This document shows, piece after piece, positions 1-64,000 of a stretch of 64,000 nucleotides of DNA. The stretch's first letter is position 1; each line of letters begins with the position of its first letter. Position numbers and translations under genes: made by a program. The notes beneath the pieces are model-generated. The model did no database searches. It saw nothing but the letters and a program-made list of their open reading frames with translations, and was not told the origin of the DNA. The DNA lies in assembly GCA_904063045.1 (NCBI GenBank), contig CAJFCJ010000012.1, positions 1,736,001-1,800,000 on the forward strand, written 5' to 3'. Source of the stretch: Dimorphilus gyrociliatus (lineage: Eukaryota > Animalia > Annelida).

Positions 1-43
1 ATTAAATTAATTTCAAGTAAAATTAATATGTAAAACTACTCAC

Positions 44-324
44 AATCGATCTTTTGCATTCGAAGAAGGCTTGCCTTAAAGCCAAACAGTCATCCGGTAC
101 AGATTCATGCTTTCCTAACATCAAACATTCTTTGGGAGTGTTTTTGTCCTTTACGAAAAAAATATATTTTTAAACCATAATCAATCATTTTTATGGAAAA
201 TGCCTACTCTTCTGACACAGGGGCTTTTTAAAAGACACGCCTTTAAATCTTCTCTCAATCCAGAGCATGCTCTGGCCCTATTCTTCTTTTCCTCTTCAGT
301 TTCTTCTTCGTAATAAGTAGGCAT
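44..324 (-). CDS. COA5: Cytochrome c oxidase assembly factor 5 (PET191 family), partial; last exon lies off the left edge
   Basis: Exons 324-208 and 148-44 (GT-AG intron 207-149) translate to MPTYYEEETEEEKKNRARACSGLREDLKACLLKSPCVRRDKNTPKECLMLGKHESVPDDCLALRQAFFECKRSI. This has the twin CX9C-like pattern and the AFFECKRS motif of COA5. Confidence 0.9.
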
Positions 325-2304
325 ACTGATCTGTTATTGACGATAGTAGATTGCTAGGATGCTCAAGTGTATGCAATTAATTATTAAACATTATCATTTA
401 TTATTTACACAGGAATTGGTAGTTGATTGAATTACACTATCACTTTTAATTTCGGATTTTAGAAAAAAAGAGGCATCAACGAAATAAAGTACTCGTTGAA
501 TACTACAACAGCAGAATCGCAGTAAAAATAAAGTAATAAAATCGGAAAAAAATATTAGAAATATTAGTGCGAAACTATTAAACTAATATTTAACAAACAG
601 TCCAGAAAAAGCAATATTGATTAATTATTTAATAAAGTAATAAGATATTATGATTTCAAAAATATAGCGGAAGTATTTATGAATAATCTGTCGTCTCTTA
701 TGTCAGAAATCGTTACTTAAGAAGTCCTTTCAACTAGCTGAGCACCCATGCTGTCCTTTACAGAAAGTTGTGTTTAGCGTTCTCTTTAATCCATTACGTA
801 ACACGCAAATTAACAAAAGTTAGTTTCGTGACAAGACTTAAAGGCGAATGATATTCAATGCATATTATTGCTTAATAGAATATATAGCTTGTCAAAAATT
901 TAGAATAAATAGCAAAGGACGTAGTATATATTTTAAATATTTAAATAATCATCTAGTATAAACAGTAGAAACGTGATAACGGCCGTAAGATTCTTTTTGT
1001 AATAAATGACTCAATTATGATAGTGAAATATTATATTATGAAAATAAAAAAGAAAGACTGTTTTATGCGAAGAAAAAGCGTGTCTTCAGTAAAAAATATA
1101 GATAAAAAACTTGTATTGTGGATTGGTTGACTGATTAAGAACTCTGTTGAAATGCTTTCTGCAAAAGGAAGTAGGCTAATTAATTATCGTACATAAAATG
1201 TAAACGAGTCAAGGTAATTCAAACGTTCAATAACGTTCAATCTAGGGATCGTTTGTTTGTAAATAATATTTCGTTGCTATTGGAGACAGTGAGCGAGGTT
1301 ATAATAGTTGAAGTTACTAAATATAGATAGCGTCGATTGCAAAAATACTTGTTGAATGCTTTATTAGATGAAATTGCAACTTAGTAACTAAAATTCCCAG
1401 CGTTTCCATTTAATCACGATGTTTACATGTGTAGCCATAGTAATAGTAATTTGTACTCTTTATTTTCCTCTTCTGGCGATCATCAAACGATCTACCTGGC
1501 ACGTTAGTAAAGATAACAAAAATTGCGAGTAGAAGAGTTCCTTTTTAGTTGTCATTCAATATTTGTCATGAACATGTCATCAACAGCATGACACAATTTT
1601 CAACACGTGTCTAGAAAACATGTGATCTTGTATTAAATCATTAAATATCTGGTAGAATATAATAGTAAAAAATACGGTTTACGTTGCGTTACTTCGGTTA
1701 CTAGTAAACAAGAGTAGTATTTTGACGTTGCATTATAGAGATATACGCTTTGTGAAATGTATGATTAAAATTTATTAAAATGGAAAGACAAAATAAAAGA
1801 TTACACCCAAACACGTTAAAATTTAAAAAACAGTGAAAGAAAGGGGGAATAGAATTTATAGAAATACTGTCAAAAATATCTATATTTAGACTAATTATAT
1901 AGATGTTAAGACTGTCTACATAAGCACCGGTGATAAATTAACAAAACAAGCAAAAAACAAGAAAAAAAAACCAAATCAAAATAAACAAAAAACATATAAG
2001 AAGAATGAAAATAAAACTAAAATTCATGTTGGAAAAAGGAACACAAATTTGGAATTTTATTTTCCAGTTGTAGTCATTTATTTATTTAATAATAAACTCC
2101 TTCCTTTCTCTTTTCTTTTATAATTTTGAACAAAATAATTCAGCACAATTTGGCAGTTAAAATTAATAAGAATATACTTTTCTTTTGGATTTGAACACCA
2201 TCGAATTTGGGATATTATTATTGTTTATAACGTTCTTTAATTGTTTATAACATTGTTGTTGTAGTAGTAGTTCTATTGATATTTTAATATAAAGTTATTT
2301 CTTA

Positions 2305-2628
2305 TCACTTTTCATTGCCTTTTTTAAAATCCGAATTAGGTTGTTTTGTTGCTTGTAAAAACTTTTCGACAAGAAGGATGAAATTTTGGATATCAGAAGG
2401 AGTTGGTGTACCATTAGTCTGCTGTTGTTGGGGCTTTTTTCCAATGAGTTTCCTGTTTATTCTAGCACTTTTTGAAAGAGGCACTGGCCTTGATGGTAAT
2501 TTAAAGATGTGAGAACCATCGCTCTTTGACAAAATTTTATCTGAACTCTCCGAGTCCTTCTTCTCATACGGATGAGGTCTTGCCTTAACGGCTGAGACTT
2601 GAGAACCTTGAGATGCTGTTAACGTCAT
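2305..2628 (-). CDS. Uncharacterised 107-aa basic, low-complexity protein
   Basis: ATG-initiated ORF just after an AG acceptor-like site, divergent from the gene at 3240. Contains KARPHPY (PY-NLS-like). No family recognised. Confidence 0.45.
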   Translation of the reverse strand: MTLTASQGSQVSAVKARPHPYEKKDSESSDKILSKSDGSHIFKLPSRPVPLSKSARINRKLIGKKPQQQQTNGTPTPSDIQNFILLVEKFLQATKQPNSDFKKGNEK

Positions 2629-3239
2629 GCTTTACGAGAAAATGAACTATAACGGGCGTTGATTTTGTTCGTACGAGCCGTTGGCAAGTTGCCTATTGGC
2701 AATCGCTTGGAAACAATAAATTTATCTGCCTCTATTAGCAACGCGTCAAAACTGTCCCGTAAGTTTGTTTATTCGCTCACACAGCAACTTTAGTACAAAT
2801 TCAATAGAGAGTATTTAAATGGATTATTAGCATATTTTTACATACAAGTAGGTTCCGCGTAATCTTGAAACTTCGCCAGGTAAACAATCTGATTTTTACT
2901 GTTAACAATCATTGATATATCAATGAAACAATAGAGCGATAATAAATACACTAATCCTTCGTACGAGCTAACCTAATTCTTATATTTTCGCGCGACTCTG
3001 TATAATTTATGATTCAATGCCTAGGGTGCAATAACCAAGGTTGTTATGAAAATTACTTTTCTAACTATGAAGTAAAATTAGTCATGTAATTTACAATGTC
3101 TGTAGTTTCTTTAAAAAAAAACTAATAAAAATTCAAAAGTTTCTCAATAAAAAATAAACACAATTATTAGAATTTAGCAGCTCCATCTAGTACGTCCAAA
3201 AGATATTACTCTGTTCATCGCATTCAATAGATTTGGCAA

Positions 3240-3936
3240 ATGAGTTACCCAACTTGGTATTCTTGTAATGTTTGCGGTTCACAGGCAAAAAATCTGAACA
3301 GATGTTCCAAATGCCGCTCGGTCCTATACTGGTAATTAAATAGTAATATGTTTATAAAAGACTTTTGAAAACTTTCTACCTATTTTCACAAGGTTTATAA
3401 TTTTCGACAGCTCTTCAAAATGCCAAAGACAAGATTGGTCTCAACACCGCAATCGGTGCTCTAAAAAGGACGATTCGAAAAATGATACAGACGAATCAGT
3501 TCAAAACAATACCCGATCTTATTTTGTCAATAACCAATTATTCACCGATGCTCCCGAAATCAACAGAGATGAGCCTTTCATTACAATTACATTGAAATAT
3601 AATGGGACGAGAAAGAAAATTGATCTACAAACATCATGGACTTCTTCAGAAATGTTCAAATATATTTGTTCTATTGTGAGAATACCTTTGGACTTGATTA
3701 AACTTATAAACAAAGGAAAAATAATTCGATCCAATAATCTTAAAGATTTCGTTGTTGAAGGTGCAATATTTCAAGTAATCGGGGAATTGATGGAAGACAG
3801 CGAAGGTATCAATCAAAAGGACATTGAACTCCTTATGAAACAGATGAAAGTGGGTTACAACGAATCAGTTAGAACTTTAAGGACGAATAATTTAGTCGAT
3901 GCAATTCTTTTTATCGGCAATAAGGAAACGAATTAA
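3240..3936 (+). CDS. zf-MYND + ubiquitin-like domain + NAC-alpha/HYPK-type UBA-like protein (about 205 aa, 2 exons)
   Basis: Exon 1 3240-3331 and exon 2 3411-3936 join in phase: CNVCGSQAKNLNRCSKCRSVLYCSSKCQRQDWSQHRNRC (MYND), ITITLKYNGTRKKIDL...IKLINKGKII...GAIFQVIGE (UBL-like), DIELLMKQMKVGYNESVRTLRTNNLVDAILFI (UBA-like). Confidence 0.8.
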
Positions 3937-4042
3937 AAATAAAAACAAAAAAAAAACAACGAATTGTTCTAATTTTTTTCTTTTTTTGCTTTAAAAACTT
4001 TTCTCCAACATTTAAATAAAATTGATATTATTGAATTAAAAA

Positions 4043-5060
4043 TTATGGAAGTAAAAACTCCATGGCCGCTTGTAAATCCCAGTTTTTCGATGAGAGTGCT
4101 GTTATTCTAGAATTTTTCTGAAATGGTAGAAAAAAAAACATGAAGTTTTCTTCACAATTCAATAATATTTTATTGATATTATATAATATAGTAATTATAA
4201 CAAACCTCATGAAAACCCATTTCTTGAAGTTGTTTAAGCTTTTCTTCATATTCCTTCATTTTTTCATTACGTGGAGCTGCAAAAATATTATAATGAATAT
4301 AGATATTTACTTATATTTAAATATTGAGCTGTTTTAATTTTTATCCCGCAATAGGCTTCATTACGTAAGTCAATACAGCATTCTCAAATGAAATTTTGCT
4401 TTATGCGAGGATAATTTTTAGGAAAATTCTAAGAATCGGCGGTTTGGGTTTTAATGTTTTATATATAATCAGCGTATAAGAATATTTTACCTTCTGCATA
4501 AACGTATGCCCAAAAAGATGCTGTAGACCTAAAAATCTCGGGGTGTTGTTTAAATTGAGTTGCTACTACAGCATCTTGAGGGTCATCTGGTTCAGCTGCC
4601 GACATTAATGCTTGTAATGACAATAATACAGTTCGCAAAGTCATAGCAGCTGCCCACTGATCCTTCAATATATCCAAACAAATAGCTCCAGTTTGCGAAC
4701 TAATGTTAGGATGCCAAATTTTTGTTAAAAATTTTACCTGTAAGATTAAGATATAAGTATATATTTTTTTTATGAACTGCTCTCACTTTTGGTGGATTGA
4801 ATGGATAGGTTTCTGGGATGACTATATCTAGGGTATATTTTCCACCCTGATAAGGTGTATCTGGAGGACCAATGATTTCCCCTTTCAAATGGGTGAAATT
4901 ATCTTCAAACGGCTCTAATTTTATTTGGCAATTTTTGACCTGTAAAAAGCGTCTTTGTGAGATTATGAAAAAATAGTCTGAATAAAAGAAATATTACTTC
5001 GTCACTCTTTATAACTTCTTTAAATTCTCGTTGAATCCGCGTTAGTGCAATGTTCGACAT
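4043..5060 (-). CDS. UBE2K: Ubiquitin-conjugating enzyme E2 K (HIP2) with C-terminal UBA
   Basis: Spliced product MSNIALTRIQREFKEV...GPPDTPYQGG...[50 protein letters not shown]...EPDDPQDAVVA...EMGF...ALSSKNWDLQAAMEFLLP. Confidence 0.97.
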
Positions 5061-5298
5061 TGTTCTTATATGTTCTCTATATTTCGCCTTATCTGGTAAA
5101 ACTATTTAATTGAGTTGTTTTTATTTTAGAACAGCAAAAATGTGCAAACGTTTGTTGTTTCGCTATTTAAGAGACGTTTCCGGTAGTGAAGACTGGTTAA
5201 AGTCTGAATAACCAGATAGACAGGTACCACATTATTCAGTAGCGCCTCTACCGTCACTCAGTTGATATATCTGTGTAGTTGAGAACACGTGCAGAATC

Positions 5299-6968
<1,670 letters not shown>

Positions 6969-7435
6969 AACATAACATGAGCGTAATCTCCTTAATACTT
7001 TAAGGTAATATACAATATTCTTTGAAAAAAATACAGCACCTGTGCAAAACTTATGATTTTGTTTATTGTCAATTTCTTTGTATTAAGTTGTACGGTATTA
7101 GGGTGTAAATTGTAAGTTTCTACTTGTTACTCGTCTCACTGATTAAGCCACTTTAAAGGATGCTGATTTCCTTATATTTTAAATATATATGTATATATAT
7201 ATGCATATATATATTTTGTATATTTGTTTTGATGACTAGATGAGACAGATCTAATAGAAATATTTTCCATAACTTTTTGACGGTATTATTTGATTGATGA
7301 GCACCGCAAAGAAAGGAATTTAAAATCAGACTGCGTAAACGTTTTACAATTTTATCGAACTAAAATCTAATCAATCTTAGCTACATTCAGCTTAAAACTT
7401 TTATAAATATACAATTATGACGAATGCACCTTTAT

Positions 7436-10400
7436 CTAAGAAAATTGTTGACGTTGTTGAGGCATAGTTTGATACTGAATGGCATTCGACTGCTGCACGT
7501 AATTGGGAGATGGTTGATTCATATTTTGATGACTGATGTTTTGAACTGGTAAGGGCGATGGCTGAGGACTAGGCCTTGGGCTATACTTGGGCTTACGCGA
7601 AAAAAATTTCTTCAAATTTAAACTAAAAGAAGAACTACGCGATTTGCGTAATCTCTTATCATCATCCATTTGATAAGCTCCTGGTGCATCTAACAACGAA
7701 AAAAAGGCACTTCAATTTGTCCATACTAAAACTTCTATTTACCATATGCACTCTGACTGTCCGAAGGTCGAAGTAAATGGTCCTCTCTAGTCCTATCAGC
7801 ACTCTGAGAACGCTTACCTTTCTTATTAAACCTCCTTCTCAGTGCACTACCTAGTGATCTTTTCTTTTTATGTCCTATTAAGATAAAAAGCAGAATATAC
7901 GTAAAAGAGGGCTAGTAGGAGGAGAATTATAGATTGATACCTCTATCCGAGTGTTGGTCAAAGCTATAAGCCGAAAGACTCTCAATGTCGCGACTATCGT
8001 GCACATTAAGCATTGCGTCGTTTGGGCTCTGAAAAAAAGTATAATTGATTAAACTGATCTTTTGATAACTATAAACTAATCTATTTTCCACACATTTCCC
8101 CTCCCACACCACATAGTAAATATTTAGGAAAAAAGTAATCATATCCTACTTTTCGACGACTGCGCGAAGAATCTCGAGGCTGACAGCATGGCGGGATAAA
8201 GTTAAATTTTTAGCTTTTTTTTTTAAAACAAAAATGTGCATATGTGAATCACTTTGCTAGCTGCCACCAAATTGAAAGACATTTTGATTGACCGATAAGC
8301 GCACTTGGTTTAAAATAATAAAACAAACAAAAAGATAAATTACAGATAAAATGACTGTAGCAACATTGCTTAATAGAGAAGCAGACAACGCTGAAAGCAG
8401 TGTGAAGCAACTTACCAGCCAAAGCATAATAGTCAAGATATTTTAAACGAATGTATAAGAGATATATTATATATTTTTTCCTTAAAGGCATTCTATATTT
8501 AATTATATATTACACGTACTCTAACTCACAAGCATTCATTCGTAATATTAAAGAGAGAGAGAAGAAGATAGCCTAGACAATTGTGTCTCTAAATCCATTA
8601 TTCTCAATTTGCCTTACCCTCTCTTTGACACCTGTTATCACAATCGACGTCTTGGTCGGGGTTTTTGGTCGATTTGACGTGTTTTGTGCTTTCGCTTCTA
8701 GGTGTCTTATAGCCAAAGCGGCAGGATCGTCTGCAAAAATCGAACACTCACCAATGGTGCGGTGTTACTACGTTGCGCGACGCGACCGGGCATCATCGTC
8801 ATTGTGTTCCTCATTGTTGAATCGGCTGGCAGTAGCTGTTGACCCCCAGCTAGGTTAACTGGAAGGTTCGAAGATACTTAATTTGAAAGAAGCGCGCAAC
8901 TAAAAGCAAGAGTTAGTTCGATGCGGTCTGGTTAGTTCCTTTGGGCATGCGCTAGAAGAGGGTAAAAGGGGTGCAGTTAGTTTGGGGACATACCTGTTAG
9001 AGCAGCATCATGAGCTTCTAATAGAGCACTGGTTCTATTAGGTGATTCTGCTGAATAATAATTTTCAGTCTTCTGAATCATCTTAGGGGATTCTAATTAT
9101 TAAAGAACATTCAGATATCATTCAAGGCAATGTAATTATTAACCATGAAAACCCATTGGTGCATGTGTATTCCGTCCAGTTCTGGGCCTTTCGGTAGTGG
9201 TGGTAGTTTGTGTAATCAAAGTACCTCCAGGCGTAACCTGTTATAGAAATTATAAAGTGCCTAATTTATTGTCTTCGACCTTCAATCAAACAGCTGTCCT
9301 ACTTTTGTACATAATACAATATACAGTATATGCATGTGTGTTCACTATACATCTATCTACAAGAGAGAAGTAATTGTGTAAACATATAGCTAACATGAAG
9401 CCAACGTCTGACTGTTGTCGCCTGAAAGGAAAACCACCAGACGGTGGTTGGTCTTGGGTTGTTTTATTTGGAGCATTTTTGTTATTTGTGGTTTATTCCG
9501 GATTTTATGATGTATATCCAATTGTTTTTAAGGAATTACGACAAAGATTTGATGCCCCAGCCCATGAAGTTGCATGGGTTAGTGCTATTAACGAGTCGAT
9601 AAAACTGTTATTAGGTATAATATGTAGGATCGTTGCTGACTGATATTAATAAAAATATAAATATCTCTGTAGCTCCCTTTATAAGCAGCCTTGCTAAGTA
9701 CACTGGAGCTCAAAGTTTGACAGTTTTAGGAGGTATACTATATTCCTTGGGAATTCTGTTCACTGCATTCTCGTCATCCGTAAGGTTATGTTGTCTATAT
9801 TACGGTATTTTCGGAGGTATATAATTACTACTAGAATATTTATTATTTTCCATAAAAGCCACTTTAACGAATTAAAACAATAAATACAATTTCTCCAGGA
9901 ATTGGTGCCTCGATGGCTTTGACATGCTACAATATTGCTATTTCAGAATATTTTGTAGAGAAAAAAGGAATGGCTATTCTATTAATGCACTGCGGAGCTG
10001 GAGTAGGCAGTTTCTTATATAGTCTTCTAATCAAGTACCTGTTCCCTTTTTATGGCTTTACTGGAACACTACTTACATTTTCAGGATTATCTCTCCATAT
10101 ATGTATAAGTGGGATGGTACTGCGACCTATCACTATTCAGCAGAAGAGTTCTTCCATCAAATTTGACATAGAAGTTTTTAAAAACTTAGATTTCAGTTTC
10201 TTCTTGAGTTTTGCATTTTTTGCTTTCATGGGTTCAAATATCTCTTTTGTTTTCTTAGCTGATTTCTCGAGAGAGAAGGGATTTAGCACGACAGATATAG
10301 CTAGTATTTATATTATAACATCGGGAGTAACTTTGCTAATCAGAATTTTGACTGGGCTTATAATTGATCTTAATGGAATTAGGAGACATAGGTCTCTTAT

Positions 10401-13400
10401 ATGCTCTTTTATTGCTTTAGTTGGGGGTATTATTTCTATATTAATAACTTTACGCATGTCCAGTGCGTCGTTCATTATATGTTATGTTGTCTTGGTGACT
10501 TCTATTAGTTTATATTTAACACAGCAAGTCATAGCTATTACCGATAATGTAAAGCCTTATCAAATAGGTGAAGCAATTGGTGTATTGCGATTCATTCAAG
10601 GAGTATCTGTTCTAATTGGGCCAATTTTAGCTGGTAGGCTAAATTTTTCTTATTACTATTTACAAATTTTCTTCTACATTCTAGGCACCTTTCGAGACGA
10701 AACTGGAACTTATTTTTGGTCCCTTATTTTGAGCGGATCATTAATGTGCTTTGGTTCTATTTTTTTTATTATGCATAATATTTTCAGAAGGTTAACATTA
10801 ATTGCGCAATACAGATGCTAATACTTTTGATTGTTCAAGTCACTTTGAAATCAAACGATTGTTCGTTATCTATATACAATTATTTTATACATACGATGCT
10901 AAATATCGATTTTCTTTTATCAAAAAGTATATTGCATGTTACATTCATATATAAAATAATAGAACTCGGTTAAATTTTAAAATACAATAACCCTGACAAT
11001 GGTCATTATACTTGGAGTTTGATACTAAATTCAACACCAGAAATATATCGTTGACATTTCTGTGAGAGAGTTGACTTTTTATAATGTCGAACGAATCTGA
11101 CAAGAGGATATCAACCCCAGATGGTGGTTGGGGATGGATGGTTGTTGTAGGAGGATTTTTTATACTACTGCTTCATGGAGGTTTCTTAACCGCTTATACA
11201 TTTATTTTTACCGAACTTCGAATTCTCTTTCAATCGGGAGCGGAAAGGTTAGCTTGGGCAAGTTCAATAAATAATCTATGCAAATTTCTACTAGGTGGGT
11301 TTATTTACTGCAGCTCTGCTTTAATAATTTTTTTCAACATCTAATATAACATTAGGCCCTGTAACTGGTAGCTTAGTTCAACATTTTGGAACAAGAAAAT
11401 TAAGTGTTTTGGGGGGATTTTTATATGCTGCTGGAATATTTTTGACTGGTTTTGCCAAAACTCCTGAATTTTCTTATATATCATACGGATTTTTAACTGG
11501 CGTCGGTGCAGCCTGTGTCAGTACCTCGTTGTATGTTGCAATAGCCGAATATTTCCATAAAAAGAAAGCACTTGCCATGTCTATTGTTTTTACTGGAGAT
11601 AGTTTTGGTATGATAATATATGTTTTTTTAATTCCAAAACTACTAGAGGAATATGCATTTAAGGGTACTATGATGATTTTAGCTGCATTACTTGGCAACT
11701 TATGTGTGTCTGGTATGCTCTTTAGACCGTTGGAGTATAATAAGCCTGAATTAAAAGTAGAAACTAATGATAAAGAGTCTGGTGATAAGAAGTCGGAAAA
11801 AAATTGGAAGAGAGATTTAAAAGTAACATTAAAGAACTATCGAGAAATAGTGACAGATTTTAAAAAATGTTCATTTATTGCATATTTATTCTGTATATGT
11901 ATCGGCCTAGCCATAAGTCAGTTATTCTTATCTGATTTAGCTTTGGATCAAGGATTAACAACAAAAGACGCTTCATTGGCAATATTAATATCAGCATCTT
12001 TGAACATTTTCATCAGAATTTTAGCTGGTTATTTATTTGATAGAGCGTTTATTAAAAAGTATAGGGAAGTATACTTTTCGTTTATTGGGATTGGTTATGG
12101 AATTTCCCTTGTGACCTTGTCTTTCCCTGTTGGTAGAATATACTTCTATCTAAATTATGCTTTGTTAATGTGCTTTAGTTGTATTCATTATTCTCAATAT
12201 GCAACTGTTCTAACTGATGGTGTTGATCCAAAAAAGTATGGCGAGATTATAGGCCTATGCAGATTTACAAATGGATTAGGGTTTGTTATCGGTCAAGCCG
12301 CCGGAGGTAAGTAAACAAAGAAACTTAAATAAAATAATATTCTAAAAGTATCATGTGCAGGTCGACTACGAGATATCACCGGCTCCTATCAATGGACCTT
12401 TGTTTTAAGTGGGATAGTAATAATAGCTGCAGGACTTGCTTATGTACTGGAATTATGCCTAATATTACTCTGTAAATGTAGAAAAAAACCTTCCGGAAGG
12501 ATTGAAATTTCTACACTAGAAATATAAAATATTTGCTTACCGTTCTTGTTGTATCTATGTGCCTTCTAGGTAAATCATTGTATGCTGTGTTATCATTTGA
12601 TTCCACGAAAAGGAACTGTAGGAAAATTAAAATGATTTAAATTGAAAAATAAAGATAGTGAGAGTAAGAAAGAGAGATAGAGAGAAAGCATTCTTCATAA
12701 TGCGACTATTATAATTACCTCTACAGTCAGTGACCCGCCTTGTCCCTTTGGTTTTCCTGCCAAAGGTAGAATTTGTCTACTGCCTGGTGTTGAACGCAAT
12801 TCATCTACCATAACGAATGCTCTTCCTAAGAAGTCATCTAAGGGAATAATAGTGAAATATATTGGAATATTATATTAAAAAAGTAATATATTCCATTCTG
12901 GTAAGATTGCTTACTGCCTGGATTTTTCGATTTGTCGTATAGTTCAAACCTTAGTTGTTGAGTTGCGTCATTTAAATCGCTAACAAAAAATACGAAATTA
13001 ATAAGAAATATAAGAAAGTTATAAATGTGAAAATGATAATTCATACAAAAGAAAGTGTTCGTCCCAGAAAGGATTGAAAGTATGTTTACAAGCAGAGGTT
13101 GAGTGTTTTTGAGCTGGTTCGTCCATCGATACGATACAGTAAGGATCTGACATACCTATTTAAAAGGACACATGAATGAGCATATGTGTGTATAGATAAG
13201 GAAATTGTATAAGGTTTCATTCCAAGTTTGAAAATTCTCACCAGTATCTATGTCTGAAACGCCAGTTGCCTTAATAACTTTAACCAAAAGCTTTCGGTCC
13301 CTTATAGCAGTCTTTGCCACGTTAAGCGGGTACTGTTTAAAATATGAACATAAACATGACGGTAGGAGGGGTTATCGAATGGGTGTGATTTGTGGTCATC

Positions 13401-16400
13401 ACGACGTGGCGCAATCTTTGGACGAAAATTGAAAACAGTGCGACGAAAATCATTAAAATAGCGAAAGTATTATACACAAATATAGCACGGTTAACAGAGT
13501 AAAGCGAGGTGAACTCAAAAAAAACTGGTCTATCACCAAATCACAATTGCTCCACTAAAAGCTGGGGCACTCACATACTGCGATGAATCTCTATTTCTGG
13601 CCCACAGAGGCCTCCTTAAGACAGTACTATTTCTATCACTAGATGGCATTACGCTAGTGCTACCATTCGAGGCTTTATCCGAAACATCCTCTTCCTCTTT
13701 TCGAACTTCATTTGTTTGGTATGAGTCCTTTTATTTATTGAAAGTGATATAAAAAAAACATCTCAAGCCTATGCTAAACACTTAAAAGAGTACGAAAATG
13801 TGCTAAATCTTAAAATAAATATTTTAGAAAAAAGTTGAAACTCGAAGTAAAATAACAAGAAAAAGCTTCTTTTCATAAACTTACCATATTGGGTTCATGT
13901 CTCATATCCATGGAATTATACTTGTATGCAGCATGTGTATTCTGGTATGAATCTCTTATTTGATTATTTAGGGTTAAAGGTCTTTGCATATTAGTATTCA
14001 GAGAGTTCAGGCTAACATTCCAAAAGACCTTAGTATCCGATATTGCTCTTCTAACGGCTGTTTCTATTCTACCAGGTTCGATTTGTGTCTACAGTAGAAT
14101 TAAAAATAATTAATTAAGAAAGAAAGATTAATAATGGATAATTATATATATATATATATATATATTAGTATATATATATATATATATGAATATGTTTCAG
14201 TACATCAAATCCTCTCTGTTTCACAATGAATTTAATATCAGGAACTTTGACAAAAGAAGCTGTAAGTTGCATAGATTCGTTTCTCATGTCGGAGATAACA
14301 TAAATCTGAAATAGGTGTTATGCAGTTAAAAAGAGTTATGAATAGATAAACTATACAAAGTAGAAGAAATAAAGTAGTTAAGAGAAAGAATAAATTATAC
14401 CTGGTACTTAATCTAAAAGAAAAGAAAAGAGAAAGAAAGTGAGAAGGGAAGTAAACACTAAATTGAATACAAAGCTATACCTGTCCAGTCAGTCGCTGTA
14501 TGTTTAGCTCGCAGTTTGCGCTTATTACTCCGCTTTGAGTTTGTTGGAGCGCTGTCATAAGGAAAGCTACATCACAAGCTTCAACATCCGCTTTAACAGT
14601 CTATAGAAATAAAAACAAAAGGGTAAATAGATACTTTCAAATTATGAAAAGAGAGTAGGGGTCATGCTACTAATTACAATTGATAGTGGGTGTTCCTTTC
14701 CTACTAAGGAATTATCTTAATAATATTTTTCCATACGTACTAGTGATTCACTGTCTTCAATATTTGTAGAAAGGTTCGAAATTTTCGGTGGAAGACTACC
14801 GGCTACGATGTTCTCGAACTTAACTTGGACATCACCCTGTGAGAAAATCAATAAAATTGTTATGGCCCCGAGTTGTTTAGTTGATGGTCTCTCCAAGTTA
14901 TTACCTCTCCCCTAAAATAGTTTAATTTATCTAAGAAACAACCACATTAGTATATGCATGCTGAACTGGAGTGTTTTATCATTTTGTATATAACGTTGTA
15001 ATAAATAAAACGGGACAGTATTATCTTTAGCTTTTGTAAACACCTGCATTTAGCGCATAACGTAAATGCAGCAGATGCTGTCTGCAATCGCTGTACGCGT
15101 TGTATGAAAGCTTTACTAAATCAATAAGTAAGTTATTACAATTCTCATCATCATAAAAGTAATCCGAATAAAATTCCATATTGCTATAATCTTGGTGTTC
15201 GCTAAACCACACCCTATTTAGTACACCGTACTGAAAAATATACCTTACAACTTAAAAAAAGAGCAGTACCTTTTCATTTAAATAAAATAAAAAAAAGATT
15301 CATATAATGCAAAACAAATAAAAAGCCTTCGGAACACCTACAAACGTCCGTGAACTAAATATAGATTAGTTGCAGTCCATCAGAATAAGGAATATGGTTG
15401 TAATTTTCAACTACATCGATTTTCCACATCTTCCAACAAGTAATGAAACCAAACTATCGAAAGTAGATTAATCTTGCTTCTTGGGGAAATGAAATAATAA
15501 AAGAAGTAGACCAAAGCAATATGTGAGGTGATGGAAAATACACAAAAAGTAAAAATAACAAGATAATAATGGAAACGAAACTTGGATTGCGCCAAGCGTC
15601 GACTCTATAGATTTATGAATACTCTTTTGAAATTAAAGAAAGAGAATACACAAGAAAAGGAAATATAGAACAGCTTGTAGAACATTAAAAAGATAATGTA
15701 GCACGCAATAAAAATTATTCTAAATATAAAGCGTAGAAATAAAGATGACAGGAGATCTGCTTTAGAGCGGATTTAGTTTAGATGAGATTGGGGAGAAACA
15801 GAGATAGAATTATGGCTTAAACATATTTAATTCAACCTCATATTGAGAGAGTTAGCGTAAATTTTAATTATGTGTAATCAATATTTGTCGCACGGAAAAA
15901 AGAATTATTTTGTAAAAAAGCGAAGTGTTTGTTAAGCATTTTGTTCTTTCTCCATTTTACTTTATTGTTAGGCATTACATACAAAAATAAACTAATGATG
16001 CTTAGATTGACTATAATATCTTATTCATGATAGAAAATTACCTTAGGATAAGCAAGTATAAAAAAAAACAATTGCTGTTTTTTTTAACTGCTCGAAAAAA
16101 AATGAATTGTTTCCTGAATTCTAAGCTTTTTCATCGATTGTTAGTATTTGTTTTTTTCTATATCAACATTGTGGTACGATATTAAATAGCTTTAGTGCCA
16201 TAAAGAACCATTGTCGAGCAAATAATAAACAAAACTTACCGGCTTGAGTGTGTTCTGCAAAGCAGTCTTATTCAATTCTTCAATCCATTGCTGCACAAGC
16301 CAAGGCGTTTGGTGTAAATGAACGTAAAGCCATTTAAGGACAGAGTTAACCCAAAAGCACGATTCCCCACCCAAACCAGTAACATATCCAGCCCTTCCGA

Positions 16401-16620
16401 AAGATATTGTTCTTTTTGAAAAAAACCGAAGATAAATATGAATAGCAGCCACTGTCGCAAAAGCTAAGCCTATCCAAGCTAGGAAAAACATATCGAGAAT
16501 ATTTAGCCGGGAAAGAGAGAAGTTCCTATAGAAATCGCCTAGTTTTTCACACTTCTCAACCAAGTTGCTGTAAGTCTCCCCGAGTTTGTACCAAACTAGT
16601 TTTGCAGTAACATCTACCAT
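7436..16620 (-). CDS. C2CD2L: C2CD2/C2CD2L (TMEM24)-like ER-plasma membrane lipid-transfer protein: TM, SMP-like, C2 and polybasic tail; multi-exon
   Basis: Exon 1 16620-16240 has a TM helix and GESCFWVNSVLKWLY. C2 exons: DRKLLVKVIKATG, SDPYCIVSMDEPAQKHSTS...FNPFWDEHFLF, DLNDATQQLRFELYDK, DDFLGRAFVMVDEL. Exon DDPAALAIRHL...KTPTKTSIVITGV resembles human C2CD2L DPVAETAIRQL...KTPTKRSTLIISGV. Basic C-terminus LKKFFSRKPK. Confidence 0.85.
9395..10821 (+). CDS. SLC16 (monocarboxylate transporter family) MFS transporter, copy 1, nested in a C2CD2L intron
   Basis: PPDGGWSWVVLFGAF family signature, EYFVEKKGMA motif and multiple hydrophobic helices. Four exons with GT-AG introns. Confidence 0.9.
11084..12527 (+). 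CDS. SLC16 family MFS transporter, copy 2, tandem paralog nested in the same intron
   Basis: TPDGGWGWMVVVGGF signature and AEYFHKKKALAMSI. The last exon GRLRDITGSYQWTF ends with TAA at 12527. Confidence 0.9.
14143..14187. repeat. (TA)n microsatellite, interrupted, intronic
   Basis: Direct reading of the sequence. Confidence 0.9.
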
Positions 16621-16891
16621 CGCACCGACCAATCGCCTTTCTTTTTATTTTTAGAGAAAATTGTTTGGCATTCGTATAGGTACGGTTCGCCAGGAATTTT
16701 AGATAACGATATCACGTTTCTCTGATTCCGACCGCATTCGGCCGTAGTCAGCGCCACCTGGATGGTTAAGGTTAAGGTTGAAAAGTGGATAGTTTCGTAT
16801 TTTTTTCAAACTCTTTATTAATGTTTTTAAACAATAATTTAGTATCTTCTATGAAAGATAGCCGATTAAAATAATTTTACGATAAATTTTA

Positions 16892-16900
16892 ACCGGAAGT
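16892..16900 (+). promoter_or_regulatory. ETS/GABP-type site ACCGGAAGT in the divergent C2CD2L / F-BAR gene promoter
   Basis: Perfect consensus match between two head-to-head start codons (16620 and 17291). Function is inferred. Confidence 0.4.
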
Positions 16901-17290
16901 AGAGTTGAATAAATTACGCGCCACTTTTGAATCCTTAAGGAGTTCGATTGTTAATAGTCATGCAAATATTTAAGCTGGATTACTTTACGAAGCTTCATAT
17001 ACCCAGAGGTATTCAATCAATTACACAAATTGTTTACAAATATTAGCTTGCGTTATGCATTCATTGTTTTAACGTTAAATACCACAAATCCTAAGATTTC
17101 GTAATATGTTTGTTCACGCTTGGTTGAATTATAATATCATAGTTGAATCTTATGGTTCCCTATTCCCCCTTATTAATATAGATAGCTCAAAGCTATTCAA
17201 ATTTTAGGCCATACAACCATATACCATAGAATTGTGTATTGCTTGTGCAAACTGAATAGGAAACTACGTTGAATTTGAGTTACTTAAAAA

Positions 17291-19858
17291 ATGACTACCA
17301 ATTTATCGTTTGAACACTGCTTCTGGGTAAGTTTGTTAGATCAAACTATTTAAAATCGATTGTTTGACAAAGAGAGCTATCTTTAGTGTAAATATAAAAA
17401 AAAATTGGTGGGCTATTACTCGAAATGTGAAAATTCAAGTTGATGTTTAAAATATGCCACAAACAGATACATTAAAGAAAATTCAAAGAAATACAATAGA
17501 ATTATAAACGTGTAATACTGTATACAGTATGTTCTATAGTACAGATGGGTGCAAGATAAAACTGGTATTGTGGGAGGGCTAAGTGACCAAAAAGAGTACA
17601 AAGCGGGAAAGTGCAAGAGAGAGAGAGAGTTGCTACAACATCGTGAACGTTATATATAACTATGAAATACAAGGATGAGAGAAAGAAGTATTAATATATT
17701 TACATTAATTGCGTCAATTAGAAAATGATGTATGAAAAACAAATCTTTATACAATCGATATATTACACATATGTATAATTTACAAATATATTTATAGAAT
17801 TAAATTATTCTTTTAGGATGAGAAGATTAATGAAACAAACGGATTTTCAATACTTAATAATAAGATGAAAGAGTCCGAAGGTATGTGTAAGAGCTATTCC
17901 GAATTTTTGGAGCATCGGTAAGTAAAATTATAATAATCAATGAATTATTTAAGTATTTACTTAATTTGTATATATATCTATATATGTAAATAATATGCGT
18001 TCAAAATAGTAATGTCTACTTATATGGGCATTTTTTCATACGTGTATAGAGTATATATATTAAAATTAGAATATTTTCTAATTCAGTAATGTTACAGTAT
18101 AGACTATACTTGGCATATTGAAATAGAACACAATAGACTATATCATATCTTATCTTATATTTTGTTTTATACTTTACAGAGCGAAGTTAGATATGCAATA
18201 TTCAAAGGACTTAAAAAAACTATTAAAACATTTTAGTATAAATTCCGAATTTGGGTGTGTTATTAATAGCAAATATGACTCACATTTATAATAAACATTT
18301 TATTTTATACTAATATTTTTAAGAAATAATAGAAGGAATTTGCATATATACATATTACATATTCAAACGCATCGATAGATTACTTAAAGATTCCTTTGCT
18401 GTGTTGAAATCGGAGACTGAAAAGATTTGTCAACATCATGCAGACTATTCAGAAAGTCTGAGAGAGAGTTCAAGGAGGATGAAGGAATTCTATGGAGACT
18501 ATAGAAGGAAACGAAAACTTGTTAGTAAAATAATTTTCTATCTTACAGTCCCGCATAGAAGTTTTAGATGTAAACTGATAAGTTAATGAGATATGACTTT
18601 ATCTACTATTATATCAAGTGCCCTTGCCGTCACATCCTTTAATGTATGCTATATAAGTATTAAAACTTTTCTTCTGATAAATATCTGAAGGCTGAAACAA
18701 TTAGTTAGATAAAATAAGAGCAGATTAATCGGTTTATTATCTAAAATAGTTTGTTTAAGGTAAACTATATGAATATTAATTCTACTGTTTTGTTTTCGTT
18801 TTAGGAAAAAGACAAGGTTCAAGAATATCACGCTAAAGCTGTAACTGAATATGACAGAGCAATTAAAACCAAAGATGATTATCACACTAAAAAAATAATT
18901 TCTGATTCTCCGGAAAATAATAGTAGCTGTGATAATCTAAATCCCGAAAAACAAGGAAAGGTAAATTGAAACAAAACCATAGTAATTAATTTATCATTGC
19001 TTTTAAAAATACTAAAGTATTGGGTTTGCTTTCCCCAATGTTTTAGATACATGAGAAGAGAGATAAACTTAAAAGAGAAGCTGATGCAGCAGGTAATAAA
19101 TTCTTTATTTCATTTTACCTTAAATTACAAAATATATATTAATACTATAATACATTTATTCTACAAAAAAAACTATATATTTTAGAGAGTAAATATAGAA
19201 CATGCTTAGTTGACTTAGATAAAGCATTAACGAAATGGGGAAAAGTGTACCATGAAATGTGCTCAGTAAGTTCCATAGAAGATTATTAATTTATATCAAA
19301 AGAGTAAACCTTTTTATATTCTTTTTTTGTATCTTTTTGTTTAAATAGAAAGCCGAAAGGTTAGAGAAATCTCGAATCATTTACATTAGAAATGAAATAT
19401 GGGCGTATGCTAATTTTGAATCTTTAAGGAACGTTGAAATCGATAAAGTACACTTTTCTTTGAAAATGAAGAACTATTCGAATATTATTAATTTTAATAA
19501 TTTAACTTTAATTATTGTAGAGTTGCGAGGAAGTTAGAAAATCATTAGAAAAATGCGATGAAGAAGAAGATATTAGGAAATTTATCAAAGAAAATACTAC
19601 AGGAATCACTACTCAACCAAAAGCACCACCGTTCGAATCATCACCTTCGGAAAGGTCTGCTTCAAATCCTATTGATAACTATGAACCAGAAGGACATCTA
19701 CCGAATTATCAACAATCCCAAGAAGAAAAAATGCGTGAACAATACCTGGAAAGACAGAACAAAGAATTTTCCTGGACAGCTAGTAAATAATATTGATTAA
19801 ACATTACCTTTCAATTAATAATTTCTAATTATACATTTCTTTTTTAGAAGAAGACTAA
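17291..19858 (+). CDS. PSTPIP1/2-like F-BAR (FCH) protein with no SH3 domain detected
   Basis: Exon 1 MTTNLSFEHCFW (cf. PSTPIP1 QFKDAFW), then GFSILNNKMKESEGMCKSYSEFLEHRAKLDMQYSKDL, ERLEKSRIIYIRNEIWAYAN and CEEVRKSLEKCDEEEDIRKFIKENTTG. The stop is at 19790 or 19858 depending on the last splice. Confidence 0.75.
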
Positions 19859-21307
19859 GAAGATAAAGAAGAAAATCAATAGCATTTTATTTTACTATAA
19901 TTAACTTAAACTTAACTAAATAAAGAATATTAAACATAGCATATCTTGCTCTTAAATATATCTATCGTTAATGCTCTTATTTTTAATAGTTTATTCTTAT
20001 ATCTATCAAATGTTAATTAATTTTTCTTTTTTAATTTTCTTATTCTGATCCAAATTCCTTCTGTCTTTCTTCTTCGTACGAAATTAATACCAATACAACA
20101 TCGTCATTATTCTCTAGCCTAGGCTTAATTTCTCTCTTTTTCTTTTAAGAAAAGGCAACAAACTTAACACGACTGTCTACATCACTTTGTAAATTGAGTA
20201 ATAATAGATCAAAACTGCACAACAAATTAAAGATATCCTTCGTTATGAAGAAATAGAAATTGATATTTTTTTTTAAAAAAAAAATAAAAGAGAAATACTC
20301 TCTTTCTTTAGCTAATAATACATTTCCGTTAAATATTTCAACAACCAGTAATATTGTATATTCAGTAAAAAAAATAAATATATACAACATATTGGTACGT
20401 ATAAAATATAACGTCGATATTTCGTTTTAATTAAATTTGACCTAGATTAATATTTCTTAAGCGAAAGATTTTTTTTTGGATTGTAGCTAAAAAAAACCCC
20501 TATGCATTAAATGTTATATAATTAAATTTTTATATCTTTACATTATTTTTAAGTACTGTTTCAATTGTAGGTCATATATCAAAGTATAAATACAAACCAC
20601 ATAATTTTTTAGTGCAATATACTGTATAATGCATATGTTTCATAAATTATTACATATATATAGATATATATGGTACATAGATGGATATATAGCGTATATA
20701 TATATATATATATATATGCTGTATTATGTAAATATAACTGTACCATATGTATTGAAAAGGTATGGGATTTTATAGTCCTATTAGAGGAAATAATAACGGA
20801 CTAATAAAAAACTACTTAGAGAAGTGAAAGAAATAGATGATGCTGAAAAAAGATTTTTATATCGCTAATTCTCTCTCTCCTCTCTCTCTCTCCCTCCCTC
20901 TCTTTTTTGATATATTCAAAAAATATTCAGCTAAAATAGTGTCCACGTCTAATAGAATTTAATCATTAATCCTACGAATGATGTAATATAAAGCTTAACT
21001 AAAAAAAAAATGATTTTAGGTTCAAGAATCTGGACAAATGATTATAGTTTTAATAGGATTTGATGATCAATTGAGACTTTTTCTAACACAAGATCAATTA
21101 GTTGAATAAAGATATGCATATCATATATAGTTTATTTAATTTCTTAATATAATCTTATGTATATCATCTCTTGTTTAGAGTTACTCGAACATTTCACTGA
21201 AGATATATGATTCTACATGGGTACAATTACAAAGTCTCTTTAATAAACCAATATAGCTCTTTTTTTAATTTTAAGGATTTCATTTGACTGTCTTCACTTT
21301 TATTAAT

Positions 21308-23219
21308 TTATTGATAACTCTTCCAATCGAAAAGCGTCGATGCTCTATCTGTTACCATCCTTGCTATTGCTAACGAGCTTGTGGCGGCTGGGGAGGGAGC
21401 ATTTCTAACGTGCAACATTCTTGAGGATAACGATCCTGTACCGGAATCAAAAACAAAATCGTCGACCAATGAACCGTCAGGCGCTAAGGCTTGCGCTCTT
21501 ACCCCAGCTGGGCCCCTATAAAATATAGTTAACGATAGGCAAGAAACTAATGAAATGTTAAGAAGCTGTTTACTTGGTAACATCGGAAAGCTGCAATTCT
21601 GGAACAAATCTCTGTAACTGTTTGACCTGAGCCGAAATGAATACACCCCTGTAAAGTTCACCAAACGCGTAAGAAACATTCTTAAAGACGAGCTTTCTCA
21701 ATCCCCTAGTATTGGATAGATAAATTCAAAGGTATGATTGTCTTACTTTGAACTGAGATTAACAGAGACTATTAGACTTACGAATAAGCTGCAGCCTCTG
21801 AGAATTCCTTTAAACTGAAGTCAAATAACTTATAACCTTCCCTTTTAAATGCCAAAACAGCATTTGGCCCCAACCACACATCTCCATTCATTCTTGGTGT
21901 GAAATGAACTCCTAAAAAGGGGAATTTGGGATCAGGAACTGGATAAATGTTTCCTCTAACAAGATCGCTCTTTTCTTTCTTTAACAGCAAATACTCTCCT
22001 CTAAATGGCACGATTTTAGGATGCGGTGTGCCTCCAGATAAAGCGGCTACTTTATCCGATTGCAAACCAGTGCAGGTAATAACGTAACGAGTGCGGATTT
22101 TGTACGGCTGTCAAATATGTAACGAATATTTTAAAGCATTACTATTATCTGGTTTAGGTGCAATCTCACTTGAGACTTTAGGCTAATCTCCACAGGAAAA
22201 TCATCATCAGTCATTCCAGATTCTCTAAAACCGGTTACTTCGTGATTTAAGAATATTTTTCCGCCACTCTTTTCAAAGTTCTTTCCATAAGATCTAGATA
22301 CTTCAGCCCAATCAACAATACCCGTGTGAGGAGAGTGAAGAGCTTTTAGACCCTGATGTTGTAAAGACGAAAATAAGTATTCTATTGAAAATAAACTCCC
22401 TGGGGATATACGTTCTCATATTTAATAATCTTACACGACAATTCGGTTCGATTTCTCTTATTCCTTCCTCATTTTCAATTAATTTCAAATCAGGTACGTC
22501 ATTTTTTAAGCCTCTTTCGTGTAAATTGGCTAAGCGTGGCAATTCGTCAGGTTGAGTTGCTACAATTAACTATAAAGGTAACAAAACAAATTTTGATGTA
22601 TATATGGGTCTTCTTAAAGTTAAGTACTATACTTTTCCGCATTTTTTATATGGTACGTTGTTGGCGTCACAGTATTCGTACGCTAATCGAAGTCCTTCCA
22701 CGCATAGTTTTGCCTTTAGTGACCCAGGTACATAATAAATTCCCGCGTGTATAACACCGCTGTTATTACCACTTTGATGGGCAGCTGAGAATAAAATTAA
22801 AAAGTAAAATACAGAGTGACAATATAATATTTAATAAGTATCCATTACCCAATTTATCTTCCTTTTCTAGTACACAAGACTCTAAAAAAGGAAATTTGCG
22901 CATGGCAGTGTAAGCGCTTGCCAGTCCCACAATACCCCCTCCAACATAAACACAATCGAAATACTTGTAATTTTCAGTATCTTTTTGACTGGCTTTAGAG
23001 ATTTTACCAGTTGGATTTTTTTCAACCGCGGCTGAAGGACCCCTACGAAAATAGGGTAATTTTGTTTAATTTAATATTCTAAGAAATAGCAATCAAATCA
23101 AAAAACAGAACTTACACATGAGTATTTGATGAAAAGTTATTTACACCATTTACCCGTAATAAACAATGCAATTTCGCTGTTTTTGACAATAGTCGAATTT
23201 GATGACCTCTCAATGCCAT
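21308..23219 (-). CDS. L2HGDH: L-2-hydroxyglutarate dehydrogenase, mitochondrial
   Basis: FAD motif [90 protein letters not shown]. Confidence 0.96.
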
Positions 23220-23797
23220 TGTCGGCGGCAGTTACTTATTTTGATTTTATTGTATAAAAAAAGAATGAAATATGAAAAAAAGCATAAAAATTCAATTTAT
23301 TAAATAATATTATAAAAAAAATAAATAAAATATAACTTTCTATTTTTTATAAAATTTGTTTTTTCTGTCAATAAATAGGTGCTCCTCAAAAAATTCTTTA
23401 GATATAAACAGAACGAAACTAAACAAACTTATTTTTATAAATATTGATGTTTTCCATAAAAATTATAATATTGAAACTAAGCGGCATTTTTGTTAAAGCA
23501 AAGGATAACTGAAAATCAGTAATATCTAATCGGAACTTGGAAACTAGTTAGTAGTTATAAAAAATCTTTATGGAAGAGTTGTGTAAATATCTGAAAACCT
23601 TCTTATAGTGGTATTATAAACTAAATTATTGTTTAAATACAAGGAAAAAAGCTTTTATGTCTTGTATGAAATTAACTTTATAAAGTAAATTTTATTATAA
23701 GATGATAGCTACAAAAAGAAATATAAATATTCTCCGAATGTCAACGATATGATAAAGAGTTTAGTAAATGTGAACAATTACGTTGGAATATTTTTCA

Positions 23798-25535
23798 TCA
23801 TATAAATACTTGATGAGCTGCTGTCCTTGTCATAAATGGTTTAACAATTTGACTTGTTGCAAAATAGAATATAAGACCAAAAAATATCGATATTGGTAAA
23901 GCTGGCAGGGCTCTTTTGAATATAGCTAAGAGGAAGAGAGTCAGACTGAGTCCCTGTAACAATTAGACATATAATTTTTTCTATTGTTAAGCATTAAATA
24001 TAATTAATTGCAATAAACTTACAATTAAGATAGCTATAAAACACGCTAAGGTAGTATTCCAGTCACCGTATGAAGAAGCCTTACCAACCAGTAGACTGTA
24101 AAATATAAAATCACCCAAACCCAACTTAACACCTCTTTCCTCTTCTACCGATTCACTCGATAACGATCTCATTGCTAATTGGCTGTTATTATTTGCATTA
24201 TCCCCCTGATTATTTTGAGCTGGAACATCAGCCGTTTGGTTCGAATCCACTCCAAAATTAGGGTTAGTTCGGCCCTCAAGTCGGTGTGTTTCTTTGGAAA
24301 AAAAATCTATAATTAAATAATGACTGCATTTGCAATTCAACAGTTTTGCTATCGAAAAAATATAGTTCTTGAGTCTGTTTGTTTACACTTTATGATGGTT
24401 ACAACACTATAGTATTTTATACTTTTTATGGTTATTTATGAGCAATATTTATCACTTTTACCTGTATTACCACCTTGTGCAGCAGGTACGTCATCTGCAG
24501 CATTTACAATCCAAGCCATTGTTGATGAATAAATTAAACCGGGCATAATCTGTTCATTTCTCTCGTGAGCAGTTTCAACTAATATCTTAAGTGGTCCAAA
24601 TGGACATAGAACAGCAACTAAATCCCAAACTGAAATTAATGCCAATAAAACCCATGTTGTCCAATCAGGTAAATATTTTATGAAGACTAAGGCCATTAAA
24701 GAGGAAATTATAATGTGGTATAATTGCTGCAGTCTTAGAGGCCCTTTCCAATGAATACAAGCCATTCCAGGCACACCGAAATTCCATATAACTAAGGCGG
24801 TTGTTAAATAATCCATAGGTACGTTGTATCGTTCTAAAACTTGTCCCCAATATATTAATGCAAACAAAAATAAAAGGAGTAAACTAGAAACAATCAACCA
24901 TCCATGAATTATTTTGTAGCAGCTGAACTTGTAAAGGAGTATCAGCACGACAGTCATAACAATGACGACGGATAGAAAAATCAAAGTATTTGCCAAAGAA
25001 ATCCCAAACCTTGCAGCGCCAGTACTAGACTTTTCAGACAAAGGGGTATAAAAGAATGTACCAGAGGATTGTGTGTAATTTGTTGCCGATGTTACTGTTG
25101 CTACAACTATAATCATACACAATGTAACAGGAACAAAAAGTCGAATAATGTTGGTTGCTCCTTTAAACAGAGCTAAGTCTATTCTCTCATCCACTTCTTC
25201 TTGATCGGAAGAAAAGGGTTCATTTCGGGAATTGTTTTGAGTACCATTCTATAAAGACAATTAAAATAAAATTTTAGTTATTATAATAATTACATTTCAT
25301 GATAAGCAACGATTAGCAATGTAATCACAATTATTAACATTATTATAGTATTTAACAGAATGTGATACCTGTTGCGCTGGCTCCTGTGGTACGTCAACAT
25401 TAATATAATCTTGGATGTTTACATTGGGAGGTAACTGCTGATTTGTCCTAGGCTGAAATAGTTCGTTTTTCAAATGTAATATAGAAACTTCTTGATAATA
25501 TTTTACTTTAATTATAATTAACAAACCTCTTCCAT
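23798..25535 (-). CDS. PSEN1: Presenilin (gamma-secretase catalytic subunit; PSEN1/2 co-ortholog)
   Basis: [19 protein letters not shown], first catalytic Asp in [26 protein letters not shown] and C-terminal HQVFI. The start at 25535 is inferred from a 9-nt first coding exon. Confidence 0.96.
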
Positions 25536-26410
25536 ACTTGCTTTCAAATTCAGAAATTTAAGTAGATTACTTTAAGGAAGTGCGAATAAAAAGTACACCG
25601 CGGAAGCTTGATCTAAAATATTTAGACAGCTGCTGAGAAATATAATAGTAGTGATTTATAAAGATTAAAATTAGTAAATGGTTTAGATCGTTTACATTAT
25701 ATTTCTTGGAGAGTCAATTATTAGATTAAAAAGAAATACCTATTTCTTTTCTTTCAATTAAATGCATCGAAAAGCAAAACATAACTAGAGAGAAAACTGG
25801 TATAACTAAGTTGATTAAATAATTTTGAGAATGAAAAATTGCTCCTCAATGCCACTGTATTCCAATTGTATAAAAATATAAATATAAGGGTAAAATCTCA
25901 TGTAACATTAAGGACAAAAGTGTTGCTATATGCTATAATAAACGCATTTCTTTCAAAAATTATGTGGGCGTTTCCTAACAAAAGAAACAATAATTCATTT
26001 CTTAATTGATGATAGGTCAATTTATCTCATTTATTTAAGTACAATAGTCATTTCTAAAAGAAATAACAGAATAGTCGGAGAGTCTGGTAACAAAAACTCG
26101 AAGAGGTTAAAATTAAAAACTCCCGCGATTTTTTGCCGAACCATACTAGTTTTGTTTAAATGAGCTGGTTCTTATTACGAAAAGTACAATACAACGTGAC
26201 TATCCAAGGTCGTTCGAAATTTTTGCGATTGAAAAAGAATAATTACATTTTGAAAATTGATTTAAATTCATTAGAAAAAGCTTTTCCGTTGGTTTGGCAA
26301 ATTTTCTGGAAACTTTATTGAAAGATTGATACAATAAGAATTTGTTTTCAAACCGGGTAGCTTTCGTGGGGTTCTTTTATCTTGAGTTTAAAAGCACTCT
26401 AAGTAAAGCA

Positions 26411-27737
26411 ATGTTTTCAAAATTATCATCATGTAGGAGTCAATTTACTCTTTTATTAAGGTCTTCTTGCTGCATTAAAAATGGACTAGTTCATTCAACA
26501 GTTGGACACTCAAAGGTAAATTTATATTTAATAAATTAGATTTCAAATTACTAAGAATAATATTCATTTTTTCATCTAGCTCATGCATAAGACAGCTAAA
26601 GAAGCGAAATTGGATAATGTTGATGAGAATTTAACCATTTTTGTTAAAGCCTCTGGAAAATCTCTTGCACTTCCTCGGCCTAAGAATTCTACAGAGAATT
26701 ACTCTCTTACTGTAGGTGAAAAAGTTTTAAAAATTAACAACAGAGAAATACCAGCCGAGGATACTCAAGTCCAATCTGTTGGAGATTTGTTATGGAGACA
26801 GGTTGGAGACTATAAGATTTCCGAATTACCAAAATACTATATGGCTCTTTCCAAACTTCGTTTAACAGGCCTAGTAGTTGCAACTGCTATGGCAGGCTAT
26901 GCTTTGGCTCCCGAAGTATTTTGTGTGTCTACTTTTGCCTATTGTTCGATTGGGACAGCGTTGACCTCCGCTGCTGCAAACAGTATCAATCAATTTCTAG
27001 AAGTTCCTTACGACTCTCAAATGAGCAGAACTAAAAATCGAGTTTTAGTTAGGGGATATCTAAGTCCTCTTCATGCTGTGAATTTTGCAATTGTATCAGG
27101 CGTGACGGGGCTAACAATTTTAGCCTTAGGCACAAACTTATTGACAACATCACTTGGATTATTAAATCTTATATTATATACAGCAGTTTATACGCCTATG
27201 AAACGCAAAAGCCCAGCAAACACTTGGGTTGGCTCTATTGTTGGAGCGATTCCACCAATAATGGGGTGGACTGCTTGCGGTGGCGGTCTTGAACCTGGAG
27301 CATTCTTATTAGGAGCTCTTCTTTTTTCATGGCAATTTCCCCACTTTAATGCTCTAAGCTGGAACTTGAAACAAGAATATTCACGAGCAGGATATCGTAT
27401 GATGTCGGTTGTTGATCCAGACATGTGCAGGAGAGTTGCTTTAAGACACTCCGTCCTTATTACTATCTATTGTTTAATGGCCAGCCCACTAGAACTAACA
27501 AATTGGAGTTTTGCAGTGGACTCTTTCATCTTGAACATGTGTTTAGTTTATTTATCAGCTAAATTTTATAAGGATGCTGATAGTAAGAGTGCTAGAAAGT
27601 TATTTAGATTTTCTTTGATTCATATACCTGCATTATTTGTCCTAATGTTAATTAGTAAAAAATGGAAAAGGACTGAAGATAAAAACACTAATACTAACAC
27701 CCCAAAAACTGCTTTTCAACAAATAATTGAAAATTAA
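26411..27737 (+). CDS. COX10: Protoheme IX farnesyltransferase (heme O synthase)
   Basis: LSKLRLTGLVV, NSINQFLEVPYDSQMSRTKNRVLVRG, YTPMKRKSPANTWVGSIVGAIPP, WQFPHFNALSW. Exon 1 (26411-26515) encodes a mitochondrial presequence-like peptide. Confidence 0.96.
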
Positions 27738-27866
27738 TGAATATTTGAATTGTTTTAAACAGTGTTATATACAGTATAAACTGATAATTTAAAATGTTAA
27801 TACGATGGTTTTTTATTGGACTATTTATTAGCAAAAAACAATAACAAGATAATAAAAGGAAATTTA

Positions 27867-30800
27867 TTAAGTTTCTTCGTTATTTTTTATATTTTTAGGT
27901 TTTTTGACAAATATATTAATTTCTATGTTGTAACCAAAGTTCTTTGTTAATTTAATATCAAAAATTTCTCTATTTTTCATCTTTTTCTGATATTCAGCAT
28001 TTTTTGTAGCGAATGAATAGCACTCTTCCACATTTAAATCATCTATTCTGTCTTTTTGTACAGGTATTCTACATACTTCTTTACTATTTACCTACAAAAT
28101 TATACATATACAGTATTTATTTGTATATTATAAATAATAACCACATTACTAGTAGAGTATAAAGATTATACTAACCTTAACAATTAACGGTAGTTCGTAA
28201 TTATTATCAACTGGCGGCCATGTTTCGTCGAAAACATTAACATCACCTCGATTTCTAAAACCACAGTATAGTTCTGAAGAGAAACAAGGAGAAAATGGTG
28301 AAAGCATAACGATTAGATCCTTTAAGGCTCTTTCAAAATTTGAACTGTTAGCTATAACACCCTCAGGACATTTCTGTTTAAAAGAAAATCATTAATTTCA
28401 AGTTAGATAATTAACTAAAGTAAATGACAAAAACCTTAAGAAAACTGGTAAATTCTTGAAGTCTGGATAATGCAGTATTAAGGAGAAAAGTTTTTCCCAT
28501 GTGAAAAGTAACCTAAAATGTTTACATAATAAAAAACAGTTTTAATGATAAAAGTATATATTAAATACAATTTAAAGGAAAACAACAACAACAAACCTCT
28601 TTAACAATGTGATTTCTCTTATGATCAATATCTAAATTAAATTTTAATAATTCTGCTTCATCTATTTTTATGTTTCCTTGATGTTTTACTTTCAAGTAGT
28701 CTCCAATCAAGCGCCAAATTCGTTGTTGCCAATGTAAGATACCTTTCATAACTAGTTTATAGTTTTACAAAAATAATTAATACTTATAAAATAATATTCA
28801 TTACTATTTATATTAAATACCGTCTAAATTCCAATGTCTATGCGATTTTGGAGCAACGTTAGCAAGTATACATAATCTCGTTGCATCCGCTCCAAATTCG
28901 TCGATTATCACTTGAGGATCGGCTCCGTTATGTTTGGATTTTGACATTTTTTCCCATTTAATTTCGACTGGCTTTCCAGTTGATTTTTCAATGGCGTTTT
29001 TCTTGTCTAAAAATAAAGTTATTAACAATTTAACTAACAAGACTTTTACAAATAACGTACTTTCAATAAATTCAATCTCGTCGCTTCTTAAATATTTACC
29101 CGTTTCCTCAACCTTAAAGGTCTGTCCCATAACCATTCCTTGAGATAATATATTTAAAAATGGCTCGGGATGAGGCAAAATTCCAAGAGAACATAAGAAA
29201 TGAGTAAAAAATCTTGCATAATAAAGATGAAGTGTAGCTAAATGTGATTAGAATAAAAGACTTAAAATAAATAATAGCTATCAAAAATAGTGTAAAATAA
29301 AATCGTTTACCATGCTCTTTACCACCAATGTATAGGTCAACCGGCATTCCTGCCATAACTTTATCTTTCGAAAATGGTTGGAAACTATTTTTCGGATCTA
29401 AGAAACGTAAAAAATACCATGAAGAGTCTACAAAAGTATCCATGGTATCGGTTTCACGTTTTCCTCCTTCTTCACAAGTACAACTGGAAGAAAAAGATTT
29501 GAAAGACATTAAATAATAAATGACTTTTTACAAACTTTGAGCATCTTGCTTTGAGCCAATCTGCATTGTTTAGTAGAGAGGCGGCACTTCTGCCAGCAAA
29601 ATTTTCCACCTCTGGTAATTTTACAGGCAACTCTTCGTAAGGAACAGGGACAGGCTTTATGCAAATAAAGAATAATCAAATAAAATTTATATTATACAGA
29701 GCAGTCACGCACCCCTTGTTTGGGGCAATGAATAATTGGAATGGGTGTTCCCCAGTATCTCTGCCTTGAAATTAACCAATCTCTTAATTTGGCACTTGTC
29801 ATTTGACCTCCAGCATTAATATGTTTAGCATACTCGGATATGGCTTGAAAAGCAGATTTCCTATGTAGTCCCTCGAAATGACCAGAATTTGTTAGTATAT
29901 TGGGATCATGTGTACTTCTAACTTTAGTATAGCAAAGGTGGTGTTTTTCAGCATATTTTTCGTCTAAATGATTGCCATCTGGTATAGCTAAGTGGGAGTC
30001 CAATTGTTCGTGGAAATATTCAGCAGATTTTTCCACAAATATTGGTAATTTATTCCCATTAAATGGATTTAATGCAGTGATCCCTTCGAGTCTACCATCA
30101 GTAGCTTGATCGTAAAGAGCTAAATAGTGTTCAGGCTTTACAAGAATATGAGAAGCTCCGTAGATGAATTCAGGAGTTTTTGAAAATAATGATAAAACAT
30201 CTAATTTCTCATCATTTTTCTGTTCAAGATAAAATCATTTACAAACTCCTTTCTTTAAAATTTATTATCTTACCTGAACTCTAAAATCAAATTTTACACC
30301 TTCAATCTGACCAATCCAATGCTTTTGTAAATCAACAATATCCCTCCATAAACCTGAATCAACTTCGTCCAAACCATCGAGTAAGTTCTATTACATGTTG
30401 AAAGCATATTAGAATAGATATTCTAAAAATGTTACTACAACAATTGATTTTCAATTACTTTTGCAAATGCTGTTGTTTTTATATACCACTGCTCCAGATA
30501 TTTAATTTCGGCTAAAGCCCCAGATCTCCATGATCTTCCTTCTTCGTCAATTTGTTCATCGGCTAATACAGTCTTATCAACTGGATCCCAATGGACTTTG
30601 GCCTGTTTAAATTATTTATTTTATATTGTAAACTTTATTAATAATCACAGTAAAAATGATAAACCTTTTTCCTATAGACTAAACCTCTTTTGTATAATTC
30701 TAAGAATAGGAATTGAGTCCATTTATAATAGTCTGGATGACAAGTTGTAAATTCCTTTTTTAAATAGAAAACATTATTAAAGTAGTGAATGTATATAAAT

Positions 30801-31433
30801 TATTATTTCATTAAAATTTACTCTATCCCAATCAAAACTACAACATAACGATTCCATTTGACGTTTCATAGATTGTATATTAGCTTTTGTCCATTTGTGA
30901 GGAACTTTACCCCTTTCAATGGCTGCATTCTCAGCAGGCAGACCGAAGGCATCCCATCCCATTGGATGGATAACGTGCTTACCATTTAATCTATAAAATC
31001 TTGCCATAGTATCACTAATTGCATAAACTCTAACATGACCCATGTGAAGGTTACCACTTGGATATGGAAACATTGAAAGAACGTAGAATTTCTCATTTGC
31101 ATTCTATAAGAGAAAATAGTAATTATTACTATAAATTTCAAATGTTTTTAATAATCTTTACGTTTGCTTGACTACTTTTATGATGATTCAGCAGTCGACC
31201 TTTCCAGAAGTTTTCAATTTCTTTTCTTTTCTCATTAGTCAGTTTTTCAGTCTATATACAAAAGAATTTTTTAATCAAAATGATTGACTTCATTAAGTTG
31301 CATAGTTATATTGCAAATGGTGCGTTACCCATTGTCCTGTTTGTCTATATATTTTTCCGTACGAAAGATATTTTATTGTTCTTTGGCAGTTTATATATGA
31401 TGGAACTAAGCGGATAATTGGATTGAATGACAT
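27867..31433 (-). CDS. LARS2: Mitochondrial leucyl-tRNA synthetase
   Basis: [12 protein letters not shown] (HIGH motif), [51 protein letters not shown] and KMSKS. Confidence 0.96.
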
Positions 31434-31823
31434 AATCACTCGAAAACTACTTAAATTTCTTATTGTTGTATTCAATCTACTAATAAAGAAAAAATTCTTT
31501 AAATTAGTAATCCCTTCTTTTATCGCTCACTAAACATGAGTTTAAATTGTGTAGATGGCGCTTTTCCGATTTGCAATAAAAAAATATTTCCTATCTGACT
31601 AGAGCGCAGTAACAGTTTTAAAAAACAAGAATTAATGAAATGGCATTTTCTAAGAAATAATTTTTTTAATAATCATAGATAATTGGAAGACTTTGGTGTA
31701 TTTTTTTAAAATTTTTTACCGTCTTCATTATCGAAAGAAACAATTAGTCATCAACTAACTTAGTTGAAAAATATGGCATTAGTCTAGTTGTCTTGTATAG
31801 ATTTTTTCGTGCATAAAAAAGGT

Positions 31824-32845
31824 CTATTTAGATCTGAGAGCTTGACCTTCTCCTTGGAAAACTTTAAAATTATTATCCTCCGAGAGTTCTTTATTTGGAT
31901 CCTTATTCCTTCTCTTTTCCCTGTAAAATTGCAAATGATACGGATCGTGATTGTAGTTAGGGATTCCTCTTTGACGTCCATTGGTTGTTCGTTGAGGTGC
32001 TGCTTGGGTATTTTTTGATTTTCCATCAATTCTCTGACCTTGCCCCTGAAATGCGCAAAATGCCGAATCAACTAATTCATTTTCTGTTTCATTATCGGTG
32101 ACTTCTTGTTGATTTGCTTGACTTTTAACATTATGCTCCTGATATCCCACTGGAGATGCAAAATCAACATTCATATCGCATTCTATAATTGACACTGCAG
32201 GACCCGGCTTAGTTTCTAAAACGCAAAGTTCATAGACTTTATCATTGTAGTATATTGCTATAACATCTCCTGTTGTTAAACAAGCAAAATGCCTAAAAAA
32301 AAAAAAAGCATACGTATTAGCATTTCATGAATGAGGAGAGAATTTACGTATTATGTTGCAATTGAAGGTAAGCCTATTTTTGATTTTGCTCAATAATGAA
32401 TCACTCGCCTTAAAACGTGTTCCAAGACAGCTTTTGGGTTGGTGAGATCAAGAAAATCGAGACTTTGAGGTTGAAACTTTGCAAATGTGGCTATGGGTAA
32501 TGAAACGTTCTCTACAAGACAGATGTCTCCTTCCTCTAAAAATAAGTTTTTCATCATCCAGTGAGGAACATGCATCTGACCCTCGTCCGCAATGAATTCC
32601 AAAACACCACAATAAGTTTGTCGATTCACATTATCTTTAGTATTCGTTAATTTGAACAGCATAGGGTACTGAATGTTTAATCTCGTCAGCTGATCCAATG
32701 AGGATTGTGGTAAGATGATTTTTCCTCCTTTTTCAACATCGCCTCGATCCACGTGCATCATAGAAACGGAGTAACATTTATACCTTGCGGTAAATTGCGT
32801 TTGATGCTGCATACCATCATCGAATAAACGATTGAATGGGAACAT
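31824..32845 (-). CDS. UFD1: Ubiquitin recognition factor in ER-associated degradation 1
   Basis: [76 protein letters not shown] and SHP-like [11 protein letters not shown] / FQGEGQAL. Confidence 0.96.
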
Positions 32846-33233
32846 GACTTTAGATTTTCTTGTTTGTTAATTATAAGTAAAGTATTCTATCAGAGTGTGG
32901 AAACGGGTAATTTGTAGAGTATTTTAGACTGGTTAATTTATATTACAATATAAGTTCACAATCTTGTCCATAATGGTTGTCTACAATGATTTGTTTTATT
33001 TTCATAAAAAGTTTATGCAGAATTTAAAAAATTAAGAAATATATTATATAACGACAGAGCTATTGATAAATCAAGTTTTAAAAAAAAACCACTCTACTCC
33101 CAAAACTGGTTTAAAATCAACCGGTTTCTCACACAGCTAAACGATAACGTTTAGTCGCCGTGTGGTCGCTGAGGGCTAGTACGGAATTATATCTTTAGTT
33201 AATCTCGGTATTATATGTAGTAAGGAATAAGCG

Positions 33234-35452
33234 ATGTCTGGTTTTAATTTTGGTTCCGCTTCTACTAGTGGATTTAATTTCGGTGCATCGGCTAGTAAAC
33301 CTGCATGTAAGTACGACTTTCACAAGAAAAAGTTAACTGCCTCTACGGCATTTGATCCATATAGAAGTAAAAAACTAATCTGAAAAATTCTCTTTTATTA
33401 TCATTAAACAAAATTATTCGATTCTATATTTTTAAATGCTAATCTAAAAAAAATAATTTTCTAATATATAGCAACACAACCTGGTTTCTCCTTTCCATCA
33501 ACAACGAAGTCATCAGTATCATTCGGTCAAACGACAACACTAGGGCAAAATACTACACAGGCTGGCGCTAGTGGATTTAATTTAGGCACAGGAACAAACA
33601 CTACGACCAGTTCATCTACTTTTTCATTTGGTTAGATAATAAGTTAATGTAAATGATAAGCATAGTTATTTAATGAAATCATTAACTTAGGGAATAATAC
33701 TTTACCTTCGAAACCAACTGGTCTGACACTTCCGCAAGTATCAACATCTGCAACAGCTAATACTACTTCTCTACCAACTTTCACATCCGGTGGAACAGGA
33801 TTTAACTTTGGAGCCAAAACAACAGCTCCAGCATTAGGTGGAATAGCGACCATTTCAACTACCACAGGAAGTACGATTGATCTAATTTTTAATATGTTGA
33901 AAATAATTAATTATTATTCTATTATTTGCAAGCTGCAAGTAATACTACCGGTAGTTTTAATTTTGGTGGTCTAACGAATACTTCGAGTCCTTTCTCCAAT
34001 AATACAACAATAGGTAGTATGAGATTTAATTGTTTATATTAAATTGTTAACAAAAATCTTGATATTCAATTTACCAGCTAGCAAAGGGCTGGGAGGAGTG
34101 GATGCAGCAACAGCTCAAGCAAATGAAAAACAATCTGCAAAAGCTGCTAAAGATGCTAATATACCAAAAGAAATATTACAAACTGTCGAAGAATTCAAGT
34201 ATGACGTATTCTTATTCATAAATTGATCTTAAATCCAGAAATATGTATTTATCTTTCCTTAATAGAAAATTTTTAAATAATGAAAAAAAGTTTAGAGAAG
34301 AAATTTCTCGTCATTCAACGAAAGCTTCTGTTAACGTTGTAAAAGAAGTAAATTCGTTAAAACAACAAGCCGCTTTAGAATCATCTAAAGTTGAAAGAAA
34401 TAAAATTATGATTGAATGCCTAAAACAAGACATTAGGTCTGAATTTCGTAATGCAGAAATGGCCAAGCATACAAGAGATATTCCCGAAACATTACAATAT
34501 GAAAATATCGCACCTGGATTGTAAGAATCTTTTTTTAATATTTAAAATTTATTTTTAAGTGAATTATTTTCTATATCTAGATATTTCGAAACTTTGATAG
34601 AGAATTATGAGCATAGTATGGTTATATTTAAACAGCAGATTGACGATTTAGAACGTCATTTAATGAGTACAACTGAGCAAATAGCTCCTTTAACTGCACA
34701 AGGTAGAAACTTTTCAAATATTATATTATTAAACATGTTATTGAAAAAGAAGCTTCTTTCAGATTTATCCGATGTTATGAAGCAATTACACTCCAGTTTT
34801 ATTTGTTTAGCAGCTAATCTGCAAAGTGTGCACGATAATGTTCAAGTACATATTCTTCATGTAAACAACTGTACAATATAATTAATACTTTCTTTCTTAA
34901 TGCAGTCCCTTAAGGAGCAATTTTTGTCATATTTGAAACTCTATAAAAATGACAACAGAAATGTTTTTGATAAGAAAACGGCTCCAGCACCTAAACCAAT
35001 TGTACCTCCAACAACAATAATACCAAGCAACTCGATTTCTTCACCTGCAGCTGCTGCTGTTGCTGCTGTGTTGAGCCGTGTTCAGCCTCCGTTTAATTCC
35101 AGTAGCTTATCAGGTTAGTTTTAATTTTTCTATTTAAATTCAAAGAATATAATTAAACGTCATTTCATTTTCTCTAGCGCCGACCACTACAACAGCGAGT
35201 AATATGTTTTCAAGTTTTACTCAGCCTTCTTTCAATAGCACTGCGCCTTTAGGAAGCACAGGGTTACGACCCCAAAATGGGTCAAACCTATTTGGATCTA
35301 AACCTCCAACTTCAAATTCAGTTGCAACTGTAAGACCTTTTTCTCCAGCAGTTAATAATACTTTGGGGGGAAGTTTCTTAGGGTCAAATACAACCCAACA
35401 ACCTTTCACTCTACAAAGTCCTCCCATTGGATCGAAAAGAACGAAGAAATGA
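33234..35452 (+). CDS. NUP58: Nucleoporin p58/p45
   Basis: FG-rich N-terminus (GFNFG repeats), KGLGGVD, IPKEILQTVEEF, EEISRHSTK, NAEMAKHT and FKQQIDDLERHL coiled coil, with an FG-like C-terminal tail. Confidence 0.9.
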
Positions 35453-36070
35453 GAGATTGTAACTTATAGTCTATCAGTTTGTCTGTTATCGCTTATTGTT
35501 TTTAATAAGTTGATGCTATGCTTCACCTTTCGTTGAAATCATAGTTCTCAACTTCATAAACTTGAAAGATGTACGTTGTTTAATAAATTGCGTGTAAGCT
35601 GTGGAAAGATCTATTTTATATTTATATAGATATACAGAAAATAAACTAAGAAAGATATACAGTATATATGTATATATAAGTTCACAGTTTGCTTTTATCC
35701 TAACAACAGGAAAAGCTTAAAAGTTTTATATATGTTTATATTTATTTGTGAATTTATTATGCATAGAACAGAAATATATAATTGTGCGTAAGAACAAAAT
35801 TCAATCAGGTTTCCACTCTCCTCTGTTTACCAAAAAGTAATCCTGATTGATAATCATTTTTAATAATTAATAATTCATTTTTAAAGTAGCCGACATTAAA
35901 ACATTAATGTTTTTGTGTGTGGTTTTTTTTTGTCATACTGTACATTTACATGCATATACAGACATACTAATACAGTATATATATAATTTCTCATATAGAC
36001 ATTTTTCCAAGATGTTGCATATCCAGTTTATAAAAGAAGCACCTTTAACCAGTTTGTGAGTAATCTTTTT

Positions 36071-37883
36071 TCAAAATTCATAACGATCCTTCATTGGGAA
36101 AGTGTTAAACATTAAATATACTCTTCGTAACATTAGTATTACAATTGTGGCTCCCAGGATAATCAAAGCTGTGACAAACATCCGGCTTTCACTTCTCCTA
36201 GGACCTCTAACACCAACGTGATCAGAAGGTGCTAAAACACTATCATCATCCTGCGTTTGCTCATCATCTTCAGTCTCTCTATCCAATTTTACTCTTGGTT
36301 CGTTGCTATCTCTGTTAAGCTCTGCTTCATCATTTCTTGCAGGAGAATTACTTTCATCAGTTTTAGTACTTGTTTCAGAAGCATTATTCGATGTTCCTGA
36401 AAGTGGTGTGGATTCTGAATTATTTCTCGATATGGCCTTCGTTTTTTCACCCTGTAAATTAATAACATTTACATAATTACTCGATATAGTCTTCTATACA
36501 AATTCAATTGCGAACCTGCATATCAATTTGAGCTGCTAACTTTTTGGCTTCGGCATTTCCTGCTGCCTTTGATTCTGCAGTCTCTTCTTTCAAAATTGTA
36601 GTAACAACTCCACATTCAGAACATTTTAAATCTTTAGATCTAATTAATTCATTAATTAATTGTTTGATTAAAATATAAATTATTTAGAAAAAAGTACTTT
36701 TTTGCCAATTTTTTCCTCTGCTCCTTAGGATATTCTAATGATCCAATAGCTCCTCTTCCATGCGTTGGCATAAATCCAATAATAGCCAGTAAAGCAGTTC
36801 GAACTAAATGGAGAAAGAAAAACAGCACAAATGTTAATTTATCTAAAATGATAAGCAAAATAAAGTTAAAGTTAAAAAGATATTATATGGAGCATTAGAT
36901 GTAGATTAGATGTATATACTTTATTTATTAATATTTACATGGTATATATACTATGTATTGTTTATGTTTACTAACGACTTACTTGACCAAGATGGTTGCC
37001 AAGTTTCAGGATGATAACCGGATATGCTTAGACAGATTTTTTTATGCACTTCGAATCGACCATTTGGCTGTAGATTACAAATTATAGTAATATATTTTAT
37101 AATTGAAAAAAACAATATATATTTATAGATTTTTTTATCAATATACTTTTTTATAGAATGAATATAATTAAAAGGCTTACTGTGACAAAAAAAATACTTG
37201 GCGGTTTCATAGGATATTCTGTTGGTAAAATTATTCTTCCATGGTAAAGTCCACCCTCAAATTCTGAGTCAGCTGGACCCCGAATTGTAAAGTGCCACTC
37301 GAAAAGATTATCCTAATATATAAAGGAAGAACGTTAAAATATCGCCTATTATAATTTATAATAAAAAAAATAGCAATGTCGTAGAATTCACATTAACGGA
37401 AGAAAAGAGATGTTGCTTTATTGGTAAAATATATGGAACTCAACTAATTCAAGTCTATTTTTCTATCTAATTTTAGAATAAAACTAAGTATTTTTTTCTT
37501 CAATGTTCTAAATTAAATGCTAGCGTTTCGTTCTTTTAGATCGATCGTTTTTATGGCGAAAGACTATAGATTTTTTCAATTGTTTCAAAGAAGATAAACA
37601 AATTTTAAAATAGAACTGAAAATGACATACGTCTAACGGTTGAGCGTGATACTGATCGGTTGATTCGCTAAGCTCCTCCGCTTCTTTCATCAATCGTTTA
37701 ACAGCTGTTGTAAAGAGAATTAAATTTTTTAAAAGGAATAGGCAACATTTTTATGTCATTTATGAAGAGTATTCATGTAAACATAAATATGAATTACGTT
37801 TCTTGTCAATTTAGAAACCTATTTTAAATAATCGTTTACAAAATTTGCCTACCTGGACTCCTTAAACTGTATTGTCCATTCAT
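36071..37883 (-). CDS. UBE2J1: Ubiquitin-conjugating enzyme E2 J1 (ER tail-anchored)
   Basis: MNGQYSLRSPAVKRLMKEAEEL, DNLFEWHFTIRGP, PNGRFEVHKKICLSISGYHPETWQPSWS, RTALLAIIGFMPT, and a C-terminal TM helix. Confidence 0.96.
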
Positions 37884-39561
37884 GGTGGGTTGTTGGTTTG
37901 CAAAAAGTATTTGTTCCTACGAAAACAGTATAAAATCTACAAGTAAATCAAGAATGGGAAACGGAAACATATGACGTGTAATAAGATTTAGACTGGTCCT
38001 ATTTCACACAGAATATTCATTAGTATCCGATAGATGTCGCTAATAATAGGTTAAATACTTAAAAGTTTAAAAAGAAAAATAGCCACAAGAATACTACAGG
38101 AAATGATTAAAAATCTATAAAAATACGTAGTAGACAGATATAACAATATACAAAGAGAAAAATTATTGCAGTAGATAATAAAAAAATATGAAATATTTGC
38201 CGGAAATGCCAGAAAGCTTGGTGCATATAAATAGTAAAATATTTATATTTATTTAATATCAATTATTACAAAATTATCTAGTTTATAATTTGCAAATAGG
38301 TTCTTCGATAATATTGCATGGACCTATACAAATGTCAATATACAATGAAACATAGACAAAACCCCTATAAGAATGTATTACAAAACGTTTATTATTGATA
38401 AAGATTTGATACCCCCTTCGTATTCTTTCTGTACTTTCTTTTCTCTTGAACAAACAGGTCTAAACACCTACAGTATTGGTTTTTAACCATATGTATGTAT
38501 ATTACACAAAAGATCATTTTTTTAAACAATAGTTAGAATGTTTTAACAAATACAAAGGGCAAAGGAATCTTCAATACAAACTAGATTAAATACGATAAGA
38601 GTTTTCCATATAGAATATATGTATATATTATCTTTAATCTCAAAAATGGAAATAATATTTTTATCCTCTTTTATCAATCTTTTAAAATAAGAAATATTAT
38701 CTATTCTATTAAATCTCTTTTGCATACAGAATATGTTTATAATGAAAATAGATTTTGAATGCAAAGTGCAATTTGACATTGTCATTCCTGAGTTGCTTGC
38801 TGATCAATCACCTAATAATGGATTAGTCGATATAAATCGATAAAAGTGTTTGTACTTTGTTTTTTCATTGGTGAACCACATTTCCTTTTTTAACCTAAAA
38901 TCTCTGTTTACATCTCTGTTAAAGAAATATTTAATAAAAATAATTCGTGTTTCTCTTTTTATTGTCCTTTGTCGGGTATTGTTAATAAAAAGTATGAATT
39001 ATTAAAAAAAAGTTTCCTTTTTTTTTAAAAAAAAAACAGAAATTACAATAAAAGCCTAATTAAAAAAAAAATTAGATTTAGTAATCAAACTTTTGTATTT
39101 TTTTTTATTTTCTTGAAAGATCGATTGTACAGAGCAAAATCTCTTGTTTGATGTAATTTCTAAAAGTTTCTTCTTTGATAGACAAACTATGTTTGCCAAT
39201 ACTGCAAAATGGAGAAATTATATATGTATATATAGATTCAGGACACTGAGACAGAGAGGGTTGAGAAAGAAAAAAGAAAAAAACAGAAAGATACATACAA
39301 ACGGACAGACAGAAAGTGAGAAAAAAAGAAGACAGGAAAGGAGAACAAGAGTTTATTTAGTACTTTTATTGTTATTATTATACTTGAGTTCTTTTCTTTT
39401 CTTTTTTTTTTTGCAGTGATCTTACATTAATACTAGTAATAATACTGAATTACGAAGCAAATAATACTGAATGATTATGTGTAGGTTGGCAAAAAATCAA
39501 ATCACCTACAAGCAGAGTGCAGAGAGAAAAATACTGGATAGGAAGAACTGATGGGAAATAG

Positions 39562-39921
39562 TTAATTCCCTAAATGACTCCGCCATTTTACTGGGTTAGT
39601 TGGTGGGATTCCCATATCTTTCTTTCTGTTGTCGGTACTTCTTGAAAAGAAATAGCCGCAAGTAGATTTAACTGCTCCAGTTATAAATGGTGCCATAGAA
39701 TTCTTAAGAATTTTTCCATCTCCCGAACATTCTGGATCGACGTGCTGTTCCTTTTTAGGTTGTTGCCTGGGAGAGCAACTATACATTTCCACAGATGTTG
39801 AAATTCTCGGAGACGAGCTAATGTCTAGAATATGCCTTGAAAATCTATTGGGAATATTCAATTTTTCAAGACGTTTTTTCTCCAAAGCTTCATAAGTAAT
39901 CTTTGAATCCGTAGCGTTCAT
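39562..39921 (-). CDS. Uncharacterised ORF or exon (119 aa)
   Basis: ATG-initiated ORF preceded in frame by an AG acceptor (ccttag). No family recognised and the gene structure is unresolved. Confidence 0.4.
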   Translation of the reverse strand: MNATDSKITYEALEKKRLEKLNIPNRFSRHILDISSSPRISTSVEMYSCSPRQQPKKEQHVDPECSGDGKILKNSMAPFITGAVKSTCGYFFSRSTDNRKKDMGIPPTNPVKWRSHLGN

Positions 39922-41111
39922 ATTCTGTCGTGTTGCTAAGGATAGAATTCAAAAGAGTTTTTAATTTTTTACTTTACCAAGTAATAGAAAACAATTCTAT
40001 AAATTACAGTTTAATAGTATCTAAAAACTTAATTATCTTATCTTTACTAATTAAGTTAGTTTCAAAAAACTTACCCCAACTTACTTTTCTTACCTTAAAG
40101 CACAAATTAAATGAGCGATATTCAAATATACAACAAACCCCCCCTACAACAATATGTCAATGCGATTAACGACCATCGGTTCAATGGCATCTAGGCCTGG
40201 TTTTTAAATTCAATTATGAATTCATAAGTATAGGATTTCATTTCTTTTTAGCATATATAAACTATAGAACGAAATATGATAATCAAGAGTTGGCTTTTTT
40301 TCTCTTCAAATATATGTTGATATATATATCAACTCTATATAAAAGAATCTTTTCTATGTTTTCTTCCATTTTCCAGTAGAGTGAAAAAAAATCAATTATC
40401 AAGACAAATATAATCGTATATACTATTATTTTTCTTTAAAAAAAAAACTTATAATGTAAACCTTAATATTTTTATTAACATCCTTACATTGTTGACTTTA
40501 TTCTATAAAAGTTAAATAGAACTTCCTCTAAAAGTTTGACTTCAATGTCACGGTTAATTTCCTTAAGTTGAAGTATTTGTCACGTATCGGGGTTTTGGAT
40601 AAAAAAAGGAACTTTGGGAATTATATTATTCTATCAATCAGTAAATCTAAATTGAATTTGCTGTATAATCGATAATTGCATCAATAAATCGACAAGTTTC
40701 TATGTATATTTAACAATAATACCATAAATTTCTTTAAGTCATTTTATGATATAAAAACAACATGTTGATACGAGAGGAATATTCTCTTTTTATTGTTTTA
40801 CAATACTTAATTATAAACATCGTAGGCAGATTCTCTATTGTTTTATTAATTGATCAATCTTACTCGTCTTATTAGCAGAGTTTAGAAATTAGAATAGTAA
40901 CGATAGATGGCATTGGGTATTGGTTTAATATTTAACTAGAATTTTGGCGCTATAAACCCTTCTTTAAACTATCTATTGAGTTTTGGCCACCTAGTTGATT
41001 ATTTTATAACATAATCTCACAGTCAAAGTTTCGTGAATATTATTGATGCTTTCTATTCAGTGAAAATATCTTTTATTGATTATATCAATTAAAGTAAACG
41101 TTTAACATGAA

Positions 41112-42200
41112 TTAAATAGGCTCTGATCGGTGAACGTCTAATCGACAATTACTCATTGCATTTTTAAAACAAGTAATCTTTTCTTCTTTTTCATTCAATG
41201 TCCTTTCTTCATATAGCAGTCTTTTACGATCACTCTCTAATTTTCTTCTTTTCCTCTGCAAATCCTCAACTTGGTCTTGCAGAATACTGTCAACAAGCTC
41301 ATTGATAGTACTGGTAGTAACTGATACTTTGGCACCGTCTGTTGCATACTCTGACTGTTTAACATAGTATTTAGGTAGATTAATTTTCGAATGAAAACTT
41401 CTTTTAGGTGATTGTTTTTTTGGCAGCAGACGAATTTCTCCTATAATCTCACCTTCATTAATGGTAATTTTGCGCCATTTAGAATTTACCATGAGAATCC
41501 CTATTTTACCATTGCTTATTTTAACTACTGAACTCAGAGCGTCTAAGCCTGGAGAACCTTGAATTTCATCCCTCGCGTCAAAAATAACCTCTTTCGTTCC
41601 AAGCGGTACGGGTGGACACGAAAAGAAGAAAATGCATCTTTCTTCTGGACCTAGACTGATAGATTTCTCTGTTAAAACATCAGTTAGCTTTGGAACGCTC
41701 TTTTTATTCATTAACGGAAGAACGAAACATTTACGATCCAAGAATAACCTTACAACTGATTGTCCAAAGTCGAATTGAGCCCCTAACTCGTCAAGAATAT
41801 CCCATCCAAGTATAGCATCATCCTTGTCCATATCTTCAACAATAAACGTACAGTCTTTCTCTCCATTACCAAATTTCAATTTATAGGTAACTTTAGTAAT
41901 TTTATTTTCAACTTCATCATTGCCTTTCGACAGTAAATGACAAGTTGAATTTAATGGAGGTATTAAACTAACTAATTTGGAGCTAATTTTTGATGTTTTA
42001 TGGCCTGTTAGTAATATAACTTGAACAGGATAATTTTCAATTCTCATCGATACACAATCAAAAACTTCGTTGGATGTTTTCTTTGATACAGTACCCAACT
42101 GATCAGGTATATTAAAATTAATAATACCACAGCCATTTTCTAATGTTGATAAATCATCCTCAAGATCCCCCAAGCATTCTATATGCACTCCTTTATCCAT
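41112..42200 (-). CDS. Retrotransposon-derived (Ty3/Gypsy-like) aspartic protease-fold protein lacking the catalytic Asp, with a C-terminal coiled coil
   Basis: Intact 362-aa ORF with VQVILLTGHKTSKIS (LDTG-like site reads LLTG) and DAILGWDILDELGAQFDF (retropepsin ILG-D motif). These are followed by a pol-linker/dUTPase-like beta region (SSVVKISNGKIGILMVN...ITINEGEIIGEI). No gag, RT, integrase or LTRs nearby. Confidence 0.7.
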   Translation of the reverse strand: MDKGVHIECLGDLEDDLSTLENGCGIINFNIPDQLGTVSKKTSNEVFDCVSMRIENYPVQVILLTGHKTSKISSKLVSLIPPLNSTCHLLSKGNDEVENKITKVTYKLKFGNGEKDCTFIVEDMDKDDAILGWDILDELGAQFDFGQSVVRLFLDRKCFVLPLMNKKSVPKLTDVLTEKSISLGPEERCIFFFSCPPVPLGTKEVIFDARDEIQGSPGLDALSSVVKISNGKIGILMVNSKWRKITINEGEIIGEIRLLPKKQSPKRSFHSKINLPKYYVKQSEYATDGAKVSVTTSTINELVDSILQDQVEDLQRKRRKLESDRKRLLYEERTLNEKEEKITCFKNAMSNCRLDVHRSEPI

Positions 42201-42646
42201 AATAAAGATTTCTTGGAATGTTACTATTTGTCGTAAATCAAATTCTGATAAAAGAAATATTATTAGTATTTCAAGAATTTACACTACATGTCCTATTTTT
42301 TTAAGTTGTCTTAAAACAACATTCTCTCATGCAAAATCTCTTAAACTTTTCGCCTACAAACATACTAGAAATTCTTTATCTTAAAATAAGGGTTTTTTTT
42401 CTAATAAATAACATTTTGTTCGATATACTATCAATAACAACAAAATATCTCATGGTTATATTCGAGATAAGATTACACATGTTGTTCTTACAAGAACAAA
42501 CATATTAATAATTAGTTCGTGTTGTTTAAGTTGTTGTTGACAATAAATAAAGAATTTGCTTACTTTTGCAAGCTAATAAAACTCGATATGTAAGTTTGAG
42601 TAACTAAACAATAGACACTCTATTCTCGTGCAATGTGTTTTTTCAA

Positions 42647-42656
42647 GGCGGGAAAA
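42647..42656 (+). promoter_or_regulatory. E2F-type site GGCGGGAAAA in the bidirectional promoter upstream of RFC3
   Basis: Matches the TTTCCCGC consensus on the minus strand, about 130 bp upstream of the RFC3 ATG. Replication genes are typical E2F targets. Confidence 0.5.
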
Positions 42657-42779
42657 ATGCCGGAAGAGTACGCAATACCCGTTTATTTTCAAACTTTGAA
42701 TATATTTTCCCTAATTTCTAGGCGGGCGAACAGTCGAATCGGTTAAACGACTAGCCACGATAGTAGAACAACAATCAAA

Positions 42780-44155
42780 ATGTCACTATGGGTAGATAAA
42801 TATAGACCTCGAAGCTTAGGAAAATTAGATTACCATGAGGAACAAGCAAATATGCTGAAGAAGCTGGTAAGAATGAGCGATAATGCAATTTAATACCTTA
42901 CTTAAATTCATCACAATTAACAAGGTGCAATCAGGAGACTTTCCCCATATGCTGGTTTATGGGCCCAATGGAGCAGGCAAGAGGACAAGAATTATGGCGG
43001 TATTACGAGAGCTCTATGGACATGGTGTCGAAAAATTGCGTCACGAGCACCAAACTTTTACTACACCATCAAAGAAAAAATTGGAAATTTCCACAATCGC
43101 AAGCAATTATCACATCGAAGTAAATCCCAGTGATGCGGGAATATACGATAGAGTTGTTATCCAAGATCTTATTAAAACCGTTGCCCAAACTAACCAACTG
43201 GAATCCTCATCTCAACGGGAGTTTAAAAGTAAAGCTTAATTTAAACGTATATTTACACTTCGTTTTTAACGTTACTATAAATCACTCAGTTGTTCTAATA
43301 ATGGAGGCTGATCGCTTAACCAAGGATGCTCAGCATGCTTTAAGAAGAACTATGGAAAAGTATATGTCCACATGTAGAATAATTTTATGTGCAAATACGA
43401 CAAGTAAAGTAATTGGAGCAATACGCAGTCGTTGTTTAGCGGTTAGGGTTTCATCCCCCACAATTGAGCAGGTTAGGCCTAACTACTTAATCTCTCAATT
43501 TCAAGGAGTTGCAAATAACCTTAATAATAAATACACAGATCATGATTATTCTCACGTTCGTTTGCAAGAAGGAAGGCTTAAGTCTACCAAATGAATTAGC
43601 AAAGAGAATAGCAGAGTATAGTCAAGGAAATTTAAGAAAAGCTTTACTAGCATGTGAGGCTTGTAGAGTTCAACAGTTCGTTTTTTTTTAACACTAAATA
43701 AATAGTATTGATGACATGTTACGCGCTTGAAACAAAAATAGATATCCCTTTTCCGACGATCAAGAAATACCAAAAGCTGACTGGGAAGTATATTTAAAGG
43801 AAACAAGTAGTTTGATTGTTGAAGAACAGAGTCCGAACAGGTTTTTACGCATGTTCATTGTACTATCTCCAATTTAATAATACATTCTATTATTAGACTT
43901 CTGCAAATTCGAGAAAGATTATACGAACTGTTGGTGCATTGTATTCCCCCAGAAATGATTATGAAAAAATTATTACAAGAATTAATGATGAACTGTGATG
44001 GAACGTTAAAAACGGGGGTTATACAAGCTGCTGCAAGATTTGAACATCGTATGCAAAAGGGACAGAAACCAATTTACCACTTGGAAGCTTTTGTCGCCTA
44101 TTTTATGGCAATGTATAAGAAATTTTTAGAAGATGGTATGACGGCCGATTGGTAA
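42780..44155 (+). CDS. RFC3: Replication factor C subunit 3
   Basis: [78 protein letters not shown] and HLEAFVA. Confidence 0.97.
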
Positions 44156-44285
44156 ATAAAATTAACGATGATTGTAGCGTAAATTGCATTTTAGCGCCAT
44201 ATGGCGATTTGTACTGTGTTGGTACATATATAAATAATACAAGAACGCTGTACATTTTTTTAAAACGCTTAATACTGTACATAGG

Positions 44286-47200
44286 CTAGCAGTTCTCCAA
44301 AGCAACTTGCTGCGATTCGGATAATTCGATTTCGTCGTTTAATTGCTGTTTATGAACGGATAGTAATATTCTTTCATGAATGCACTGTTCGAACTTTTCC
44401 ACAGTATCCTCAGAGTAATGGGCACCTAGAACTTGTTTTACTCTCTGTAATCCTTTAGTTCTTAAATCTTCTGCTAAGATAGTAACCTCATCCATTTTCT
44501 CTGCTGCTGCATCGCGTCGTTTCTTTTCACCAGAATCCTCTATTGCTGCGGCTTCGGCTGCGGATAGCTTCTTCGACAACATTGTGGCGACATTTATTAC
44601 TCTATCAACACTCTGAAGATGCGATTTAGCTCTAGTTGAACAGATCAGATTTTCTTCGAATTCTCTTATTAAGTTGTCAGTTGCGCTTTTGTTGAGTATA
44701 ATAGCATCTTCGATATCTTTAATTTGACGTTCTAACGACGATATCTTCCTAACCACAACTTCGACGACATGGGAGCAAAGTGATTGTATGGACTCTGTAG
44801 AGTTAAGGAAAGACATGGCCGCTGGCGAGTTGATGGTTAATTTTCTTCGATCTTTGATGCTTTGTGATAGTTCTGGCGATACAATAGATGCTAGAACATC
44901 TCCTGCCAAAGATTTGGATATTTCTAAACTCTTTGAGAGAACATTTAATCCATCACGCTCGGCTCGTTTAATAACAGCGGCTATGTGCTGCTCACATTCA
45001 ACTTCCTCCTTAGATCTCTGACGAAGTTTTAGATCTTTTTTAATGACCTTTGGATTCGAATCGGTTGTATCTTTTAAGTTAACTTCCGTTTCTCCGTTTT
45101 CTTTAGGCTTAGATTGCCATGGATGAACAATCTGTCTCGATTTCTCCTCTATATGTGGCATCTCTATCTCACTTCGTGAATTTCTTCTGTCGGGTAAAAC
45201 TGGTTGAACGGATGACTTGAATGTAAAAGATCCAGCATTTTGTTTCCTCTGCGGAGGTTTTGATTCGTCCATAACAAGGTTTGAACTTTGACTGTTAATT
45301 AGAACAATGGTGAAACAATACTCAAACAATATAAAAAATTAACTAGGCTAATTACCTGTTTGCACAATGTTCCGGAGAATCAAACGATAATTTTCTCACT
45401 GTTAATTCGTTATCTTGTCGTGAAGGCGATGAAGGTAACTCATCCATGGGTGGTGGTAGAGGGGGTGGCTCTGACGTTTCCGGTGACGTATCAGTTACTG
45501 AACTATTAGGTGGAATTGTGGACGGTGTTGTTGTCGCTATGGATTCTGGAGAAGATTCCTTAGTGGCGGCCAAATTCATGCAATTTTGAAAATAATTCTC
45601 CTTTCTCAGGGGTTGGGGAGCAGAGCTATTTGATTGAGTAACTGTAGCTATGTTGGTAATTGAAGAAACATTAGTAGATTGAGGAATAGAAATAGAAGGA
45701 TTATTATGTGCTTGAGCCGGTTTTTTCGAGGTAATTACACAATATTTTGCACTCCTTCTTAATTGGGCACTATAATCATGTAGACTGTCATCCTGTTCAT
45801 CGTCTAGAAAGGTGTTTAATAGTTTCGAGTCCAACTCAGATATTTCAGGTCGAATATTCGTTGTAGATAGGCCAAATGGTTTTTCAATCAAATATGGTGC
45901 ACGGGAAGCGGCCATCTGCTTAGGTATTTCATTTTGGATTTTCGAGGTCGATTTTTCGATGTAAGGATTTTCGTAATTCCTATAATTTCGAGGAGGAATG
46001 GGCGGAATTTTTTCTTCATCTGCGCTTGAATTAACTTGTTCGCTATTTTTTTGTAGAAGCATCGAGCTATCATGAATAATAAAAACGAGACGTTAGATAA
46101 ACGATGATATTCGCTGTTAACAGTGTCGGTTATAATAAAAAAAAAGAAATAAAAAGCTTGCTCTTGAATATTAATCAATATAGTATTAAAAGTTCTTACT
46201 CGCCCGTAGCCTTGACGAACACGTTAATTGTACTCCTATATTTTGAACGCTTATCCATCAGTATTTCAGGCCTATCGGCCTTTTTCGATTCTCGGTACAA
46301 ATCAAAAATAAACATACAAACAAATTACAGCCAGAGCGAGAAAAATCTGGTAGCGGCCTCATTCGCTTTGAAAGACTTGGAACAAGTTAGCCATCTAAAC
46401 TACGCACAAGATTTTTACCTAAACCTATAGTCTTTTGTACTTTAAAAAAAAAAATCAACAGATAACGTTACATTCTTTAAACGTGATTCAATCTATCAAT
46501 TTAAACATAAAAGCTAGCGATAAAATCGGCCGACTTCTATTTAATTAAACGAGTAAAGGATACTACGAGAGCGACATCTATCTCTTTAACGTAAGATAAT
46601 TAGCCAAATTTAAATGTTGTTTGAATAACAAACCTGACTGCAGGATTCATGTTTAGACAAGATGGCGGTTGGGAAGGTTGCAGGTTACCCGGTACAGACT
46701 GTAAAATGTAACAAAATGAATGATTTCAGGATAAGGCATGTTCAAGCCATAAAGTTATTCACCTGTGAAGGCCTAATAGACTGTTCCTGCTCGTAATCTG
46801 CTTCCGGAACGTGGGGGGATATGGCGTTCGTTGAAGAAGAAGAAAATGACTTATCCAATGGAGAGGATGGTAGGTGAGTTTCTAAATAGGGAAGTTGTTT
46901 TCCATTATCCGAAGGTGTTGAATCTTCGAAATTTTTGGACGATCTAGAAGATCGTTTGGAAGAAGAAGACGAAAGACGTTTTTGCCGTGTTTCCACAGTT
47001 AGTGGATGTTGAACAACTGGATCAGACTTTGAAAATTCGTGATTATTTGATGACGATTTTCGAGCTGCACCAGGATCGCTTCTTTTATGATGTTTTGGCG
47101 CTCTGAGTCTCTGTTCTCCGTCTCTTTTCATTTTTTCTCTTTCCATAATCTCTTCATGATCTCTTCTGGCCGCTTCAAATCTCTGTTCTCTTGTCAATTT

Positions 47201-50045
47201 CGTTTCTGACGTAGATCTGGTTACAGTAGCCTTAACTTGCGAATCGGGTGCTCTGGCTTGATCGACACCCAATGAACGTCTGCTTGACGAGAGCGGTAAT
47301 ACTCGTCTTGTATCTATATCCTCTTGGGTTCCGTAAGCCCTTTTCATGCTTGCTCGCGCTACTGCCTTCCTATTCATATCCGTAATCGACTCGGCATTAA
47401 TATAGTCTGTATAAATGTTCCTTGTCAACTGTCTTAACATGGCCGTTTGATTGGCTTGAGAATTTTCATGTATATTTCGAACATCAGAATGACGCAGACC
47501 TTCTCTGTTTTCTATTTTCTTTCTATTCTCCAACAATACCTCGTCTAATATACTGGAATCCACTTCAGAGTGGGTTTCCAATCTGGGGTGGAACTGCCTC
47601 TGATTTGGACCTACAGGCCAGGATTGTTGACGCTCGTGATTAGTATGATTCAGCGAGTGATTTCGAATTGGTACAGGAGGGGGTTCAAGATCCTCTAATC
47701 TCAAATCGGGACTAGATCTAGCTAAATCCTCCCTTTTCTTGGGCTGATCAAATTGAACTGGTCTATATGATCGTTGGCTATTCCATAAAGCCGAAGAGGA
47801 TGTGTACGACTGATTAGCATAATGCTCCATTCGTCGTACGTCCATCATAGATTGCGTACCACTAAAATTTGTCTCAGCCAGCCTATACACGTCTCTTTGA
47901 GCCATTGGTTCAGAAGACATTTGGCTTTTTGTCATGTTTTCATGGGCTATACTAGATCTAGACCTATTGTTAGCTGTGGCAGAGGGGACTGAGACTGCAG
48001 CTTGTGGTTGCCAAGACATTGGCCTTGTACGGGATGGCTTCTGTTTGTGACTGCAAAAAATAATTAATCTCCTGTAATTTTATACTATAATCGATAAGGA
48101 ATTAGATTTCAAACAACTAGTAAGCAAATAAATAAAAGAGTCTTCGAATCAAAAGAATATCCGATTATAATTGCTTTATTGATTCATGCCTGATCATTCC
48201 ACTCCGACACGACATTGTTGGCATTCCTTTCTCGTATTATAATTGGTATTTTCAAATAAACTAGTGTTTATCATTTTCCCAACATATACTTTAAGCCATA
48301 CATTCTGATCAATAGTTCCTATACGTTTATTATTTTACAATGTATACATCCTACATTCCGTTCAATAAACCGTTTGTATACGTAGATCCATATAATTAAA
48401 TCGAGTTTTATGCGAAATTTGACTATTTTTGCATTTCGTTCAAAGGAACTTTTATAAATTATAATAATAAAGCGAATTAAATGCAAAATTCTTACCTAAA
48501 ACTCTCAACTCGTCGTTGTACTTTGTTATAGTTCTTTGTCGGGGATATAGAAGAAAGAACCGAGTCATCTTTCGTGCATTTTCCCGTCTCCTCGTTTGAG
48601 CCGTTATCCGTTGGTGATGAATTACTTCTGTAAAAGTGACGATCGATGATTATATTTTGGCCGATTACTTAGAAAACAACGTTTTTTCGTTTTTACTGTG
48701 TACTGTATGTCTTTTACCTGGCACACGTGAGTCGGCGCTAGTTTCAATAGCAATTAACCAATCACCGACGACATTACATTCGAAAATACTATATAAAAGT
48801 ATGCTATTGGTCAACAACAATGTCAGCCTAAGCGGCATCTGTCGGATTCAGCTGACGGTTATATAGAACCTATAGGCCTAAAGCAAGCCGGAACGGATCA
48901 ATCGTTAGATCGGTTTTTACACGCGCACTAGTCCGTAGATCATTATCTCGATATTATGGATGTAAAAATTGTTAGGTATAACGGCTGGTTAGACTAGTCG
49001 ACAGTTTTTAGCTTCCCCCCTTTTCTTTTTTTAATCGAAATAACAATAACCTGAAAGCAAATATACGCCCCAATCGGCAATAGCGAAGTAGTAAATTATG
49101 TAATAAAAGTACTTTGTGCATAAAACTATTCAATGCGATAGGACAAGATTAGACAGCTTAGAGAATAGCTTTCGCTTATGTACAGCTTTAAATAGTGTGA
49201 GTATCAAATTCCAAACTGTATTCTAAATAAACGAAGCGTTAAATGGTTTCAATTATATGTCGCTTCTCTCGTCTCTCACTCTAATTCGTCCTTTCATACT
49301 ATCCTTCTATCGTAAAATATTTTGCCCCGCGTCATACCCTGAATACCCATAAAGTTTGTTGGTTTAACTGAGAAAAAAAACACACATAGACACACATACA
49401 CACATAAAATCCCTACTCGTTAGACTTAGGAGATGAAATAAAAATGTTGAATAAACAGAACAGTTCAAAAGGTTTAGCGTGTTAATGCAATAACAAGGCA
49501 ACCTTTGTAAAACGTCGTTGAAATTGCTTTCAGCTTTTAAGTGGACCGGTAATAATTTCCTTTTTATACAATATTTTTTTCAGTGACTCTCTATTAAATC
49601 AAATAAGCCGACGAATGTCTTTCTTTCTCTCTCTCTCTCTCTCTTTGTTTGTAGAAAAAAGAAAACTTGAACATTCAATTCATAACCGTCTAGCGTTAAG
49701 ATAGTGTATTTTTTATAATATTTTCAACTAATATCAAATTGAAAAGTTTGTTTACTTGTACTATATAAAATCATCTCTGCGGGAGAGATTTGAATCCCTC
49801 TACCTCATCGGAATGATCGTAAACATACTATATATCTATTAAATATATATTTATTCGAATTATACGTATTATTCTTTTCTACTATGTAGAAGGAGAGAGA
49901 GCAAATATTGAATTAAATAAGTTTTAAATTTACCTTTCTTAAGAAATAAGAGAGAAACTTACACTGTAAAATAAACGCATGACACGTAGGTCTTATCTGG
50001 TCTCTCAAAGACCCCTAATGAATTTTCGTTGATAACACCAAGCAT
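44286..50045 (-). CDS. SHROOM: Shroom family protein (ASD2/SD2 ROCK-binding domain at the C-terminus)
   Basis: C-terminal helical domain with the ASD2 pattern (VRKISSLERQ...VDRVINVATMLSKKLSAAE...HKQQLNDEIELSESQQVAL) and RPMSW resembling Shroom RPHSW. The exon chain is phase-consistent up to a putative first exon at 50045-49963. The 5' end is uncertain. Confidence 0.75.
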
Positions 50046-50254
50046 GGTTAAGAGTAGTCCATTGAGTCATAAGTTTTTAACGCTAATATGCTTGTTTTGC
50101 TTTCTGGATTTTTGTTTTCTTGTCCAGTAATAAATAGATACAATGTCTTTTTTTTGTTTTATAAAATAATTCAAATTTCTTGTGAGAAATCACATTTGTA
50201 ACGGAAATTCTATCAATATTGGTGAGAAAATGAGAAAACACTGAATAGTAAGGC

Positions 50255-50790
50255 TAAATATGAGGAGTTGGATGAGGAGGAGGAGGCGGTGGTGGTAGTG
50301 ATTGTGGAGGAGGAGGAGGAAGGAAGGAAGGAAGGAAGAGAGAGTTAAAAGTTTTGTAATATTCCTAAGAAAAAAAGTGAGTCATTCCTAGTCACTGACG
50401 CGATTGAATCTGGCGGGTAGTGGGGGAGTCACTCTCATTTTATATGCCAATGCGTGGGCAACCAATCACGAAAGTTTTAGGCCTAAATTTCCTAAAAAAA
50501 AGAAGGTATTTTGGAAGAATAACATAAAGGTGGACTGAGTGAGTGGATAAGGATAAAAAAAGTGGAGAAGAAAGAAGGAAAGAGAGAAAGGGAAAGAGAC
50601 GAGAGACGGGTGAAAGGAGAAGAAAGGGAAATAAATGAAAGAAAAAGAAGAAGAGAGGGTGGGGGAATAGGGCAGAAGGTAGGCATTGAACAAGGGAGGG
50701 AAGGAAAGATTAAAATCTTGTTATAAGGTAACTGAATAGGAGAAAAAAGAGGGAAAAGAAAAGAAGAATAAAGTTTAAACGTAAGAAAAA
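50255..50790. repeat. Purine-rich low-complexity tracts (GGA/GGAA/GA-rich) flanking the putative SHROOM promoter
   Basis: Direct reading: (GGA)n and (GGAA)n at about 50270-50345 and a long A/G-rich stretch at about 50545-50770. Confidence 0.75.
50378..50470 (-). promoter_or_regulatory. Putative core promoter for SHROOM: CCAAT boxes, TATAAAA (50444-50438), Inr-like CCAGATT and AP-1 site TGAGTCA
   Basis: Motif order and spacing on the minus strand (TATA about 33 bp upstream of the Inr), roughly 360 bp above the first coding exon. Confidence 0.45.
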
Positions 50791-51696
50791 AATGTTGTTG
50801 ATTATATGGTATTTGTATATATTTGACAAATATCACATACGAAAGAGTATGGTATTTATTCTCCAACCGTTCCTCCTAGTTCGTAGCTCATAAAAAAGCT
50901 ACTTTAAGAAAGGTAAAGTGTAAATAAATAACACGTAAAGAGAGAAGTAAAAAAAAGGAGGAAATTCATTGAAAAGAAGAAAAAAAAGTAAATGAAAAAA
51001 GGTTAAATAAATCCAGGGAGAAGCGGTAAATATCAAAAAGCCTCATCTTGTCAAATATCATCGATAAAAGGTATAAATTTTTCTACTCGAGATGTCTACA
51101 AGTTGACTGAGTGTTTACTTAAATAATAAAATAAATCGCTAACAAATTCCCTCTTTAATCCTTCGTAAACACATCAAACGGATTTTTCTATTGTGGATTT
51201 GAATTCTCTATAGAAATTCTTGGTCCATATATAAGAACAATATATATAGATATAAATAAATATTAAAGTGTTAATATTTCTTACAATTCTTATTTAGCAT
51301 AAATTAAATACAATGAACCCTAAGGTGGTAAATGGTATAGTATTTGGTCATTGACCACATTTGGTCATAAACAAGTTCATAAAAAGTGGTTTATAAGTGA
51401 CGGTAATTATATCAATTGGCCATTCAGCGTTTTGTTAGACATCTAAGTTATATTGCGCGATAGTTGAATAACTTTATTGAATTTAGAAAGGCGAAATAGT
51501 TTGATATCGAACGCTACAGTATCAAGGTCAATTGCCTTGCAAACACTCTCAACAAGATATGCTCTTCTAAATATATACATATTTCTATATAAATATATAC
51601 AAATAACATCTGATAGTTGTCACATTTATACAATTCACTGTCTAATTGTTTAATAAGCGTTCTTGACCTATCCCTCAACTTTTTTGATTGACCTTA

Positions 51697-51721
51697 TGAC
51701 GTCAGATGGGCTATGACGTCA
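51697..51721. promoter_or_regulatory. Two tandem full CRE palindromes (TGACGTCA-N9-TGACGTCA)
   Basis: Direct reading, in gene-poor sequence upstream of SHROOM. Confidence 0.5.
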
Positions 51722-52356
51722 CCTGGGCGCGCCTCGCTCAAGTAAATATTTGATATGGTAAAACACGAAAATTATTTAGCTTCCCTCAGGGGTACGACGC
51801 GATTAGAAAGTGAACGACCTAAAATATATCGAATTAAGCTATCGGGGATCTTTAAGTCGGGTGGTAATTAACTTTTCTTTCGTCTGTTTGAAGTTAAGTA
51901 GAAGGCGGACTAGGGCTTTATTCTCTGCTCAGTTAAAAAAATAAGGTTTAAAAGATTTAGATTTATAGGCTCAATGGCATTTTCTTTTTATCGGTCGACT
52001 TTATTTACATATTTCCGAAAAGACGAGGTTGGTAGGTTGTTGGAAAATCAATAAAGAAATAGAAAAAAGAAAACAGGCATATTTATACACTTTTTCTAAC
52101 CGCTAAAATTGTCAACTCTATGTCTAGACTTACAAAATATTTACTATCTTCATTTATTTAATCCGGCCTTTATTCACCATGCAAATCACATAAAAACATA
52201 TTTGACCTGTTGCCTTAATCTTTTCATCCTAATTAACTAGTTATGAAGTTCTTTTTTGTTATAAAGAATACAATAGAAAAACATGTTACAAGTATATATA
52301 CTGTATATATAGATATAGGGTGCACATATTCACAAATTCATAAATGCAGTATTATA

Positions 52357-52359
<3 letters not shown>

Positions 52360-52393
<34 letters not shown>

Positions 52394-52399
52394 GTATTT

Positions 52400-52440
<41 letters not shown>
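52360..52440. repeat. Compound (TA)n and (GA)n microsatellite
   Basis: Direct reading of the sequence. Confidence 0.9.
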
Positions 52441-52443
<3 letters not shown>

Positions 52444-54306
52444 CTTTATATATTAAAGTATAGACATTTTTGGCAATTCAATTTATATAATAAAGGAATA
52501 AATAATAAAGTGAACTATAGGAATGTAATTTAATAAAATATTCAAAGAGAAAATTGTTCCAAGCGAGCTATACCTTTATCATTTAAAATAGCCTTTTTTT
52601 TAATAATAAAGAAATTTTATGTCTTGTATTGTATATATCTTGTATATCTTTATTATATAACTATGCATATAAACAAGTGTAGATATACTATATATACTGT
52701 ATATATAGTGATATATATATATATTTAGGATATATCTCAATTATTGCGAAAAACACTTTTTTAAAACTTATTTCAAAAGCCTTTGTTAGTGACGGAATGT
52801 TAAAAATGCTTATTAAGTAGGCCTATTATCTCTACTAAAGACGATACTTAGTGTCCCCATTCGGGCGATAGTCGATAGAGAATAGGTCAATAAGAGACAA
52901 ATCTTTGCCTCTACAACCTTAGGAAAAAGAAGGGCACCTTTGATTGAAATGATAAGGGCGCATTTTTTCCCATATTGATTTTATTGACTATTTTTGGAAG
53001 TGTTCCTCTCCCTCCTTTCTTTTTTTAAGACCATCGAATAGTATTACAAAATAGACCGTTATCCTAAAATATTTATTGCACCCTACCCCGAAAAATAATA
53101 AGTTATTGTATTCATTCTATCACGTAAATCTAAATCGATTGACCTGAAATACAGATGGCGTTCTGTTCAATTCATGTTTTTTCTTCTTTTTTATTTTCCT
53201 ATACCCTGTACCTATAGGCTTATAAGGAAAACGGAACGCAATTCTTGAATGAGGCGTTACCCTAACGACCAGCATTAGGATTTTTCCAATACGAACAACA
53301 CTAACAAAGACGAATTCACAATGTTTACACAATTATGCACTCCATTTTCATTTGCAATTGATATAATGATACTATCTGTTTTTAGCCAGTTTATGTAAAC
53401 ATTACATTCTCAGGAGGAGAAGAAAACAATAAGACAGACAGATAGAATGGAGGAGGGATTGAGGAAATGGTACTTACTTCTTTTTCCTCTTGGACTTCTT
53501 GCTTTTCCGTCTAACGAACGAAAACATTGCTGACCAATTATTCCTAAACAACTAAAACAAATATATTTAATCTCAACATCGTTTTTCAAATTTTCTTATC
53601 ATCCCCTGATCGAGAAAATAGATAAATATACATTTTGGCCGAACGATAACGAGCTTTAGGTAGGAAATAAAGCGAGACTGTTCAAGAAAAAATTGACGAT
53701 AAAATTGAAACAGGTGCTGCTGCTTTTTTGCAGTATATTCGATGCTCAGGTGTGGCAGTGCGGTTGGGTTTTTTTTGCAGTGCGCAATCGCAGTTTCTCG
53801 TCTATAGGCGTAATACTCATGAGAAATCTTTTACCTTTAAATTTTTAATAACTGCATGTATAAAGAATAACAAGAAAATTTCTATAAGTAAAAGAATATT
53901 GTTGAATGGCTTGAAAATTATGTATTATATAGGCCACTGACGATGTTTTTAACCGTAAGAATAGAATAACCTACAAAACCCAACCATTTCTTAATATATA
54001 CAGTATATGAGGTATATAATACTATTATTTAAACAAGAATTTTGACAGTATAGCCTCAAGTAGACTGAAATCTCTTTAAAATTGATTTAATTAAAAGTTT
54101 ATGATTTCTGCACAAAAATTTTTGTAACGTATTTATTTTAGCGTATCGATTTCACCCCATGTACAGTCTGTTAACGTGTGCTTTTTGTACAACGTTCGAA
54201 AATGAAGGTATTGATTGATGCGCTTAAGTTGTTCTTTGCATATCTCAATCCCTTCGGAATATTTGAGTAGAAAAACGAGTGTAAACATTTAAGAACAAAA
54301 AGTTTC

Positions 54307-55536
54307 TTAAGCATTTGACATAGCTGGAGCTGGAGATCCAGCGTTATTTGTCGACGATCTGTTGAACATGGCGTTGCTTTCGTAACTGACGAGACCACCG
54401 TTTTGGTAATTGCCGCCTAAGCCGTACAAGTGATTGAGATATTTTTCTTCGTCTATCATGTTTTCGAAAAACATTTCTCTCATTTTAAAAAATACTTGTC
54501 CAGTGAGGAGGCTGTCCGATCCAGCCTGATGTTGTTGACCTATTCGCACTATTTCCAAGCCATCGGCTACTTCTTGTAAACCTCCTTTCAATTGTTTACA
54601 GCTTTTCATTAAATATTTTACATCGTAAATTTTTGGAAAATATATATGAAGATATTCGTGAAAATTCGCCTCTTGGTCTGGTAGGTTTCTTGTTGTTAAT
54701 AGGTGAAGTAGATATGAAAAATCATAAGAACTATGTGCGGAAGACGTGAAAAAAAAAGAAATGTAAAAATTTGGCATATTCTATAAAGAAAGTCATATAT
54801 ACATGTATAGTAGTATATCATAATTAGTGAATTACCTGTGGAAACTAAGCCAATAAATGTTTTTCATTAAAATCAATCCAGATCCTATAAGCATTTCAGC
54901 AAAATCAAAAGGATCTATGCCATCCGTGCTATGTTTTTGAAATTGAATGCCTGAATTTTGGAGAAGTTCGATGGAATCTGGTGCGAACATGTCATCATTT
55001 AAATTGAACTGAAAATTAAACTGAAAGGTTGAAGTAGGTGATGGTGTTTGGCCATTTTCATCCATCAGGGTTAGACCAATCTAGAGGTTAACAGATATTT
55101 GTTTTATATATCAGTTGGATAAAGTTTTAAAAGTTCAACATACTTGGATAACTTTCAAAACGTCTACGTTACATTTCATACACTGATACTGAAAATCATT
55201 TGTACTCTTGAATTCACCAACAGGTCGACAACAAACACCAGGAAATTCGGTATCCTTGTTAAAAATAAGCAAGAATTAGGTTTCATAAAAAAAATTAACT
55301 TATCGTTTTAAGCTAACCATTGCTATATAATTATACTGATTGATTAGTTTTCGTATACTCTTGAAGGCGTCTTCCAAATCATTCCTCCAAACGTCTATGA
55401 TTTTCTCATCGGCATGTTTCATCAAGAGACGTTGAGTTTGGGGACCACTTAATGAATGGCTGGCGACCGTGGGCATATGATGCATCATAGGTATACCACT
55501 ATCACCCAGATTCGCCAATGGATTCATTTGCATCAT
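54307..55536 (-). CDS. CNOT7: CCR4-NOT deadenylase subunit CAF1/POP2 (CNOT7/8 co-ortholog)
   Basis: YIAM|DTEFPGVVC, IQ|IGLTLMDENG, FQFNFQFNL, WLSFHS|SYDF, YDVKYLM and HQAGSDSLLTG. The DEDD residues are intact. Confidence 0.96.
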
Positions 55537-56056
55537 TGGTTTATTGTTTGAAAAATTGGGGCTAGAAAGAAGTTAATTGAAATTCTTATGATTTACTTTT
55601 AAAAAATAATCGAACATACGTTTCAAAAAAACGTCCTTATTCTGAAATATATCCTCAGTAGTAAGTTACGTTCAGATTACAGGCTGAGTCGGTTCACTGA
55701 TTGTGAATCTTACCAAAACCGTGGGTTTACTAACACGCCATATTACCGGAAGGTGGTTGGTAATATTTTACTTAAAGTAAACTGGTATTAAATTATATTG
55801 ATTTGAACGGTCAACTTTCAAAATTGAATTTTTTTTAATTTAAAAGACTAAAACTTTTTTCTTTGTGAAAAAGACAATGTAAAATAGATTACTACTACTG
55901 TTATATAAGTCAGCTTTAATCTTTTGCGTAGAGTAGTGAAATTCTAAAAAAAATACGATAGGTGGCAGCAAATTATTTCCGGAAAACAAAGTGTTTCCGG
56001 TTTCGAATTTGGATTTTTGTTTTAACTGCTCTTAAATAAAATTATCAAATCGGAGA

Positions 56057-57756
56057 ATGGAATGGTTGACAGGAAAGTCTAAATCTGACCAGCGTAATAA
56101 AAATACAACTCCGTTACAAGCTCAAAGGAATAGACAAATTGAACAATTAAAGAAAGTTAATCCAAAGTTTGTATGAGTAACATACACAAGATGATAACGT
56201 AATAGTTTTTTTATTATTTAGTGTTTATGAAGTTCAGCGGGGAGTGGACTATCGATTAAATTTAGTCGTTTCTGGAATAGATATTTTACTCTTTATGTAA
56301 GATTTTTAATAAAAATTCTAATACCTTCATGAGGATGTCATCTTATTTTAATTACAGTCATTTACCTCCCTACTTTCCTCAAGATAAACCATCAATTACA
56401 GTTAGTCCTAGTATTCAACATCCTTGGGTCAATGAAGATAATGTTATTTCGGGTTGTCCTGAATTGAATGATGTAAATTTTCCGATAGGGTTAAGATTAT
56501 AACGAAATAATGAATTTTCTTTTCAGTTTGTAATACACTCTGATTTAGGGAAAATCATAAAAGACATATTAGACAATTTGAAGAGGAATGGCCGAGTACC
56601 TCTTCCGACACAGTGAGAATTGATTAATATATATATATATATATATATTTATAATTATCTATTCTAAAAGATTTAAGCTAAAGAATTGCTCTTTCTATAG
56701 ATCAAACTACCCTAAAAATTCAACTCCTATGACCAGTGAAGTTAACAATTACTCTTACGCAAATGCAATGAGTACCACAACTTCTAGTGATATTATGCCT
56801 TATCCACAGTATTCAATGATACCTATAACTTCACAAACAGTTGTTTCGAGCTCCACAGTTAGTAAAAGAATTATTTAGCTATTTCTCTTTAATAAAAACT
56901 TTTATTTTCTCTATAATCTAGCGTCCTGCTCAAATATACAGTTCAAACGGATTATTCAATTCGCCTAATTATGTAAACGAATCGCAATCAAACGAGTATG
57001 ATTAAAATTCCCTTTAAAATGTTCTATAAAAGATACTTTTCCAATTAGTGAGAATAAGTATAAAGATCTTGTAATCGACCAAGAAAAGTTGATCGAAATG
57101 GCAATGAGTACAAACACTGGTCAGAATATTATTCAACAGAAACAGAAACTCTTTGAAAGCAACAAACAATTAGCGGGTACGAAATTATGCAACAATATAT
57201 TCCTATATTTATCATTAAATATAATTTCTTGTTTAATTGTTACAGAAACTAACTTAAATTTAAAAAGTGATTTAGAAAAATCGAGAGAAAAGCTGTTAGA
57301 CGAAGTAAGCTTAATTTTTTAATAAAATGATAGAATATAATTCTTTTAATACATCCTTTCTTCTCAACAAGTATACAAAACTATCAAATATGCGTAGCGA
57401 ATTTGATTACCTTTTGGAAAAACAAGATTCTTTACTACGTGCAGTTGATGCGTCAAATCTAAAATATAATCTTAAAGTTGCTACTGTTGAAGCGGAAGAA
57501 GCTAGTGACAAGCTAGCCGAAAAGTTTTTGGAAGGTAAAATTAGAGTTTTAATATCTTTTTTATTCTATATTTGATATTTTTTTTTAGGTAAGGTAAACC
57601 CAACGAAATTTATCGAGAACTATATTCAAGCCAGAACTGTATGTATAATAACAAAGAAATTATTACAAAATAACTTATCGTAAATTATCTTTACAGCTGT
57701 ATCACGCGCGCCGCGTCAAAGAAGAATATCTACAAGGACTCTCTTCAGAGACATGA
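56057..57756 (+). CDS. VPS37A: ESCRT-I subunit VPS37A (UEV-like N-terminus plus Mod(r) domain)
   Basis: MEWLTGK...LQAQRNRQIEQL, LPTFPQDKP, HSDLGKIIKDIL, LKVATVEAEEASDKLAEKFLEG and YHARRVKEE. Confidence 0.88.
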
Positions 57757-58136
57757 AAATTTATTTCAAAACCTTTTATAAATCTAATGCAATAAATTTT
57801 TCTTTTTATGAACGCTGAATATTTCATAATATTTAAAGGAGTCACCGTTGCCTATAAATATTTTTGTAATCGGATCTAGCAAATGATATTTGCTCGTCTT
57901 CGAGTCGAAGAATGGATAATGAGCAAATCATTAAGATCCTCACGAAAAAGATATATTGTCTGCATTGATTATACAACAATTTACACTTCGAAAATTGAGC
58001 TTCATTTATTTGAATATTCACTGTCATACTTAAATAAAACTTATTGAACCTGTTAAATTCGTACATATTGACTTTTGAAAGATTTTACCACCTTGCTCCA
58101 ATTTTTTGTCACGTTCATAAAGACTTGTGAATTACT

Positions 58137-61100
58137 ATGGAGCGATTGTCTATGATATTTTTTCTTCTTTGCATTTATTCAAAGCTCTTAACTATTAAAT
58201 CAGTACCATGTTCAAGTGGTCAACCTGTAGGATATACCGTATTTAGTGGATCTTATCAAAACTCTGATCCAGGAACGGGAACGTTACTTATTGAAAACAC
58301 TGCTAATACTTGGAAACCGACGGTATAATACGCTGTTCTTTAGAGATAATACATGTGTAATTTAAACGACTTTTATTAGTGTTGTGGAGTGATTACGGAA
58401 TGGACGATAACATTTACTGATTCAGATGACGTAAATATGCAAGTATGGAGGCCTATTGACACAACCTTGCGAAAATACAAACTTATAGGATCGAAGACGT
58501 TGACTTTATTTAGTTTGTTAATCTCAAAAAGAGATTAGCTGTGTGTCTTAATACTGTTTTGTTTGTTTTTACCTAAAAATCAGATCCAAATACTCCGATG
58601 GACCATACCGAAACATTCACGATGAACGATGACAATGAGAAATTAATTATTCATGAAAATGATGTTGTAGGATGGTATTCAGTAGGAGGGCTGGCTGTTA
58701 TTGCTTATGAAGACGATCCCTCTCTTGGGTCAGATTGGCTAACTTGGAGTATTCCGTCAAACGATCTAGGGAAAACTTTCGAATGGGAAATTCCGTCATT
58801 CCCTGATACGAGAGCTTACGGAATTGAATTTACAGTGGGGCAAGGTTATTTATTTGTATATTTATTCACCTTGTATGTTCTTTATTTATTCACTTTTATC
58901 TCATAAACTTTTAGGTACACCGCCTACTTTGTCAAATCTTCCAACTACAATCACAGTCGATGATAATATATTAGTTGGAAAAACCCTCTTTAAAGTTGAT
59001 TTCTCCAGTGTCCACTCAAATCATAGCTTGACTTTAAACAGTAGTATAAACGATAATTTCCACGTTAGTTCAGATGGAACAATCAAACTTGCTAAAAGCT
59101 TGGCAGGAAAAGCCGGCACTGTCGAAAATATCACTATATCAGTTACGGACGGATGCGAAACCACTGAAGAATTATTAATCATAAATATAAACTTGGGAAC
59201 AACAATCACTCCAGAGCTTCCAGCGAAAAGTAAATTCTTATTAGCCTTTCATCGAAAATTAAAGTATAAAAAGTATTTCTTTTTATCAGCGGTATGCTTT
59301 GCTGGCGACTCTCGAGGAACGGCTGACGTTACACTATATAGCGATGTTCCTAATATTCGAAATAGTTTGTAACAAATATTATTAATTGCATTTCTATAAA
59401 AATATATATAATACATTTTAGTGGTTGTTGCTAAAAGCAGCACTTTTACATCGAATTGTTGTGGTCATATATCTAGTTGGACAGTAAATCCTGCAGAAAC
59501 TACTGATGCTCATTTCTATGTTTGGCGACCAGTTGAAGGTGACAAGTACCTCTTAGTTGGAGCCAACAACGTCTCACGTAAGATTTATAGTCTTTAGAAA
59601 CTGTTACAATATTTATTCTTTTGATAGTTGATATAAATGCGGCTAGCGTTCTAGCAACGAGCGAGCAAATTTTTAGCATACCACCCGGAGAACGTATTCA
59701 AATACGACCCAAAGACGTTGTTGGATGGTAAGACATAACATTTAATAATGAATTAATACCTGTAAGAGTTCTTTCGTATGTAGGGTAGCCGATTCATTTG
59801 GTACAAATTCAGTATATGAATGCGATTTTTGTGGATTTGGGTCAGAAAATGGTGACTTTTTCGAAGTGGATCTAGCAACGGAGGGAGAAGCTATTTTAGG
59901 GCAAACTATGGATTTCACTAATTATTTGGCAGCCAGTCTCGGCTCAAACGACAAAGATTTCTCATTAAAATACGAAGTTGATCCAGGTGAACTTACACAA
60001 TAGATCAATAAAGTAAATTTTAATATATTTTTATTCAAATAGGAAATGCGCCGTCATTCAGCAATTTGCCTGAAACTAAAGATATTCCAGTTGACTCAGC
60101 AATTGGGACTACTTTGCATACAATAACTTATTCAGATGCTGATCCTGTTGACACTCCTGTTTTGTCCTTGTATAGTACACTTCCGGCAAGCGATTTCTTT
60201 GAATTAGCAGGGAATGGTGGTAATATTTATAAATTGAAAAGAAATATTATATTAAGTTAAATGTTCTGTCACATTGCATTTAGATATTAAACTAACAAAA
60301 ACAATTGAAAATTTAAGTGGAATTTATACATTACGTTTCCGGTTGACTGATGGATGTCACGATGTCTATGAAAATCTTACACTATCGCTAACACCCTTAA
60401 CGACAACTGCAGAAACAACTACAGAAGATATAACAACTACAGTTGCGACTACATCTACCGAAGCACCAACGACAACAGCCAAACAGACTACTGAAAAAAC
60501 TACAACGGAACAGACGACTAAAGAAACTACTACCGAAGCGCAAACGACTTCTCAAACGACAATTGAAGAAACAACTTCGAAGAAACTCGAGGAAACTACA
60601 ACGCAAAACCTTAAAGTCACTACAACTAGTAGTGCGCAAGACACCACTACTCAAGATTCAAGCCAAACTGCTGGATCAACTTCTCAAACAGTAAATAGAT
60701 TTTATTGATTTTATTTATTAAGTCTGATTATATCTGATTGTTTAGGCTAAGGGAACTGCATCAGGTATGTCTACATTTTTGACCGATTATACAACAAACT
60801 CAGCGGATTTATCTACCTCTCCTACTACTACATCGATAAATAACACAGAGACGAATGATAACACTTCAACACATATTACAAAAATTAATCCAACAACAGA
60901 GTCAACTACAATTCCTCCATCGATAAATAACACAGAGACGAATAATAGCACTTCAACACATACCACAAAAATTATTCCTATAACAGTGTCAACTGCAATT
61001 CCTTCATCGATAAATTACACAGAGACGAATGATAACACTTCGACACATATTACAAAAATTAATCCATCGACAGAGTCAACTACAATTCCTCAATCGATAA

Positions 61101-62451
61101 ATTATACAAAAACAAATGATAGCATTTCAACACATATTTCAAAAATTAATCCAACAACAGAGCCAACTACTATTACCTCTAATGATAAATTGTTTCAAAC
61201 ATCTGATCAAACCAGTTCAGCTTTTAAAACAAATAGTAAAACTTATAGCAGTACGACAGGAAAACCATTAATTACTACACTAATCGGTAAAATACAAACC
61301 ACACTTTCAACAAAGAAGATCAGGAGTACTACTTTTACCTCAGCTATACAAACAACAACTAAAAACAGGAAGACTACATCTAAAATCAGGAAAACAACAA
61401 AAAGTGTTCAACCAACAGAGAAAACTACAAGTATCTATACAATTTCCTAAAGCAATATAAAATCTATATAGTATTCAATTGATGAACTTAATTCTACAAA
61501 CGAATATCACAGAGTTAACTAGCATTAGAATGTCCAGTTCAGGTATAAAAAGGGTTATTTGTATGCTATCTTTCCTTCTCCTCCTCCTCCTCCTCTTTTT
61601 TAAATATGACCACATTAAACAAGTCAACCGTTTCTTTTCTCGGTTTATTTACACAAGCGCTCCTTTTAAAAAGTCAAAATTAACTTTACTATTGCACAAT
61701 GTCACCTATGCCACACATTATTAATCCTTTATTAACAAATTAACCAATTGTATTTAATATTTCTTTACTATCATTATTGTTTCTAATGAGATGTTCCTTT
61801 TCCAAAAAAAACCTATTTATATAGCTCCTAATGAGACTGCGAAGAATAATACAAATTCAAATGACTCTGACAAGGGAATATTAGAGACTACTGAAGGATT
61901 GGTAAAAATGTTTTGTAAAAATAAGCTTAGGACTCGAGTAACTAATAAATATTTTAAATTAGATATTAATTGGAGTTGTTGCTGGAATTTTAGTTGTTCT
62001 CTCTATTATCGGAATTGTTACAGCAGTTATGATGTGCAACATTTGGAAAATGAAAAAGGCTTTCTCAGTGTTTGTATACAAAAGTTTTTCATTATCAACG
62101 AACGAAAACTTTTATTAATTTAATTTCAGTCCTCGACAAGTCGAATCTATAGAAAGTTCGAATGAGGTTCAGAATAATTACAAGAAAACTGTCTCTGATA
62201 GGCCTGAAACAGCTTCATCCAACAATAGTCGATTATCGAGACAATGTAGCAATATTCATTTCAAGCTAATGTTATATAGATAAAAACAATTTTGTAAATT
62301 TTCAGCAAGAAGTCATACTCATAGTCCAAATCTCAATGAAATGACTCCTCCAAATACGCCATCTGTTTCCAGATCCAGTATTGTCTCTCCAAGGAATGTC
62401 AATCTAACTCCAAGAAGTAATTTGACTCCAAGAGATGCGAAATTCTGGTAA
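58137..62451 (+). CDS. Type-I membrane protein: signal peptide, two (unnamed CCG/VWRP domain + cadherin-like domain) units, Thr-rich mucin stalk, TM helix and S/TP-rich tail
   Basis: Phase-consistent exon chain. Repeated CCG..W....VWRP....Y.L.G...D.VGW domain, cadherin-like P.FSNLP...DAD...TDGC modules, TM ILIGVVAGILVVLSIIGIVTAVMMC, and a stop at 62451 (…PRDAKFW). Confidence 0.75.
60833..61172 (+). repeat. Coding tandem repeat, 87-bp (29-aa) unit, about 4 copies
   Basis: TCGATAAAT recurs at 60833, 60920, 61007 and 61094. The unit is SINNTETNDNTSTHITKINPTTESTTIPP. Confidence 0.92.
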
Positions 62452-62706
62452 CATAGATGAAAAAGTAATGAAAAGTATCACAAAAATAAAACTGCAGGAG
62501 AATGATGACATTCGACGACGAATCCATAAAAGAAAGAAGCTAATATATTTAACAAAATTAAAACATATTCCATTCTATCGATCTTTTATATATAGCTATC
62601 GGTTCACAAGTGTTGAACATTTCGGGTAAACGTGTTTACCCTAAATGTGTAACTCTTTTGCTTCAGATATCTGTGTTTTGTTTTTTCATTATTTCTTGAA
62701 TTCTTT

Positions 62707-63651
62707 TCAAGCGAAATAAAAGTCTAAGTGCTCTTCTTCCTCTAAATGGTTATTTGCATGTTCATTAATTAGAGTCTTAGGTATACGATCCTGGCAGAAA
62801 ATACACACTTCCGTTTCCTCTTCTCCTGCAATAGATCCGCATGTAAGGCAATGTTCCTGAAGTTCACTTAATGATTTCCAATTTTTTTTCTCACAAATAG
62901 GACAAGTTAGTCCATCTGATCTGATGGATGCAGAATGATCGAAACTGACATTTGAATTAATTGCTACATCATTAGATGCATTGTCTATATTTCTATCATA
63001 ACGATGATCTCGAGAGTCTAATGATAGTCTAAAGTCCAATGATGGTAAATTACATTGATAATTGAAGTTACAATTCGTTTCCGAAATTGTGGAACAGCCA
63101 TCGGTGCTATCTAAAAAGTCTCTTGAATATGTTTTTGCAGTATTTGAAAATTCTCTTCCATTATTTTTAACGGTATTAGACACTGATTTACTGTGAAACA
63201 AAAGTCTAGCTGTTTCTCTATTTTTCTGACTTAATTCCTTGATTTTTAATGAATATTGTCGAACAATGTTACGAAACACAGTTAATTCATTTTCTAATTT
63301 TGAAATCTGTTCCAATTGTTCTCTTATAATAAATCTGTCCTTTTTTACAACGCTCTCCATGTTCCTACCGACTGCTTTAAGGATATTGTTAAATACCAAA
63401 TGAGTATTAGAATGATATCCATTATCACTTTCACTTTCTGCTTGTCTTACACTAACAAAGTCTTCAATATTTTCATTAGATGTCAATAGCACTTTTAGTT
63501 GATTAGGTAAGGCCTTAAACTGACTCTCAAACATTTCTATTCTTGATGTCAAGCTTATGATTTCCTCATCTTTTTTTTTCATCTGTATTTTCAATATCTC
63601 ACATTCTCGTTCCTTTTTCTTAAGATCCGTCTCCTTATGTAAATTGTTCAT
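62707..63651 (-). CDS. Single-exon coiled-coil protein with two C-terminal UBZ-like zinc fingers
   Basis: Intact 314-aa ORF with heptad-rich segments, then CPICEKKNWKSLSELQEHCLTC and CIFCQDRIPKTLINEHANNH. Confidence 0.75.
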   Translation of the reverse strand: MNNLHKETDLKKKERECEILKIQMKKKDEEIISLTSRIEMFESQFKALPNQLKVLLTSNENIEDFVSVRQAESESDNGYHSNTHLVFNNILKAVGRNMESVVKKDRFIIREQLEQISKLENELTVFRNIVRQYSLKIKELSQKNRETARLLFHSKSVSNTVKNNGREFSNTAKTYSRDFLDSTDGCSTISETNCNFNYQCNLPSLDFRLSLDSRDHRYDRNIDNASNDVAINSNVSFDHSASIRSDGLTCPICEKKNWKSLSELQEHCLTCGSIAGEEETEVCIFCQDRIPKTLINEHANNHLEEEEHLDFYFA

Positions 63652-64000
63652 TTGTATATTAGAGAATTTTCAGTCAATATTCCTTTTTTTTGGCTTCAAC
63701 AAATATTCCAATCGTGTGTTGCCCTTAAAAATGTAAACTATTTTCATATTAAATATTTAAGATTATTTGTAACTTTTGTATCCTTCTGTTTTTGAATAAA
63801 AATAACATTGGATTTTTTACTTTTCTCTAAACTAAAATAATAATACGTTTTAGACAATATAACTTATTTTTTATTTTTGAGACTATAATGATAATACCTA
63901 GTTGAACAATGTTTTGTTAATTTGCTATGTACAGGACACTCATTTATCTAGCAGCGCCATTTTGTATTCAGTTTTTTTACGTCTGTTTTACTAACCTCTG

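Follow-up and report, generated by a model that had tools for sequence, protein, structure and literature searches.

An intronless gene lying head-to-head with RFC3 in the annelid Dimorphilus gyrociliatus is very probably a domesticated retrotransposon segment, and the comparisons below demonstrate that it originated in the pol of a Ty3/Gypsy (Metaviridae) retrotransposon, from the part that encodes protease and dUTPase (pro-dut). It was found in the window, the whole stretch of 64,000 nucleotides that was analyzed, and is referred to here as the PR-DU gene. The initial annotation of this DNA had proposed an exapted Gypsy-type protease gene; domestication is well supported, because the gene is single-copy, keeps its synteny and bears the marks of purifying selection. 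On sequence evidence, it appears to be a lineage-restricted host gene of D. gyrociliatus and at least two related species. We are likewise highly confident that the encoded protein would be non-catalytic, while an oligomeric adaptor as its mode of action has roughly even chances. The best overall explanation, which we consider fairly probable, is a co-opted pro-dut gene with an added Leu-heptad helix that acts as a non-enzymatic adaptor.

The uninterrupted 362-aa open reading frame (ORF) described initially was confirmed by reading the sequence: it runs from an ATG to a TAA stop, contains no introns, and sits inside a 388-codon open frame in the six-frame reading. At a base composition of about 30% GC, a stop is expected roughly every 12 codons, so the 388-codon frame is not a product of chance; from base composition, we estimate the chance probability of an open frame as long as the 362-aa ORF at roughly 1e-14. 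The gene and its parts, in window coordinates, are as follows.

41112..42200, minus strand: PR-DU gene ORF, 362 aa plus TAA (ORF reading; the orthologues P0002 and P0003 are collinear over the full length).
42069..42200, minus strand: N-terminal acidic region, aa 1-44, poorly conserved except for a DLE motif (orthologue alignment; pN 0.48; low pLDDT).
41691..42068, minus strand: retropepsin-fold domain, aa 45-170, predicted to be catalytically dead (AF2 pLDDT 82; VIA Z; Foldseek; Pfam sub-threshold).
42009..42011, minus strand: CTA codon for Leu64 at the catalytic Asp position (LLTGH where relatives have xD[TS]GA).
41406..41690, minus strand: dUTPase-like beta-barrel, aa 171-265, the best conserved domain (VIA, Foldseek and HMM alignment; pN 0.19).
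41316..41405, minus strand: linker, aa 266-295, evolving near-neutrally (pN 0.48 vs pS 0.53; low pLDDT).
41148..41315, minus strand: long charged C-terminal helix, aa 296-351 (AF2 pLDDT 80-92; invariant columns in three orthologues).
41072..41077, minus strand: AATAAA polyadenylation-type signal about 35 nt past the stop (read from sequence).

An AF2 model of aa 40-265, built from a 12-row alignment (pLDDT 81.8), contains two domains: a retropepsin at aa 45-170 and a dUTPase-type barrel at aa 169-265. Structure searches with this model supported the retropepsin architecture claimed at the outset. Foldseek against the PDB returned Ddi1 RVP domains (E 3e-7 to 1e-6; TM 0.74-0.77 by target) followed by retroviral proteases, and the VIA search identified model residues 6-131 as retropepsins, with Z scores of 15.0 to 7d66, 10.2 to EIAV PR and 10.1 to XMRV PR. 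No Pfam model scored above its gathering threshold; gag-asp_proteas reached 16.3 bits against a cut-off of 28.2 (E 0.015). The diagnostic elements first noted, an LDTG-like strand, DAILGWDIL and FDF, were all found, the first as LLTGH.

The codon that should encode the catalytic Asp is indeed CTA (42011-42009), as had been reported, and specifies Leu64 in the strand V-I-L-L-T-G-H. In all of the retroelement and paralogue proteases compared, the aligned position holds the Asp of D[TS]G. The Asp is absent from all three orthologues, which extends the initial claim of its loss: the Asp-less strand reads L-L-T-G-H-K in two species and L-L-N-G-H-K in the third, so the loss predates the divergence of the three species. 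Replacement of the catalytic Asp inactivates both ASPRV1 and HIV-1 protease (PMC11402058), and with Leu at this position the protein is predicted to be unable to act as an aspartic protease.

The rest of the domain is unevenly conserved. ILGWDIL, which represents the ILGxD[FIL]L helix motif after the last barrel strands, is invariant across the three orthologues, and the stretch A-Q-F-D-F-G-Q-S-V-V-R after the ILG helix is among the most invariant of all; it corresponds to the dimer sheet of Ddi1-type retropepsins. Conservation within the domain is lowest in the flap hairpin, which carries an indel and has a pLDDT of about 50, and such a degenerate flap argues against canonical peptide binding in the cleft.

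In the second domain, the dUTPase-like fold that was to be looked for on a structural model was found. The VIA search assigned model residues 130-226 to the dUTPase fold, with Z scores of 9.4 to EBV dUTPase, 8.4 to the human enzyme and 8.1 to that of M-PMV; many bacterial, phage and viral dUTPases and dCTP deaminases also matched, as did catalytically dead herpesvirus relatives (HCMV pp71, 8.6; MHV68 ORF10, 8.5). In total, more than 15 dUTPase, dCTP-deaminase and DURP entries matched with Z 7-9.4 over about 90 of the 96 residues. Foldseek against the PDB found FIV dUTPase (E 1.5e-4, 28% identity), and the same protein was the top PDB match of an orthologue-only profile, in an alignment that spans the full domain at an E value (0.087) not significant alone. 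The Pfam search of the protein returned no dUTPase match. A different identity for this domain, eL14/KOW-type, had arisen from a mixed profile (E 6e-4) and was rejected: the match covers 68 residues only, and eL14 is absent from the top 50 of the structure search, which dUTPases fill.

Catalytic motif 3 of dUTPases is G-x-I-D-x-x-Y-R-G, and motif 5 forms the C-terminal arm. In the HMM alignment to FIV dUTPase, a Lys occupies the position of the motif-3 catalytic Asp and the domain ends before motif 5; as judged from these positions, the protein should be unable to act as a dUTPase. The second domain would thus be a dead enzyme as well, and the protein a putative double pseudoenzyme. In an alignment of six sequences, the retroelement relatives likewise have no canonical motif 3, so the barrel was probably non-catalytic already in the donor lineage. 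The interdomain segment and the last barrel strands (N-S-K-W-R, I-N-E-G and I-I-G) are also among the most invariant stretches in the three orthologues.

The origin of the two-domain unit emerged when the three orthologues were combined into a profile over aa 40-262 and 1.84 billion representatives were searched with it. This search yielded seven matches, and no annotated or wider family was detectable by the profile among those representatives. P0008 is a pol fragment in which a protease and a spacer domain are joined to RVT_1 and RNase H; P0007 and P0009 carry a protease with D-S-G or D-T-G intact, followed by the same spacer domain. The element around P0007 contains, in order, Ty3_capsid/zf-CCHC, the protease and spacer, RVT_1, RNase H and integrase, and P0009 comes after a capsid-like ORF. 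The six aligned sequences remain collinear across the two domains, and Leu64 is matched by the Asp of the retroelements. The Atlas model of the protein and the AF2 model match arthropod, mollusc and rotifer pol fragments over the second or both domains; for aa 171-262, the structures matched in the Atlas belong to pol fragments. The beta-rich segment that had been noted to follow the protease as in Ty3/Gypsy pol is accordingly the PR-RT spacer module of some Ty3/Gypsy elements, with a dUTPase fold. A dUTPase domain between protease and RT has been described in the rotifer elements Juno, Vesta and TelKA and in basidiomycete Gypsy elements (PMC5408684). Word searches with the family profile and with P0008 retrieved almost nothing further. 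One of the seven profile matches, P0004, was rejected as spurious: in this PDZ-bearing protein of 4126 aa, it is the repeats that resemble a short part of the query.

We then assessed copy number in the D. gyrociliatus genome (77.9 Mb, 349 contigs). Searched with the protein in all six frames, the entire genome yielded the gene and, besides it, a single remote paralogue (aa 45-165, 27% identity), which makes the gene single-copy in 78 Mb. The absence of flanking gag, RT, integrase and LTR sequences noted earlier holds: the neighbors are RFC3 and CIMIP3, the latter downstream of the PR-DU gene, no direct repeats of at least 25 nt were found within 5 kb on either side, and an Rfam search around the gene gave no matches. 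A DU-like ORF at C12:2065466-2066294 was considered as a paralogue (hhalign gave E 1e-4 with the mixed and E 0.008 with the orthologue profile), and this relationship was set aside as weak.

The genome does contain Gypsy elements. A profile that includes the retroelement relatives found at least 150 Gypsy protease copies, mostly on small repeat-rich contigs, with RT copies equally abundant. These resident copies match only the protease part (profile positions 17-122), and two resident Gypsy elements translated as they stand run from protease through a short linker into RT, with no second domain. Since the proteases of the resident families lack the DU spacer domain, the gene does not appear to derive from any currently resident element family.

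The remote paralogue raises an alternative mode of action. It is identical to DgyrCDS9534 (CAD5120990.1, contig C13) and is the closest intragenomic match to the PR-DU gene (E 1.5e-6): like it, DgyrCDS9534 is a host-annotated, RT-less retropepsin gene with an orthologue in a related species (P0005). It differs in keeping M-D-T-G-A and in having a long N-terminal region, an acidic repeat tail and no dUTPase-like domain. Retropepsins are obligate dimers to which each subunit contributes one Asp (PMC11402058), so a mixed dimer with an Asp-less subunit would be inactive. By heterodimerizing with an active retropepsin, which might be DgyrCDS9534 or the protease of a retroelement, a dead protease fold could act as a trans-dominant inhibitor, that is, as a host-encoded protease brake or a retroelement restriction factor. 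The protease-like domain does group with the DTG-bearing paralogue clade P0005/P0006 in the protease tree (support 89/92), where DgyrCDS9534 is sister to the PR-DU gene, but this tree is small (12 rows, about 120 columns). The genome is poor in transposable elements (4.87%; PMC7854359), and the profile search found no element of the PR-DU type there. On the other side, the resident Gypsy proteases share only about 17% identity with the protein, and the pattern of change is that of purifying selection and not of an arms race. We regard this inhibitor reading as unlikely, and silencing of DgyrCDS9534 or of a Gypsy protease by the Asp-less partner as correspondingly doubtful. If true, the protein would be a pol-derived counterpart of the gag-derived restriction factors, in a compact genome poor in transposable elements.

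To assess conservation, we turned to orthologues recovered from Logan assemblies by word search: P0002 (355 aa, 53% identity) and P0003 (356 aa, 47% identity), both of which align collinearly with the query along their whole length, starting at Met1. Two contigs, of 22 kb and 55 kb, carry P0002 in a head-to-head position with RFC3 (loci L003 and L004), and the 13-kb locus L003 is colinear as a whole with window positions 32198-44254. The synteny check called for in related species therefore shows the head-to-head arrangement with RFC3 kept in a second species. Between the two species for which DNA is available, protein identity is 94-99% for RFC3 exons, 77% for CIMIP3 and 53% for the PR-DU gene, which thus evolves fast relative to its neighbors.

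Selection was examined by Nei-Gojobori counts between the window and L003. For the whole ORF, pN was 0.30 and pS 0.74. The second, dUTPase-like domain was the most constrained (pN 0.19, pS 0.76), and the protease-like domain (0.27, 0.69) and the helix (0.29, 0.83) also had pN well below pS; the corresponding values were 0.48 and 0.86 for the N-terminus and 0.48 and 0.53 for the linker at aa 262-300. Synonymous sites are saturated in the PR-DU gene and nearly so in RFC3 (pS 0.47-0.72), so omega, which had been proposed as a check, is only bounded, at about 0.1-0.4 overall. As far as these counts can be read, the folded domains are under purifying selection (pN 0.30 against pS 0.74 for the whole ORF), and their contrast with the linker would be the pattern expected of a functional protein.

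These data bear directly on the possibility that the ORF is a retroelement fragment or a recent insertion, open by chance or only transiently and with no host function. The gene is intronless, poor in Pfam matches, of retroelement ancestry and relatively fast in its divergence, as such a fragment would be. Against this, frames of 355-362 aa are intact in three species at saturated synonymous divergence, a second species has the gene at the same place beside RFC3, pN falls far short of pS, and the gene is single-copy with no element remains around it. We consider a functionless fragment extremely improbable.

The conserved neighborhood also offers clues to regulation. RFC3 was examined exon by exon, and the intergenic region, which measures 579 nt from the PR-DU gene ATG to the RFC3 ATG, was aligned between two species. 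The features on this side of the gene are as follows.

42780..44155, plus strand: RFC3, multi-exon, the divergent head-to-head neighbor (Pfam RFC_C and DNA_pol3_delta2 on its exons; also present in L003 and L004).
42647..42665, no strand assigned: conserved block of 19 nt with the E2F-type site TTTCCCGC (two-species intergenic alignment).
42694..42731, no strand assigned: second conserved promoter-proximal block, with a GC-rich GCCCGCC core (two-species intergenic alignment).
42224..42563, minus strand: candidate 5'-UTR intron from the initial annotation, compatible with the sequence (GT and AG dinucleotides; sequence only).

Intergenic conservation is confined to the two blocks near RFC3, and the rest is unalignable between the two species. 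The E2F site first proposed for the RFC3 promoter region is present as the E2F-type sequence TTTCCCGC at 42655-42648 on the minus strand, within a block that is also kept in the related species. This block precedes the RFC3 ATG by 115-133 nt and is separated from the PR-DU gene ATG by about 450 nt. E2F-type motifs are not enriched in the window (6 found, 3.4 expected); support for this candidate site comes from conservation and position, not from occurrence.

The proposed intron has its GT at 42563-42562 and its AG at 42225-42224, each present as a dinucleotide only; a stronger acceptor, with a pyrimidine tract and CAG, ends at 42245 and is better than that at 42224. The related species likewise shows a GTAAG about 80 nt past this conserved block, as well as a strong acceptor a short distance ahead of the start codon of the gene. 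A short leader exon and intron are possible, because GTAAG and a strong acceptor occur in both species. In a third run of the related species, the orthologue is bracketed by a Logan contig of 1437 nt that is colinear with the genome. Its first base lies 191 nt ahead of the ATG, and at the other end an AATAAA is followed about 30 nt later by a terminal A-run. If that run were RNA, the contig would argue for an unspliced transcript that starts inside the candidate intron. Transcription of the PR-DU gene from the RFC3 divergent promoter region, possibly linked to E2F and S phase, is plausible from this arrangement.

A stronger version of this idea would tie the protein to replication or repair alongside RFC3: the two genes would share an E2F promoter and S-phase expression, and the folds would act non-catalytically at forks. 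Conservation of the divergent arrangement and of the block with TTTCCCGC fits such a role, as does the best structural match of the first domain, the Ddi1 RVP domain. The block, however, is several times closer to the RFC3 ATG than to that of the PR-DU gene, the motif shows no enrichment in the window, and the similarity to the Ddi1 fold is generic to retropepsins. On balance, we judge a role tied to RFC3 improbable.

We return to the adaptor reading, in which the C-terminus has a part. With a three-orthologue alignment, AF2 gave a pLDDT of 36, and only the helix at 296-351 was confident. In all three orthologues, this helix carries Leu or Ile every seven residues (L314, L321, L328, 335 and 342), and its other (second) core position is occupied by charged residues. 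It may be an unusual coiled coil or, because the second core position is charged, a single alpha-helix. The helix has no counterpart in the retroelement relatives; since these run on into RT at that point, the tail appears to be a host-side addition.

According to the mechanism that we propose, the pro-dut segment of a Ty3/Gypsy pol would have been co-opted and extended by this non-retroelement Leu-heptad helix, and its product would act as a non-enzymatic, self-associating adaptor. The helix would mediate oligomerization, probably with the help of the C-terminal strands that are conserved in the retropepsin fold. Partners would bind to the surface of the dUTPase-like barrel, which is strongly conserved, much as they do in catalytically dead herpesvirus proteins related to dUTPase.

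Comparison with known systems places the gene among several partial precedents. Herpesvirus dUTPase-related proteins reuse a dead dUTPase fold as a protein-binding module, and HCMV pp71/UL82 and MHV68 ORF10, which have the dUTPase fold without catalytic motifs, match aa 169-263 with Z 8.5-8.6. They are viral, of independent origin and built from duplicated domains, so the resemblance is one of use and not of descent. DDI proteins are ancient and eukaryote-wide; no structure matched aa 45-170 better than the DDI1/DDI2 RVP domain (Z 15.0, rmsd 2.2 over 115 residues; Foldseek E 3e-7), whereas the UBL-HDD-RVP(-UBA) architecture and the intact D[ST]GA of these proteins are both absent from the PR-DU gene. 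To our knowledge, host genes derived from retroelement proteases (ASPRV1, PEG10 and RTL1) keep the active site. ASPRV1/SASPase, like the PR-DU gene, is a single-copy host gene from a Metaviridae protease, and among PDB sequences it gives the best match (E 1e-13) to the family profile in which the retroelement relatives are included. It differs in keeping D-S-G-A, in being an active, self-processing protease (PMC11402058) and in having a Gag-like remnant and no dUTPase-like domain, while the PR-DU gene has Leu at the Asp position, a dUTPase-like barrel and the Leu-heptad helix. In a survey of mammalian domesticated metaviral genes, none had kept a dUTPase domain (PMC11011659). The PR-dUTPase-RT Ty3/Gypsy elements themselves (Juno/Vesta/TelKA, the basidiomycete elements and the P0007 element) share with it the same two domains in the same order, and the alignment is collinear through both; they are mobile and carry gag, RT, RNase H, integrase and an intact D[TS]G, whereas the PR-DU gene has none of these and is a syntenic single copy.

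Taken together, the evidence supports a new domestication well: a spiralian gene that has kept the protease-dUTPase unit as what appears to be a conserved double pseudoenzyme and has gained a new helix. It indicates that segments of pol beyond integrase and protease can be co-opted, and kept for their folds and not for their chemistry. D. gyrociliatus is culturable, and published RNA-seq, CAGE and ATAC data exist for it, so both the function and the regulation of the gene are directly testable.

The Asp-less retropepsin-like gene at window 41112-42200 (minus strand) was compared with other retropepsin and dUTPase-like sequences. Another retropepsin host gene, DgyrCDS9534 (828 aa; protein P0006; locus L002, G000:C13:1193725-1197099), was observed in the D. 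gyrociliatus genome without an accompanying RT. Its M-D-T-G-A motif is intact, its N-terminal region is long and its tail is an acidic Glu-rich repeat; a 607-aa protein from a related species, P0005, is its orthologue. In the small protease tree, the protease domains of DgyrCDS9534 and of the gene studied were recovered as sisters, with support of 89/92.

A further ORF and a sequencing-read contig were recorded as follows:
L016:1967-2794 (minus strand) = G000:C12:2065466-2066293: orphan ORF of 275 aa, approximately 265 kb past the window end
L005, 1437-nt Logan contig from SRR23372231: brackets the orthologue of the gene studied

The middle of the orphan ORF aligned with the dUTPase-like domain in hhalign, with an E-value of 1e-4 against the mixed profile, in which retroelement relatives are included, and 0.008 against the profile of the orthologues. 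After this aligned part come a Pro-rich linker and then a charged helix, a layout resembling that of the gene studied over its C-terminal two thirds. A Pfam search of the ORF returned no match. The Logan contig is colinear with genomic DNA and its ends are transcript-like, with a 5' flank of 191 nt and a 3' A-run approximately 30 nt past an AATAAA.

P0004, a giant repeat protein of 4126 aa with an N-terminal PDZ domain retrieved in the search of representatives, was rejected as a relative: its misleading E-value of 1.8e-25 was built up through 15 repeats, because these share with the protease-like domain the short stretch K-F-G...V-x-D-M-D-K-D.

A non-coding block at window 40078-40249 is 89.5% identical to the related species, a higher value than for the coding exons around it. 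Read on the minus strand, the block terminates in AAG/GTAAGA, and an Rfam search of it found no family. The downstream CIMIP3 gene probably has its promoter and a non-coding first exon here. Another block, at window 38676-38891, shows 88.7% identity with the related species and has no evident ORF.

Resident Gypsy elements are abundant (L008-L015, on small contigs C64-C185), and their D-S-G protease leads into RT with no dUTPase-like spacer between the two. These elements probably represent the published 'Dingle' family, and their clustering on small contigs agrees with the TE islands described for D. gyrociliatus (PMC7854359).
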